From an uncultured delta proteobacterium (GTDB lineage: Bacteria > Desulfobacterota > Binatia > DP-6): a stretch of DNA of 64,000 bases. The stretch covers positions 1,856,001-1,920,000 of the forward strand of contig CAWFFN010000009.1 of assembly GCA_963815115.1 (NCBI GenBank). Direction: 5' to 3'. This document shows, piece after piece, positions 1-64,000 of this stretch. The translations under genes and the position numbers were made by a program. The notes beneath the pieces are model-generated. The model worked only from the letters and a program-made list of their open reading frames with translations. It searched no databases and was not told the origin of the DNA. Numbering within the stretch: the stretch's first letter is position 1; each line of letters starts with the position of its first letter.

Positions 1-27
1 CGCGGAGCGTCACCCCTGGAGACGGGC

Positions 28-480
28 ATGGTGACCCTGCGAGTGAACGGGAAATCGCGCGCGGTGGACGCGGACCCGAACACGCCGCTGCTCTGGGTCC
101 TGCGCGACGACCTGAGGCTGACCGGCACGAAGTTCGGCTGTGGCGTGGCCCAGTGCGGGGCATGCACGGTCCACCTCGACGGCAAGGCCGCGCGCTCCTG
201 CGTGACGCCGGTCGGCGCCGTCCGTGGCCGCGAGGTCGTCACCATCGAGGGCGTGTCGAGCAAGACGGCGAAGGCCGTTCAGGACTCCTGGCGCACCCTC
301 GACGTCGTGCAGTGCGGCTACTGTCAGTCCGGCCAGATCATGTCGGCGATCGCGCTTCTGGACGAGCTCCCCCACCCGTCCGACGACGACATCGACGCGG
401 CGATGACCGGCAACGTCTGCCGGTGCGCCACCTACGTCCGCATCCGGGCCGCCATCAAGGACGCAGCCCAGAACCTGTGA
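28..480 (+). CDS. iorA: (2Fe-2S)-binding small subunit, isoquinoline 1-oxidoreductase alpha / xanthine dehydrogenase family
   Basis: Motifs [25 protein letters not shown] and GNVCRC; GGAG RBS upstream. Confidence 0.93.
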
Positions 481-2657
481 TGCCCGCGGAATCGGTCACA
501 TCGCACCCGCCGCTGGAGCTGACCCGCCGTCGCTTCCTCGAGGCGGGCGCCGTTGCGGGTGCGGGTCTGCTGATCGGGTTCAACCTGCGGCGCGGGCGAG
601 GCATCGCGGAAGCGGCCGGCGCGTGGGAGCCGAACGCGTTCGTCCGCATCGCGCCGGACAGCACGGTGACGGTGATCGCCAAGCACATCGAGATCGGCCA
701 GGGAGCCTACACCGGGCTGGCGACGCTGGTGGCCGAGGAGCTGGACGCCGACTGGTCGCAGGTCCGGGTCGAGTCGGCCCCGGCCGACGAGAACGTCTAC
801 AAGAACCTCAGGGTCGGCGCCCAGCTCACCGGCGGCAGCTCGTCGATGGCGAACTCCTGGGACCAGCTTCGCAACGCGGGCGCCCTCGCGCGCGCGATGC
901 TGGTGTCCGCTGCCGCGGCGGAATGGGGTGTTCCGGCGACGGAGGTCACGGTCGAGCGCGGCGTCGTGCTCCACGCGTCCTCGAGCCGCCGCGCCAGCTT
1001 CGGCGAGCTCGCCACGAAGGCGGCGACGATGCCGCAACCGGCGGCGGTGACGGTCAAGGATGCGAAGGACTGGAAGCTGATCGGCGCCCGGCTGCCGCGG
1101 CTGGACTCGAAGGAGAAGACCGACGGCTCGGCGCAGTTCACGATCGACGTCTACCTGCCGGACATGCTGACGGCGCTCATCGCGCGGCCGCCGCGCTTCG
1201 GGGCCCGGGTGAAGCGCTTCGACGCGTCTCCCGCGCTGCAGGTGAAGGGGGTCAAGCAGGTCGTCGAGGTGCCGACCGGAGTCGCCGTCGTCGCGGACGG
1301 ATTCTGGGCGGCGCGCCAGGGCCGCGCGGCGCTGACGATCGAGTGGGACGAGGACGCGGCCGAGATGCGCGGCACCGAGGAGCTGTTCGACGCCTACCGC
1401 GCACTGGCGCAGCAGCCCGGCACGCCCGCTCGGCACGACGGGGATCCGGCCGCGGCGATCAAGGGGGCGCCGCACGTGCTCGAGGCCGTCTACGAGTTCC
1501 CCTATCTCGCGCACGCGCCGATGGAGCCGCTCGACTGCGTCATCCGCCTCGGGGCGGATGGCTGCGAGATCTGGGCCGGGTCGCAGGCCCAGACGACCGA
1601 TCAGTACACGGTCTCCAAGGTCCTGGGGTTACCGGTCGAGAAGGTCCGGATCCACACCATGCTCGGTGGCGGGAGCTTCGGCCGGCGGGCCACGCCGGAC
1701 GGCGACGTGGCCGGCGAGGCGGCCAGCATCGCCAGGGCGATTGGCGGGCGCCGGGCGGTCAAGCTGGTCTGGACGCGCGAGGACGACATCAGGGGCGGGC
1801 GCTACCGGCCGCAGTACGTGCACTACCTCAGCGCGGGCCTCGATCGGTCCGGCCGCATCCTGGGCTGGCAGCATCGCATCGTCGGCCAGTCCATCCTGAG
1901 GGGCACGCCCTTCGAGGCGAGGATGCTCAAGAACGGGATCGACGGGACCTCGGTCGAGGGCGCCGTCAACCTGCCGTACGCCGTCGGGAGCATCGGTGTG
2001 GAGCTGCAGACGACCGACGTCGGCGTGCCGGTGCTGTGGTGGCGGTCGGTCGGCAGCACGCATACCGCGTTCTCGACCGAGACGTTCATCGACGAGCTGG
2101 CGCACGCGGCGCGCCGGGACCCGGTCGAGTACCGCCGGAAGCTTCTCAAGGGACATCCGCGGCATCTCGCCGCGCTCGAGCTGGCCGCGGAGGCGGCGGG
2201 CTGGGGCACGCCGCTTCCGGCCGGCCGGGCGCGCGGCGTCGCCGTGCACGAGTCGTTCAACACCGCGGTGGCGGAGATCGCCGAGGTCTCGCTCGGTCCG
2301 GACGGGCTGCCCAGGGTCGAGCGCGTCGTGTGCGCGGTCGACTGCGGCGTCGCCATCAATCCGGACGTGGTCCGGGCGCAGATGGAAGGCGGGATCGGGT
2401 TCGGCCTGGGTGCCGCGCTACTGAACGAGATCACGCTCTTCGAGGGCCGGGTCCAGCAGTCGAACTTCCACGACTACCACCCGATCCGGATCGAGCGGAT
2501 GCCGGCGATCGAGGTCCACATCGTGCCCTCGGCGGCGCCGCCGACCGGCGTCGGCGAGCCCGGCGTGCCCCCGATCGCGCCCGCGGTGGCGAACGCGATG
2601 TTCCAGCTCACCGGGAAGCGCGTGCGGCGCCTGCCGTTCGCGAGGCGCGAGGCATGA
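480..2657 (+). CDS. iorB: Molybdopterin-binding large subunit, isoquinoline 1-oxidoreductase beta family, Tat-exported
   Basis: ATG at 480 overlaps the iorA stop (TGATG). Twin-Arg [37 protein letters not shown] and GVGEPGVPP motifs. Confidence 0.93.
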
Positions 2658-3253
2658 AACGGCACCTGGTGGCCGTCCTCGGCGTCGCCGCGTGCCTGCT
2701 CCCGGCCCTCGCCGCCGCGCAGGCCGGACGGACCCTCCAGCCACCGAGCGCGTTCGCGGGAATCACCGACCAGCGGCAACGCTCCGAAGCGCTCTTCGTG
2801 GAAGCGGGCAAGGTCCTGCAGAATCCGCGCTGCGTGAACTGTCACCCTGCCGGCGATCGTCCCTTGCAGGGCGACGACGGGCATCCTCACGAGCCCGCCG
2901 TGCGCCGCGGTCCGGAGGGACATGGCGCTGCGGGATTGCACTGCGCGACCTGTCACCCCGCCGCGAACTACGACGCGGTCGGCATGCCGGGACATCCCGA
3001 TTGGCACCTGGCGCCGATCTCGATGGCGTGGCAGGGTCGCTCCCTGTCCCAGATCTGCGCGCAGCTGAAGGATCCGACGCGCAATGGCGGGCGCAGCCTC
3101 GCCCAGATCGTGGAGCACATGTCTCGCGACTCGCTCGTCGGGTGGGGGTGGGCGCCAGGAGTCGGACGCGAGCCGGCACCCGGTACGCAAGCCATGCTGG
3201 GTGAGCTCATCAAGGCCTGGGTCGATACGGGAGCGGCGTGTCCGCAGGGCTGA
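2654..3253 (+). CDS. Periplasmic diheme c-type cytochrome (third subunit associated with IorAB)
   Basis: ATGA overlap with iorB; signal peptide [22 protein letters not shown]; two CxxCH motifs (CVNCH, CATCH). Confidence 0.85.
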
Positions 3254-4404
3254 TGCGCGACGTCCTCGACGCGTGGCGGAGGTCGGAGCAGCGCGGTGAG
3301 CAGGCCGTGCTCGCGACGATCGTGCGCGTGGAGGGTTCCAGCTACCGGCGCGCGGGCGCCCGGCTCCTCGTCACGGCGAGCGGCGTGCCGGTCGGGACGA
3401 TCAGCGGCGGATGCGTCGAGCGCAATCTCGGGCATCGTGCGTGGTGGCTCACGGCAGCGGGCCGTCCCGCTCTCGTGTCGTACGACGCGAGCGCAGCCGA
3501 CGACGGCGAGGAGGACGCGGGCTCCGGATGCGGAGGGGTCGTGTCGGTCTTGCTGGAGCGGCTCACGCCCGGCGACCCGAACCCGCTGCACGTCATCGAC
3601 GCGGTCCGCCGGGTGCGCCGGCCGGGCGTCGTGGTGACGACGCTCGCCGACGAGGCGGCGCCGGGCGCGCTCGGTGCCCACTGTCTCGGGTTCCCCGACG
3701 GCACGCTGTGGTCCTCGTCCGACTGCGACGCCGCTGCGGCGCTGCGGACGGTCGCCGAGCACGCCCTCGCGACGGGCGCGCGCGAGGGGGTCCGCGTCAC
3801 CACGGTCGCGGGCGTCCCGGCGCTCGTCGAGGTCGTCGCGCCGCCGCCGGCGCTCGTCATCCTCGGCACGGCCGCCGCCGCCCGGACGCTGCTCGCCTTC
3901 GCGAATGCGCTCGAGTGGGACGTGACCGTGAGCGGCAGCCACGCGGGCAGGACACGGCCTGCGCTCTTCCCGCTGGCCGACCGCGTCGTCCTGACATCAC
4001 CCGATGAGCCGCTGCGCGGTGTGCCGCTCGACGCGCAGAGTGCGGTCGCGGTGATGACCCACAGTCTCAGCCTCGATCGGACCATCCTGCGCGCGCTGCG
4101 CGAAGTGCCGCTGCGCTATCTCGGTCTGCTCGGCCCGCGTCACCGCACCGAGGGCCTGCTGGCGGAGGTGTTCGGCGACGACGCCGCGGGGCTGGCTCGC
4201 ATGCGCGCGCGGCTTCACGCCCCGATCGGGCTCGACATCGGGGCCGACGGTCCGGACGAGATCGCGCTCGCGATCCTCGCCGAGATCCGGGCCGTGCTGG
4301 CGTGCCGCTCCGGCGGTCACCTGCACGCGCGCCCCGCGCCGCTGCACGGCGCCGCACGCGTCACGCCCCTGGCGCGCCACTCGGCGATCGGTGGGCGCCG
4401 GTGA
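3253..4404 (+). CDS. xdhC: XdhC/CoxI family molybdenum cofactor insertion chaperone
   Basis: [40 protein letters not shown] and APIGLDIGA motifs. Confidence 0.9.
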
Positions 4405-5072
4405 TCCGGGAAGGCGTGCCAGGCCGCGTCGCGATCGTCGTGCTCGCCGCCGGCGGCTCGACGCGAATGGGCGAGCCGAAGCAGCTGCTGTCGTTTCGCG
4501 GCACCTCGTTCCTCCGGGCCGCCGCGAAGGAAGCGCTGGCGTCGCGATGCCAGCCCGTGTGCGTGGTGCTCGGCAGCCGGGCCGATCTGCTCGAGCGCGA
4601 GGTCGCGGACCTGCCCGTCGCGGTGGCGCTGAACCGCGGGTGGGCGAGCGGCATGGCGTCGTCGATCCGCACCGGTCTCGAGACCGTCGTCGAGGTTGCG
4701 CCCCGCTCCGAAGCCGCCGTCTTCATGCTCTGTGACCAGCCGCTGGTCACGGCGGAGGTTCTCGACGGGCTGGTGCGAGCGTGGGGCGCGACGGGCCGAT
4801 CGATCGTCGCCAGCGCGTACGGCGAGGGGTACGGCGTGCCGGCGCTCTTCGCACGATCCTGGTTCGGCGACCTGTCGAGGCTCGCGGGCGACGCCGGTGC
4901 CCGGCCGATCATCCGGGCCCACGCCGCCCAGGCGGCGCTCGTGCCCTTTCCCGGGGGTGCCGTCGACGTGGACTCCCCGGAGGACTACGCGCGCCTCACG
5001 CGAAGCCGGCCGGCCGGTCACGTCCTCGAGCGGGGACACGGGGCCGCGGCGATCCCTGACGGCCCCGGGTGA
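4401..5072 (+). CDS. mocA: Molybdenum cofactor cytidylyltransferase (MocA-like NTP transferase)
   Basis: GTGA overlap; VLAAGGSTRMGEPKQLL, LCDQP, GDAGAR and DVDSPEDY motifs. Confidence 0.88.
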   Translation: MIREGVPGRVAIVVLAAGGSTRMGEPKQLLSFRGTSFLRAAAKEALASRCQPVCVVLGSRADLLEREVADLPVAVALNRGWASGMASSIRTGLETVVEVAPRSEAAVFMLCDQPLVTAEVLDGLVRAWGATGRSIVASAYGEGYGVPALFARSWFGDLSRLAGDAGARPIIRAHAAQAALVPFPGGAVDVDSPEDYARLTRSRPAGHVLERGHGAAAIPDGPG

Positions 5073-5085
5073 GCACCTGCCGCCG

Positions 5086-5763
5086 TCACTCCCGGTGAAG
5101 CGGCGACACGTCGGAAAGGTCCTGGTGAATCGAGTCGACCTCGCTGTCGATGGCCTGGACGGCGGCGGCGACAAGCGCCGGATTCATCCCTGCCGGCAGG
5201 TCGCCCTCGAAGCGCGTCGCGCCTTCGGGGTCGATCCTCACGCTCAACCAGCCGTTCGTCCCGTTCTCGTCGGAGCGCAGCAGCGCCCGGTAGGTGCCCT
5301 CGAGGTCTCCTCTCGTCGAGATGTTCCGGGTGAGGTTTGCATCGTGGCCCGTCCCCGCACGTCCGAACACGTCGGTCCTGACGGCGGGACCGCCCGCCGG
5401 CTCGATCGTGATGCGCAGCGCGTCCCGGTCCCACGAGGGAACGATCCGTCCGATCACCGGCGCATTCTCGCTCGTTCCGTTACGGACCACCGCGGCGTCG
5501 GGCCCGTTCGACCACACGCCGGCGACCGGTCTTCCGCCGCTCTTGTAGACGAACATCGGCTCACCCGGGCGCCGGAACAGCCCCGTGGGCACGAGCGCGC
5601 CCGCCGTGGCCCCCTGGGTGGTCACGAGGCCGCGATGGGTCAGCTCCGCCGAGAACGGCGCCGCGGACGCGGTGCCCGCGAGGAGCGCGGCTCCGCAGGC
5701 GACCATCGTGCCGGCACCGAGCAGCCGGCGGAGTCGTGGACCGTGTGTCTTCCGGGACGTCAT
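5086..5763 (-). CDS. Hypothetical secreted protein
   Basis: ATG at 5763 with GGAGG RBS; signal peptide ending ...ALLAGTASA; GC-rich codon usage. Confidence 0.65.
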   Translation of the reverse strand: MTSRKTHGPRLRRLLGAGTMVACGAALLAGTASAAPFSAELTHRGLVTTQGATAGALVPTGLFRRPGEPMFVYKSGGRPVAGVWSNGPDAAVVRNGTSENAPVIGRIVPSWDRDALRITIEPAGGPAVRTDVFGRAGTGHDANLTRNISTRGDLEGTYRALLRSDENGTNGWLSVRIDPEGATRFEGDLPAGMNPALVAAAVQAIDSEVDSIHQDLSDVSPLHRE

Positions 5764-5789
5764 GAGTACACCTCCTCTGGTGAATGGTT

Positions 5790-6271
5790 TCATACGGGGG
5801 GCGGACCGACGTAGCGGACCCTGCCGGCGCGCACCAGGTCGTCGAGCGTGCCGAGCACCTCCTCGACGGGGGTCACCGCGTCGAAGCCGTGCAGCTGATA
5901 GAGGTCGATGTGGTCGGTGCCGAGCCGTCGCAGGCTTCCCTCGACGGCCCGGATCAGATGATGGCGCGAGGAGCCGACGTCGTTCGGACCCGGTCCCGAA
6001 CGGAAGGTGCCCTTGGTGGAGATGATCACCTGGTCGCGGCGGCCGTCGATCGCACGCCCCAGGATCTCCTCGGCCATGCCGTCGGAGTAGATGTCCGCCG
6101 AGTCGAACATGGTGAGGCCCGCTTCCAGGCAGATGTCGACGAGCCTCGTCGCCTCCGCCACGTCGCTCGCGCCCCAGGCTCTGAAGAGCTCGTTGCCGCC
6201 GCCGAAGGTGCCGGTCCCGAGGCTCAGCGCCGGGACCTTGAACCCCCGCCTCCGAGCTGCCGGAATTCCAT
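5790..6271 (-). pseudogene. Truncated, frameshifted aldo/keto reductase
   Basis: MEFRQLG start at 6271 (GGAGG RBS) is out of frame with GFKVPALSLGTGTFG...FDSADIYS...SLRRLGTDHIDLYQLH. The ORF stops after RVRYVG, at about half the usual AKR length. Confidence 0.8.
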
Positions 6272-6480
6272 CGTCGCCTCCCTTCCGCATCATGGGAAGG
6301 CAATCTCCGTGCCGGGAGCGAGCGTCCCCTCCTTCGTCGACTACCGCCACGCCGCTGCCGACATGTCGCCCACGTGCCGAGATATCGGCATTCCCCGGCG
6401 AAAGGCGCCGGCTCGTGCTGCTCGCGGCGCCGCTTGAACGACGACCTCGGTCTGGCACAGATTCTCCACCACTCCTCGCC

Positions 6481-7482
6481 ATGGACATCCGCGACGGCAT
6501 CCTCGAGACCATCGGCAACACGCCACTCATCCGGCTGCGCAAGGCCTCGGAGCTGACCGGCTGCACGATCCTCGGCAAGGCCGAGTTCCTGAACCCCGGC
6601 GGCTCCATCAAGGATCGCGCCGCACTCGCCATCGTCGCCGACGCCGAGGCCCGGGGGCTGATCCGTCCCGGCGGCGTGGTCGTCGAGGGAACGGCCGGCA
6701 ACACCGGCATCGGATTGACGCTGGTGGGCAACGCGCGCGGCTATCGCACGGTGATCGTCCTCCCCGAGACCCAGTCCCAGGAGAAGAAGGACATGCTGCG
6801 GCTGGTCGGCGCCGAGGTGCGCGAGGTGCCGGCGGTCCCGTACGCGAATCCGGGCAACTACGTGCACGTGTCCGAACGGGTGGCGAAGGAGCTCGCCGTC
6901 AGCGAGCCCAACGGTGCCTTCTGGGCGAACCAGTGGGACAACGTCGCCAATCGGCGCGGCCACTACGTGACGACCGGGCCCGAGATCTGGCGCCAGACCG
7001 ACGGGAAGGTCGACGGCTTCGTGTGCGCGGTCGGCACCGGCGGCACGCTGTCGGGCGTGGGACTGTTCCTGAAGGAGCGCAATCCGAAGATCCGCGTCGG
7101 CCTCGCGGACCCGATGGGCGCCGCGCTCTACAGCTACTTCAAGCACGGCGAGCTCAGGGCGCAAGGCACCTCGATCACCGAGGGCATCGGCCAGGGCCGC
7201 ATCACGAAGAACATCGAGGGCGCACCGATCGACGTGCCGTACCAGATTTCCGACGAGGAGGCGTTGCCGATCATCTTCGACCTGCTGAAGGACGAGGGGC
7301 TGTGCCTCGGCGGCTCGAGCGGCATCAACGTCGCGGGCGCCATCCGCCTGGCACGCGAGCTGGGGCCGGGCCACGTCGTCGTCACCGTGCTCGCCGACTA
7401 CGGCAACCGCTACCAGAGCAAGCTGTTCAACCCGGCGTTCCTCCGATCGAAGAACCTGCCGGTGCCCGGCTGGCTCGCCTGA
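6481..7482 (+). CDS. cysK: Cysteine synthase A family (PLP-dependent)
   Basis: IGNTPLIRL, KAEFLNPGGSIKDR (PLP lysine), EGTAGNTG, VGTGGT and EGIG motifs. Confidence 0.92.
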   Translation: MDIRDGILETIGNTPLIRLRKASELTGCTILGKAEFLNPGGSIKDRAALAIVADAEARGLIRPGGVVVEGTAGNTGIGLTLVGNARGYRTVIVLPETQSQEKKDMLRLVGAEVREVPAVPYANPGNYVHVSERVAKELAVSEPNGAFWANQWDNVANRRGHYVTTGPEIWRQTDGKVDGFVCAVGTGGTLSGVGLFLKERNPKIRVGLADPMGAALYSYFKHGELRAQGTSITEGIGQGRITKNIEGAPIDVPYQISDEEALPIIFDLLKDEGLCLGGSSGINVAGAIRLARELGPGHVVVTVLADYGNRYQSKLFNPAFLRSKNLPVPGWLA

Positions 7483-7494
7483 CGCGCCCTGCGA

Positions 7495-9620
<2,126 letters not shown>

Positions 9621-9702
9621 CCATGGTCGGTCTACCTGCCGGTCCGAGGGGAGTCCACCGTGGTCGTGCGGGCGTCGTCCCGGAGACGACGTCCGCGGAG
9701 CG

Positions 9703-9981
9703 TCACTCCTCGGCGCGGTTCGGCTCGCTCTGACGCGGCTCCTTGCAGCTGTTCTCGTAGCACGAGCCCAGGTAGCCGGCGCAGCGTTTCTGCGCGCTCC
9801 TGCTGGAGCCCAGGCTCTGCAGGCAGCGGATGTGCTGGGCCTGGCATTCGATGAGGCAGCGTTGGTCGGCCTCGGTGGCGACGCCGGGCGGGGAGGGGAG
9901 CTTGACGGAGCAGCCGGCGAGGGTGGCCGCCAGCGCGGCGACCAGGAGCCGCCGGGGCGTCGAAGGCGGCGGAGGCGTCAC
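9703..9981 (-). CDS. Small Cys-rich lipoprotein
   Basis: RRLLVAALAATLAG-C lipobox followed by six more Cys; GTG start is uncertain. Confidence 0.55.
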   Translation of the reverse strand: MTPPPPSTPRRLLVAALAATLAGCSVKLPSPPGVATEADQRCLIECQAQHIRCLQSLGSSRSAQKRCAGYLGSCYENSCKEPRQSEPNRAEE

Positions 9982-10172
9982 CACGGATTCGATCGGACGA
10001 TCGCTCGACGGCAACGTGCCCGCACGAGGGGAGGCTAGCGCAGATCTGCCAGCGGGTAACAACCGTACACCAGAGTGCACACCAGAAAGCTTATACGCTC
10101 CAAAAAATGGGGAGATGAGAATGAACCCACGCTCGGCACGAGCCGGTGCACCTCGAAGGGGGAGAAATTGAG

Positions 10173-11792
10173 ATGCCATCCATCGACGTAGTCATGGGCG
10201 GCCTGCTCGTCCTGCTGGCCGCGAGTGATCGGTTCAATACCCCACTCACGAACAGATCGTCGACGACGGCGATTCGGTACCACTCGGCGGCGACGGCGTA
10301 CTACGTGATCGCACTGTCGGCATATCTCCTCATCGTGACCTCGGCGCAGCCGCTGTCGGTTCTTTCTCGGTTCGTGCAGGGGATCGGAGGCGGACCGGGC
10401 GGCCCATCGCCCGCTCTGATCGCGGCGTTCGCGCTCGGTGCATTGTTGCCTCGCACTCCCGGGGTCTGCGACATCGACAACTGGCTTCGCCGGCGGCTGC
10501 AAGCGATGGCTGCGATCCCGCAGGAGGTGCGCCGGCTCGCCGCGGAGATACGGCGCGCACGATTCGATCCTCCCGCCGACTTGCAGGAGCACACGAGGCT
10601 GTTCGTCGAAGAACTCGGAATGGACAGGTCGCAGCTCGATTTCGGCGGGAGATCTCCGGCGCGGGTCGCATGGACCAAGCTCAGTGTACTTCGAGTGGTG
10701 CTCGATCAATGGGAAGAAGACCGGAGGTTTGCTGCCTTCATGAGCGCGTTCAGGTCGGACGTCGAGGACATCAAAGCGCGATACGGACGCCTGGTGCCCA
10801 AGGCGAAGACCGCCCTGTACGTAGCCGGCGAAGGCTTGCACTCCGACGGGGTAGGCGACGCACGGCACACGCAGGCGGCACTGGCCTATCTGACGGATTT
10901 CCAGGACCAGGCCGGTGAGTGCGCGCATGCGCTGCTGGCGTTCATGAGCAGGGCGTTGCTCCAGTGCGACCTCACGCACAAGGCTCGGGTGGGGCATCTC
11001 CGGTCGATCGGGTTCGGCGTCCGATCAATGGACAAACGCTTCGCACTCGACGAGCTCTTGATGGTCGGCCTGGCGGCCTGGGTGATCGTACTGTTCGGCT
11101 TCATTTGCGTTCCCGGAATCGTCGCCTCGGTGTCGATAGACGAGATATTGGCCCGGACGCTCATGATCGCCGTCATCTACAGCGTGGGCGTGGCGTGCGC
11201 CATCTACGAGCGAGAGCATCGACCGAACGAGATGCCGCGTGCTCGGGTACGGCCGGTTGCGCGATACCTCGCGGTTGCCCTCGTCGCGTCGGCGTGCGGT
11301 CTGATGATCAGCCTCTGGTTCCACGTCGCAATCTTCACGAGCTTCTCGAAGGGCCTGGAGCGGCTGATGATCGTCTACCCGTGGTTCGTTCTCACTTTTC
11401 TGATCACGTTCATGACCGCGGTATGTCTCGACAACGCCGCGCCCGCCGGCGGACGCGGACGGCTGCGCGCGATCGAGGGAAGTTCGATGGCGCTCGTGAT
11501 GCTGCTCGCCGCTTGCGGCGTCCGGGCGTGGCTGGGGCAGCGGGCGACTTCAGCGGGCGCGGCGGGCTACAGGGTACCGCCTCTTGCCGGCGTCATGATG
11601 ATATCGGCTGGCATCGGCCTCTTCGTCGGCTGGTTCGTGCCGACCTGGTATCGCGAGGCGCCGCGGAGATCGATCGGCGAGGATACCGGGGATCATGAAG
11701 GTGCCCCGGCATCGAACGTGATCTCGCTGACGCCGGACGACGGGGTAGGAGCTACCGTCGACCACACCGGGACCGGCAATCGGGCGGCCTGA
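10173..11792 (+). CDS. Hypothetical polytopic membrane protein
   Basis: 539-aa ORF with GGAG RBS; about 3 N-terminal and 6 C-terminal hydrophobic segments around a soluble helical region. Confidence 0.75.
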   Translation: MPSIDVVMGGLLVLLAASDRFNTPLTNRSSTTAIRYHSAATAYYVIALSAYLLIVTSAQPLSVLSRFVQGIGGGPGGPSPALIAAFALGALLPRTPGVCDIDNWLRRRLQAMAAIPQEVRRLAAEIRRARFDPPADLQEHTRLFVEELGMDRSQLDFGGRSPARVAWTKLSVLRVVLDQWEEDRRFAAFMSAFRSDVEDIKARYGRLVPKAKTALYVAGEGLHSDGVGDARHTQAALAYLTDFQDQAGECAHALLAFMSRALLQCDLTHKARVGHLRSIGFGVRSMDKRFALDELLMVGLAAWVIVLFGFICVPGIVASVSIDEILARTLMIAVIYSVGVACAIYEREHRPNEMPRARVRPVARYLAVALVASACGLMISLWFHVAIFTSFSKGLERLMIVYPWFVLTFLITFMTAVCLDNAAPAGGRGRLRAIEGSSMALVMLLAACGVRAWLGQRATSAGAAGYRVPPLAGVMMISAGIGLFVGWFVPTWYREAPRRSIGEDTGDHEGAPASNVISLTPDDGVGATVDHTGTGNRAA

Positions 11793-11810
11793 GTCGAACT
11801 GCCGCTGGGC

Positions 11811-12218
11811 TCACCGGCAGTCCTGCCCGCCGAAGATGTTGGGCCGGCATGTCCGGGTCTTCCCGTTCGGGTACCTGAGGTCTCGCCCTCCGAAGATGTT
11901 CGGTACCGACTGCACGCGCCCGCCGTTCGGGAGCTGGTAGTCCTCGCCGCCGAGGACGTTGGGCGACGAGCGGGTCGTGCCTTCCCGGGTCCGGATGTCG
12001 TCGCCTCCGAAGATGTTCGGCTGCGAGGTCGAGCGCCTGCCGCCGGGACCCTCGGTGTCGACGCCCCCGAAGATGTTGGGCCTGGACGTGGAGCGTCCCC
12101 CGGGACCCTCGCAGTCCTGTCCCCCGAAGATGTTGGGGCGGCACGTGACCTGACCCGGCGCCGCCACCGGGACGGCGAGCAGCCCGAGCAGACCGGCGAG
12201 GACGAAGGCTCCCCTCAT
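11811..12218 (-). CDS. Secreted protein with six PN(I/V)(F/L)GG repeats
   Basis: Signal peptide; ~19-20 aa repeats; ATGA overlap with the WYL gene stop; GAGGAG RBS. Confidence 0.8.
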   Translation of the reverse strand: MRGAFVLAGLLGLLAVPVAAPGQVTCRPNIFGGQDCEGPGGRSTSRPNIFGGVDTEGPGGRRSTSQPNIFGGDDIRTREGTTRSSPNVLGGEDYQLPNGGRVQSVPNIFGGRDLRYPNGKTRTCRPNIFGGQDCR

Positions 12219-13224
12219 GTCTCCTCGTACAACCGCGCCGCGGCCCGCAGGTCACGTTCCACCCGCTCGCGCAGCGCGGCCGGCCGCAGGACCTTCACGT
12301 GCGGCCCGAAGCCCAGCACCCAGTTGGCCAGCTCCTCGGTTCCGCGCGCACGCATGGTGAGCAGCGTGGTGCCATCCTTCCGCTTCTGGAAGCGCTCCTC
12401 CAGGTTCAGGCGCCGGGCGCGCACCAGCGCCGCGGTCGCCGGGTCCATGAGCAGGAGCTCGACGCGTGTCTCCTCGCCGCGCATGATGCCGAAGACTCCC
12501 TGGAGGTGACGGCGCGGCGAGTAGCGTGCGGGATATTCGAAGCGCTCCGCCGTCAGCTCGACCGACCGGATGCGCTCGACCGCGAGGGTGATGATCTCGC
12601 CGTGGCGATCGCTGTGCCCGATCAGGTAGAGGCCGCCTCGATAGACGGCCAGCGTGTACGGGTCGAAGGCGTGAACCCGCGGCGCGCCGCCCGTCCCGGC
12701 GTACTCGACGCGCAGCCGGCGCTGCTTGATGAGGCCGTTCAGGATGCGGTCGACGGCGTCTTCGAGGTGGCGGTAGTGCTTCTCGATGAAGGGGATCGCG
12801 TGAAACTTGTCTCCGAGGGCTTCCAGCCGCGGCCGGTCCTCGGCACGGGCGCCCGATTCGAGCCGCTCGCAGGCGTCGTCCAGCAGCTGCTCCAGGACGG
12901 TTCCGCCCGCGAATGACAGCAGCGCGCGGGCGAGCCGGAGCGCCGCCACCTGGAAGACGGTCGATTCCCGATCCGGAGCACGCTGGACCAGGTGGATCAT
13001 GCGCCGGCCGCCCTGGCGGACGATCTCGATCCGGGGCCGTCCTGCCCGATCCGTGATGAAGTCGGTGCAGGCCTTCACGTAGCGCTCGACCGAGCGCTCC
13101 GAGACGTCGAGGTCGGCGGCGGCGGCCTCGAGGCTCCAGCCCAGGGGGCGATTGTACAGGCCGTCGACCAGCTGCGCGCAGCGCACGGCCGAGGCATGGG
13201 TCGCGGCGCCGCGCCTATCCCCAA
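12215..13224 (-). CDS. WYL-domain transcriptional regulator (wHTH-WYL-WCX; PafB/DriD-like)
   Basis: HTH AAADLDVSERSVERY; WYL core FDPYTLAVYRGGLYLIG...LAVERI; WCX WVLGFGPHVKVLRPAALR. Start uncertain: near the LGDRR codons (~13224) or ATG 13333. Confidence 0.9.
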
Positions 13225-13230
13225 GCGCCA

Positions 13231-13287
13231 GCAGGCGTTTCGGCGTGCGGACATCCGACAACGGTTGTCGCGGCACGGCGGTATCAA
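13231..13287 (+). promoter_or_regulatory. Putative WYL-regulated promoter/operator, copy 1
   Basis: GCAGGCGTTTCGGCGTGC-N7-CGACAACGGTTGTCGC-N10-TATCAA; palindrome at 13256-13270; near-identical copy at 51423-51479. Confidence 0.75.
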
Positions 13288-13331
13288 AGAGGAGTGCGAA
13301 GCGAGACGCAAGCCGAGGAAGGAGTCCACGC

Positions 13332-13511
13332 ATGAGCGGGGTGGTACACGCCCTCCGTCCGAGGGCACCCGAAGGGGGGCACCGTCGCCTCCGCCGCCCG
13401 GAGACGCCGGCGGCGCGACAGCAGCGGCGCCTGCGTCACCTCGATCGGATGAGGCAGTGGTACGCCACCCAGCTTCGCGGCGGAAAGCGAGACGACCATG
13501 TCACCGAATGA
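13332..13511 (+). CDS. Small basic hypothetical protein leading the DUF2130 operon
   Basis: AGGAAGGAG RBS before ATG 13332; 59 aa; stop overlaps the start of the DUF2130 gene. Confidence 0.4.
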   Translation: MSGVVHALRPRAPEGGHRRLRRPETPAARQQRRLRHLDRMRQWYATQLRGGKRDDHVTE

Positions 13512-14463
13512 GCACTGTCCGCTGTGCGGGCACGCGATCACGTCCGAGGAGCTGGCGGCGATCGAGACCCGGGTCCGCGAGGAGGAGCGTGCCCGCCAGC
13601 TGGCGAGCGAGGAAAAGGTCCGGCGCGAGCTGCGCGAGGAGCACGAGCGCGAGCTGGCGGCGCTGGCCGCGAGCCAGCGCGAGGCCCTGCAGGCGGACCA
13701 CGACCGGGCGCTGCTGAAGGCCCGGGCCGAGGCCAACCGCGAGAACGAGCGCCTCCAGAAGAAGACGAAGGAGCTCCAGCGCGCCCTCGAGAAGAAGACG
13801 GCGAACGACCTCGGCGACGGCCAGGAGCGGGACATCGAGGCCGACCTTCGCAGCGCGTTCATGCCCCCCGGCGGCGAGGACGCCATCCAGCGGGTCGCGC
13901 GCGGCGAGCTCGGCGCCGACATCCTGCACGACGTCCGCTACAAGGGCGTGACCTGCGGCCGGATCGTCTACGACTCCAAGAACCACAAGGCGTGGCGCAC
14001 CGACTTCGTGACCAAGCTCCGGCAGGACAGGGCACGGCACGACGCCGCGGCCGCCGTGCTCGTCACGACCGCCTTTCCCTCCGGCACGCGCTACTTCTGC
14101 GTCGACGGCGACGTCTGCATCGTCCACCCCGACGCCGTCGTCCACATCGCCGGCGTGCTGCGCCGGAGCCTGATCGCGCTCCACCGGCAAGGGCTCTCGC
14201 TGCAGGCCCGATCCGGCAAGATGGCCGCCCTCTACAGGTACCTCGCCTCGGGCGACTTCGCGGACCAGATCCGGACCGCCGAGACCCTGGTCGCCGACCT
14301 CCGCACACTCGACGCCCGCGAGCGCGACGCGCACGACAAGGTCTGGAAGGAGCGCGAGCGGCTGGTCACGCGCACGAAGGCGGCGATCGACGAGATCGAC
14401 ACCCAGATCACGGGTGTGATGGAGCGGGAGGACGGGGCGGAGCGGGAGGCGGCGGCGGGTTGA
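13498..14463 (+). CDS. DUF2130 family protein (Cys pair, coiled coil, restriction-endonuclease-like domain)
   Basis: N-terminal CPLCG; long E/R/K coiled coil; GELGADILHDV...IVYDSKNHKAW...KLRQD...AVLVT. Confidence 0.8.
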   Translation: MSPNEHCPLCGHAITSEELAAIETRVREEERARQLASEEKVRRELREEHERELAALAASQREALQADHDRALLKARAEANRENERLQKKTKELQRALEKKTANDLGDGQERDIEADLRSAFMPPGGEDAIQRVARGELGADILHDVRYKGVTCGRIVYDSKNHKAWRTDFVTKLRQDRARHDAAAAVLVTTAFPSGTRYFCVDGDVCIVHPDAVVHIAGVLRRSLIALHRQGLSLQARSGKMAALYRYLASGDFADQIRTAETLVADLRTLDARERDAHDKVWKERERLVTRTKAAIDEIDTQITGVMEREDGAEREAAAG

Positions 14464-14674
14464 GGGGGGACGGGCGAGGTGGTGCCCTTCTCATGACCCA
14501 CGAGAGGAGCCGCCTGTCGGGTTGCAGCTGGTGACGCGCCCGCGAGACGACGGCGGGCTGCTGCGTGCCGCCGCCAACTTCGAGCGCGCCCGACCCTGGG
14601 CGGATCGTCGTCCCGTGCCGTGAGCCGCCGTGCCCCCGAAGGCGGCGCCGTCGGAGAGCCGCCCAGGACCGAAG

Positions 14675-15181
14675 TCAAGGTCCGGACGCGGGACCGATCG
14701 TCCTTCTCAGGTACGCCGCGACGTCCGTCACGAAGCGGTGGACGGAAGCTTCCGCGATGCGATGACCGACGAGCGAGTCCATGGCGCTGCCCAGCAAGCC
14801 GAGCGGTGGCTCGTAGCGACCAGAGAAGTCGAGCTGAGTCTCGGTCGCGGTCAACGGGTAGATCGCGAGCTCCGCCCGCATGAACGGAAACAGGTGCGGT
14901 CGTTGGGCGGCCGTCCAGTCGAGCTGCAGGCAGGTCCGCGCCGGGGAAGTTGGCCCTCGCGGGTGTTCCTCGATCTCGTGGACCGAGATGTCGATCTCGG
15001 TGCCCATCTCGATGCCGCCGACGTCCACCCTGAGCTGCGACGCGACGGAGTGCGCGCGCGAGGCGGCCGCATGCGTCGCGGAGCGGAAGACCTCAGGGGC
15101 ATTCGCGGTCAGCGCATCGCGGACCTGCGCGTAGGGGTGGTTCACGTATTCGAAGCAGTGAATCGCTCGACCTTTGGTCAT
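14675..15181 (-). CDS. Hypothetical protein, possible SRPBCC/START-like fold
   Basis: ATG 15181; LFPFMRAELAIYPL..TQLDFSGRYEPPLG..G..D..VGHRIAEAS pattern. Confidence 0.7.
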   Translation of the reverse strand: MTKGRAIHCFEYVNHPYAQVRDALTANAPEVFRSATHAAASRAHSVASQLRVDVGGIEMGTEIDISVHEIEEHPRGPTSPARTCLQLDWTAAQRPHLFPFMRAELAIYPLTATETQLDFSGRYEPPLGLLGSAMDSLVGHRIAEASVHRFVTDVAAYLRRTIGPASGP

Positions 15182-15496
15182 CGGCTGCTCACGGGTTCGT
15201 CGCCGGAGTCCTGGTCCGGGCGAGCTGGGCGAACGCCTCGTCGACCATGCGCGGCATGCTCGACCTCCAGGGCTTCTCATGACAAGGGTCGGCGAGGGAA
15301 GCAACGGTGTCGTCGCCGGCGCCACGGCGGGGTCCTGACCGTTTCCGTCGATGGTCTGCACCCCGCCTGTTCGAGCGGCGGAGGGTCGCGAGTCGTTCCG
15401 GTGCCGGTGGCCGCCGAGCCGTAGGCCATTTCGATCGACATCCGTCACACCGTTCGGGTAAGCTCCATCTTCCATCGATCGCGGAGGACCTACCAA

Positions 15497-17491
15497 ATGA
15501 ACGTCCGCTCAGCTTCTCTCCCCCTGCTGCTCCTGCTGTCCGCCTCGCGCGGCTTCGCCGGAGTCTGCACCACCGGCCCGACCGACCCCGCCAGCCTCGG
15601 CATCGACCTCTCCCAGCAGGCGTTCTGCGACCCGCTGGTGCCGGAGCAGTGCATGCTGCCCTTCCCCAACGACTACTTCACCGTCGCCGATGCCAGCTCC
15701 AAGACGCGGCGGCGCATCCACTTCACGCCCCAGGGCCTGCCGAAGAACGACGCGGCCGTCCCGCTGGACTCCACCGAGCTCAACCGGTCCGACGGCTTCA
15801 GCCCGGGCGCGGCCCTGCTGTTCTGGATGCCGGCCGCCGACCTGGTGCGCTCGAACGCCCCGGCCATCAACGACATCGGACGGTCCCTCGAGCCCGGCTC
15901 GCCCATCGTCATCGTCGACGCGCGCAGCGGCAAGCGCGTGCCGCTGTGGGCCGAGCGCGACCTGCTGTCGGCGCCGGGAAGCCAGTCGCTGATCGTGCGA
16001 CCGGCGATCGACTACACCGACGGGCGCCGGTACGTCGTCGCCATCCGCAGCCTCGTCGACGCCGACGGGAATGCGATACCGCCGTCGCCCGCCTTCGCCG
16101 CGTACCGCGACGGGACCTGCACGACGGACGCGACCTTCGAATCCCGCCGTCCGGCGATGGAGGAGGTCTTCCGTACTCTGGGTAAGGCCGGAATCGATCG
16201 CGGCGGTCTCCAGCTGGCGTGGGACTTCACGGTCGCCAGCACGCAGAGCACCACTGGCCGGATGCTCAAGATCCGCGACGACGCCTTCAAGGCGCTCGGC
16301 AGCAAGGCGCCCACGTTCACCATCACCTCGGTGCAGGAGAACCCGTCGCCGCAATTCCGCCGCCGGGTCCAGGGGACGTTCGAGGTCCCGCTCTACCTCA
16401 CCGGCGACGGCAGCCCCGGCCAGCGCTTCGCGCTCGGTCCCGACGGGCTTCCGCAGCGCCAGCCGCTTCCGTTCACGGCGACCTTCACGTGCAACCTGCC
16501 GAACAGCGCGATTCCCGGGCCGGCGCGCATGAGCATGTACGGTCACGGACTCCTCGGGGACCAGAGCGAGGTCAACGGCTCGCTCGTCCGTCCCATGGCC
16601 GCCACCTACAACGTCGCCTACTGCGCCACCGACTGGATCGGCATGGCGGAGGAGGACATCGGCAACGCCATCGCCGTCCTGCAGGACCTCTCGCAGTTTC
16701 CGAGCCTGGCCGACCGGCTCCAGCAGGGACTCCTCAACTTCCTCTTCCTCGGCCGGCTGATGAAGCACCCCGATGGCTTCGCCAGCAACGACGCCTTCAC
16801 GATCGACGGCGCGCCCGCGCTCAACACCAAGGAGCTGTACTTCGACGGCAACAGTCAGGGCGCCATCCTCGGCGGCTCCCTGTGCGCGGTGGCCCGTGAC
16901 TTCCGCCGGTGCGTCCTCGCCGAGGCCGGCATGAACTACTCGACCCTGCTGAACCGCAGCGTCGATTTCGACCTCTACAAGCTCGTGCTCGACGGGAGCT
17001 ATCCGGATCCGTTCACCCAGCTGCTCTCGCTCAACATCGTCCAGATGCTGTGGGATCGCGGTGAGACCAACGGGTACGCCCAGCACCTGACCCGCAAGTC
17101 TCTCCCGCACACGCCGCAGCACACCATCCTGCTGCTCGGCGCCGTCGGCGACCATCAGGTGAGCGAGTTCGCGCTCCAGGTCGAGGCCCGCACCATCGGT
17201 GCCTACGGTCACGTCCCCTACGTCGCGTCCGGCCGCGAGTTCGGCGGCGAGCACGGCTTCGGCATCCCGCCGCTCCCGCCGTCCTCGTGGCCGCGTTCGG
17301 CCTACTTCCTGTTCGACACCGGCTCCCCGCTCTCGCCGCTGGAGAATCGCCCGCCGCGCGACGGTCACGATCCGCACGACGACACCCCGAAGATCCAGGC
17401 GGCGCAGCAGCTGAAGGACATGTTCTGGAGGCCGCGGGGGTTCGTCAACGACGTGTGCAACGGAGGGCCGTGCACCGGGCCGCAGTTCTGA
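15497..17491 (+). CDS. Secreted alpha/beta-hydrolase-like (lipase-like) protein
   Basis: GGAGG RBS; signal peptide; LPFPND, DGFS and YGHGLLG motifs; nucleophile elbow GNSQG; C-terminal DPH. Confidence 0.8.
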   Translation: MNVRSASLPLLLLLSASRGFAGVCTTGPTDPASLGIDLSQQAFCDPLVPEQCMLPFPNDYFTVADASSKTRRRIHFTPQGLPKNDAAVPLDSTELNRSDGFSPGAALLFWMPAADLVRSNAPAINDIGRSLEPGSPIVIVDARSGKRVPLWAERDLLSAPGSQSLIVRPAIDYTDGRRYVVAIRSLVDADGNAIPPSPAFAAYRDGTCTTDATFESRRPAMEEVFRTLGKAGIDRGGLQLAWDFTVASTQSTTGRMLKIRDDAFKALGSKAPTFTITSVQENPSPQFRRRVQGTFEVPLYLTGDGSPGQRFALGPDGLPQRQPLPFTATFTCNLPNSAIPGPARMSMYGHGLLGDQSEVNGSLVRPMAATYNVAYCATDWIGMAEEDIGNAIAVLQDLSQFPSLADRLQQGLLNFLFLGRLMKHPDGFASNDAFTIDGAPALNTKELYFDGNSQGAILGGSLCAVARDFRRCVLAEAGMNYSTLLNRSVDFDLYKLVLDGSYPDPFTQLLSLNIVQMLWDRGETNGYAQHLTRKSLPHTPQHTILLLGAVGDHQVSEFALQVEARTIGAYGHVPYVASGREFGGEHGFGIPPLPPSSWPRSAYFLFDTGSPLSPLENRPPRDGHDPHDDTPKIQAAQQLKDMFWRPRGFVNDVCNGGPCTGPQF

Positions 17492-17730
17492 GGCGGGAGC
17501 GCGCCGTCCCGCTCGCCCATGCCAGCGACGCGATCGCGTACATGGCGAGCGGGAACGACTAGTGGAATCACACTGCCCGCGCGTTGGAGCGGTTCCGCGC
17601 ACGCCTGCGCGGCTGTGGACGAGGGATCGGTGGTCGTGAAGGCAGGAACGGCGATCGTCGCGGCAGTGAGCGCGACCAGCGCCCAGAACAGGATCGGCAA
17701 CGCGTGCTTCGGCTCGATCGAGTGATCCAC
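17365..17730 (-). CDS. Possible small membrane protein
   Basis: GTG 17730, hydrophobic LPILFWALVALTAATIAV, preceded by an ECF-type promoter. The 3' end overlaps the convergent gene by ~127 nt, so the end is doubtful. Confidence 0.35.
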   Translation of the reverse strand: MDHSIEPKHALPILFWALVALTAATIAVPAFTTTDPSSTAAQACAEPLQRAGSVIPLVVPARHVRDRVAGMGERDGALPPQNCGPVHGPPLHTSLTNPRGLQNMSFSCCAAWIFGVSSCGS

Positions 17731-17746
17731 GGTCGTCGAGCGTCGG

Positions 17747-17773
17747 TACGCCACCGCACGCCGCACCGGATCT
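17747..17773 (-). promoter_or_regulatory. Putative ECF sigma promoter AGATCC-N17-CGTA
   Basis: Same geometry as the motifs at 21368 and 23686. Confidence 0.5.
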
Positions 17774-17828
17774 GGCGGCGTGCGGCGGCGCCGGATCCCC
17801 GACTGCCGGACGTCACGGTGTGACGGGT

Positions 17829-20800
17829 TCAGACGATCCAGCGGACGGGACGTGACGAATCGCACAGGTAGATGCAGCGCGTCCCGGTCCGGATGCGGAC
17901 GAGCAGATGCTCGGCGAGCGCGGGCATCTGCGGCGAGATGCGGCGCAGCGCACCCCGGATCCGCTGCGTCACCGTCGAGCGCGCGCGCTCTGCAGCCGCC
18001 GGATCGGCACCGTCCAGGTCCGCGCCTTCGGCAGCGAGATCGAGCGCAAGAAGCGGCTCGCCGGCGCAGGCGAGCAACCGGGCCAGGTAGCGCAAACCCT
18101 TGGTGTCGCGCATGCGGGCGACCTGGCCATTCCAGCCGAGTGTCCACACCTCGCCGTCGCGCAGGAGGATGCCAGTGCTGGGCGCGACCTGCGGCGAGGA
18201 CGTCGCGACGTGCCCGGCCGGAGCGCGCCCGCGGGCGGCGAGCTCGAGTCCGACGGCGCGCTCGAGCACGACGGGCATGCCGAGCCTGTCGGCGATGTCC
18301 ACCGCCGCCGCCGCCAGGGTCGCGGCTCGCGACCGGTCGCCCGGGCCGTTGCGCGCGAGCAGCAGCTCCGCCCAGTGGCAGCGCGTGCGCGCCGTCCACG
18401 GCACGGCGCCGAGGCCCTCGTCGAATGCCAGCGCTGCCGCGAAGTGATGCTCCGCCTCGTCGACGCCCCCGAGCTCGCCCGCGAGGAGGCCGAGGTACGT
18501 CGCGCTGCATCCCCAGTAGGCGGCGAGGTGGCCCAGCACGACGGCGCGCGTACCGTACGGCGCCAGCCGTGCGTGCAGGACGCGTGCGGCGCCGGTGTCG
18601 TGCAGGAGCGCGCTGAGCTCGGCGAGCATCGTCACGGTCGGAAGAAGGAATCCGTCGGGGGCGAGCCGATCGAGGTCGCGGGCGACCAGTCGCCTGAGCG
18701 CCTCGCGTGCCTCCGGCACGCGTCCGATCTGGGCATGGAGGAGGGCGAGCCCCGCCTCGCACAGGAAGCGGCGGGGATGGGAATCGATCTGGAGGCCCAT
18801 CTGCGGCTCCATCTCCGCCAGCCGTCCCTGCTCCCGCCGCAGCACGCTGCGCTGGCCGAACACGACGCTCGCGACGTCGTGGTCGGGGCGCACGCGTCCC
18901 GCGAGCGCCGAGACCGTGTCGATGGCACGGTCGGCGTCGGCGAGCTGTCCCCGCATGAGCAGCTCGAACCCGCGCAGGATCGCCCTCCAGTACTCGACGT
19001 CGATCGGCAGCCGCTCGCCGAGTCGGGCGTCGTGCAGCAGACGGCGGGCACCGCGTAGATCGCCCTGCTCGACCAGGTCGACCAGCACCTGGAAGATCGC
19101 GGCGACCACCTTGTCGGGGTCGCCGAGCGCGCGTGCCGCGCGCAACGTTTCGCGCGCCAGCGCCTGGCGCTCCTGGAGATCGACGGAGCCGAGCAGACCC
19201 CAGTGCCGGCTGGTTCCCGCGGCCGCGATCGCGCTGCGATCCCCCGAGTCGCGCGCCAGGGCGAGCGCCTGCGCGCTGAGCGCGTCGTGGGCACCTGCGT
19301 CGCCCCCGGCGAGTCCCTCGAGGGCGAGCTTCGCGAGCACCCGGGCGCGCAACGCGGGAGCGCGATCGCCCAGCGTGTCGAGGGTCGCTTCGAGAAGTCT
19401 GACATGCTCGCGGTCGACACCGAGGCTCAGCGAGAACTGCCCGCCACGAAACTGCAGCGCGGCACGAACGAGAACATCGGGCAGGGCGAGGTGCGCCGCG
19501 AGATCGGCCGCTGCGAGGACCGCACGCCGCGCGGCCTCCGCATCTCCCGCCCGCGAACGTGCCTCGCCCAGCGCGAGGAGCAGCTCGGCCCGCTTCCTCG
19601 CGTCGACGGGCGGTGCCAGCTCGAGCGCGTCCAGGGCGCCGCCGAAGTGACGGCCGGCATCCTCCCATTCCCAGCGCGCGTTCGCCTGCGCCGCCGCGCG
19701 CTCCGACCAGGCAGCGGCCTGACCGGCGCAACCGATCGTCGCCGCGAGGAAGAAATGGCGCGCGATGGCTGCCGCAGGAGGGTCGGTCGCTTGCGTGTGG
19801 AGGGCGACGAGGGCCCCGGCGACGGCGTGGTGGAGGCGCGCTCGCGTGCGACCGTCGAGCTCGTCGTACAGCGCTTCCTGGATGAGACCGTGAGTGAATC
19901 TCCACCGTCCCGGCCGCCCGGGCCGCTCGTCCAGGATTCCCTCGCGCACCGCCTCGTCGAGGAGCGCGAGCACGTCGACGCTCGACGGCGCGACGACGCG
20001 CTCCACGACCGGCTGTGCGCACTCTTCTCCGATGACCGCGATCAGCCGCAGCAGACAGGTGCAATCGGGCGACACGTGCGCCAGGCGCCGGCGGGCGACG
20101 GCGCGCACGCCGTCGGGGATCACGGGCGCTCCGTCTTTCCGCCCGAGGAGCTCGATCAGCTCACCGATGAAGAACGGATTGCCCCCGCTCCGCCTCGCGA
20201 GGGCGGCGACGATCGAGGAATCCGCCGCACCACCCGCCGCGACGGCCACCCAGCTGGCGATGGCCGCTTCGTCGAGGCCGGCGAGGGGGATCCTGCGCGT
20301 GGCAGGTACCCGATGCATCGTGTCGGGGGACGCGAGCTCGCCCGTCCGGATCGTGCCGACGATCGCGAGCCGCGTTCCTTCGAGCCGTGCGGCCAACGAC
20401 CGGAGCAACGCGAGTGACCCCGGGTCCGTCGCGTGCAGGTCGTCGAGGACGATGAGCAGCGGACCCCGCGCTGCGGTCTCACAGACGCTCCGCACCCATT
20501 CGGCGGGATCGGGCGAGCCGGGTTCGGAGTCACGCGAGGGGTGTCCGGCTCGCAGCGCCGTCAATCCGCGCATCACCTGGAGCCACGGCCCGTACTCCGT
20601 CGGGTCATCCTCGACCGCCGAAGCCCACAGGACGTCGAATCCGCGGTCTCTGGCCGTCGCCGCCAGCGCCTGCGCCGTGCGCGTCTTGCCGATGCCGTCC
20701 TCGCCCGTGAGCAGGACGAGCCGTCCATCGCCTTCCGCGGCCGCTGCCAGCTCCGCTCGCAACGTCGCGAGCTCGCGCTCCCGACCCACGAACGGCCGCG

Positions 20801-20906
20801 CGGGGGCTGACGGGGCGAGCGGGGGTGGCACCGCGTGCAGCGCGGACACATCCTCGTCGCTCCAGGGCGTTCGAGCGCGCTCCGGGGCGAGTTCCGCCGT
20901 GTGCAT
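17829..20906 (-). CDS. STAND/AAA_16 ATPase with TPR-like region and short C-terminal DNA-binding-like domain
   Basis: FVGREREL, Walker A GEDGIGKTR, Walker B LIVLDDLH, SGGNPFF, FTHGLIQEALY; C-terminal TKGLRYLARLL..ERARSTVTQRIR..IRTG. Confidence 0.85.
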   Translation of the reverse strand: MHTAELAPERARTPWSDEDVSALHAVPPPLAPSAPARPFVGRERELATLRAELAAAAEGDGRLVLLTGEDGIGKTRTAQALAATARDRGFDVLWASAVEDDPTEYGPWLQVMRGLTALRAGHPSRDSEPGSPDPAEWVRSVCETAARGPLLIVLDDLHATDPGSLALLRSLAARLEGTRLAIVGTIRTGELASPDTMHRVPATRRIPLAGLDEAAIASWVAVAAGGAADSSIVAALARRSGGNPFFIGELIELLGRKDGAPVIPDGVRAVARRRLAHVSPDCTCLLRLIAVIGEECAQPVVERVVAPSSVDVLALLDEAVREGILDERPGRPGRWRFTHGLIQEALYDELDGRTRARLHHAVAGALVALHTQATDPPAAAIARHFFLAATIGCAGQAAAWSERAAAQANARWEWEDAGRHFGGALDALELAPPVDARKRAELLLALGEARSRAGDAEAARRAVLAAADLAAHLALPDVLVRAALQFRGGQFSLSLGVDREHVRLLEATLDTLGDRAPALRARVLAKLALEGLAGGDAGAHDALSAQALALARDSGDRSAIAAAGTSRHWGLLGSVDLQERQALARETLRAARALGDPDKVVAAIFQVLVDLVEQGDLRGARRLLHDARLGERLPIDVEYWRAILRGFELLMRGQLADADRAIDTVSALAGRVRPDHDVASVVFGQRSVLRREQGRLAEMEPQMGLQIDSHPRRFLCEAGLALLHAQIGRVPEAREALRRLVARDLDRLAPDGFLLPTVTMLAELSALLHDTGAARVLHARLAPYGTRAVVLGHLAAYWGCSATYLGLLAGELGGVDEAEHHFAAALAFDEGLGAVPWTARTRCHWAELLLARNGPGDRSRAATLAAAAVDIADRLGMPVVLERAVGLELAARGRAPAGHVATSSPQVAPSTGILLRDGEVWTLGWNGQVARMRDTKGLRYLARLLACAGEPLLALDLAAEGADLDGADPAAAERARSTVTQRIRGALRRISPQMPALAEHLLVRIRTGTRCIYLCDSSRPVRWIV

Positions 20907-21367
20907 GTTGCCCTTCGGCGGTACGACGGCAGGAGACGCTTCGGATCTGTGAGCGGACGGACCTGGCGATGCTGAGTGCCGGGCGGCGGCGCGGACCGCG
21001 CTCCCCCTACGCGGCCGCGCCGGGCCGCCCGTCACGGCTCGCCGAGATGCAACGCATGCCCCCGAGATCGGGCGCGTCCGTCCCCCTCCGGCGGGAGCTC
21101 GTGCTGCGCGACGACGCCGCGACGGAGGCGGCGCTCGGAGCTACCCCACGGACGCGCGTGCCGGTCGGATGACGATCGCATGTTCCTCCGTACGCGACCC
21201 CGCTGAGACGCAGATGGGCGAGGACAGGGCGCGATTCGCGCCGCTCAGTCGAACCCGACTCGCCCGTGTCACGAATGGGTCCCGAGAGGCGGGGACATCA
21301 CGTCGTGACGCCGCGGGGCCGCTCTGGCAGGGGTCCGTTGGAGGGCGTCGGACGTGGCGCACCGGAC

Positions 21368-21394
21368 AGATCTGGTTGCCGACAAACCGTCGTA
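21368..21394 (+). promoter_or_regulatory. Putative autoregulated ECF promoter AGATCT-N17-CGTA
   Basis: Lies 22 nt upstream of the sigma factor GTG; CGTA -10 is typical of ECF promoters. Confidence 0.5.
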
Positions 21395-21415
21395 GTGGTC
21401 TATAGAAGGGCAATC

Positions 21416-22012
21416 GTGGAGGCGAAGCAGGTTCTGGTCCTCCAGCCGCAACCGGACGATCTCGCGAGCCTCATCGCGCGGACGGCCCGCGGCGATGAGG
21501 TCGCGCTGGCGGACCTCTATGACCAGACGTGTGCGACGGTCTACGGGCTCGCCCTCCGCATTGCCCGGGACCGCCCGACGGCGGAAGAGGTGACTGCGGA
21601 CGTGTATCTGCAGGTGTGGCGGCAGGCCGCGCGATTCGACCCCGCGAGGGGGACGCCGCTCTCCTGGTTGCTCGTGCTGACGCGCAGCCGCGCCATCGAG
21701 CAGCTGCGCGCCCGTGCCCGGCAGCTCGAGGAGCCCGGACATATGGACGAGATGCCGGAGAGGGCGGAGGAGGGACCCGGCCCGGAGGAGCAGTCCGCGG
21801 CGGCGCAGCGCCGTCGCCTCGTCCGCCGCGCGCTGATGGAGCTCCCGCACGAGCAGCACCAGGTGATCGAGCGGGCGTACTTCCTCGGCCTGAGCCACGC
21901 CGAGATCGCCGTGATGCTCGGCGAGCCGCTCGGTACCGTGAAGACGCGTATCCGTCTCGCGATGGTCCGCCTGCGCTCGGCGCTCGCGATGGTGCGTGAG
22001 GGGGCTCTCTGA
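21416..22012 (+). CDS. ECF RNA polymerase sigma factor (SigK-like)
   Basis: AEEVTADVYLQVWRQAARFDPARG..WL; YFLGLSHAEIA..LGEPLGTVKTRIR. Confidence 0.92.
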   Translation: MEAKQVLVLQPQPDDLASLIARTARGDEVALADLYDQTCATVYGLALRIARDRPTAEEVTADVYLQVWRQAARFDPARGTPLSWLLVLTRSRAIEQLRARARQLEEPGHMDEMPERAEEGPGPEEQSAAAQRRRLVRRALMELPHEQHQVIERAYFLGLSHAEIAVMLGEPLGTVKTRIRLAMVRLRSALAMVREGAL

Positions 22013-22554
22013 GCCAGCCTCACTGCAGCTTCGCCGATGCCGTGGCGCTGCACGCCCTCGGTGCCCTCGATCCCACCAGTGCCGACGCGTTGCGGGCGCA
22101 CGTCGAGGCAGGGTGCGTCGCGTGCCGGTCCGACGCCGAGGGTTTTGGCGCCGTGGCGCGCGACCTGGCGTTCGACGCCGTGCCCGAGAGGCCCGACCCC
22201 GGGCTGCGCGCCCGCGTGCTCGGCCGTGCCCGCGCCGACGTGGTGCAGCGCGAGCCGGCGAGCGCATCCTCGCGCACATGGCGTGAGGTCCGGAGCGGAA
22301 TCTGGCGCCACGTCGTCGAGGCGTCGCCGCGCGGGCGCTCGTACCTGATCCGGATGGCACCGGGTGCGGCCTCGGGACCCCACGTGCACCGCGTGCGCGA
22401 GGAGTGCTGGGTGCTCTCGGGCGACGTCCGGGTGGAGGCTCAGCTCTTGCGTGCGGGGGAGTCGTGCCGGACGGAGGCGGGTGCGGTGCATGAGGGAAGT
22501 GCGAGCGCCGGTGGGTGTTTGCTGCTGATCGTCGAGGAGGCCGCGGCGGGGTAG
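22009..22554 (+). CDS. Zinc-binding anti-sigma factor with C-terminal cupin (ChrR-like)
   Basis: LGALD...AHVEAGCVAC (ZAS-like); cupin PHVH..EECWVLSGDV...VH. Start is CTG 22009 (overlapping the sigma stop) or GTG 22042. Confidence 0.8.
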   Translation: MSQPHCSFADAVALHALGALDPTSADALRAHVEAGCVACRSDAEGFGAVARDLAFDAVPERPDPGLRARVLGRARADVVQREPASASSRTWREVRSGIWRHVVEASPRGRSYLIRMAPGAASGPHVHRVREECWVLSGDVRVEAQLLRAGESCRTEAGAVHEGSASAGGCLLLIVEEAAAG

Positions 22555-22650
22555 GGCGCGGGGCCGTCGCGTTCGTGAGGGCGCCGGCGGCGTCGCCGAT
22601 GCGACTGAGGTGCTCGGCCCGTTCACCCTCGATGCGCCCCCGAGAACAAA

Positions 22651-22684
22651 CGCGGGCCGCAGGGTGTTTCCCTGCGACCCGCGC
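22651..22684. terminator. Hairpin between convergent genes
   Basis: CGCGGGCCGCAGGG-TGTTT-CCCTGCGACCCGCG. Confidence 0.6.
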
Positions 22685-22711
22685 GGTGTTCGGATCGGGT
22701 GGTGGCTCGGA

Positions 22712-23628
22712 TCAGTTCTGGCCGAGCGGCAGCGCGACGTCCACGACCTGGTCGTTGAACGGGTCGAGCAGAGTCGCCTGCCCGGTCTGGAAGTTCACGC
22801 TGTAGAAGCCGGAGCCGTCGCTCGTGTTGAGCACGCCGAATCCCCGGTTGTCGACCGCCACCCCGCCCACCACGACGCTGTAGATGTCGAGGCCGGCGGC
22901 GAGCCCGGCGTCGACGCCGAGGCTACCGGTGGGGACGAGGTTGGCGGCGACGCCCCCGGGAATGCCGTTGGGTGGCGACTGCACGACGACCTGGTCCTGG
23001 TCGTGGCGACGTCGTAGAGCGTGGTCCCGGTGCTCGTGGCGAGGTCGTTGTTGGTGTAGGCCGCGGCGGTCACGCCCGTGGCGGTGACCACCAACGTGCC
23101 CGCCATGATCGTGAGCGGCGCATCGTTGATCGTCACGCCACCCGCATTGACGTTGTGACGCAGGTTCTGGCCGGTGTTGCTCAGGACCCGGAGCCGGTCG
23201 GCCGCCGGGTTGAAGTCGACCGCGAACGACGTCGCCGCGGGATCGAGCGGCACCGTCAGCTGGTTCACGAACGTCGCCTGTCCGGTGTTCGGATCGATCG
23301 TGTACACGCCGCCGCCGTTTCCGACGCCGTAGAGCTTGCCGTCCTGCACGCGGAAGTCGATGCCGATGAGCGCGCTGTCCGGGCTGCCGAGGCCCGTGAC
23401 GAACCCGACGACCTCCGCCTTGTCGGCCGAGCTCGTGGGAAAGCACAGCAGGCGGCCATCGGCGGTGAGGCCGACGGCCCTCAGGCTCTTGATCCGCGCG
23501 CTGCGACCCTTGCCGGTGTTGCTCACGCAGTTCCGTGCGGCGAATGCCTCGCCTCCGCCGAGCAGCAGCGCGATCGCGCCGGCGATGGCGGCGCGCTGGA
23601 TGGTGGACCCGGTTCTTCCATTGATCAT
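22712..23628 (-). CDS. DUF4394 family secreted protein with one frameshift near 23005
   Basis: Signal peptide; LIGIDFRVQDGKLYGVG, VDFNPAADRLRV and AAAYTN motifs; continues in another frame as DQVVVQSPPNG...GSLGVD. Confidence 0.8.
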
Positions 23629-23685
23629 GATCGTTTGTCTCCCCTGCCGGCCAGGGGTCGCGCCCCCGGCGTCGGCACCCGTCCC

Positions 23686-23712
23686 TACGCGACGAGTGGA
23701 GAGGACGGATGG
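23686..23712 (-). promoter_or_regulatory. Putative ECF promoter CCATCC-N17-CGTA for DUF4394
   Basis: Resembles the SigK-type CCATCC -35 element; 58 nt upstream of the ATG. Confidence 0.5.
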
Positions 23713-23800
23713 AGCTCCAAGGGGAGCGTCACGATGTGACGCGTTCGCCGCTCGATCGTGGTTGCAGCCCTGCGCCGCGTGGGCGGTCCTGGCTGCTCGT

Positions 23801-24859
23801 CTAGCCGGCGACGCGCGCCGTGCTCGGATCGTTGCGGTCGTCGCGCCAGGGCGGATGGTTGAAGTGCACGACGTGGTCGCCATTGTAGGAGGCGACGGCG
23901 TCGTCGAAGGTCATCGTGCCGACCTGGCGCCAGCCGGTGATCTCGCGGCGCTCCTTGAGCGGGCTGCCGCGCGTCACGCCCTCGTCGGAGGTCTCGATGC
24001 GAAAGGTCAGGGTGCGCTTCGGCTCGGGATCGCCGGGGTCGAAGATCTGGGCCATGATCTCGTCGCGGAAATCGAGGCTGTCGCCCGGGATGATGGGCTG
24101 ATCGGGGACGACGGAGAGCTGCATGAACTCGGGCGCGCGGGTCCGCTCGCGCGTCGGCTTGCCGAGCTCGGCGAGCTGGTACACCTGGCGAGCGGACGGT
24201 CTCTTGTCGGCGAGCATGAGCACGATTGCCGTCGCCAGCAGCACTGGCAATCCGCTGCCACGGCGGAAGGCCGTGGTGTTCGGCGCATTGCGAAGGACGG
24301 CCTGGTTGATGCTGGCACTGTCGTCGCCGCCGATGTCCTGCTGGGTGATGAAGCTGGCCGTCGGCAGCGGCTCGGGATGCCGGGGATCCGTCGTCGGATA
24401 GACCCGTCCCACGAGGGCCAGCGATCGGGTGTGCCCCCTGCGGGTCTCGGTGCAGCAGGTCGAGTAGCGCGCGACGATCAAGCCACGGCTGCCCTTCCGG
24501 AAGAAGCCGGTGTAGGGGGTCTCGTCGGTGATCTGCCACATCCCGGTCAAGCAGATGCCGTTGGGATGCAGGAGCCGGCGGTAGCCCTTGCCGTCCGGTC
24601 CCCAGCGCAGGTCGGCCTGCGAGGCCACGGAGCGGCGCGCGGCGGAGAGAAACTGCCACGGCTTGCCGAACGGGAGGACGCCGCGCAGCACGCTTCCGAG
24701 GGTCACCGGAAACCTCTCGAGAGGCGGCTCGCCGACCGCCCCCCAAACCTTCTGGTAGGGGTTGGCGAAGATCGCATCGCGGACCGTGGCGAACCGCGAC
24801 CCGGAGAACCGCCGGTCCTCCTCGGTCAGGCCCTCGATGCCGAGCGATTCTCCGCTCAT
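23801..24859 (-). CDS. Catalase-related heme protein (small catalase / allene-oxide-synthase-like fold)
   Basis: RRLLHPNGICLTG (distal-His-like), IVARYS, SLALVG and LSV..L.F...W..VG.MTFD patterns; GGAG RBS. Confidence 0.65.
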   Translation of the reverse strand: MSGESLGIEGLTEEDRRFSGSRFATVRDAIFANPYQKVWGAVGEPPLERFPVTLGSVLRGVLPFGKPWQFLSAARRSVASQADLRWGPDGKGYRRLLHPNGICLTGMWQITDETPYTGFFRKGSRGLIVARYSTCCTETRRGHTRSLALVGRVYPTTDPRHPEPLPTASFITQQDIGGDDSASINQAVLRNAPNTTAFRRGSGLPVLLATAIVLMLADKRPSARQVYQLAELGKPTRERTRAPEFMQLSVVPDQPIIPGDSLDFRDEIMAQIFDPGDPEPKRTLTFRIETSDEGVTRGSPLKERREITGWRQVGTMTFDDAVASYNGDHVVHFNHPPWRDDRNDPSTARVAG

Positions 24860-24872
24860 CCTCTCCCTCTCG

Positions 24873-26768
24873 TCATCCCCGCGCGGCCGCGGCGATGACG
24901 CCGGCGGCCTTCTCGCCGATCATGTAGACCGGGGTGACGATGAAGAACCCGGGAATCCTCGGGAAGATCGAAGCGTCGACGATGCGCAGCCCGCGTGTCC
25001 CGTGAACCTCGAAGTTGCCGTTCACGACGCCCCCTTGGCTCGGTTCCCCGATCGGGCAGGAGCACGAGGCGTGATGCCCCCAGGCATTGTCCTTCACGAA
25101 GTCGGCGATCTGGTCGTCGGTCTGCACGCCCGCTCCCGGCAATTCCTCCTCGGCGACGACTCCCTTCCGACGGAGACGCGCCGTCAGCTTGCGCACGAAC
25201 TTGACGCCTTCGACGACCGACGTGAGGTCGTCGCCCCGTGCGTCGCTCCCCTCGGTGAAGTAGCGAAAGTCGATGTCGGGCGTGTCGAGCGGATCGGCCG
25301 AGCGCAGCCGCACCGTTCCTGCGCGGTTTTGCGTGTGAGCCTTGAGAATGGCCCAGGTGAGGTAGTTCCGATTGCCCGCGAAGAGCTTCGAATAGCCCGG
25401 GAAGTAGCCGCGGAAGAGGCCGAGAAGCGCAAAGATGAAGAGGTCGGGCACGGGGCGTTCGGGCACGGATCGCTTCACGATCGCAGCGACGGCGCCGTTG
25501 GTCGTGTAGACTCCGTCGCGCTTCGTCTTCCACTCCTCGTACTGTGGATCGCCCGCAGCGAACTTCGCCCCCTTCAGCACCCACCACTCCGGAAAGTTCA
25601 TCCGGTTGACGACGCCGACCTCGTAGCGGTCCTGCAGATTGGAGCCGACGCCGGGGAGATCGATCCGAACCACGATGCCGTGCTTCTCGAGCTCCGCGCG
25701 CGGGCCGATACCGGAGAGCAGGAGGAGCTGCGGTGTGTTGTAGGCGCCGCCAGCGAGGATGACCTCGCGTGAGACGGGGACCTGGCGCGTCACCCCTGGC
25801 TCGTTCGCCGGGTGCTCGTGCGCACGATAGAGGCGCCGTCCCTTGAGGTACTCGACGCCGACGGCGCGGTTGGTGTCGTCGAACAGCACACGGGTCGCCA
25901 GGGCATCGAGCTCGACGGTGAGCTTGTCGGGACGCTTCGCCGCCACGTCGAGCACGCGCTCACGGCTGCCGTTGCGGGCGTGATGCTTCGTGGCCAGCGG
26001 GGTGTAGCGCAGGCCCGTCGAGTCACCGTCGACGAGGCGCCAGTCGTTCGGATCGCCCTTGCCGAGCAGCGACCAGCGAATTCGCTCGAGGAGCGGTGTG
26101 CCGATGGCGCGTTCCTCCGCGGCGATCGTCTTGATGAGGAACTTGTCGAGGTTCTCGTCCTTCACGGCCGCTTTCGGGATCGCGGCCTCGGTGTTCAGCC
26201 ACCCCTTGAATCCATGGCGGGTCGGATTGATCCCGGTGAGCTTCTGCAGGAAGCGCCACCCGGGACGGTGGTGGCAGTTCTCCATCAGCTCGAAGTGCTT
26301 CCGCATGCTCTTCGGCGACCAGGAGCTGTCACCGGTCAGCTCCTCGATGAATCGCCAGTCGTCGTTGTGCGGATAAACGGTGATCTGGGCGTTGTGCGCG
26401 GTGCAACCGCCAAGCGTGCCGGCGCGCGGGTAGAGAACGCCGTCGACGCGCTTCCCGTCACATGTCTCGACGTACTTGGGATCGCGGTTCTGGAGCGTAT
26501 CGTCCCCGTAGTGGCGGACGAAGAAGTCCCACTTCAGGGCGCCGTTCTCGGACGCGAAGGCGTGAAAGCACGGAACGTTGTAGTCGTCGGGCAGACGGTT
26601 GGAGGAGGTTGGATCGGCGGCGTGCATCTCGACCGCATCGCCACCCGCCTCGAGCAACAGAACCCTGTAGCCCTCTTCCGCGAGCCGGGCGGCGACCGTT
26701 CCGCCTCCGGCTCCCGATCCGACGACCACGTATTCGTACTCGGCGCGAGGGAGTCCTTCGATTGCCAT
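24873..26768 (-). CDS. GMC family FAD oxidoreductase
   Basis: VVVGSGAGGG, YPRAGTLGGCTAHN, TPQLLLLSGIG, PGVGSNLQD, WGHHASCSC and LRIVDASIFP motifs. Confidence 0.92.
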   Translation of the reverse strand: MAIEGLPRAEYEYVVVGSGAGGGTVAARLAEEGYRVLLLEAGGDAVEMHAADPTSSNRLPDDYNVPCFHAFASENGALKWDFFVRHYGDDTLQNRDPKYVETCDGKRVDGVLYPRAGTLGGCTAHNAQITVYPHNDDWRFIEELTGDSSWSPKSMRKHFELMENCHHRPGWRFLQKLTGINPTRHGFKGWLNTEAAIPKAAVKDENLDKFLIKTIAAEERAIGTPLLERIRWSLLGKGDPNDWRLVDGDSTGLRYTPLATKHHARNGSRERVLDVAAKRPDKLTVELDALATRVLFDDTNRAVGVEYLKGRRLYRAHEHPANEPGVTRQVPVSREVILAGGAYNTPQLLLLSGIGPRAELEKHGIVVRIDLPGVGSNLQDRYEVGVVNRMNFPEWWVLKGAKFAAGDPQYEEWKTKRDGVYTTNGAVAAIVKRSVPERPVPDLFIFALLGLFRGYFPGYSKLFAGNRNYLTWAILKAHTQNRAGTVRLRSADPLDTPDIDFRYFTEGSDARGDDLTSVVEGVKFVRKLTARLRRKGVVAEEELPGAGVQTDDQIADFVKDNAWGHHASCSCPIGEPSQGGVVNGNFEVHGTRGLRIVDASIFPRIPGFFIVTPVYMIGEKAAGVIAAAARG

Positions 26769-26784
26769 GGATGGTCTCTTCCGC

Positions 26785-29346
26785 TCAGAACGTCTTCAGG
26801 AAGGCGATCAACGCGTGCTTGTCGGCGTCGGAGAGACCCGGTTCACCTTCGCTCTCGGGAAGGAAGTCGGTGCCGAAGTAGTGGCCGCGGTTGACGACGA
26901 AGTCTTTGCATTTGCTGACATCGAGGAGATCCTTCACGAGCGGAGCGAACTTCGTCCTGGCCTGCTCATCGCTGTAGTTCGGCGGCAGCTCGTGGAGGTC
27001 GTTCTTGATCTCGAGCAGGAGATCGACGACCCGATCGCCCTTCGTGAGGTCGATGTTGGAAAGGAGGTTGATCGGGGTTCCCTTCGGGATGGGCCCGATC
27101 TTCACGCCCCCCGGACTGAGCACATTGGGGAAGAACCGGGCCAGCGGTCCCAGAAGTTTCGCCAGCGCCGGCGGGAGGTACCCGGGAGCGACGCTCAGAT
27201 AGGTACTGTCGGAAGTCACATCGACGATGCCGGGGTGCGACTTCCCGGAGACCGTGACGTAGCTGCGGTCGCCCTCGCGCTTCTCGGGCCAGAGCATCTT
27301 CGTGATGCCGTCTTCGAACGCCTCCTCGCGATCCTTGACCGACCCGCTCCATCTGAACCCACCGACGGTGTTGTTCTGCAGATACGGTGCGGTTGCCCAG
27401 AGGCTGATCAGGGATGCCGGCCGCGTGAAGCCCCGGCCCCCGCCCGGCACATCCCAGGTCGAAGCAGCGCCGGTGTACGGGTCATGGATGAGGATGCTGC
27501 CGACGGACGGCAGAGTCTTGTACGACTCCGAAGAGAAGTTGTCCCAGATGTTGTCGCGGAGGGCGTTCGTCGCCAGGGGGCTGCAGGCGTTGGTCTCGAG
27601 CAGCGTCACCGGCACGCGCAGCTCGGTGGAGAGGAAGTTGTCGTCCAGGAAGTCGGAGGCGATGACGATCTGCTGCATCTGATCCTTGAATTCGCCGGTC
27701 TTGGTCCACTGCCAGTAGTCCTTCCAGCACTGGAGGTAGCTCGGACCGATACACCCCGGCTGCATGAAGCTCGTGAAGGCTTTCTCCGGGAGCTTGCTCG
27801 AGTGGCACCGCGCGCAGCGCTCCGCGAACACCGCCTTGCCACGCGGCACCTGCCCGACATCGGCCGCGAGGTAGGCGGCGCCGCCGGGCGCGTTCCTCAG
27901 GTAGTCGGGCCTGGCGCTGGCGAGAAAGAACAGGGCGAGATCGAGCGTCTGGGCCACGTTCGCCTGCCAGTACGTGGAATTCTTCTCGGCATCGGCGATC
28001 CTGATCGGGGAGATCGGGAAGAGGGCGGTGCCACCGAAGAGTGGCCTGAAGTGGAGCAGCCACTCCTCGCTGAACAGGCCGATGTTGAGGTAGACGCGGT
28101 TGAGCGCTCCGAGTCCGCCGACCGAGTCGGCGCCGTCCTTGAGGACGTGGGTCGTCAGCACGGTCTGCGTGGCCGGGTCGTAGAACTTCGACAGCGGAGC
28201 GCCGGGCGGGACGTAGTCGTTGAACTGCTTGTTGTTCACGCTTCCGCCGGCGAGGTGCTCGGCTCCCCACTTCCGTGCGATCTCGAGCCGCGCGCCGAGA
28301 TTGTAGATCGCGTTCATCGTGCGCGGGTTGTTGATCTGATCCGACGAGACGAGCGACGTGTCGAGCGCGCCGGGCCGGGAAGTGTGGAAGAGCTGGAAGA
28401 TGAAGCTCTTCTCCTCGTTCGTGCGATTCCACATGAAGATCCGGTCGATCCAGAAGTACTGCGCGCCGGGGTTGCTGTTCAGGTTCGCCCAGGCGGGATT
28501 CTCCGGATCTGCGGGGGGGTTGGTCGGATTCGGTCCGACGTGGCAGAAGCCGCACGACATGCCCACGCGGTACGGCTTCACCAGGTCGGCGCGGTTGTAG
28601 TACGACTCGTCGGTGTAGTAGGGGTCCCGGTCCCTCTTCGGACCCCGTGCCGCATCCCACGCCTGCTGCGCTTTCTCGTCGAAGTCCGGGTTGGGAAACA
28701 GTCGCAGCCCGACGATGCCGGTGGCGTAGCCGTAGTAGGAGCCGAGCGCCAGCTTGCCCGTGCCTCGGGCACCGATCTTCACGCCCGGGTATTTCTGCTC
28801 GTTCTCGAAGGGATCGGGTGGGCAGCCGGGCCCATCGACACGCTCGTCCAGCCAGAGGCCCCAGCGGTCCTCTCGCGGTCCGGTCGCCTTCCGGAAGCAG
28901 GGCTCGTTGACGAGGCCGAGCTCCTTCCACCGGTTGTCGCGATTGGCCCTCAGGCTGGGATGGTTCGAGAGGGTCTTCAGCAGATCGAGGTTGCCGGCAC
29001 TGCTGCGGGACAGCACGTCCCACAAACGGTCGTTGCCGGCCGTCCAGACGATCCAGTTGTTGCGGCCGCGAACGGCAGCCTTCGCCGCGACGTCGGCGGT
29101 GATGCCCGGGACGTACGGATCCAGCGCGGCGCGGAGCGCCTCGGGATTCTTCGTGATGCCGTAGTCCATGTCGCGATAGTAGTCTTCATCGGCTGCGGTC
29201 AGGCTCGCAGCATTTCGGCCCGCCAGCCTGGCCTCGTCCAGTACCGTTCCAGGCTGTGGTTTCTTTCCCTGAACGTGGTTCCAGACGAGCAGGCCGCCGA
29301 TGGCTCCGACCACGATGACGACGAGCGCGAGCACGAGCTTCCCCAT
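26785..29346 (-). CDS. Membrane-anchored diheme c protein, RoxA / cytochrome c peroxidase superfamily-like
   Basis: N-terminal TM; CGFCH and CARCH; SLISLWATAPYLQNN (MauG-like); NRGHYFG...DKHALIAFLKTF C-terminus. Confidence 0.75.
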   Translation of the reverse strand: MGKLVLALVVIVVGAIGGLLVWNHVQGKKPQPGTVLDEARLAGRNAASLTAADEDYYRDMDYGITKNPEALRAALDPYVPGITADVAAKAAVRGRNNWIVWTAGNDRLWDVLSRSSAGNLDLLKTLSNHPSLRANRDNRWKELGLVNEPCFRKATGPREDRWGLWLDERVDGPGCPPDPFENEQKYPGVKIGARGTGKLALGSYYGYATGIVGLRLFPNPDFDEKAQQAWDAARGPKRDRDPYYTDESYYNRADLVKPYRVGMSCGFCHVGPNPTNPPADPENPAWANLNSNPGAQYFWIDRIFMWNRTNEEKSFIFQLFHTSRPGALDTSLVSSDQINNPRTMNAIYNLGARLEIARKWGAEHLAGGSVNNKQFNDYVPPGAPLSKFYDPATQTVLTTHVLKDGADSVGGLGALNRVYLNIGLFSEEWLLHFRPLFGGTALFPISPIRIADAEKNSTYWQANVAQTLDLALFFLASARPDYLRNAPGGAAYLAADVGQVPRGKAVFAERCARCHSSKLPEKAFTSFMQPGCIGPSYLQCWKDYWQWTKTGEFKDQMQQIVIASDFLDDNFLSTELRVPVTLLETNACSPLATNALRDNIWDNFSSESYKTLPSVGSILIHDPYTGAASTWDVPGGGRGFTRPASLISLWATAPYLQNNTVGGFRWSGSVKDREEAFEDGITKMLWPEKREGDRSYVTVSGKSHPGIVDVTSDSTYLSVAPGYLPPALAKLLGPLARFFPNVLSPGGVKIGPIPKGTPINLLSNIDLTKGDRVVDLLLEIKNDLHELPPNYSDEQARTKFAPLVKDLLDVSKCKDFVVNRGHYFGTDFLPESEGEPGLSDADKHALIAFLKTF

Positions 29347-29363
29347 GGTGTGTGTCCCTTCGG

Positions 29364-32300
29364 CTACGAGGAGCCGCCCTGGGATCGCGCCCGGCCCAGC
29401 ACGCCCGAGAGGTCCGTGAGCTTCGAGCTGGCGCTCCCGATCGCCGACAACGCGCCAACGAGCCTTGCCCATCCCTCCGGCTGGGCGAAGTACAGTACCA
29501 GCCCGGCGGCGATCAGCACGTAGGTCAGCAGTCCGCGGGTTCGATCCCACAAGCTGTCACCTTCGGCTCGCTCCCACGCGACGACCCGCGCCGGCGGCTC
29601 CTCGTGCGCGACGAAGTTCTGGAAGCTCTCGTTCATCGGCCGGGGCGCCGGGGTGAACCGTACGAGTCCCGCTCGTGCCAGCCCCTGCGCCAGACGCCAG
29701 TTCCTCGGATTGACGAGGCCTTCACTCACCAGCTGCGCCAGCAGCAGCTGCTCCTCCTCGGAACACTGCAACCAGAGGCGGCGGTAGTGTGCACCAGCGA
29801 CCTGCTCGAGCCGCCGGACGACGCCCTCGGCAGGCGGAGGGAGCGACCACACTTCCCAGGCGATACCCCGGAGCCGGGGTGTCCAGCGCGTCTCCTCGAC
29901 GAGCTGCTGCACCTCTTCCGTGCGCCACGGCACGGTCACCCGCGTCGGGAGCCACAGCCAGCCGGTGCGATCGGCCTCGTCAACCGCGACCGCCAGAGAG
30001 ACGAGTGACTCGGCGTCGGAGGGTGCCGCACCCGCGGGCACGCGCGCCAGGCGCTCGAGCACCCTCGCCCAGCGCACGGCGTCGTTCGGAACCGGCGTGC
30101 CGGCCGGCAGCGTGCGCTTGCGGAAGTGAGCCAGGGGATCCGTCTCGGAGCAGACCACCAGCGGCTTCGGTTGACGGGACACCAGCGTCTCCAGCAGCTG
30201 CAGCGCCTGCTCACCGCGCGCGGGATCGTCGAGCGCCGCCTCCAGGTGGTGCACGATCACCACCGGGGCGGGCGACCAGACGCGGCCGAGCGCTTCCTCT
30301 CGCCCCGGAGCCGACTGGTCGTCACTCAGATCGAAGACGTCGGCATGCACGGCCTCGCCGGCGAGGAGCGCGCCGCTGCCGATGACCAGCAGCCCGCGGG
30401 CGTGCTGAGCTTCGGTCGGAAGCGTGCGCCTGCCGCCGTGTTCCTCGTCGAGTCCGACGATGCAGGCAGCCAGCCAGCGCAGGACCAGCCAGAGGAGGCT
30501 CGCAAAGACGAGGAAGCCGCCGATCACGCCCACGCGCTGCCACGTGCCCGACGGGGTCAGTCCGGGGACCGGGACCGTGCTCGCGATGCGACTCACCTGG
30601 TGCGGCCCGCGGCCCTCTTCCGTCGAGCCGCCCGCCCGGTCGCGGCGCAGGCGATACCAGCACAGTTCCCCGGTGCCGTCGGCGTGCCGCGTCCATCCCC
30701 AGCGCTCGTCGACCGCCTGGCGTGTCAGCAGCTCGCGCGTCTGGATCAAATCCTCGCTGTGGATCGGCAACAGCTCCAGGATGGGTGCGGAGACGTGTCC
30801 CGACGCCACCGCGAGGCGCCACAGCCGCTCGACGGGTCCAGCGAACGGCTCGGCCGGGCCGGACTCGACGCATCGTTCGTCTGCCTTCCGGACGCCCCCC
30901 TGGAGCGCCACGCCGAAGAGACGACCCGGGACCACTTCGGCGCTCTGCGATCCACTTCCGCCACTCGCTGGCGACCCGATCCATCCGCGCTGTCTCAGCT
31001 CGAGCAGCTCGGGGCAGATTCCGGCCGCCTCGTACTCCGCCTTGTTGGTCTCCTGCAGTCGTTCCACGTCCTCGGCGAGCTTGAGCTGGCCGTTGCGGAC
31101 GAACGCCTCCATTCCGAGCTCCCACGAATCGCGCAGGAGTGCGGCAGAGGGAATCACCACGGCCAGCACCAGGATGAGGACGCCGACGGTGACGAAATCG
31201 TGCCGCCATCCCATCCAGGTGCCACCGGCGCCCCGCCACGCTTGCACGACGGCGACCACGAACAGAACCGCACCGAGGCCGGCCGCGAGAGCCGTCCCCT
31301 GGATCATTGCCGCCAGGCAGACGACTGCCAGGACGAGCCAGACGATCCGGGAGCGCGCCGCGACGACGAGCGCAGCCGGCGGCCGAGCCTGCGGGTTGAG
31401 CAGGAGCCTCACGCACGCGAGGCACATCCCGATGATGGTCACGAGCATGGCGAACAGACGTGGCGAGACGCTTGGTCTCGTCGCCAGAAGCCACGTCGCG
31501 GTCGCGCAGCTGCCGGCGAGGACGAGGATGCACTGGCGGTACTGGAGGGCGCTGGCTTCCGACGGCCACAGCCGGTTGTTCCGTGTTCGCGGCGTGAGCA
31601 GACACCACACACTCCAGACGATGCCGCCCAGCGCCAGGTAGACGAGAAAGCCGATGGACCAGCCAAGGAGCCCGTCGAGATCGTGCGAGAGCTGCTTCTC
31701 CCGATTGCGCATGACCACGAGCGTCCAGGGTGAAAAGTTGATCGGGGTGATCAGGAAGCGATACGGCGCCCCCCGGTATTCACCGCTCAGGAAGCGCTCC
31801 TGCCGCGCCTCGATCGCCGCCCGGGCGCCATACTCGACGGTGACGTCCTCGAAGAAGTCCTCGAACAGCCGATGCTCCTGGGATTCGGGGAACACGACTC
31901 GCCCGTCGTTCTCGATGATCGCGAACGCGAAGTCGGTGGGCAGTACCGGCCGCGACACCGACACGAAATGGGGCGTTGCGGAAACGATGCCCTCGAAGTT
32001 CCCGCCGTCGTCGAGGAGCGGCATCGCGACGGCAGCGAGGATCGCTCCCCAGATCTTCGACTGGCTCACATGAATGGACAGCGCCGCCGTGCCGAGTCCC
32101 CTCGTTCTGGGCAGCCCCCATACCCGTCCGTCGCGCGCGTCCTTGAAGAACTGCTTGTCGTCGATCGCCAACAGCGGTGACACGGTCGACGCGATCGAGA
32201 ATTTCTCTTGCTGCTTCCCCCGGGCGTCGGTCCAGTACACGATCGGCAAGTAGGGATAGGCCTCCTTCAGGGTGGCGACCCAGGCGGCGGATGGACATCC

Positions 32301-33773
32301 CGACTCGGGCGAGCAGCAACGCGCCGCCTGGCCCGGAGGCCTGAGACAGTCCCCGAAGAGGCCGACGAGAACCGCCGGCGCGGCCGGGGCCATGGACGAC
32401 CCGTCCTCCGCGCACCACGGGACGTCCGGGTCCTGCGCGCTCCAGGGGACCTCCGGGCCTTGCGCCTGCAGCGCGCGCAGCCGTTTCCGATCTCCGACGA
32501 ACCCGTCGAGCGCGATGGACACCTGCTCGATCTCGCGCACGAAGTTGTTCCGCAGCGTGTGCGCGACGTCGTTGAGATCGTGGTCCAGCTCGGTGTCGAG
32601 CGCGTGGTTGGCATAGAACCCGAGCAGGAACGCCGTCGCGCCTCCCACGACCAGGACGAGCGACAGCACCAGCACCCGGACGTCACGGGCTCGAAGCCGG
32701 TCTCGCGGGCCCATCGTGGCCACCTTGAGAACGGGCATGGAGAGCAGCAGGAGGAGCAGCGCGAGTACGCCGTACCCCACCGTGCCGTACGACAGCAGCG
32801 TGCTCGCCTCGGCGTCGAACTGGTCCTTGGGATCGAGCACGCCGAGCCACCACGTCGACTCGCCGGAGCCGAGACGCAACGGGTGGGAGAACAGCTTGAA
32901 CGGTCGGCCGGCCACCTCGACGTCGCGCGCCGCGCTCGTCGCCGAGAGGTCGTCCTCGCGAACGGGGTCGGACGTGGCTCCGGACGCCTGGTTCATCCCG
33001 CTCCCGGAGAAGCGGGTCTGCGCCAGTCGCAGGCTCCGATCGCCGCGCTCGTAGTAGATGGCCTTGTCGATGGCGAGGAAGACGTTGCGTTGCGCGAAGC
33101 TGCTCAGCAATGGCTCGACCACGACGTCGAGCGACATCGACGCGCAGGTATCCCCGGAGTGGAAGCGAACCATGGCCGTGCGCTTCTTGGACGGCCAACC
33201 GTGGTACGTGGTGCTCTCGGGCCGGAGCGGGCTGGTGCTCTCGGGTTCGTGCTCGGCGCGCACGCACAGATCGAGTGTGGTGGACCCGACGACGGGTACC
33301 TCGGGCGAGCAGGATTTTCGGGCGCTGTCCGGCTTCTCCTGCCTCGCGGACTTGCCGGAGCCCTCCGACGTCGCACGGTCTTGCGCACCGCCGGTGCTTC
33401 CCCGCTCCTGGCAGTCCGTCATCCCCAGGCGAAGCAATCCGTCGCTGAGCCCGGCCGGCCATTGCGGCTCCCTCTTGGCGCTCTCCACCTGGCCGTCTCG
33501 AGCGTCCGTCTTCGCGGACCGGATGCCGGCGCTCCGCGCTGCGTCGCTGGCACGCTTCAGCTCGCCGTTGAACGCGTCCGCCTTCGACGACAGAGTCCCC
33601 TCGATCTGCTCTGCCAGCACCGCCAGCTCGCGCAGCTGGCGTCCGATCAGATAGCGCTCGCGTGCGCGCTGGGATGTGACCACGTACCAGGCGGCCGCCG
33701 CGATGATGGCGGCGAGGGTCACCAGCGCCACGAGGCCTATGGAGCGCCACGAAGTCCCTTCACTACCCGGCAT
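29364..33773 (-). CDS. Large multi-TM protein with Cache-like extracytoplasmic domains and a C-terminal degenerate NTPase / winged-helix region
   Basis: 1469 aa; VYWTDARGKQQEK..IDDKQFFKD..FAIIENDGRVVF..PWTLVV (dCache-like); many TMs; YRRLWLQCSEEEQLLLAQL..GLVNP. Confidence 0.75.
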   Translation of the reverse strand: MPGSEGTSWRSIGLVALVTLAAIIAAAAWYVVTSQRARERYLIGRQLRELAVLAEQIEGTLSSKADAFNGELKRASDAARSAGIRSAKTDARDGQVESAKREPQWPAGLSDGLLRLGMTDCQERGSTGGAQDRATSEGSGKSARQEKPDSARKSCSPEVPVVGSTTLDLCVRAEHEPESTSPLRPESTTYHGWPSKKRTAMVRFHSGDTCASMSLDVVVEPLLSSFAQRNVFLAIDKAIYYERGDRSLRLAQTRFSGSGMNQASGATSDPVREDDLSATSAARDVEVAGRPFKLFSHPLRLGSGESTWWLGVLDPKDQFDAEASTLLSYGTVGYGVLALLLLLLSMPVLKVATMGPRDRLRARDVRVLVLSLVLVVGGATAFLLGFYANHALDTELDHDLNDVAHTLRNNFVREIEQVSIALDGFVGDRKRLRALQAQGPEVPWSAQDPDVPWCAEDGSSMAPAAPAVLVGLFGDCLRPPGQAARCCSPESGCPSAAWVATLKEAYPYLPIVYWTDARGKQQEKFSIASTVSPLLAIDDKQFFKDARDGRVWGLPRTRGLGTAALSIHVSQSKIWGAILAAVAMPLLDDGGNFEGIVSATPHFVSVSRPVLPTDFAFAIIENDGRVVFPESQEHRLFEDFFEDVTVEYGARAAIEARQERFLSGEYRGAPYRFLITPINFSPWTLVVMRNREKQLSHDLDGLLGWSIGFLVYLALGGIVWSVWCLLTPRTRNNRLWPSEASALQYRQCILVLAGSCATATWLLATRPSVSPRLFAMLVTIIGMCLACVRLLLNPQARPPAALVVAARSRIVWLVLAVVCLAAMIQGTALAAGLGAVLFVVAVVQAWRGAGGTWMGWRHDFVTVGVLILVLAVVIPSAALLRDSWELGMEAFVRNGQLKLAEDVERLQETNKAEYEAAGICPELLELRQRGWIGSPASGGSGSQSAEVVPGRLFGVALQGGVRKADERCVESGPAEPFAGPVERLWRLAVASGHVSAPILELLPIHSEDLIQTRELLTRQAVDERWGWTRHADGTGELCWYRLRRDRAGGSTEEGRGPHQVSRIASTVPVPGLTPSGTWQRVGVIGGFLVFASLLWLVLRWLAACIVGLDEEHGGRRTLPTEAQHARGLLVIGSGALLAGEAVHADVFDLSDDQSAPGREEALGRVWSPAPVVIVHHLEAALDDPARGEQALQLLETLVSRQPKPLVVCSETDPLAHFRKRTLPAGTPVPNDAVRWARVLERLARVPAGAAPSDAESLVSLAVAVDEADRTGWLWLPTRVTVPWRTEEVQQLVEETRWTPRLRGIAWEVWSLPPPAEGVVRRLEQVAGAHYRRLWLQCSEEEQLLLAQLVSEGLVNPRNWRLAQGLARAGLVRFTPAPRPMNESFQNFVAHEEPPARVVAWERAEGDSLWDRTRGLLTYVLIAAGLVLYFAQPEGWARLVGALSAIGSASSKLTDLSGVLGRARSQGGSS

Positions 33774-34134
33774 CACGCTCACTGGACCGCCTGTTTGCTG
33801 GGGGCACGCCTTTCGGTCTAAGCGGTCGAATGGATACGCTCTCGGGCTATGCCCGTCAAACCAGTCTTTCTTCACCCTGTCGGCTCGCGCGATGGCACTC
33901 GGCGAGGTCGCGAGGGCGCTACGAGCGGCTCCGCAACGCCCTTTGACGGTAAGCGTGCTTCTCACTAGATCACAGTGCGCGCGCGCGTACGGTCGAACGT
34001 GTCGATGGATACCAAACGTGCAAGGCGCCGTCGTTCGTCTCGGTGGCGTCCGTGAACGACCCTGCGACGCGCGTGACCTTCCTCTCGGACGGGCCGTCGG
34101 TACCCTCTTCGAGGCGGCGCCTGAAGGTGCACGC

Positions 34135-36975
34135 GTGCGGCCATCGCGGGCAACGTTCCTGGCGGCGATCTCGTTCGCGCTGGCCTCGTGCTCGAACTCG
34201 CCCCGCGACGTCGTGGCGTGTGGCGCGACGGCTGCAGCCGGCCTGCGCGCCGTCGCGAGCGAGCGCACGGGGCGCTTCCTCGGCAAGGTCCACGAGGCGA
34301 CGGCCCGCTGCCGCGGCGGCGAGAAGGCGGTCGAGCGAAACCGGACACCATGGGTCGACTGGCCGAACTACTGGGGCACGGGCGGACCGACGACGCGGGC
34401 ACCCTCGCTGGTCCCCTGGTGGCCCGTTGCGCCGGACACGCGCGGGCTACGCGGCGCACTGCTGGATCTCGAATACCAGCGAATCGAGCTGATCCGATTC
34501 AACCTGTTCGACAACAGCGGCACGTACCAGGCGTACGTCACGGACCGCGACGGCGCAGCGCTCCAGACATGGCCCGAGATGGAGCTCCCGCCCGGCGATC
34601 CGAATTTCGCCGCGGTGGGGGGCCATCCCCAGGTCTGCCACGGGCAGCTGATCCGCGGCCGGACGCTCACCGGCATCTGCAACGACGTCTACAACCCCGC
34701 GATGGGCTCGACCGGCATGCCGTTCGCGCGGAACGTGGAGCTCGACGTGACCTTCCCGGACCTCGCGAGAACCTCGCTCGCCCGCAATCGGCACGGAGAT
34801 CGCATCGGTCTGCTCGCGCCCGATGCGCAGGTGATCAGCCGCCGGCTCTTCACGCGCGCGCAGGCGCATCCCGAGCGCTGCAACGACGGCCGCGGACTGG
34901 ACGACGACTCGCCGCGCGCCGAATGCGACTATCTGAAGGCGAACACCTTCAACGTGCTCGCCGCGTTCTGGATCCAGTTCATGACCCACGACTGGTTCTC
35001 GCATCTCGATGAGGGTCACAACGACGCGCCGATCATGCCGACGGGGTGCCGGCAGATGCTCGCCGGCGGTGTCGAGCGGCCGCTCTCGGCCGCCGAGGTG
35101 GCCGCGCTCGGTTGCAGGCCGGACGACGTCATCGATCGGGCGTTCGTCGCCGCTGCCGACGATCCCGCCACGTTCACGGCTGCCGGTCGCGACTATCTCC
35201 GCCGCGCCTATCGCACGACGCCCAATTCGGTGACGGCGTGGTGGGATGGGTCGCAGCTCTACGGCTATGACGCAACGTCGCGGCGACGCGTGAAACGCGA
35301 TCCCGCCGATCGCGCGAAGCTGCTGGTGGAGCACATCGGGACCCGTGCGGGCGCGGGCGAGGCGCAAGGCTACCTCCCGCTTCTCGGTCCCGAGGACCCG
35401 AAGAATCCCGTGTGGGAGGGCCAGGAGGCGGCCGCCTTTGCCGACAACTGGTCGATCGGTACCAGCTTCTTTCACAACGTCTTTGCGCGCGAGCACAACC
35501 TCTTCGTCACGACATTCCGGAACCGAACGGCGGTGACGCCGGACGAAGACTCCGGCCTGCGCGACCCGGACACGCCGCATCGGGTGATCCGCTACCGCGA
35601 CGTCACCGACGACGAGCTCTTCGAGGTGGCGCGGCTCGTCGTGGCGGCCGAGATCGCGAAGATCCACACCATCGAGTGGACGACCCAGCTCCTCTACGAC
35701 GAGCCGCTCTTCCTGGGGATGAACGCGAACTGGTCGGGCATCTTTCACGATCAGCCGCTCGTGTCCGATGCGCTTCGCCAGGCCGCCGCCAGCCTCGGAG
35801 GAGCGAGCGCGGGGGCGTCGGCGAACGCGTGGCATTCGATCTTCGCTGCCGGCAGCGGGATCGTCGGATTCGGTGCCCGGAAGCCGGGCTGGAGCATCGA
35901 GAGCGGGCAAGACGTCAACGGCGGCGTGCGGCACTTCGGGTCTCCGTTCGCGTTCCCGGAGGAGTTCATCACCGTCTATCGGCTCCACCCGCTGGTTCCC
36001 GACCTGCTCGAGCTTCGCACGTGGGACGGCGACCCGAACGTCATCCGCGCGAAGGTGCCGGTGGTGCGCACGTTCCGCGGACAGGCCACCGCGGCCATGC
36101 GCCGGGAGGGACTGGCGAGCTGGGCGGTCACGATGGGTCGGCAGCGGGTCGGTCGTCTGACGCTCGGGAACCACCCGCGGTTTCTCCAGAACCTTCCGCT
36201 CATGGGCCGCATCCCATCGTCGAGGACCGACGCCATCGACGTGCCGGCGCTCGACCTGCTCCGCGACCGGGAGCGGGGCGTACCGCGCTACAACGAGTTC
36301 CGGCGCCAGTATGGACTTCGGCAGCTCACCAGCTTCGACGACTTCGTCGACGGGGGGCTGGATTCGCGCGAGCCAGGCACCCGCCGCGAGCTCGAGCGCC
36401 AGCAGGCGATGGTGCGAACCCTGCGCGAGGTCTACGGACAGCACCGGTGCAGCGCGTCGAAGGAGATCACGTCGGCGCAGGTCAACGACGACGGGACGCC
36501 GATCACGGACTGCCTGGGACGTCCCGATGGGAGCGTCGTCGACAACATCGAGGACGTCGATCCGGTCGTCGGGATGCTCGCCGAGTCCACGCGACCGCAC
36601 GGCTTTGCGATCTCGGAGACCCAGTTCCAGGTGTTCATCCTGAACGCCTCCCGGCGGCTCTTCAGCGACCGCTTCTTCACCTCGAGCTTCCGGCCGGAGT
36701 TCTACTCGGACCTCGGCATCGAGTGGGTCGATGACAACGGGCCCGACGGCCCCGAGCGCGAGCAGGGCAGGCCCAACGGTCACCCGATGGAGGTCTCGCC
36801 GCTGAAGCGCGTCCTTCTCCGCACCATTCCCGAGCTCGGTCCGGAGCTCGAGCCGGTGATCAACGTCTTCGATCCGTGGGCCCGCGATCGTGGCGAGTAC
36901 TACGCGCTCGAGTGGAAGCCCCGCACGGGCGCCGAGGCGGACCCGGCCTTCCGGGAGGACGACGGAGGGCCATGA
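34135..36975 (+). CDS. Peroxidase-cyclooxygenase superfamily protein, fatty-acid alpha-dioxygenase-like; predicted lipoprotein
   Basis: Lipobox FALAS-C after GTG 34135; FWIQFMTHDWFSH, WWDGSQLYG, FAREHN, AKIHTIEWT, FPEEFITVYRLHPLVPD, RDRERGVPRYNEFRR and ASRRLFSDRFFT motifs. Confidence 0.88.
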   Translation: MRPSRATFLAAISFALASCSNSPRDVVACGATAAAGLRAVASERTGRFLGKVHEATARCRGGEKAVERNRTPWVDWPNYWGTGGPTTRAPSLVPWWPVAPDTRGLRGALLDLEYQRIELIRFNLFDNSGTYQAYVTDRDGAALQTWPEMELPPGDPNFAAVGGHPQVCHGQLIRGRTLTGICNDVYNPAMGSTGMPFARNVELDVTFPDLARTSLARNRHGDRIGLLAPDAQVISRRLFTRAQAHPERCNDGRGLDDDSPRAECDYLKANTFNVLAAFWIQFMTHDWFSHLDEGHNDAPIMPTGCRQMLAGGVERPLSAAEVAALGCRPDDVIDRAFVAAADDPATFTAAGRDYLRRAYRTTPNSVTAWWDGSQLYGYDATSRRRVKRDPADRAKLLVEHIGTRAGAGEAQGYLPLLGPEDPKNPVWEGQEAAAFADNWSIGTSFFHNVFAREHNLFVTTFRNRTAVTPDEDSGLRDPDTPHRVIRYRDVTDDELFEVARLVVAAEIAKIHTIEWTTQLLYDEPLFLGMNANWSGIFHDQPLVSDALRQAAASLGGASAGASANAWHSIFAAGSGIVGFGARKPGWSIESGQDVNGGVRHFGSPFAFPEEFITVYRLHPLVPDLLELRTWDGDPNVIRAKVPVVRTFRGQATAAMRREGLASWAVTMGRQRVGRLTLGNHPRFLQNLPLMGRIPSSRTDAIDVPALDLLRDRERGVPRYNEFRRQYGLRQLTSFDDFVDGGLDSREPGTRRELERQQAMVRTLREVYGQHRCSASKEITSAQVNDDGTPITDCLGRPDGSVVDNIEDVDPVVGMLAESTRPHGFAISETQFQVFILNASRRLFSDRFFTSSFRPEFYSDLGIEWVDDNGPDGPEREQGRPNGHPMEVSPLKRVLLRTIPELGPELEPVINVFDPWARDRGEYYALEWKPRTGAEADPAFREDDGGP

Positions 36976-37091
36976 GGACGCTCATGCTGGCTTTCTTCTG
37001 CGGCGATCGGCTATGACGCCGGTAAGAACGCTGCGGCACTTCCGGCCTCCGTCCGCTCCCTGGCTCCGCCACCGAAGAGGAGAGTAGGCTC

Positions 37092-38660
37092 GTGGCTGAC
37101 CACAACGACCCCAATGCCGTCAACTCGATCTTCTCGGATATCGACGTCAGCGCCGCCGACCTTTACGACCTGTTCGGGTTCCCCAGCCCGGATGCGGCGG
37201 GCGGTGAGAAGGTCGTCATCGCGCTGACCTTCGCCTCGGTCCCGGACACCGGTGTCTTCGACGTCGACATGCTCTACCGGATCCTGGTGTACCCCGATTC
37301 GAGGATCGTCTGGCCAGACAAGCAGGACCAGACGCTCACGGCTCTCCTCGGGTACTTCGACGCCGTCAAGGAGAAGTACCTCGGGCCCGCGAAGGCGTCC
37401 GAGGTCCGCGTCACCGTCGACCAGTCGCAACGCGCCACGATCAAGTTCATCGGGTTTCCCGGCGGCAATTTCTCCGCCGTCGTCGACACGAACAAGGTGC
37501 TGACCGTGGACACGCCCGCCGGTCATGCGATCAAGACCTACATCGGTGGCCGCGACGACGCGTTCTTCAACGACCTGACGGGATTCTTCCGCTCGATCAA
37601 CTACGCGCCCCAGTTCTACCACGTCCCGCACACGATGACCGCCGCGCGCGAGCTGCAGATACCCAAGACGCTGCTCGAGCTCGAGGGCAACGATCTGTTC
37701 AACCACGATCCGAACGACCCGAAGTGGGGCTATGGTCACCACAAGCGGGATCTCCCGACGGGGCCGCTGACATGGACCGGCGAACGGTTCCGCAAGGACC
37801 AGAACGGCAAGTATCGCTTCGTCTATACCGGCACGGATTGTCAGGCGGGGAAGAACGTGAACGCCATCATCCTGGAGATTCCCGTCGCGTTCCTGACACC
37901 GTCCCCTGGGAAGGATCGGATCATCAACACGTGGGGTGAGAGCTGGGTCCTGAAGGCCGCCGACAAGGTCGACACGATCCCCGACCATCCCCTGTGGCTC
38001 GAGCACCCGGGGGCGCTCCTCGGCGCAGTCGGGCTTGACGAAGAGCTGAAGAGGTACAAGCTCGTCGACACGGACGGTCAGCCGTTCGCCGACGCCGGCC
38101 TGAGCGAACGCGAGGACAACCGGCAGCTCGGCGCCAACAACTTCTGGCTCGCCCCGCACTTCATCAAGCGGCTGGGTCATCTCGGCTGGGGCTTCGGGCC
38201 GTCGATCAGCGCGCTCGGCCTACAGACCTCTTTCGACCACGACGGTTCGCCGGTCTCGGTTCACCGGACCTACGCCACCGCCGTCGCGGCCTTTCCACGA
38301 GTCAGGAAGGTGCTGTTCCAGCAGCTCAACATGCCGGACGACTCCTGGAACAAGAGCGGGCTGAACATTCCGCTCCGGCGCCCGTTCGAGATCTTCGTCC
38401 CGAACGTCTGCGCCATCGACATGGACACGACGGGCACCTGGCCGTTCGGGCGCCGTCTCGAAGACCAGGTTGCGACTCGCTTCCTGTCGCTGTTCCTCGA
38501 CATGGAGGCCAAGTTCGGCGGCCGCAAGTATCACCTCGACCTGCTGAACGACCAGTCGTTGTGGGATGCGGCACCGATCGAGCCCAAGACCCCTCCGAAT
38601 CCTCTCAGGAACGACAAGGAATTCCTCGACCGGTTTCCGTACCTGGCCGAGCCGTGGTGA
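37092..38660 (+). CDS. DUF4331 family protein
   Basis: ADHNDP, DLYDLFGF, GGRDDAFFND, GKNVNAIILEIP, GRRLEDQV and NDKEFLDRFPYLAEP motifs. Confidence 0.8.
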   Translation: MADHNDPNAVNSIFSDIDVSAADLYDLFGFPSPDAAGGEKVVIALTFASVPDTGVFDVDMLYRILVYPDSRIVWPDKQDQTLTALLGYFDAVKEKYLGPAKASEVRVTVDQSQRATIKFIGFPGGNFSAVVDTNKVLTVDTPAGHAIKTYIGGRDDAFFNDLTGFFRSINYAPQFYHVPHTMTAARELQIPKTLLELEGNDLFNHDPNDPKWGYGHHKRDLPTGPLTWTGERFRKDQNGKYRFVYTGTDCQAGKNVNAIILEIPVAFLTPSPGKDRIINTWGESWVLKAADKVDTIPDHPLWLEHPGALLGAVGLDEELKRYKLVDTDGQPFADAGLSEREDNRQLGANNFWLAPHFIKRLGHLGWGFGPSISALGLQTSFDHDGSPVSVHRTYATAVAAFPRVRKVLFQQLNMPDDSWNKSGLNIPLRRPFEIFVPNVCAIDMDTTGTWPFGRRLEDQVATRFLSLFLDMEAKFGGRKYHLDLLNDQSLWDAAPIEPKTPPNPLRNDKEFLDRFPYLAEPW

Positions 38661-38661
38661 G

Positions 38662-39843
38662 ATGAACGGGCCGACCGACTTCGACCTCGAGCTCAGGCAG
38701 ATCGACGAAGACATCTCCGCGCTCCGCCGCGGCACGTGTCCCGGCACCTCGACCGACGACGAACGGCTGACCAGATTCGCCTACCGCCTCTATCAGCGGG
38801 CCTCGCTGACGGGGAGCTTCGCCGAGCTCGAGAGCGCGGCGGCGGCCATCGACGGCGCGCTCGCGCAGGTGCGACACGGATCGGATCTCTACCTCTTGAA
38901 GGCGAACGTCGACTTCAAGTTTCACCGGCTGGCCGACGTGAGAGGTGATCTCGCAGCGTGTGCGACGCTTCGCGAGAGCACCCAGGGAAGGGCCTTGCAG
39001 GCCGACCTCGACGCCGAGGCGGGCCGGTACGACGCCGCGAGGACGGGATACGAGCACGTCATCCAGGACGACCCGACCTGGGACAATCTCGCGCGTCTCG
39101 CTCACCTGAAGGCGCAGATGGGTGACGTCGAGGGCGCCGATCGGCTCTACGGGGAGGCCGAAGACGAGCTCACGGCCAAGCAGATGCGGCACTACGCCTG
39201 GCTGGAGCTGCAGAGGGGACGCCTCGACCTCTCGCGGGGGCGGTTCGATGACGCGCGCGGGCACTACCAGCGAGGCGGCCGTGCCTACTCCGGGTACTGG
39301 CTCGTCGAGCAGCACATGGCGGAGCTGCTCGGCGCCCGGGGCGAGCTCGACGAAGCGGTTGCGCTGTACGAGCGGCTGGTCACCCTCGTGCCCAGAGCCG
39401 AATTCCAGCAGGCGCTGGGCGAGCTGTACGAGCTCACGCACCGGCCGGCGCAGGCCCAATCGTGGCTCGACAAGGCATGCGCTGCCTACCACGAGTCCGC
39501 CGCGCGGGGCGAAGTCCACTACTACCACCACCTCGCCGACTTCTACGCGGATGTGCGTCGGGACGGTGCCGAGGCGGTGAGGTGGGCACGGAAGGACGTC
39601 GAGCTGCGAGACAACTGCTCGACCCGGGCGGCGTTGGCGTGGTCGCTGTACCGGGCCGGGCAGTTCGCCGAGGCGCGCGATGCGATCGATCACGCGCTCG
39701 CGTCCGGCGCGAAGAACGCGCAGTTGTTCTCCCAGGCCGGGACGATCTACCGGGCCGCCGGCGAGAACGGCCGGAGCGACGAGTACCTCCGGATGGCCAG
39801 CGAGCTCAACCCGCAGCAGCAGAGTTTTCACACGTTCTCGTAG
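38662..39843 (+). CDS. TPR-repeat protein (DUF4331 partner)
   Basis: ATG 2 nt after the DUF4331 stop; repeated TPR-like helices; LAWSLYRAGQFAEA. Confidence 0.82.
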   Translation: MNGPTDFDLELRQIDEDISALRRGTCPGTSTDDERLTRFAYRLYQRASLTGSFAELESAAAAIDGALAQVRHGSDLYLLKANVDFKFHRLADVRGDLAACATLRESTQGRALQADLDAEAGRYDAARTGYEHVIQDDPTWDNLARLAHLKAQMGDVEGADRLYGEAEDELTAKQMRHYAWLELQRGRLDLSRGRFDDARGHYQRGGRAYSGYWLVEQHMAELLGARGELDEAVALYERLVTLVPRAEFQQALGELYELTHRPAQAQSWLDKACAAYHESAARGEVHYYHHLADFYADVRRDGAEAVRWARKDVELRDNCSTRAALAWSLYRAGQFAEARDAIDHALASGAKNAQLFSQAGTIYRAAGENGRSDEYLRMASELNPQQQSFHTFS

Positions 39844-39902
39844 GCCCGGGTCACCCCGGCATGACGACGCTTCGAGCAGATCGGGTCGAGGAGGCGACGG
39901 CG

Positions 39903-42689
39903 ATGTCCCAGTCCAGCTCGGATCCGGCATCCAGCGACGCGCGGATGGACCTTCTCCAGCTCTCGGGCGTTCTCCTCGAGGAATACGGGGAGCTGCGTAA
40001 GGCGTGGAAGCTCGACGGCGTGGAGGCTGCCGCGAACGAGGAAGGGCGGCTCAAGGCACTCTTCGAAGTTGCCCACAAGTCAGCCGACGGAAAACCGCTT
40101 TCCGCGCTCTGCCTCTCCGGCGGCGGCATCCGGAGTGCCACGTTCAACCTGGGCGTGATCCAGGCGCTCGCCGAGCGCGGGCTGCTGGAGCGATTCGACT
40201 ATCTCTCCAGCGTCTCGGGTGGCGGCTACATCGCGAGCTGGCTCTCGGGATGGATCCACCGTGCCGGGGGGCTCGACAAGATCAGCGCGGATCTGAGGGG
40301 CCTTCGACAGGACGGGAATCCGATCGCGCCGGAGCCCCGCGCCATCAGGCACCTCCGCGAGTACAGCAACTACCTGACGCCACGGCTGGGTCTCCTGTCC
40401 GTCGACACGTGGACATCCGCGCTCATCATCCTGAGGAACCTCTTTCTGAACTGGCTCGTGCTCATCCCCATCCTGTCCGCGATCCTGGCCCTGCCATTGC
40501 TCGTCATCGCGCGGTGGGACTTCGCCGCCTGGTCCGCGTCGGGGCGGGGTCGGTTCTTCTTCTTCTCGGGGCTCGCGGCCGGAGGCGTCGGGCTCGTTTT
40601 CATGAATGCGCTCCGTGGCGTGAGGAGGCCCGAGACCACCGGCGACACCGATGGTGGAGCGACAGCCTCCGGCGACTGGACGCAGCGGTTCGTGTTTCTG
40701 GGCCTGGTGCCTCTCCTCGTGGGAGCGTCCTGCGTGGTGATGGCGCTCGGCTGGGGCGACATTCAGCCCTTCTCGACGTTCTGGACCGCGCTCCGGCCGA
40801 GCGTGCTGCTCGGGCTCGCCCTGCCGGTGATCGCGTTCCTCGTCTCGATCCCGGTCCAGCGAACGCTCGGAGTGGCACCGGCTGCCGTCGGCTGGGACCT
40901 CCTCGCTCTCCTCGGCGCCGGCGCCGCCGAGACCGCGATGTACGCGTGGATCCTCTCGCACTGGGCGGCTCCCGTGAGGGACTGGCCGCATTTCGGCTTC
41001 CTGATCGTTCTTCCCGTGCTGGTGCTCGTCCCGATGCTGCTCGGCAAATCCCTGTTCGTGGCCTTCGCCAGTGTGGCGGAGGGCAAGGCGCGCGAATCCC
41101 AGTTCGGAGATGCGCAGCGAGAGTGGTGGGCGCGCTGGTCGGCGTGGATATCCATCGCGCTCGTGGCCTGGATGGCGGCAAGCACGATCGTCTACCTCAC
41201 CCCGTGGCTGGTCGGCATCGCTCGGAACCGGGTGGCGAGTGCGCTCAGCATGGCCGGTATCGGAACGACACTCCTCGGCGGCGCGATCAGTCTCCTCGGG
41301 AAGAGCGCCAAGACCCCGGCTCCCAACGGCAAGTCGGAACACCCATGGACGCAGCTCGGGATCAAACTCGGCGTCCCGGTGTTCTGCGCATTGGTTGCGA
41401 TGCTTCTGTCGCTCGGAACCCAGGCGCTCATCGTTGCCATCAGGGGAGGCGATAGGCTTCCGATCGACGCCGTCGTGGCCCCGGGGCCCGTCGTCATCGG
41501 CACCGTGCTCGGGCTGGCGATGTTCGGCCTGACGATCGGATGGTTCGTGAACGTGAACCGGTTCTCGCTCCAGGCCTTCTATCGCAACCGTCTCGTTCGC
41601 TGCTATCTCGGCGCCAGCAACGTTCCCCATGTCGACGCGAACGGAAAGCAACACCTCGGCCGCATGCCCAACTTCTTCACGGGCTTCGATCCGAACGACA
41701 ACATCCGCTTGCACAGGCTGCGTGCGAACCGGCCGCTCCCGGTCGTGAACATGACCTTGAACCTCGTCGGAGGTGCGAACCTCGCCTGGCAGGAGCGCAA
41801 AGCCGAAAGCTTCACGGCGTCCCCGCTTCATTGCGGGAACGCCGAGCTCGGCTACCGGCGGACCGAGGCCTACGGCGGCGACGAGGGAATCTCGCTCGGC
41901 ACCGCCGTGTCCATCTCGGGCGCCGCGGCGAATCCCAACATGGGCTACAACTCTTCGCCCTCCGTGGCGCTCGTCATGGCGCTCTTCAACGCACGTCTCG
42001 GAGCCTGGCTCGGCAACCCCGGCCGCCCCGGCGACAAGGTGTTCCGCCACAGCGGCCCGGGCACGACCTCCCCCTACTGGATGCTGGCCGAGGCGTTCGG
42101 CAGGACGGACGACCGGCAATCGTACGTGAATCTCTCCGACGGCGGCCACTTCGACAATCTCGGGCTCTACGAGATGGTTCGCCGTCGCTGCCGGTTCATC
42201 CTCGTCTCCGACGCCGGCCAGGATATGGAATGCCGCTTCGCCGATCTCGGCAATGCCATTCGGAAGATCCGAATCGACCTGGGGATCGGCATCGAGTTCC
42301 CCATGGATGGAATTCACATCTACCCGCGGGTTCCGGGCGGCCCGAATCCGCGCGCCGGCTATTGTGCGATCGGCAGCATCAACTACCGTGACGTGGACGA
42401 GGGTGCGCCGCGCGGAATACTGGTCTATCTCAAGCCGGCGATCTGCGGCGGCTCCGAGCCCTACGACGTCTACAGCTACTCGCGGGCGTCGACCGAGTTT
42501 CCTCACGAGCCGACGACCGACCAGTGGTTCCGCGAGTCGCAGTTCGAGGCCTACCGCATGCTGGGCAAGACGGCGATGCTGGCGATCACCGAGAACGTCA
42601 CGACCGACTCCCTGGACCAGGTTCTGGCCGCCATCCAGCACTATCTGGGGCGCACCGGACCGTCGGCCCCCGATGTCGTGACTGCCTGA
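39903..42689 (+). CDS. Patatin/cPLA2-like phospholipase with a large internal transmembrane insertion
   Basis: GAGGAGG RBS; LCLSGGGIRSA (oxyanion hole), YLSSVSGGGY (Ser), LSDGGHFDNLG (Asp); about 10 TMs between the motifs. Confidence 0.87.
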   Translation: MSQSSSDPASSDARMDLLQLSGVLLEEYGELRKAWKLDGVEAAANEEGRLKALFEVAHKSADGKPLSALCLSGGGIRSATFNLGVIQALAERGLLERFDYLSSVSGGGYIASWLSGWIHRAGGLDKISADLRGLRQDGNPIAPEPRAIRHLREYSNYLTPRLGLLSVDTWTSALIILRNLFLNWLVLIPILSAILALPLLVIARWDFAAWSASGRGRFFFFSGLAAGGVGLVFMNALRGVRRPETTGDTDGGATASGDWTQRFVFLGLVPLLVGASCVVMALGWGDIQPFSTFWTALRPSVLLGLALPVIAFLVSIPVQRTLGVAPAAVGWDLLALLGAGAAETAMYAWILSHWAAPVRDWPHFGFLIVLPVLVLVPMLLGKSLFVAFASVAEGKARESQFGDAQREWWARWSAWISIALVAWMAASTIVYLTPWLVGIARNRVASALSMAGIGTTLLGGAISLLGKSAKTPAPNGKSEHPWTQLGIKLGVPVFCALVAMLLSLGTQALIVAIRGGDRLPIDAVVAPGPVVIGTVLGLAMFGLTIGWFVNVNRFSLQAFYRNRLVRCYLGASNVPHVDANGKQHLGRMPNFFTGFDPNDNIRLHRLRANRPLPVVNMTLNLVGGANLAWQERKAESFTASPLHCGNAELGYRRTEAYGGDEGISLGTAVSISGAAANPNMGYNSSPSVALVMALFNARLGAWLGNPGRPGDKVFRHSGPGTTSPYWMLAEAFGRTDDRQSYVNLSDGGHFDNLGLYEMVRRRCRFILVSDAGQDMECRFADLGNAIRKIRIDLGIGIEFPMDGIHIYPRVPGGPNPRAGYCAIGSINYRDVDEGAPRGILVYLKPAICGGSEPYDVYSYSRASTEFPHEPTTDQWFRESQFEAYRMLGKTAMLAITENVTTDSLDQVLAAIQHYLGRTGPSAPDVVTA

Positions 42690-42770
42690 CCGTCGCCGTG
42701 GGCCAGCGGGTGGAGAGGGTCGGAGGCCGTAACAGGCCGTTTCCGGCACCCATTCCACGACCGCCTCCGG

Positions 42771-43550
42771 TCAGGTGAGCACGCGTGCGACCTCGAAGTG
42801 CATGCCGTCGCGACGCGAGAAGTGTCCGCCCCAGTAGAAGCCGTGTTCGTTGGCCATCGCGACCAGCTCGCGCACCGAGCCCTTCTCGCCGCGCAGCGCC
42901 GGCACCGTACCGCGTGCGTTCCATGCGACGTTGATGTCGAACGCCGTCCCCCACGCGTGATTCGACAGCGTCGTCCGGCTGCCGCGCACGAAGCGCGGCA
43001 CGAAGCTCCCCGCCCAGGTGAGGATGCGATTGCCCAGCTTGGCCGCTTCCCACGCCGCGAAGAGCGCCTGCACTTGAGGGGCGACCAGGCGATGCACCCG
43101 GATCCTGCCGGTCTTCGGCGCACCCTCGAGCCCGATCAGCTGCGGCACCGTGACGATGACGACGTTGCGCGCCTCCCAGTCGCCGAGGATCCGGATGGCG
43201 TCACCGCCCGGCACGGGAGTGAACTTGAAGGTGCCGAATATCTGGCCCCGCTCGAGGTTCGAGATCAGCGGCTTGAACGCCGGCGGCGCCGGCCAGTCGG
43301 GTCCCGACGTCCCGCCGAGCGGATCGGTGAAGCCGAGGTCGAGGCCTGTCTGCAAGGCTGCCGCGAGGGTTTGCGGACCGACCATGCCGTCGCCCGTGAG
43401 CTTTCGCTTCCTCTGGAAGACCTTGGTCGCCGCCTCGGTGAGCGGCCCGAACACACCGTCGACACTGCCCTCGAGCAGCTCCTGCCCGAGGAGGAAGTGC
43501 TGCCAGCGGCGCACGTCCTCGCCTTCACTGCCTCTGCGCAGGATCTCCAT
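42771..43550 (-). CDS. M15 family Zn peptidase with N-terminal peptidoglycan-binding domain
   Basis: LRRGSEGEDV..VDGVFGPLTEAATKVFQ..DGMVGPQT; SNHAWGTAFDIN; WGG..DGMHFE; GGAGGAG RBS. Confidence 0.9.
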   Translation of the reverse strand: MEILRRGSEGEDVRRWQHFLLGQELLEGSVDGVFGPLTEAATKVFQRKRKLTGDGMVGPQTLAAALQTGLDLGFTDPLGGTSGPDWPAPPAFKPLISNLERGQIFGTFKFTPVPGGDAIRILGDWEARNVVIVTVPQLIGLEGAPKTGRIRVHRLVAPQVQALFAAWEAAKLGNRILTWAGSFVPRFVRGSRTTLSNHAWGTAFDINVAWNARGTVPALRGEKGSVRELVAMANEHGFYWGGHFSRRDGMHFEVARVLT

Positions 43551-43797
43551 GTCTCCTCCTCTCGTGGGCGCGCGGCGGGCGCACGCGGGGCGTGGTGAAG
43601 CATCCTCGTAGTGGGCGGCGGGTATCGCGGTCAACTTGCGATCTTCTCGCTGCGACGACGACCGAATGGGTCGCACGTTTCTCCCAAACTTCGACCCGCA
43701 GGTGCGACCGTTCGTTGGACAGCATGGCCGCGCCCGTCGCGAGAGGTGTGGCAATGAGTGGCCAGTGAATCTCGCCACCCGGCTCTGGCGAGACGGG

Positions 43798-44250
43798 TCA
43801 GCCGCGCGCGATCGCGGCCGCCTGTTCCAGGCTGATGCCATTGACGAGCGGATCAGCGTGGCGGTGCGCCAGCTGCCAGTCGGATCCTTCACGGCGAAAG
43901 ACCAGGGTGACGCGCAGCGACCAGTCCTGGTCCGGTAGACCACCGACTTCGCCATGCTGCCGTTCGATGATCGCAAGAACCACCATGTCGCCCGAGACGT
44001 AGGATTGCACCAGCTCCAGCTCCGACGTGCCGGCCCTGAAGTAGCGCGCAAGCTCGGCCAAGCGCTCGCTGGAGTCGTCGAAGCCGCGCGTGGGCGCTCC
44101 GCCGAAGGGCGCCATGAGCGTGTAATCGTCCGCGTGGGTGATCAGCGTGGCGTATCGGCGCATGTCTCCGCGCATGAACGCCGCGTTGGCTTCCTCGGTG
44201 CGCCGGATGAGTGCGGTAAGCTCGTCGTCGGTGATGGTTCCTTGCGCCAT
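43798..44250 (-). CDS. SnoaL/NTF2-like (DUF4440) protein
   Basis: AFMRGD..TLMAPFGG; LRVTLVFRREGSDWQLAHRHADP; AGGAGG RBS. Confidence 0.85.
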   Translation of the reverse strand: MAQGTITDDELTALIRRTEEANAAFMRGDMRRYATLITHADDYTLMAPFGGAPTRGFDDSSERLAELARYFRAGTSELELVQSYVSGDMVVLAIIERQHGEVGGLPDQDWSLRVTLVFRREGSDWQLAHRHADPLVNGISLEQAAAIARG

Positions 44251-44798
44251 GGCCGCATCCTCCTGATGAGTAGACATTCACCACAGAACCGCAAGGGCGG
44301 CGTCGCGACGGTCATCGGCGGGTGGGCAAGGTGCGTGCGTCGCTCATCCTCGTGGATGGGTCGGACCTGACCGCGGACACGAGGGCCAGGACCAGAACGC
44401 TCGTGAGACGGGTGACGCCGGATCCCTGCTGCAACCACCATGCGATGGTGCCTCGAGCTCGCCCGATCGCCAAGCGGCACGCTCGATCTCATCGGGTGTG
44501 CCCGAGCGCGATGGCCTGTCGTTCTCCTGGCGCGACACGGCGATCCCGGCCGCCGGCTCTGCTGATCCGGCCACGAGGACCGTCGTCCGCGGCTGCGTGT
44601 ACGCGAGCGCCGACCTTGGGCTCGACGCCCTCGCCCCCGCCGCCCGCACGCGCGCGCGTTCGGGTCCGCCGGAAGGCCACTCTCAGCTGCATGAAAGCCG
44701 AGCGCGCCCCGGCCGCCCGCGCATCGCGCACGTCCAGCGGACCGCGCGGGCGAACCGGGCTGTCTCAACGATCGGCGCGTGCTACGACAGTCGCCGTC

Positions 44799-46745
44799 GT
44801 GGGCGCCGGTCGGCACGCGCGCGCTCGGCGCAGGGCGAGCGTGGCGGCTCTGGCAGTGGCGATGGTCGCCGTCGCGGTGCCGACCTCGTCTCAACGAAGA
44901 CCGAAGCCCGCGCCGTGTCCCGATCAAGGGTACGTGGTGTCCGGCGGGGTGTTCGGGGCACCCGACGCAACGCTCACCGTCCAGGGCCGGATGGTGTCGA
45001 TCGACGGTGTCTGCCCTCCCATCCGCGGCCGCGTGAAGGCGACACGGAAGGGGACGCGGGTGATCGCCGGCTGGAAGGCCTGCGGCGAGGAGCGCCGGGT
45101 TCGGTTGCGCGGCCGGATCGACGTCGAGTGCGCGCTGTTCACCGGCACGATCGCTGCGCGCCGGCGCGGTCGCGTGTCGATCGTCGCCGCTCCGCCACCA
45201 CCTGCGAGCGGGACGACCGTTGCCCCGACGTCGACGACCGCGCCGCCGGTCTCCAGCTCCACCTCGACCACCACGCCCGCCCCCGGCACGCCGACGACGA
45301 CGGTCATGACGACCTCCACCTCGACGACGATGCCTGCGCGCGTCGCCTGCGACGAGCAGAGCCTGCGCCAGGCCGTCGCCGTCGGCGGTGCCATCGTGCT
45401 CGACTGCGATGCCGTGACGATCCCGATCGCCGCCGCGTTGGTCGTGCCGGCCGGTGTCGCCGCATCGATCGCGTCGCGCGGGCCTGGCACGGTCGTGCTC
45501 AACGGTTCGGGCGAGACACGGCTGTTCGTGGTGGCCGGCACGCTCGAGCTTGCCGATCTCGTCGTGGAGGACTTCGCCGCCGAGGGCGAGCTCGGGGACG
45601 ACGGCGTCGCGGCAGCCGATGGTACCGATGGCCTGAACGGCGCCGACGGCGGCCCGGGCGAGAACGGGACCAAGGGGGAGAATGGGCTCGCCGCCGGCAC
45701 GCCGGAGACCGCGGGCGGCGGCGAGACCGCCCGTGGCGGCGCCATCCTGATCGCGTCCGGGGGCGTGGTCCGACTGACGCGAGTCGTCTTCCGTCTGAAC
45801 CTGGTCTTCGGGGGGTATGGCGGCGACGGTGCGTTCTGCAACGGCCCGCCGGACGGGTTCGGCTGCGGCGACGGTGGCATCGGTGGCGACGGCGGTGCCG
45901 GCGGTGCCCTCGCCGCAGGAGTGCCCGGAAGCGGCGGAAACGGCGGCGTCGGCGGGCTCGGGGGGGCCGGGGCGAGCGGTTCGTCCGGCGGCCGCGGCGG
46001 CAACGGGGAGGGCGGCGCCATCTACAACGCGGGCACGCTCGAGATCGCGGACAGCACGTTCGACCGCAACGAGGCGATCGGTGGCTTTGGTGGGATCGCC
46101 GAGTTCGGCCGCGATGGCGGCGCCGGTGGATTCGGGGGCGACGGGGGCGACGCGGACGAGGCCGGAGGCGACGGGGGCGCCGGAGGACACGGCGGTGATG
46201 CTGGCGCCGGCGGCCAGGGCGGGCCCGCCGGCCATGCCCTCGGCGGCGCGATCCACAACGCCGCTGGCGGAGCGCTCGCCATCACGCGTACCGTATTCAT
46301 GGAAAACGTCGCGACCGGTGGTGACGGCGGCGACGGCGGCGACAGCGGCTTCTGCGACAACGGCGGCGACGGCGGCGTGCCTGGCGTGGCGCGTGACGAC
46401 CCGGCCGGAAACGGGACCGGCGGCGCGGGCGGGAACGGCGGTGCCGGCGGCGACGGCGGCGCGGCGGGCAACGGTGGCGACGCCCTCGGCGGCGCGATCT
46501 ACAACGCCGGCACGTTGATGATCGATGCCTCGGTCGTGTTCGTCGGGAACGACGTCGTCGGTGGTCTCAGCGTGCCCGAGACTCCGGACTGCCTGGGCGG
46601 CGGCCCGTGTCCCGGACTTGCCGACGTGGGCTGCGACGGCGGCCTCGCGGGCGACGGCGCGAGCGATGGGGACCCCGGCGCGGACGGCACGGAAGGCGCT
46701 CCCGGCACACCGCCGACGACCGGCGGCCCGGACGTGGGACCGTAG
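44799..46745 (+). CDS. Secreted/surface Gly-rich protein with GGAI(Y/H)N...F..N repeats and a Thr-rich linker
   Basis: Signal-like segment; T/P-rich linker; four GGAI motifs separated by GGxGGxGG tracts. Start uncertain (44691-44841). Confidence 0.7.
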   Translation: MGAGRHARARRRASVAALAVAMVAVAVPTSSQRRPKPAPCPDQGYVVSGGVFGAPDATLTVQGRMVSIDGVCPPIRGRVKATRKGTRVIAGWKACGEERRVRLRGRIDVECALFTGTIAARRRGRVSIVAAPPPPASGTTVAPTSTTAPPVSSSTSTTTPAPGTPTTTVMTTSTSTTMPARVACDEQSLRQAVAVGGAIVLDCDAVTIPIAAALVVPAGVAASIASRGPGTVVLNGSGETRLFVVAGTLELADLVVEDFAAEGELGDDGVAAADGTDGLNGADGGPGENGTKGENGLAAGTPETAGGGETARGGAILIASGGVVRLTRVVFRLNLVFGGYGGDGAFCNGPPDGFGCGDGGIGGDGGAGGALAAGVPGSGGNGGVGGLGGAGASGSSGGRGGNGEGGAIYNAGTLEIADSTFDRNEAIGGFGGIAEFGRDGGAGGFGGDGGDADEAGGDGGAGGHGGDAGAGGQGGPAGHALGGAIHNAAGGALAITRTVFMENVATGGDGGDGGDSGFCDNGGDGGVPGVARDDPAGNGTGGAGGNGGAGGDGGAAGNGGDALGGAIYNAGTLMIDASVVFVGNDVVGGLSVPETPDCLGGGPCPGLADVGCDGGLAGDGASDGDPGADGTEGAPGTPPTTGGPDVGP

Positions 46746-46910
46746 AGACTGCGGCGCTCGCGAACGGTTCCACTCGCGCCGCTCCTCCCGGGTTCTGGCC
46801 TGCTCGCCGGCACTGCGATGAGCCAGCGCGACCCGAATCGCGGCCCGCGATCGGCCCCGCCGCCTCACGCGTAGCTCGGTCGAGTCCAGCAGCACGCGCC
46901 GGCGGCGGAG

Positions 46911-47648
46911 ATGCCCCGGTCCCTCCGCGGAGCCATGCCGGCGTCCCGGTCACACGAAGAAACGAAAGGGGTGCATCGACGCCCCGGGAGGAAAGACCAC
47001 AACCAGGCCGACGCCGAGATCCCGGCCGGAGCCACCGCCAACCAGAGCCTCGACAACGCCGACACCATCCTCGGCGGTCGGGGCGACGACATCCTGATCG
47101 GGATGCTGGGCAGCGACGTGCTGCTCGGCGGCCCCGGCGACGACGTCATGATCGGCGGCATCGAGGGCGGCAGCCGCCCCAACCAGGACGTCCAGATCGG
47201 CGACACGGGCAACGACATCGCGCTCTGGCAGGCCGGCGACGGCAGCGACCTCTTCGACGGCGGCCCCGGTCCGCGCGACACGCTCATCTTCGGCACCATC
47301 GACCGCGACGCCAACAACGTCCCTGTCCTCTCGCCGGTGGACGGCCGTCACGCCGAGACCGGGCTCCCCACGGCCAACGTGAGCGGCCAGGGCGGCTTCT
47401 GCCGGCTCGAGGCGGTCGCCGATCCGGCGGCCCGCGGCTTCGAGTTCCTGGTGCGCTTCTTCTCGCGCGCAACGGGGAATCTACTCGTCACCGTCCGCAC
47501 ACACGACGTGGAGCAGGTATTCTGCACCACCGAGGCGGGCGGCGGCGTCACCTTCGCCGACCTGACCAAGCCCAACCCGGACTTTGTCGAGATCCCGCTC
47601 GCCGCGGTGCGGGACGTCAACTCCGACGTCGCACGCATGATTCGCTGA
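46911..47648 (+). CDS. Hemolysin-type Ca-binding (GGxGxD) repeat protein, probably 5'-truncated
   Basis: GGRGDDILIG, GGPGDDVMIG, GDTGND and DGGPG repeats; no convincing start or signal peptide. Confidence 0.65.
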   Translation: MPRSLRGAMPASRSHEETKGVHRRPGRKDHNQADAEIPAGATANQSLDNADTILGGRGDDILIGMLGSDVLLGGPGDDVMIGGIEGGSRPNQDVQIGDTGNDIALWQAGDGSDLFDGGPGPRDTLIFGTIDRDANNVPVLSPVDGRHAETGLPTANVSGQGGFCRLEAVADPAARGFEFLVRFFSRATGNLLVTVRTHDVEQVFCTTEAGGGVTFADLTKPNPDFVEIPLAAVRDVNSDVARMIR

Positions 47649-47673
47649 ACCCCTCTTCTCGGTTCAGCGTCCG

Positions 47674-47713
47674 GCGCGGGCCGCGTCCCCTGTACGGGGG
47701 GCGCGGCCCGCGC
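47674..47713 (+). terminator. GC-rich hairpin after the Ca-binding gene
   Basis: GCGCGGGCCGCGTCCCC-TGTAC-GGGGGGCGCGGCCCGCGC. Confidence 0.6.
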
Positions 47714-47734
47714 GCGTCTGGCGAACGGCCGCCC

Positions 47735-47764
47735 GGTAGCGGCCGCTACCTGCGAGGTAGCGCC
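47735..47764. promoter_or_regulatory. Palindromic operator-like motif, copy 1
   Basis: GGTAGCGGCCGCTACC-TGCG-AGGTAGCGCC; similar copy at 48137. Confidence 0.5.
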
Positions 47765-47888
47765 TCCCCGGCAGGGACGAGACGCACGCTCGTCTCGACG
47801 CGTCATCGGCTCTCGGGGGAGGTTCCATGGGACATGGCCGGTTGCACGGGCGGACGAAGGGGCCGCCACGCCTGGGGCGAATGCCGGC

Positions 47889-48125
47889 ATGGGTCTGCTC
47901 GAGGTGAAGATCCAGGGGAAGGTCGGTCCCGGGGAGCAGCCGCTCGTGCTGGTCGTGCCGCCGAACCCGGGCACCGGCGCGACCGCGCTCCTGCGGGTCA
48001 ACGGCGGCCCCGAGTACTGCATCGGCTTCGGCGGCGCCGCGGGTGGCCAGATCGCCGACAAGGGCGCGACGTCGTTCAAGGTGACGAAGCCGACGGCGCA
48101 GGCCTGCTCCTCCCCCGGGGACTGA
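47889..48125 (+). pseudogene. Probable C-terminal remnant of a secreted protein
   Basis: 78-aa ORF with strongly GC3-biased codons (EYCIGFGGAAGG..ACS); no signal peptide. Confidence 0.4.
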
Positions 48126-48136
48126 TCTCACTCCGA

Positions 48137-48170
48137 CGAGGTAGCGGCCCGCTACCTCGAAGGTGGCGCC
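48137..48170. promoter_or_regulatory. Palindromic operator-like motif, copy 2
   Basis: CGAGGTAGCGG-C-CCGCTACCTCG-A-AGGTGGCGCC, about 60 nt upstream of ATG 48232. Confidence 0.5.
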
Positions 48171-48231
48171 CATCAGGAGAGAGCTCCGCGCGACACGTGC
48201 GGGCAGGGCAACGGAACTCCAAGGAGGCAAG

Positions 48232-50511
48232 ATGACAGCACGGAATCTTCTCTGGCTGGTGCTCGGTGCCGTCGGGGTGCCGCTCCTCATCGAGGGCAAC
48301 TACGGGTGCGGCTTTCACTCCCAGGCGTCGGCGCCGGTCGACGACAACGCCTACACCTGCGGATGCCGCTGCGATGCTGCCCCCGTCACGAAGACGGTGA
48401 CGATCGTCGCGAACACCGACGATGCCGAGCAGGACGGCGCCAACGTCCGCCTCGGGGGCAACGACCTGCACATCGGGCCCGAGATCGTCGGCCTGCGCTT
48501 CGTCAACGTCGGGCTCCCCAAGGACGCGACGATCGTGAGCGCCGCCGTGCAGTTCACGGCCAGCGCGAACGACATCGACCCGACTACCGTGGCGATCGTC
48601 GCGGAGCTCGACACCAACGCGGCGACGTTCAGCAACACCGACAACGACATCAGCAACCGGCCCCGCACCCTGGCCGCGGTGCCGTGGTCGCCCGGCCCCT
48701 GGGCCAACAACGAGACAGGACCGGCCGAGCGGACGCCCGATCTGTCCCCGCTGCTCGCGGAGCTCGTGAGCCAGGCGGGCTGGTCGGGGAATAGCCCCGT
48801 GGTGCTGCGCTTCGAGGCGGGCACCGGCCAGCGTCGAGCGGTCGCGTTCTCGGGAGATCCGAGGCATGCCGCCGTGCTCCAGGTGACGTTCACGGCGCCG
48901 CTCAGCATCGACGTGCCCGTGTGCGCGACGCCGGACATCGTGGCGCAGAACGATGACAGCGGCGTGCTCCCGCAGGCGGTGGCCGACGCGGACTGCCGCG
49001 GCCGCGTGACCGACAACCTGAAGGCGCTGGGCGGCGCTTGCGGCTATCCAACGGCGTCCTGCACCTGCGGACTCGTGATCCCGGACCAGGGCGACGCCAC
49101 CTTCGACCGCGACGTGTGCGAGGGCGCGTCCTGTGGCGCAGTTCCCGTGGACGCCACGTGCTCCAACTTCGACCCGAACGGCTTCGGGGACTGCATCCGC
49201 GGCGGCGGCACCGAGGCGAGCTGCGCGCACTTCATCGCGGCGAACAGCGCGGCGGGCAGCACGCAGGTCTGCCTCGCGACCGAGCACGACTCCCGGCATG
49301 GCGGCCCGGGTCTTCGGCAACCACAGCACCTGCGACGTCAGCGGGTCGAGCCACATCCAGGTCGGCGACCGCGAGCCGAAGCACGATCCGCACACGACCG
49401 GCACCGTGGACATCCTCGGGGACCCGTGCCCGGGCGGCGGGTGCGCCGTCGGCGCCTCCCTCGGGCTCGCGATGGCGCCGATCACGTTCTCGGTCCATTT
49501 CGCCTCCGATCCGACGTTCTTCGACCTGAGCGCGTCCGGTGACACCTCCCTCACGACGCTCAGCGGTGTCGACGCCGTCTTCGCGGAGGGCACGGTCCGT
49601 GGCACCGGGAACGGGCGGCGCGGGGACGACGGGCTCGCCGTCAATGCGCTGAACCAGGCACCGCTCACGCTCGGCATCGACTGGGCGGCGCACCGTGTGC
49701 GACCTGAACGGCAACCTCGCCTCGACCGTCGACGGCGAGAACTCCCGTCGGCACCTGCGACGGGGACCACCGCACGATATGCACGGCGGACTCGCCCGAT
49801 TGCGACGATGCGGGTGGCCCCTGCGTCTTCCCGGACCACGACGACGAGCCGATGACCGTCGACGTCGCGCTCGCCGGCTCGCTCGTGAACCAGCCGCCCA
49901 TCGCGACGGCGGGCGCGGACCAGACCGTCGAGTGCACGTCGACCGCCGGCGCGTCCTTCACGCTCAACGGCAGCGCCACCGACCCCGACCAGAACGCCAC
50001 GCTCGCCAGCTGGCGCGCGGGCAGCCGGATCGGTCCCGAGGTCGGCCAGACGCTGGTGTCCCAGCAGACGCTCGGCGTCGGGACCCAGCAGACGTATGTC
50101 CTGCGCGTCATCGACACGTTCGCCCAGGCCGACGAGGACGTGACTCACGTCGCCGTCGTCGACACGACGCCGCCGAACCTGTCGGTGAGCGTGTCTCCGG
50201 CAACCCTCCACCCCCCGAACCACAAGCTGATCCCGATCACCGCGACGATCGTGGCCACCGACACCTGCGACGCCAGCCCGCTCGTCCGCCTCGTCTCGAT
50301 CACGAGCAACGAGTCCGACAACGGCGGCGGCGACGGCAACACGACCGACGACATCCAGGGCGCGTCGTTCGGCACGGACGACCGCGAGTTCCAGCTCCGG
50401 AGCGAGCGCAGCGGCAAGGGTCAGGGACGCGTCTACACGATCACCTACTCGGCGACCGACGCGAGTGGCAACACCACGGTGCGCCAGGCGACCGTGACGG
50501 TCCCGCACTGA
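48232..50511 (+). CDS. Large secreted Cys-rich protein with C-terminal PKD/HYR-like Ig domains; frameshifted near 49290 and 49690-49750
   Basis: AGGAGG RBS; signal peptide; GLRFVNV.LP..ATI..A.VQFT domain; NQPPIATAGADQTVEC; LHPPNHKL..LRSERSG.G.GRVYTITY; split across three ORFs. Confidence 0.75.
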
Positions 50512-50519
50512 CGGAAGCA

Positions 50520-50553
50520 GGGGCGGCGGCGGCGGTTCGCCGCCGCCGCCCCG
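50520..50553. terminator. Hairpin between convergent genes
   Basis: GGGGCGGCGGCGGCG-GTT-CGCCGCCGCCGCCCC. Confidence 0.65.
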
Positions 50554-50558
50554 TCTCT

Positions 50559-51314
50559 TCACGCCGGGCGGCGAACTCGCATGAGCAGAGCGATGCCGAT
50601 GCCCGCGAGTACGATGCAGCCGTATTGCGCCATCGTGAGCCCGAGGTAGCGGGCGTCGGCGCCCGGAAGGTCGCTCTGGCGCAGGAAGTCCAGAAGGAAG
50701 CGGGCCGGCGCATACAGGAGCGCGAGGACCGCGACGCTGGTGCCGGGCGGCCGGGGGCGGCGATTGAGAACGGCGACGGCCGGCACCAGGACGACGACCG
50801 TATAGAGGAGCTCGTAGAGTCCGAGGTCGTGGCGGGGGCCGTCGGGAAAACGGACCGCGAGCAGGAACTCGCTCGGTCTCCCGACGTGGTCGTGCACGAG
50901 CGTGCAGCCGAGCCGGCCGAAGACCCATCCGACGACGAGGCTCTGCGCGAGGAGGTCGGCCATCGGCAGCCACGAGCGCCGCGCGCGGCCGTAGTAGAGG
51001 GTGAGGCCGAGCAACGCCCCGGCGAGGCCACCGAACGAGCTCATCCCGTTCCAGAACTCGAGCAGCACCCGCGGGCGCCAGCCGCCGGTTCCTCCTGCCT
51101 GCAGCAGGGCGACCAGGTGCGACAGGACCAGCCCCGGCACGACCGCGCTCAGGATCGCGGCGGGGATCTCGCGTTCGGAAACGCGCATCCGGCGCGCGTG
51201 CCGTTCCGCGAACCACGCGCCGGCGAAGATGCCGAGCGCGACGAGGGTTCCGAAGGCGGAGAGCGAGCGGCCTCCGCCGAGCGGGATCTCGCGGAGCTCG
51301 AAGTAGGGGATCAT
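50559..51314 (-). CDS. lgt: Prolipoprotein diacylglyceryl transferase
   Basis: MIPY start; GMSSFGGLAG, FGRLGCTLVHDH.G, RHDLGLYE and RFLLDFLR..RYLGLT.AQY motifs. Confidence 0.85.
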   Translation of the reverse strand: MIPYFELREIPLGGGRSLSAFGTLVALGIFAGAWFAERHARRMRVSEREIPAAILSAVVPGLVLSHLVALLQAGGTGGWRPRVLLEFWNGMSSFGGLAGALLGLTLYYGRARRSWLPMADLLAQSLVVGWVFGRLGCTLVHDHVGRPSEFLLAVRFPDGPRHDLGLYELLYTVVVLVPAVAVLNRRPRPPGTSVAVLALLYAPARFLLDFLRQSDLPGADARYLGLTMAQYGCIVLAGIGIALLMRVRRPA

Positions 51315-51422
51315 GCGGCGAGAGGCAGGGCGCCGAACCATGCCCGGAAGTCTGCTAGCCCGGGCCGAAGCACTTTTAAAGCCAGCAGGAACGCGGCCAC
51401 TGCGCCCCAACCACGAGTTTCC

Positions 51423-51479
51423 GCAGGCGTTTCGCCGTGCTCTGCCTCGACAACGGTTGTCGCCGTGGGCGCGTATCAA
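51423..51479 (+). promoter_or_regulatory. Putative WYL-regulated promoter/operator, copy 2
   Basis: GCAGGCGTTTCGCCGTGC-N7-CGACAACGGTTGTCGC-N10-TATCAA; palindrome at 51448-51462. Confidence 0.75.
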
Positions 51480-51505
51480 TGGGATCAAGGAGGAACCTTC
51501 CATTG

Positions 51506-51829
51506 ATGTCGTGCGACGCCTTCATCGACCTGCTCCTCGAGCACTGGCCCCGGATCGCTTCCGTGGCGTGGGACGGCTGGCTGGTCCACGGCCGCGGCAC
51601 GGTGACGATCGAGGACGGGATCGTCCCCCTGGTCCTGGCCTACCGGCCGGGTGCTCCCTGCCCGTGCTGTGCCGGGGCGGTCGAAACCTACGATCCGGAG
51701 ACGCAGGCCGTGGTGGCCGTTCTGCGCGACGGCGGACGGGTCGGCTGGCTCCAGACGCTCGGCGGGGAGCCCACGCCCGCGGCGTCGGAAGCCTTCCCGC
51801 CGGCGGCCGGCGAGGTGACGGTGCACTGA
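51506..51829 (+). CDS. Small hypothetical protein coupled to DUF2779
   Basis: AAGGAGG RBS; 107 aa; HGRG.V, CPCC and V.TYDPE.Q.VV; TGATG overlap with the next gene. Confidence 0.65.
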   Translation: MSCDAFIDLLLEHWPRIASVAWDGWLVHGRGTVTIEDGIVPLVLAYRPGAPCPCCAGAVETYDPETQAVVAVLRDGGRVGWLQTLGGEPTPAASEAFPPAAGEVTVH

Positions 51830-53358
51830 TGCCGGCGACGTTGAGCAAGTCGAAGTATGTCGCAGGCCTCCAGTGCCCGCGCCGTCTCTGGCTCTCCCGC
51901 CACGCGCCGGAGCTCGGCACGCCTCCGACGGCGAGCCTCCTCGCCGTCTTCGACCAGGGCGCCGAGATCGGCCGGCGCGCGCGGGAACTGATCGCCGATG
52001 GCGTACTGGTCGACGAGGAAGCCTGGGAGCACGGCCAGGCGATGGCCCGCACCCGCCAGCTGATGGCCGACCACAACGTCGGCGCCATCTTCGAGGCCGC
52101 GTTCGAGCATGCCGGGGTGCGGGTCCGCGTCGATGTCCTCGAGCGCCTCGGCCCGCGAAGCTGGGGGATGCGCGAGGTGAAGCAGGGCTCGTCGGTAAAG
52201 GACCACTACCTGGACGACGCGGCGGTGCAGCGCTTCGTCGTCGAGGGGGCAGGGGTGCGACTGCGCTCGGTCGAGATCATGCACGTCTGTCGCGACTACG
52301 TCCGCGGCGACGACGGCATCGACTGGCGGCGGTTCTTCCGGTGCGCCGATGTGGCCGCGGAGACGGCGTCACTGCTTCCCGACGTACCGGCGCGGGTGCG
52401 GGACCTCCTGCGAGTGCTCCGGAAGCGCAGCGCGCCCGAGGTGGAGCCCTCGCCGCACTGCTCGGACCCGTACAAGTGCGAGTTCTGGGCTCACTGCACG
52501 GCCGCCAAGCCGGTCGACTGGGTCGTCGGCGGCCTACCCGGGCTGAATCGCGAGCGCCTCGAGGGGCTCCGTGCCGCCGGCGTCGAGCGCATCGGCGACA
52601 TTCCCGAGGAGTTCCGGCTCGGACCGGCCCAGGCTCGCACGCGCGCCGCCTGGCTGGCCGGCGGCCTCTACCTGGAGCCGGGGCTCGCGGCCGCGCTCCG
52701 GCGGACCGGGCCGCCCGCAGACTATCTCGACTTCGAGACCGCGTTCCCCGCGATCCCGCTCTACGCCGGCCTGCGGCCGTACGACCAGGTCCCGTTCCAG
52801 TGGTCGCTACACCGCGTGGACACGACCGGTCGCGTGCTGCACCGCGAGTTCCTGGCCGGTGGCCGCACGGATCCGCGGCCGGAGTTCGCGCGCACGCTGC
52901 TGGCTGCGCTCCGCCACCGTCGCGCGCCGATCCTCGTGTGGTCGGGCTTCGAGTCCAACCGGCTGGCAGATCTCGCCGCGACGCTGCCCGAGCATGCCGC
53001 CGATCTCGCCGCCGTACGGTCGCGGCTGGTCGACCTGCTTCCCATCGTGCGCGGGCACGTCGCCCACCCGGAGTTCGGCGGGTCGTTCGGGCTCAAGCAG
53101 GTGGCGCCCGTGCTCGCGCCATCGATCGGCTATGACGACCTCGGCGGCGTGAGCGACGGCGGCGAGGCATCGTCGGCGCTGGTCAGCCTCGCGCTGGGGG
53201 CGTCCGAGTCGGAAGAGGAAGAGGTTGCGCTGCGCCACGCGCTCCTCGAGTACTGCCGGCGAGACACGCTCGCGCTGGTGGAGGTGCATCGCGCGCTGGG
53301 GCGGCTGCGGCCGGGGCCCACGCAGGGCGTGATCAAGGGCACGGCCTTGGATGGGTAG
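51829..53358 (+). CDS. DUF2779 protein (Cas4/RecB-like PD-(D/E)xK N-terminus and RNase H-like C-terminus)
   Basis: LSKSKYVAGLQCPRRLWL; FEAAF..RVDVL..EVKQ; HC..PYKCEF..HC; YLDFET..PY.QVPFQWSLH; GSFGLK.V.P; YC.RDT. Confidence 0.87.
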   Translation: MPATLSKSKYVAGLQCPRRLWLSRHAPELGTPPTASLLAVFDQGAEIGRRARELIADGVLVDEEAWEHGQAMARTRQLMADHNVGAIFEAAFEHAGVRVRVDVLERLGPRSWGMREVKQGSSVKDHYLDDAAVQRFVVEGAGVRLRSVEIMHVCRDYVRGDDGIDWRRFFRCADVAAETASLLPDVPARVRDLLRVLRKRSAPEVEPSPHCSDPYKCEFWAHCTAAKPVDWVVGGLPGLNRERLEGLRAAGVERIGDIPEEFRLGPAQARTRAAWLAGGLYLEPGLAAALRRTGPPADYLDFETAFPAIPLYAGLRPYDQVPFQWSLHRVDTTGRVLHREFLAGGRTDPRPEFARTLLAALRHRRAPILVWSGFESNRLADLAATLPEHAADLAAVRSRLVDLLPIVRGHVAHPEFGGSFGLKQVAPVLAPSIGYDDLGGVSDGGEASSALVSLALGASESEEEEVALRHALLEYCRRDTLALVEVHRALGRLRPGPTQGVIKGTALDG

Positions 53359-53386
53359 CCTTGTGCAAACCCAGGTCGCTGATCAT

Positions 53387-53824
53387 TCATTGCTCTGGGC
53401 GGGCGAGAAACTCCGTGAGACCGTCCTGTTCGATCACCTGAGTCACAGACTCCAGGTCCATGACCCATGGCAACGCCGACCTGCACCAGTATTGCCGACG
53501 CGGCGGCAGCTGAGCTCGCTGTCGTATCGTTCCGAGCCGAAGCACAAAGAAGGGGGGAGCTGCCGGCACCGCGGAGTAGATCGGCGTTCCGCATTCGGGG
53601 CAGAACGCCTGAGCGCGCTCGCGGCCGCTGGCAGCACGTTTGATGTAGACCTTGGGTTCGCCGGTACGTAGCTCGAACAGGTCCTTCGCCGCCGGCACAA
53701 ACGTACGAAACGCGCTTCCGGACAACGCTTGGCAATCTGTGCAATGGCAAATCGCCACGGTTCCGGGATCCACGCTCGCCTCGTAGGTGATGTAGCCGCA
53801 GTGACACGCGCCTTCGATCTTCAT
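53387..53824 (-). CDS. GFA family protein (glutathione-dependent formaldehyde-activating)
   Basis: GACHCG, CHCTDCQ and FCPECGT motifs. Confidence 0.92.
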   Translation of the reverse strand: MKIEGACHCGYITYEASVDPGTVAICHCTDCQALSGSAFRTFVPAAKDLFELRTGEPKVYIKRAASGRERAQAFCPECGTPIYSAVPAAPPFFVLRLGTIRQRAQLPPRRQYWCRSALPWVMDLESVTQVIEQDGLTEFLARPEQ

Positions 53825-53888
53825 GGTTGCTCCTGCAGGCATCGTCCGGCGGCCTAACGCCCATCGAAGGCTCGCCGTTACCGTCATC

Positions 53889-54360
53889 TCACGGTTGTCC
53901 GGCGGTTGACCACGCCCCGATCTCCGAGCGGCCGATGATCACGCTGCCGTTCGCGTTCACCTCCCGGCGCAAGCGCTCGGTCAAGGTTGTCGCCTCGACC
54001 TCCGCGGCCGTGGCGACACCCAGCTGCTCCATCGCCGGCAGCAGACTGCGAATGAGCTCGGTGAAGGCCTCCAACCAATCCATACACCCCGCGCCGCCGC
54101 CGATGCATGTCTGCATTCGCATGGACGGCGCCGGCAGGCCCGCATCGACGAACGCCCGATGCAGCCGAACGCCCATGCCCGTGTCGGGGGTGCCAGACAG
54201 ACGGAGCGTCTCGGCGAACCACTGGCGGCAGCGCTCGTAGGTCGGCGCCGGCGGAACCGATCGCGTGTAGTCCCACTCCGGTTCATGGAAGACGATCGTG
54301 CCACCTGGGCGCAGGTGCCGCGCAAGCTTGCGCACCATCGCCGCGGGGTCGGCTTGAAAA
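53889..54360 (-). pseudogene. C-terminal fragment of a class I SAM methyltransferase
   Basis: QADPAAMVRKLARHLRPGGTIVFHE..MG.RL..AF.DAGL; no upstream SAM-binding motif or plausible start. Confidence 0.65.
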
Positions 54361-54617
54361 GGTCCCTTTCCTATACACCGGCGAATTCCCCGAAGTGCCT
54401 CGAGTGCGACGAAATTCGGCCGCGGCCGATTCTCCTCGAGCAGCCTACGCCCGCGATCAGCGGCCCGCGAAACAGGGCGCGAAGCCCGCAGCGAGGCGGT
54501 CCGCCGCATCGCGTTGTTGGGCGCCGCATGGCAAGACTGGCATCCGAATTTGGCAGGCGCGGAGGCGCGGTGTGCTGCTGCATTTCGGGCCGGGCTTTGC
54601 CGATTTTCCGGCGTCGC

Positions 54618-55001
54618 TCAGGTGAAATCGTCGGGCGACAGCTCAATTGGCCTGCCGTGCGGCGTGCGGCCGGCGGCGCGGTCCCAGGCGTCGCGGTAGC
54701 GCGCTAGCGTCTCTCCGCTCACGACTCCCTTCTCCGCCACCAGGCGTTCGAGGGTAGCGAGCCAGTGCCGGTAGTAGGTCTCGCCGATATCCGGATCGCC
54801 GGCAGCCTGCGCACGCTTGATCTCGTCTGCCAGGGTCGCTGCCCACTCGCTCCACGTGAAGAGGCCACGCTGATGCAGAGTCAGCGCCATGGCGAAGGCC
54901 TGCGCCTCCCACGGCTCGCGGAACACCGGCCCCTGCTCGTCGCGCGGGATGCTGGGGACGGCCTCGGTGGCGCGGCGCGCCGCGGCCGGATCGAGCGTCA
55001 T
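54618..55001 (-). CDS. Nitrile hydratase accessory (activator) protein
   Basis: GPVFREPWEAQAFAM..GLFTWSEW..YYRHWLATLE..TPHG; follows the beta subunit gene. Confidence 0.9.
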   Translation of the reverse strand: MTLDPAAARRATEAVPSIPRDEQGPVFREPWEAQAFAMALTLHQRGLFTWSEWAATLADEIKRAQAAGDPDIGETYYRHWLATLERLVAEKGVVSGETLARYRDAWDRAAGRTPHGRPIELSPDDFT

Positions 55002-55002
55002 G

Positions 55003-55659
55003 TCAGGTTAGCTCCAGGTACGGCTCGAAGGCCTCGACCGATACCGTAAGGGTCGGGTCGGCATTCGCCCCCCAGAGCTGGCGGCCGTCGAACACCACGG
55101 TGTAGAGCCACTGTGGATTCTCGCCCCCGCCGGTCGTGACGGAGTCAGGGAAAACATGGCAACCGCGGATCGCCTCGATCACCCCTTCACGGCCACGCGC
55201 GTAGCGCGGCAGGCGCGTGTGGCTCGGCGGGTTGATGTTCTTCGTGCGCACCCGGTCGCCCGGCTTGAACCGGGCCTGCTGGCCGGGCGGGCGGCTGAAG
55301 GAGCCGCGCGTGAACGCGTGGCCGATATCGTTCTTCGTCATGACCCGCTCGACGCGCTTGCCCGGACGGAGGGCGTGGCCTGCGGCGATCTCATCGGCAT
55401 CGATCAGCCCTTGCTCGAGGGCGTTGCGCTCCATTCCCAGGGCCCACCGATGATAGTAGGTCGCCGAGAGGTAGACGCCGGCGGGCAGCCGTTCCTGCGC
55501 GTCGCGCGACATGTCGATGTTCCACGCGCGCGTGAACCTCATGGCCCGCTGCATGGCCAGCACGCGCCCCTCCCAGGGGGCGTGGAACGGGGGCTCGTTC
55601 GGGTCGGGCTCGACCTTGCCGAACCCGTGCATGCCCCCCACGTCGTGCACGCCGTTCAC
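55003..55659 (-). CDS. nthB: Nitrile hydratase beta subunit
   Basis: GTG start [13 protein letters not shown]; FHAPWEGR; [10 protein letters not shown]; HVFPDS; LYTVVF..LWG; FEPYLE. Confidence 0.93.
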
Positions 55660-56276
55660 GACGAGATCTCCCCGGGCCGCCTGGGCAGACCGGTGCCGAT
55701 CATGCAGTCGCGAGTGACGAGGGAGGCCAGGCGCTCCTCGCTCCAACCCTCGGTGCCGGCCGGGCGCAGCGGCACCACGATGAAGCGGGTCTCGGCGGTC
55801 GAGTCCCACACGCGGATATCGGTGTTCGCCGGCAGCGTGACGCCGAAGTCGGCGAGCACGCCGCGCGGGTCCATGACGGCGCGCGAGCGGTAGGGCGCCG
55901 ACTTGTACCAGACCGGGGGCAGGCCGAGCACCTCCCACGGGTAGCAGGAGCACAGCGTGCAGACGACCATGTTATAGCGCCCGGGCGTGTTCTCGACCGC
56001 GATCAGGTGGTCGCCCACGCGTCCGAATACGCCGAGCGCAGCGATCGCCCTCGTCGCATCCGCCAGCAGCGCGACCTTGAACTCGGGATCGACCCAGGCC
56101 CTAGCGATGACGCGAGCCCCGATGTGGGGGCCAGTCTTGGTCTGGTAGTGCTCGACGATGAGGTCGAGGACGGCCGGATCGACGTAGCCCTTCTCGGTCA
56201 GGATGGTCTCCAGGGCGCGCACCCGGAGCTCCGTCTCCGACAGCTCGGAGCCGTGGTCGTAGTCGGCCGTGCTCAT
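55656..56276 (-). CDS. nthA: Cobalt-type nitrile hydratase alpha subunit
   Basis: [10 protein letters not shown] (Co-type signature); [14 protein letters not shown]; VWDSTAE. Confidence 0.95.
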
Positions 56277-56480
56277 GGACGAAATCTAGCTCAGCCGTCC
56301 GCCCAAGTGTAGTCGCTCGACTCCGCGATGGTGTCGCCGCTGCCGGATGTGGCAAGTGTGCGTTCCCGACGCATTGCCCGCCAGGCTCACCTCCGCTTGG
56401 TGATCAGTCGCCGGCGAGCGCGACGGAGGTACCACGACGTGGACGGCGTGCTGCGCGTCCAGGACCTGGTGGTAGAGGTG

Positions 56481-58397
56481 TCACGACGCGTCCGCGGCCG
56501 CTCTCCCGGAACTCTCCCGACGCTGCGCCAGCAGCGAGCGCGTCTTGAAGGCCTCCGGGGTGAGGCCGATGTCCATGGCGCCCGCCTCGAGCCACACCTG
56601 CTCGCCCTGCATCACGCTCGCCGCGACGCGGTTCTTGCCGGCGTCCTCGTTGCTCCAGAGATCGCGGAACAGCCTGCGGACCTTGCGGCTGGCCGTGCGG
56701 CAGAAGAGGTCGGCCAGCTCGAGCGCTCCCTCCGCATCGGGGTCGCGGGCATCGAGCATCTGGCGCGTCCGCGAGATCGTCGCTGCCATCGCGAAGAGCT
56801 CCATCACCACGTCCACGCAGCGGAAGAGGAACCCCTGCTTCCGCTCCATCTTCGCCTGGTAGACGGCCATGCCGTGGAAGCTCTCGCGGGCGAGCTTGCG
56901 GCAGCTCTGCTCGACGAAGCGGAGATGCGGCGCGAGCCGCCCCCAGTCGCGATAGCGCGAGTGTGCGGTGAGCCCCTTCAGCCACAGCGGGGGGTACCAC
57001 CGCGCGTAGTGGCCGAGGATGCCGGGGAGCGCGGCCAGCATCTCGCGCCTGCCCTTGCTCGGGTCGATCATCGTCCCCGCGACCTGGAGGTGCTTGTCGA
57101 CCGCCTCCCGCGCCATGAAGAGATGCATGATCTCGCTCGAACCCTCGAAGATCAGGTTGATGCGCACGTCTCGCATGACCCGCTCGACGGGAATCGGGAA
57201 CTCGCCGCGCGCCGCGAGGGAGCGCTCGGTCTCGTAGCCGCGGCCACCCCGGATCTGCAGGGTGGTGTCGATCATCTCCCAGGCGCGGACGGTGTTCCAC
57301 TCCTTGGCCGCCGCGGCCTCGAGCCGGATGTCGTAGCCGCCGCGATCCGCCATCGCGCTCGCGAGCTTCGAGACCGAGTCCATCGCGAAGGTGGTCGCGG
57401 CCATGTCGGCGATGTGGTGCGCGATGGCCTCGTGCTTCCAGATCGGCACGCCCCACTGCTTGCGCTCGTTCGACCAGCCGCGGCAGATCTCGAGACACTG
57501 CTTGGCGACGCCGGCGCACGTGGCGGGCAGGGTCAGACGTCCCGTGTTGAGCGTGACGAGCGCGATCTTGAGGCCCTTGCCCTCCTCGCCGATCAGGTTC
57601 ATGCGCGGCACGCGCACGTCCTGGAAGCTGATGACGCCATTGGCGAGCGCCTTGAGACCCATGAAGCGGCAGCGGTGCTCGACCTTCACGCCCGGCCAGT
57701 CGGTCTCAACGACGAAGCAGCTGATCTTCTTCGTCTTGGGGTCGCGCGCCATCACGACGAGCAGCTCGGCCAACGTGCCGTTCGTGCACCAGAGCTTCTC
57801 ACCGTTCAGGACGAAGGTGTCCCCGTCGCGTTCCGCGGTGGTCGAGAGGCTCGCGGGATCCGAGCCGACGTGCGGCTCGGTGAGTGCGAACGCCGAGATG
57901 GCACCCGCCGCGCAACGCGGCAGGTACTTCCGTTTCTGCGCGTCGGTGCCGAAGAGCTTGAGCGGCTGGGGGACGCCGATCGACTGGTGCGCGGAGAGCA
58001 GCGCGCTGATGTTCGAATCGTAGCTCCCCACCATCTGCATGATGGTCGTGTACTCGCTCACGCTGAACCCGAGGCCGCCGTACTCCCTGGGGATCTTGAT
58101 CCCGAAGGCGCCGAGCCGACGGAGGCCGTCCACGACCTCCGAGGGGTACTCGCCGGTCTCATCGATCGCGACGGGGTCGACCTTCTCCCGGAGGAATCGC
58201 CGGAGCTCGTCGTAGAACGTCCTGAACTCGGGCCGCTCTTCCGCGGTCGCCGGGAAGGGATGGACGTGGTCGAGGAGGAAGTTCCCGAGGAACAGCTCGC
58301 GGAGAAACGTTCGCCCCGACCACTCCTTCTCGCGGGACTCCTCCGCGATCTTGCGGGATTCCTGCTCGCTGGTGGCTCGTGCCTCGGCGGTAGTCAC
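56481..58397 (-). CDS. Acyl-CoA dehydrogenase (long, FadE10/VLCAD-like)
   Basis: GAGGAGG RBS with GTG; AFALTEPHVGSD, LNGEKLWCTNG, QIRGGRGYE and INLIFEGSSEI motifs. Confidence 0.92.
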   Translation of the reverse strand: MTTAEARATSEQESRKIAEESREKEWSGRTFLRELFLGNFLLDHVHPFPATAEERPEFRTFYDELRRFLREKVDPVAIDETGEYPSEVVDGLRRLGAFGIKIPREYGGLGFSVSEYTTIMQMVGSYDSNISALLSAHQSIGVPQPLKLFGTDAQKRKYLPRCAAGAISAFALTEPHVGSDPASLSTTAERDGDTFVLNGEKLWCTNGTLAELLVVMARDPKTKKISCFVVETDWPGVKVEHRCRFMGLKALANGVISFQDVRVPRMNLIGEEGKGLKIALVTLNTGRLTLPATCAGVAKQCLEICRGWSNERKQWGVPIWKHEAIAHHIADMAATTFAMDSVSKLASAMADRGGYDIRLEAAAAKEWNTVRAWEMIDTTLQIRGGRGYETERSLAARGEFPIPVERVMRDVRINLIFEGSSEIMHLFMAREAVDKHLQVAGTMIDPSKGRREMLAALPGILGHYARWYPPLWLKGLTAHSRYRDWGRLAPHLRFVEQSCRKLARESFHGMAVYQAKMERKQGFLFRCVDVVMELFAMAATISRTRQMLDARDPDAEGALELADLFCRTASRKVRRLFRDLWSNEDAGKNRVAASVMQGEQVWLEAGAMDIGLTPEAFKTRSLLAQRRESSGRAAADAS

Positions 58398-58666
58398 GGC
58401 GGGTACCTCCTCGTCGGGTTTCGGCTGGTCGTCGCGTCGGTCCGGCGCCGGCATCTTAGCGTCACTGCCACGCGCGAGGGTACCGTGCCCCAGCGGCTCT
58501 TTCGTAGCCCACAAGCATTGCTCCTTCGGCGTCTCCCACGCCCACCATCCGAGAGGTCCAGACGTCGCGTGTTCTGCAGGCGCTCCCCGGCGAGCGCGCG
58601 CTGGAAGAGCTCGTCCGGCGCCTCCGACGGCGCTGCGGTCGGGGGAGGCACGCGGACCCGGGCGCC

Positions 58667-60166
58667 TCAGCCCGTCCGGGCGCGCGCTGCCGCCGCGCCG
58701 GTACGCGCGGCGCGGACCGGCCGCCGTGACGCACCCGCCGATTCGGCCGCAGTCGTCTCGGCGGCGGCGGCGCGCAGCTCCTGGAAGGCGGCCTCGGTCG
58801 CCTTCACCACCTCGTGCAGATCGGGGATCAGGTCCCAGTCGGCGGTGAAGCCCCAGCAGAGCTTGCCGGCATAGCTGAACAGCACGATGCCGAGACCGAG
58901 ATAGTCGGTCAGCGGCACCTGGCCGAAGTTGTCGAGCATGCGCGCACCGAGCATGTAGAGTGGCACCTGCGGACCTGGGACGTTCGTCACCACGAGGTTG
59001 AACGGCAGGCGGCGCGTCACCATGCGCGCCCCGAGCGACAGCAGCGTGGACGGGGTCCACGACATCACCTGCGTGAGCATCTCGGCGCCGAGCGCCTGCT
59101 TGCTCTCCTTCAGACGCGTCGTGGCCTCGCGGATCGCCTCCAGACGGCGGCGCGGGTCGCGCTCGGCGATGGGCAGGTCGACCACCCACGCCGACACGCG
59201 GTTCCCCATCGTGCCCCGTTCCTCGCTGGTGCGTACGCTCACCGGCGCCATGACGCGGAAGTCGAGACCCTCGACGTTCACGCGGCGATCCTCCAGGAAG
59301 CGCTGTATCGCGCCCGTCACGGTGGTGAGCACGATGTCGTTCAGCGTGCCGCCGAGGCGGTTCTTGACCTCCTTCACCTCGTCGAGGCTCATCTCCAGCC
59401 AGTCGAGGCGGCGGTGCGTGCCGATCGGCTGGTTGAGCGGCGTGTCCGACACCGTGCGCAGGCCGGACCACACCGTGTCGCGCACCGCGCGCAGCATCGC
59501 CCGGATATCGGACCGTGGATCCTGCGCGCGCCTGATCGACTGGCGGAGCGTCGACAGGGTCTCGAGCGGCAGCGAGGCGCGGCGGACCGTCTCGGCGCGC
59601 AGCAGCTCCCACGTCGTCGGCACCGGGCGCGGAATCCAGCGCGGCGTGGGGTCGATGGTGTTCGTGGACTCGGGCGTGAGCAGCACCTCGAGCAGGTCGA
59701 CGCTCGACATGCCGTCGACCATGCAGTGGTGGATCTTCGTGATGATGGCGAAGCGGTCGCTGCCCTCGAGCCCCTCGACGACCCACATCTCCCACAGCGG
59801 CTTCGAGCGGTCGAGCTGCTGCGACATGACGCGGCCCGAGAGGCGCTTCAGCTGCCGCACGTCGCCGGGCCGCGGCAGCGCCGTATGGCGCACGTGGTAC
59901 GCGATGTTGAAGTGCTGGTCGTCCACCCACACCGGGTGGCCCTCGATCGGCGTGAAGGCCAGCACTTGGCGGTACCGCGGGATGGCATGCAGCCGCGACG
60001 AGACGTAGTCCCGGATGCGCTCGATGTCGATGCCGCCATCGGCGCAGCGAAGCGGACCCGCCTCGTACGTGGCGGTGCCCGCGACGTGCATGTGGTTGGT
60101 GGTGCTCTCGGCGATGAGGAACGTGCTGTCGAGGAAGCTCAACCGGTCGAAGGCGGGCCTGGCCAT
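58667..60166 (-). CDS. Wax ester synthase / diacylglycerol acyltransferase (WS/DGAT)
   Basis: KIHHCMVDG catalytic motif; PLWE; TLND; FNLVVTNVPGP. Confidence 0.93.
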   Translation of the reverse strand: MARPAFDRLSFLDSTFLIAESTTNHMHVAGTATYEAGPLRCADGGIDIERIRDYVSSRLHAIPRYRQVLAFTPIEGHPVWVDDQHFNIAYHVRHTALPRPGDVRQLKRLSGRVMSQQLDRSKPLWEMWVVEGLEGSDRFAIITKIHHCMVDGMSSVDLLEVLLTPESTNTIDPTPRWIPRPVPTTWELLRAETVRRASLPLETLSTLRQSIRRAQDPRSDIRAMLRAVRDTVWSGLRTVSDTPLNQPIGTHRRLDWLEMSLDEVKEVKNRLGGTLNDIVLTTVTGAIQRFLEDRRVNVEGLDFRVMAPVSVRTSEERGTMGNRVSAWVVDLPIAERDPRRRLEAIREATTRLKESKQALGAEMLTQVMSWTPSTLLSLGARMVTRRLPFNLVVTNVPGPQVPLYMLGARMLDNFGQVPLTDYLGLGIVLFSYAGKLCWGFTADWDLIPDLHEVVKATEAAFQELRAAAAETTAAESAGASRRPVRAARTGAAAARARTG

Positions 60167-60232
60167 CGTCGTCCCCTCCTCTGCGGAGAGCCGTACACCC
60201 GGACGCTGGCGCCTGTAAACGGCGAGGGCCGG

Positions 60233-60982
60233 TCAGCCGGCGCGGGCCGCGAACAGCGGCCAGCGGTGCCAGCTCCCGGCCACGAAGGGCCGCCACGCGC
60301 CCTCGGGCTGGGCCAGCCGGTCGGCGATGACGAGGAGCGCGGCGGGATGGTGCCCGAGCCCGCAATGGCTCGACCACACCTCGACGTTCTCGCTCCGCGG
60401 CCCCGGCGTGTCGAGGCAGCTCTGCCACGCCACCACGCCGTCGCTACGGCTATAGATGGACGTCGCGGGCACCGGGATCGGACTGGCGAGGGACCGCCCC
60501 GCGTCGTGCGAGCCGCCGTGCAACGCGCGATAGAGGCGCGCCGGTATGGTGGCCGACGGGTCGGCGAAGGGGCTGCCGAGCGTGATCACCTGCCGGACGT
60601 CGTCGGGGAAGCGTCGCGCCATCTCGCGCGCGTAGATTCCCCCGAGGCTCCAGCCGATGATGCTGACACGCCGGTCGTGTCGCGTGCGCAGCGCGTGGAA
60701 CCGCTTCCCCATACCCGAGACGATCGCCTCGGTGGCGCCGACGTTGCGCCCGAGTTGCCATCCGTGGACGTGGTAGCCGCGGCGGCGGAGAAACCAGCGC
60801 AGCATGCGGGTGGAGACGTCGCCGGCGAGGAAGCCGGGGAGGACGAGCACCGGGTGCCCGTCGCCGGCGGGCGCGCGATCGAGGACCGGCAGCGCGGGCA
60901 GGACGCTCGCCAGCTCGAGCAAGGCGCGGCCCTCGAGGGCGGTGAGGAAGGGCGACGGCGGTGCGAGGACGGCATCGGACAT
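60233..60982 (-). CDS. Alpha/beta hydrolase (lipase/esterase)
   Basis: PVLVLPGF, GWSLGG, VITLGSP, DGVV and SHCGL motifs. Confidence 0.88.
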   Translation of the reverse strand: MSDAVLAPPSPFLTALEGRALLELASVLPALPVLDRAPAGDGHPVLVLPGFLAGDVSTRMLRWFLRRRGYHVHGWQLGRNVGATEAIVSGMGKRFHALRTRHDRRVSIIGWSLGGIYAREMARRFPDDVRQVITLGSPFADPSATIPARLYRALHGGSHDAGRSLASPIPVPATSIYSRSDGVVAWQSCLDTPGPRSENVEVWSSHCGLGHHPAALLVIADRLAQPEGAWRPFVAGSWHRWPLFAARAG

Positions 60983-61308
60983 CAGGCCGGCATCCACCAC
61001 CGGCTCATGTCGAGCGCATTCGGGATGCTCGGCATGCGCTCGATCCGGCAGGCCGCCATGTCGGGCACCAGCACATCCCGCCCCAAGTACAATGGAGAAG
61101 AGACTCGAGGCAAGGCGAAGGCCCGAGCTACTCCACGGCATCCGCTGCGCGTGCTAGACGGTGCCAGACGTGCGGTCGTACTACCGCATCAGCCCCGATG
61201 ACCGCCTCGTCAGACGGTCGCTCGCGGTGCGCACGATACTCGCCTATCTGCGGATGGAGGACTGGTGGCACGAGCGCAGGCTGCCGCGGCCCAACGGGAG
61301 GACACACC

Positions 61309-62109
61309 ATGGCTGAACGGTTGAAGAACAAGGTGGCCATCGTCGTCGGCGCCGGCTGCACGCCGGGCGAGACGATCGGCAACGGCCGCGCGACGGCGAT
61401 CCTCTTCGCCCGCGAGGGGGCGCCGGTCCTGCTGGTGGATCGCGACTGCGACTCCGCTGCGGAGACCAAGCGCGCCATCGACGCCGAGGGCGGCGAGTCC
61501 TCCGTCGTCGAGGCCGACGTGACCCACGCCGACGCCTGCGCGCGCGTCGCCGACGAGTGCCTGCGCCGCTACGGCCGGATCGACGTCCTGCACAACAACG
61601 TCGGCATCGGCGTCCTCGGCGGTGCCGTCGAGCTCGTCGAGGCCGACTGGGATCGCGTCCTCGACACGAATCTCAAATCGATGTTCCTGACCTGCAAGCA
61701 CGTCCTGCCGCAGATGGAGCGGCAGGGTGGCGGCGCGATCATCAACGTCTCGTCGCTCGCCGCCGAGCGGGCGGCCGCGGCCTACCCGCTGCTCGCCTAC
61801 GCCGCGTCCAAGGGCGCCGTGAACGCCCTCACCCGCTCGATCGCGATGCAGTACGCGGTGAAGGGCATTCGCGTGAACGCCATCATGCCGGGCCTCATCA
61901 AGACGCCGATGGCGGTCGACGAGCCTGCGAGGCGATACGGGCTCGACCGGGAGGCGTTCATCCGGATGCGAGACGAGGCTGTGCCGATGCGGCGCATGGG
62001 CGAGGCATGGGACGTGGCCTGGGCGGCGGTCTTTCTGGCCTCGGACGAGGCGCGGTACATCACCGGCGTCGTGCTCCCCGTGGATGGCGGGCTTTCCTGC
62101 AAGGGCTAG
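61309..62109 (+). CDS. Short-chain dehydrogenase/reductase
   Basis: GGAGG RBS; GNGRATA, LHNNVG, YAASK, IRVNAIMPG and VDGG motifs. Confidence 0.92.
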   Translation: MAERLKNKVAIVVGAGCTPGETIGNGRATAILFAREGAPVLLVDRDCDSAAETKRAIDAEGGESSVVEADVTHADACARVADECLRRYGRIDVLHNNVGIGVLGGAVELVEADWDRVLDTNLKSMFLTCKHVLPQMERQGGGAIINVSSLAAERAAAAYPLLAYAASKGAVNALTRSIAMQYAVKGIRVNAIMPGLIKTPMAVDEPARRYGLDREAFIRMRDEAVPMRRMGEAWDVAWAAVFLASDEARYITGVVLPVDGGLSCKG

Positions 62110-62193
62110 GGCACTTGCCGTTCATCCCGCCGTCTACGGAGGGCGGGTGCGCGGCGGGCGTGGTAGGTTCCACGGGTCGCTGGAGGATAGGCA

Positions 62194-63333
62194 ATGAGGA
62201 TTACCGATGTCCGTCCGGTCTTGCTGACGCATCCGTACGGCATGGGGCTGGAGGGCAGGCGCAGTGCCTGCTTCGTCGAGGTGGAGACCGACGTCGGAGT
62301 CACCGGCGTGGGCGAGACGTACGCTGGCGTATACGTCCCCGAGGTCGCCGCGGCGATCGTCGAGCTGTTCAAGCCGCTGATCGTGGGGCAGGACCCGACC
62401 AGCCCCGACACGGTCTACCGCACGGCCTACCGGGCGACGAGCTACTTTGGTCGCACGGGTCTCACCGTGATGGTCTTGAGCGGGATCGAGAACGCCCTCT
62501 GGGACATCGCCGGCCAGACCCACGGAGTGCCCGTCCATGTACTGCTCGGAGGCGCCGTGCATGGCGAGCTGCCGGTCTACGGGAGCGGCGGACCGTTTAC
62601 CATGAGCATTCCCGAGCTGGTCGCCCAGGCAGCCGACACCAGATGCCGCGGCCTTCGCGGATTCAAGCTGCGCATCAACTTCTTCCGTTACCAACCCGAG
62701 GTGGAGGCCGAGCGTGTGGCAGCCGTGCGTGAGGCACTTGGCCGTGACATGGGCCTCGCCATCGACGCCGTCCAGAACTACAACCAGAAGCCGTGGTCCG
62801 TGAAGGAGGCCGCGCGCATGCTGCGCATGCTGGAGCCGTCCGACCTGGCATGGGCCGAGGAGATGCTACCACCCTTCGATCCCCTGCCGTACGCCGAACT
62901 GCGGCGTGCGACCGCAACACCGATCTCGGGCGGAGAGGGCATCACCACGGCGGCACAGTTCGAGCAGTGGCTTCGGGCCGGCGCCTTCGACCTGGCACAG
63001 CCCGACGCGACGATCATCGGAGGCATCGGAGAGGCGCGTCGGGCGTGCGAGGCCGCTGCCGCGCGCGGCATTCCGGTGGCGGTTCACGTCTGGGGATCGG
63101 CGCCCACGCTCGCCGCCAACATCCATGTGGCCTTCGCCACGCCCAACTGCGCGTGGGTCGAGCACCCGGTTCTCGGCAACCCGCTCGAGTCCGAGCTGTT
63201 CGTCGAGCCCCTCGTCATTCGCGGGGGCTACGTACAGCCGCCCATGGCTCCGGGACTCGGCATCCGCCTGACGGCGGAGCTCCGCGAGAAGTATCGGTTC
63301 GTGCCGGGCAGCGGCAGCGTGTTCGGCGTGTGA
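62194..63333 (+). CDS. Mandelate racemase / muconate lactonizing enzyme family
   Basis: ALWDIAG..GVPV..LLGG; FKLR; IDA; WAEE; GGE; QPD..GG; VH. Confidence 0.88.
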   Translation: MRITDVRPVLLTHPYGMGLEGRRSACFVEVETDVGVTGVGETYAGVYVPEVAAAIVELFKPLIVGQDPTSPDTVYRTAYRATSYFGRTGLTVMVLSGIENALWDIAGQTHGVPVHVLLGGAVHGELPVYGSGGPFTMSIPELVAQAADTRCRGLRGFKLRINFFRYQPEVEAERVAAVREALGRDMGLAIDAVQNYNQKPWSVKEAARMLRMLEPSDLAWAEEMLPPFDPLPYAELRRATATPISGGEGITTAAQFEQWLRAGAFDLAQPDATIIGGIGEARRACEAAAARGIPVAVHVWGSAPTLAANIHVAFATPNCAWVEHPVLGNPLESELFVEPLVIRGGYVQPPMAPGLGIRLTAELREKYRFVPGSGSVFGV

Positions 63334-63458
63334 TCCCCTCGGCCGTGCACCGACGACCTCGTTCCCGCTCCCCGTGGCAGGCGGCCGACCCGGACGCCGT
63401 CACGGGCAACCGCATCAAGGATGATTTGCAAGAGCCGACCTGCTAGACGCCGCGTCGA

Positions 63459-64000
63459 ATGAGTGAGGGGATACCCCCCGAGCTGATCCTGGAGGGCGGA
63501 ACGATCCGCACCATGGATCCGGAGCTTGGCTGCGTCGAGGCCGTCGGGATCGCCGGCGGCCGCATCAAGGCCGCGGGTACACGCGAGAAGGTACGCGAGG
63601 CGATGGGCCCGCGCGTCGAGGCGGTCGAGCTCGACACCACGACGGTCCTTCCCGGGCTGATCGACACGCATCCGCACCTGCTGCACTTCTCGCTCATCGA
63701 GGAACCGCTCGTGGACATCACCGACGCGACCTCGCACGCGGACATCGTCGAGCGGATCGCGGCGCGGGCCAAGAGCACCGAGCCGGGCGAATGGATCATG
63801 ACCACGCCCGTCGGCGAACCGCACTTCTTCGTGACTCGCTCGTGGCGGGACCTCGCCGAAGGGCGCCTCCCCGACCGCCACGTGCTCGATCGAGCCAGCC
63901 GCGAGCACCCGGTGATGATCCAAGCGTGGGCTCCCGTGACGCCGAACGCCATGGCCTTCAACAGCATGGCGCTGGCCCGGCTCGGCCTCGACGCACGAAC
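63459..64000 (+). CDS. Amidohydrolase 3 (YtcJ-like), runs off the window
   Basis: MSEGIPPELILEGGTIRTMD..VLPGLIDTHPH..PGEWI..LD....PV; open to the window end. Confidence 0.85.
   Translation, partial: MSEGIPPELILEGGTIRTMDPELGCVEAVGIAGGRIKAAGTREKVREAMGPRVEAVELDTTTVLPGLIDTHPHLLHFSLIEEPLVDITDATSHADIVERIAARAKSTEPGEWIMTTPVGEPHFFVTRSWRDLAEGRLPDRHVLDRASREHPVMIQAWAPVTPNAMAFNSMALARLGLDAR

Follow-up and report, generated by a model that had tools for sequence, protein, structure and literature searches.

Two 57-base sites in the window (the whole 64-kb stretch of DNA analyzed here) are, on balance, probably a pair of DriD-like promoters of the activator type that depend on a WYL-domain regulator. We favor this reading because of the operator that both sites carry, the link to the sole WYL gene of the genome, the missing −35 element, the fixed spacing to a −10-like hexamer, and the repair-type targets of related sites in other genomes. 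Binding, activation, and the signal are parts of the reading that we infer from sequence and from analogy with characterized regulators.

In the mechanism that we propose, a dimer of the WYL protein would bind the palindrome CGACA-N5-TGTCG through residues R32 and R36 of its recognition helix. The palindrome would occupy the place of a −35 element, its proximal GTC lying 12 nt from the weak −10 hexamer TATCAA, and the bound protein would substitute for the missing −35 contact, as at DriD and PafBC promoters, thereby recruiting RNA polymerase. Transcription would then proceed into a DUF2130 gene from site 1 and into a small gene, X, and the adjoining DUF2779 gene (X-DUF2779) from site 2. As trigger, the WYL-WCX portion of the protein would most likely sense a cue from DNA damage or foreign DNA. 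A further upstream block, box 1, would serve as a genus-specific auxiliary element, either as an alpha-CTD/UP-like contact or as the site of a second factor.

Architecture and rarity of the two sites

The three-block architecture described in the initial annotation can be read directly from the sequence at 13231-13287 (site 1) and 51423-51479 (site 2). Each site comprises an 18-nt box 1, a 7-nt spacer, the palindrome CGACAAC-G-GTTGTCG plus a C, a 10-nt spacer, and the hexamer TATCAA. Site 1 reads GCAGGCGTTTCGGCGTGC-N7-CGACAACGGTTGTCGC-N10-TATCAA. Its box 1 (GCAGGCGTTTCGGCGTGC) occupies 13231-13248 on the plus strand, 8 nt upstream of the palindrome and at approximately −63 to −46 from the inferred start; the candidate operator palindrome follows at 13256-13270, and the −10-like hexamer lies at 13282-13287 on the plus strand, 12 nt after GTC, with an inferred transcription start at ~13294. 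Site 2 has the same layout with a single G to C change, located in box 1 (51423-51440, plus strand). Its palindrome (51448-51462) is an exact copy of the first, and its hexamer TATCAA (51474-51479, plus strand) precedes an inferred start at ~51486.

The blocks of the two sites are identical at 39 of 40 positions (box 1, 17/18; palindrome with its C, 16/16; hexamer, 6/6), whereas the spacers agree at 3 of 17 (0/7 and 3/10), which is the level expected at random (Fisher test of blocks against spacers, p = 1.2e-9). The 40-nt flanks are likewise at random level, with 13/40 and 9/40 identical positions (22/80 in total). Because the blocks were kept while the spacers diverged, selection appears to have acted on the blocks. 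The initial annotation had proposed such selection in place of a recent duplication. Its first half stands; its second does not, as repeated duplications of the cassette took place in the genus (see below), and the history should read, judging from the sequences, as duplication followed by selection on the blocks.

To place these sites in their genomic background, we scanned the source genome (G000; 6,891,854 bases, 70% G+C) for the motifs with mismatches allowed. Within the window, the two sites are the only zero-mismatch matches to the palindrome or to box 1. At up to three mismatches, the window holds four palindrome matches against 3.79 expected and two box 1 matches against 0.53 expected; these counts are near chance, and we therefore gave weight only to exact or near-exact matches. 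Across the genome, nine strand-matches to the palindrome were found at up to two mismatches, of which four represent the two sites and the other five carry two mismatches. Box 1 gave 73 matches at up to three mismatches, with zero mismatches only at the two sites and two to three in the rest. At up to one mismatch, copies of either block are thus confined to the two sites. A looser scan, which accepted the 13-mer with up to three mismatches, its proximal half with up to one, and TA...[TA] 11-13 nt further on, returned 15 matches in the genome and 23 in the reversed genome, with fewer than two mismatches only at the two sites. The 13 other matches, all with two to three mismatches, reveal no further target above this reversed-genome background (23), and the upstream regions of rmuC and lexA in the source genome contain no box within four mismatches. 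The motif could have been scattered in the manner of a REP element, a concern raised at the outset. Such scatter is ruled out because only two near-exact copies exist in the 6.9-Mb genome, and both lie upstream of genes.

No canonical sigma-70 −35/−10 pair was found around site 1 (13150-13520) or site 2 (51300-51560). We examined the distance between operator and hexamer in a pool of 42 distinct exact sites, drawn from loci that were chosen by palindrome or WYL neighbor and never by their −10. In this pool, 14 of 84 orientation reads have TAnnnT at offset 12 after GTC, and no other offset between 0 and 39 has more than four. The relaxed hexamer [TC]AnnnT occurs 21 times at offset 12 and at most five times at other offsets. 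At offsets 11-13, the latter hexamer is present at 26 of the 42 sites; the seven sites of the source genus, whose hexamers end in A, are outside these 26. The lack of the usual final −10 T in TATCAA counts against the activator reading.

The WYL regulator and its characterized relatives

Site 1 lies divergent from a gene on the minus strand (12215-13189) that encodes a 324-aa regulator with the domain order wHTH-WYL-WCX (Pfam: WYL, 1.1e-12; WCX, 1.8e-17). This gene is the sole PF13280 match in the source genome. It starts with GTG at 13189, and its frame is open up to an ATG at 13333. Alignments with homologs begin at residue 1-3 of the 324-aa protein, and the WYL genes of two congeners, G003 and G004, have an ATG or GTG approximately eight codons further upstream; the exact start, as judged from sequence, is uncertain by up to 10 codons. 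Since homologs start at the position of GTG 13189, or some eight codons above it in G003 and G004, the site 1 motif falls outside the WYL gene. We also asked whether box 1 might belong to the WYL coding sequence or to the promoter of that gene and rejected this, because box 1 is kept at three sites with no WYL gene alongside (site 2 of the source genome and the second cassettes of G001 and G003). After the WYL gene and in short overlap with it, a conserved secreted protein of ~146 aa is encoded at 11811-12251 on the minus strand, in the source genome as in G001 and G004; it contains PNIFGG(Q/x)D repeats with flanking cysteines, and a Pfam search returned no family for it.

WYL activators, among them PafBC, DriD, DdaA, and SiwR, increasingly stand out as the main alternative to LexA in DNA-damage sensing. 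LexA is also encoded in the source genome. The best PDB sequence match of the WYL protein is PafBC (6sj9, E 1.7e-7); its similarity to DriD (8tp8/9pfq) spans the full length and is weak (E ~1e-6). In the protein atlas, it falls in generic WYL clusters only. All 16 aligned family members have two arginines in the helix-turn-helix, R32 and R36 (324-aa form), which are the counterparts of DriD R37/R41 in the alignment and, being four residues apart (i, i+4), resemble the pairs PafB R46/R50 and SiwR R38/R42. The tyrosines equivalent to Y168 and Y192 are kept in the family as well. At strand beta3, the R-x-[FW]-R of PafBC and DriD is replaced by I-x-L-A, as seen in two independent HMMER alignments, and a LAVER motif at this strand is invariant in all 16 aligned members. 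The residues affected are those that contact ssDNA or are essential in DriD (R204, W206), SiwR (R204, R207), and PafBC. Because these sensor arginines are replaced family-wide, the ssDNA signal is not simply transferable to this protein, which counts against the activator reading.

We compared the sites with those of characterized regulators as described in the available portions of the cited papers. A resemblance of the palindrome to the DriD core and to the PafBC spacing had been noted before, and both likenesses were upheld: CGACAACGGTTGTCG matches CGAC-N7-GTCG, and GTC lies 12 nt before the hexamer. DriD of Caulobacter crescentus binds ATACGAC(N7)GTCGTAT, and CGNC(N7)GNCG occurs in 68 of 69 driD promoters (PMC10853764). 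Its sites cover the −35 position, always equally far from the −10, in promoters without a −35, and a site adjoining driD drives the opposite operon (PMC13004042). In the three promoter oligos of the DriD cryo-EM work, our own count puts G(T/G)C 12 nt ahead of a hexamer that starts with CA, the choice of hexamer being ours (PMC13004042). The DriD regulon includes nuclease and repair genes.

The regulator studied here shares with DriD, a homodimeric wHTH-WYL-WCX activator of an SOS-independent damage response, the same order of domains and, as candidate operator, CGAC-N7-GTCG, here even as CGACA-N5-TGTCG, the form present in the crystallized DriD site. In both cases, the operator is in a divergent promoter beside the regulator's own gene and lies over the −35 position, at a fixed distance to the −10 and without a −35 hexamer. 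The two proteins differ in that they are only ~20% identical and that DriD R204, W206, and R207 align to I, L, and A. In addition, the center of the palindrome is GC-rich here (ACGGT) and mostly AT-rich in the DriD sites described, and the source genome presents an extra box 1, only two promoters, and DUF2130 and X-DUF2779 as outputs.

The promoters of mycobacterial PafBC, a case of sigma adaptation at the −26 element, follow tGTCgg(N10)tA(N3)T, with 12 nt after GTC, which is read by PafB R46 and R50 (PMC8635444). The GTC and the spacing to the tA of the −10 match those found here, as does the lack of a −35; the final position of the hexamer is A in the source genus and T in other families. 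However, PafBC is portrayed as a heterodimer of two WYL paralogs that recognizes a non-palindromic half-site with one HTH on the DNA and the other on sigma, that needs RNA polymerase to bind, and that controls ~150 genes, in contrast to the one WYL gene, the full palindrome, and the two promoters of the source genome. DdaA of Acinetobacter binds CGACAATATGTGTCG (PMC13010146) and is described as a WYL activator with a CGACA-N5-TGTCG site, a predicted homodimeric state, and a repair regulon. This likeness is one of site and description rather than of aligned proteins, and the DdaA site at aciT differs in being located ~160 bp upstream of the gene. SiwR of Mycobacterium smegmatis is a homodimer that binds a palindrome between −10 and −35 and needs HTH R38/R42 and WYL R204/R207 (PMC10693628). 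As reported, it is an activator divergent from a small local regulon, with an imperfect palindrome and i/i+4 HTH arginines, and in these respects resembles the regulator as proposed here; it differs in its DinB-like targets and in its essential R204/R207, which are absent here.

No known WYL promoter has an equivalent of box 1. The DriD complexes are described as placing the alpha-CTD at about the position equivalent to box 1 (~−46 to −63), and by this analogy the coincidence in location is a lead rather than a finding. In the literature searched, beyond the supplementary regulon tables of the DriD, PafBC, and DdaA papers, we did not find WYL mentioned together with DUF2130 or DUF2779. The papers found that combine the WYL domain and DNA damage with Myxococc- deal with other regulators, going by their titles and the opening lines of their abstracts.

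The cassette in the genus and the palindrome across the class

The three-block cassette has seven copies in the genus, in which all three blocks are preserved and the spacers vary; box 1 is present in all seven, with variable spacers on both sides. In the source genome, the first copy is upstream of the DUF2130 gene and the second upstream of X-DUF2779. G001 has one between its WYL gene and a small ORF, B1, and another 463 bp after the first, upstream of B2-X-DUF2779. In G003, a copy lies between the WYL gene and a membrane kinase-like gene and a further copy upstream of the DUF2130 gene of a second locus, and the single copy of G004 lies between the WYL gene and ORF A-X-DUF2779. Four cassettes have 12 nt between GTC and the hexamer and three have 13 nt, and the hexamers read TATCAA, TATTCA, TATTAA, or CATCAA. 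The initial annotation had made its proposal depend on the promoters of orthologous genes in relatives. Indeed, among the five genomes of the genus, the cassette is upstream of every DUF2130 gene (G000 and G003; 2/2) and every DUF2779 gene (G000, G001, and G004; 3/3) that we found.

The congeners G001, G003, and G004 have both the WYL gene and the cassette. In G002 (94% complete), the WYL gene, DUF2130, DUF2779, and the cassette were all not found, and one isolated 13-mer occurs in another context. In the second cassettes of G001 (a tandem copy) and G003, 15-25 nt of additional flanking sequence come from the WYL side, and we therefore conclude that the cassette spreads by duplication. The WYL-side cassette of G003 faces a membrane protein gene (L082:8842-10152, minus strand) whose product is histidine-kinase-like in its C-terminal half, and not a nuclease gene; no DUF2779 gene was found in G003 with the query used. 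The DUF2779 matches of G001 (L073/L080; G001:C13:630939-632455) come in two overlapping pieces in different frames, which points to a frameshift or an assembly error. Among other DUF2779 homologs (L074, L076, and L077), those of G013 and G006 contain one in-frame TGA each and that of G030 one TAG.

We then surveyed 201 genomes of the class, including the unpublished genome G102, for WYL homologs at E<=1e-30. Such homologs are present in 67 of the 201 genomes and share 33-49% identity outside the genus. A palindrome within three mismatches of GACAACNGTTGTC is located no more than 260 nt upstream of 17 of the 30 homologs examined, and these 17 belong to six families (f1, f5, f6, f9, f10, and f11). 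No palindrome was found near the remaining 13, nine of which are f10/f11 loci with the gene behind another gene. Among the 13 are also the closest homologs outside the genus (48% identity, f10), whose gene is in an operon; these 13 count against the activator reading. Box 1 was seen in none of the upstream regions of WYL homologs examined outside the genus.

The exact 13-mer GACAACSGTTGTC occurs at 97 sites in 32 of the 201 genomes, compared with eight sites in six genomes for a reversed-pattern control. Of the genomes with an exact 13-mer, 21/32 are WYL-positive, as are 17/18 of those with two or more sites. Conversely, the exact 13-mer is absent from 46 of the 67 WYL-positive genomes, which counts against the activator reading. 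Since the genomes of one class are kin, these tallies describe the association and do not test it.

The targets in relatives include the repair and nuclease genes recC and rmuC; weaker cases are dnaB and the genes for an AddB-like protein, a UvrD-like helicase, and a protein with a Cas3-like C-terminal domain. The WYL gene of f9 and recC (Exonuc_V_gamma, 5.8e-56) are direct divergent neighbors, and the hexamer at offset 12 reads TATGTT or TAGGTT. A palindrome site was found at rmuC in two species, at an AddB-like 501-aa gene in two species (without a clear −10), and 257 nt from dnaB in one species. In G032, which has 15 sites, 11 were examined; the downstream genes encode a UvrD-like helicase, a protein with a Cas3-like C-terminal domain, and UPF0182, and also adenylosuccinate lyase, an aminotransferase, and a PAS kinase. 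Such metabolic targets count against the activator reading. Upstream of five DUF2779 homologs outside the genus, we found one locus with a two-mismatch match, three with three-mismatch matches only, and one with none, and hence no convincing box.

Genus g30 of f9 contains repeated units of ~200-260 nt, five to six per genome (L085, L088, L090, L091, and L094 in G116; L096 in G187; from approximately position 1600). Each unit starts with the WYL palindrome, followed after 12 nt by CATAAT, and is conserved both in its 5' part, ACAAAyCATGAA..CCTCAACC, and at its 3' end, AGAAGACGGAATTCG...TTTAGAACAATGTT. A search of these ~200-nt units against Rfam gave no family match; they may represent a WYL-controlled family of small RNAs or small genes. 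In soil, peat, and sediment metagenomes, DNA of the source lineage is present in small shares, at most 0.13; no RNA run was among the sequencing runs listed.

Putative target genes, competing explanations, and significance

Site 1 had been placed between the WYL gene and an operon of a small ORF and DUF2130. The WYL and DUF2130 genes are confirmed as its neighbors, and the small ORF is not conserved. This candidate (13332-13511, 59 aa) was rejected because its indels relative to the leader of the G003 paralog are not multiples of three, and the ~200 nt before the DUF2130 gene are therefore better termed a leader (13294-13497, plus strand). The leader, aligned with that of the G003 paralog, has a hairpin, TGCG-N8-CGCA, near its 5' end, the arms of which are kept in four of five site-1-type cassettes with varying loops. 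Just past the inferred start, at 13296-13320 and at the same place in L083, L081, and L084, the sequence is GAGTGCG-N8-CGCAAGC; its arms TGCG/CGCA can pair, its loop varies between genomes, and it is absent from site 2 of the source genome and from the second cassette of G001.

The DUF2130 gene (13498-14463, plus strand; Pfam 1.2e-28) encodes a Zn-ribbon-like CxxC, a long coiled coil, and a PD-(D/E)XK-like domain. In a structure model built from 87 sequences (pLDDT 92.6), a CxxC knuckle and a helix of ~85 residues accompany an alpha/beta domain at residues 100-254. A Foldseek search with the model gave no match at E<=0.001 (best E 4e-3). When re-aligned with VIA, residues 100-254 scored Z 8-10.5 against Can2, McrC, BsaWI, Hjc, and other PD-(D/E)XK nucleases; each of D128, D141, and K161 is at least 96% conserved in the 87 homologs. 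On the strength of the VIA re-alignment, the modeled domain looks like a restriction-endonuclease-like (PD-(D/E)XK) fold, and we regard its nuclease role as putative. A PDB sequence search with the DUF2130 protein gave chance-level matches only, and BLASTP found no significant similarity to an RmuC from G116. The ~960 bases past the gene (14464-15424) contain no ORF with the codon-position G+C usual for the genome and no terminator-like site.

Site 2 is flanked by lgt (minus strand; Pfam LGT) on one side and gene X on the other. The small-ORF/DUF2779 operon proposed to follow this site proved correct: the small ORF, gene X (51506-51829, plus strand; 107 aa), is real, with coding-like GC3, lies directly before the DUF2779 gene, and is conserved in that position in G001 and G004. 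Its stop overlaps the DUF2779 start (TGATG), and it has no family, with no match in Pfam, NCBIfam, or PADLOC. The DUF2779 gene (51829-53358, plus strand; 509 aa; Pfam 1.1e-32) encodes a RecB/Cas4-like N-terminal nuclease domain and the DUF2779 domain. Residues 14-257 match the RecB-like putative nuclease model TIGR03491 at 2.8e-15, below the curated cut-off, and a Cas4 model weakly (0.0015); a PDB sequence search gave 0 matches. From sequence comparison and modeling, both outputs of the source genome thus look like nucleases. Two neighboring genes past the DUF2779 operon (54618-55953, minus strand) encode nitrile hydratase beta-subunit domains and are unrelated to the sites discussed here. Contigs C6 and C7 of the source genome share identical stretches at similar offsets (C6:2297/C7:2688; C6:13398/C7:13796), and C6 probably repeats the start of C7, as an assembly duplicate or a real repeat.

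Could the WYL protein instead be a repressor of the CapW/BrxR type, occupying the core promoters of two nucleases that might harm the cell itself and released by a signal? The palindrome does overlap the core promoter region, and the sensor pocket is unlike that of the activators. As described in part of the literature, WYL repressors of the same domain order control nuclease or defense genes and sense ssDNA; like the system studied here, they have palindromic operators and neighbors that cut nucleic acids. Both outputs are nuclease-like, and gene X could be a partner or inhibitor. However, CapW and BrxR repress functional promoters of recognized defense systems, and here neither such a system nor a canonical promoter was found: PADLOC recognized no defense system around either site and returned only generic WYL profiles and weak Cas4 and coiled-coil matches. 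Furthermore, lacking a −35 hexamer and having only a weak −10, the sites would offer a repressor little basal activity to silence. The activators PafBC and DriD show the same rigid 12-nt distance to the −10, and the targets in relatives (recC, rmuC) resemble activator regulons. We consider repression an unlikely alternative, albeit the strongest of those weighed.

The blocks might also be read mainly by another transcription factor or an alternative sigma factor that recognizes box 1 and the hexamer, the adjacency of the WYL gene being historical. Such a reader would account for a box 1 that is conserved as much as the palindrome and unmatched in known WYL promoters, for a hexamer that is atypical as a housekeeping −10, and for a cassette that has moved by duplication. 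Yet it is the palindrome, not box 1, that is kept beside WYL homologs in other families; its sequence is that of the DriD/DdaA box, and genomes with multiple sites are nearly always WYL-positive (17/18), which makes this explanation highly improbable. A non-regulatory repeat, whether left behind by duplication or formed by a small mobile or REP-like element, fits the several copies in the genus and the extra WYL-side flank of two of them, and is barely credible given only two copies in 6.9 Mb that are always intergenic and point toward a gene, blocks that are kept amid randomized spacers, and a palindrome conserved at a distance of 40-50% protein identity.

Under the preferred reading of a WYL-dependent activator, the operator CGACA-N5-TGTCG and the GTC-N12 spacing to the −10 are extended to an uncultured soil lineage, and the shared spacing suggests one conserved mode of RNA polymerase docking across very distant phyla. 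DUF2130, a coiled-coil PD-(D/E)XK protein, and the RecB/Cas4-like DUF2779 with its small partner X would thereby gain a regulatory context. The type of damage switch is known; the departures here are the sensor residues, the extra box 1, and the outputs. A bolder proposal, which we advance only tentatively and hold to be rather doubtful, is that the class-wide WYL family keeps the DNA-reading head and promoter geometry of DriD and PafBC, has exchanged the ssDNA-binding arginines for hydrophobic residues, and answers a different ligand or partner, with box 1 as a second input in a portable cassette that was copied before nuclease operons. If true, this ligand or partner would differ from that of every characterized WYL regulator, and box 1 would be an equally constrained second input, making a two-input cassette ahead of different nuclease operons. 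Both the absence of the sensor arginines and the presence of box 1 set this case apart from the known WYL model in a concrete way that can be tested.
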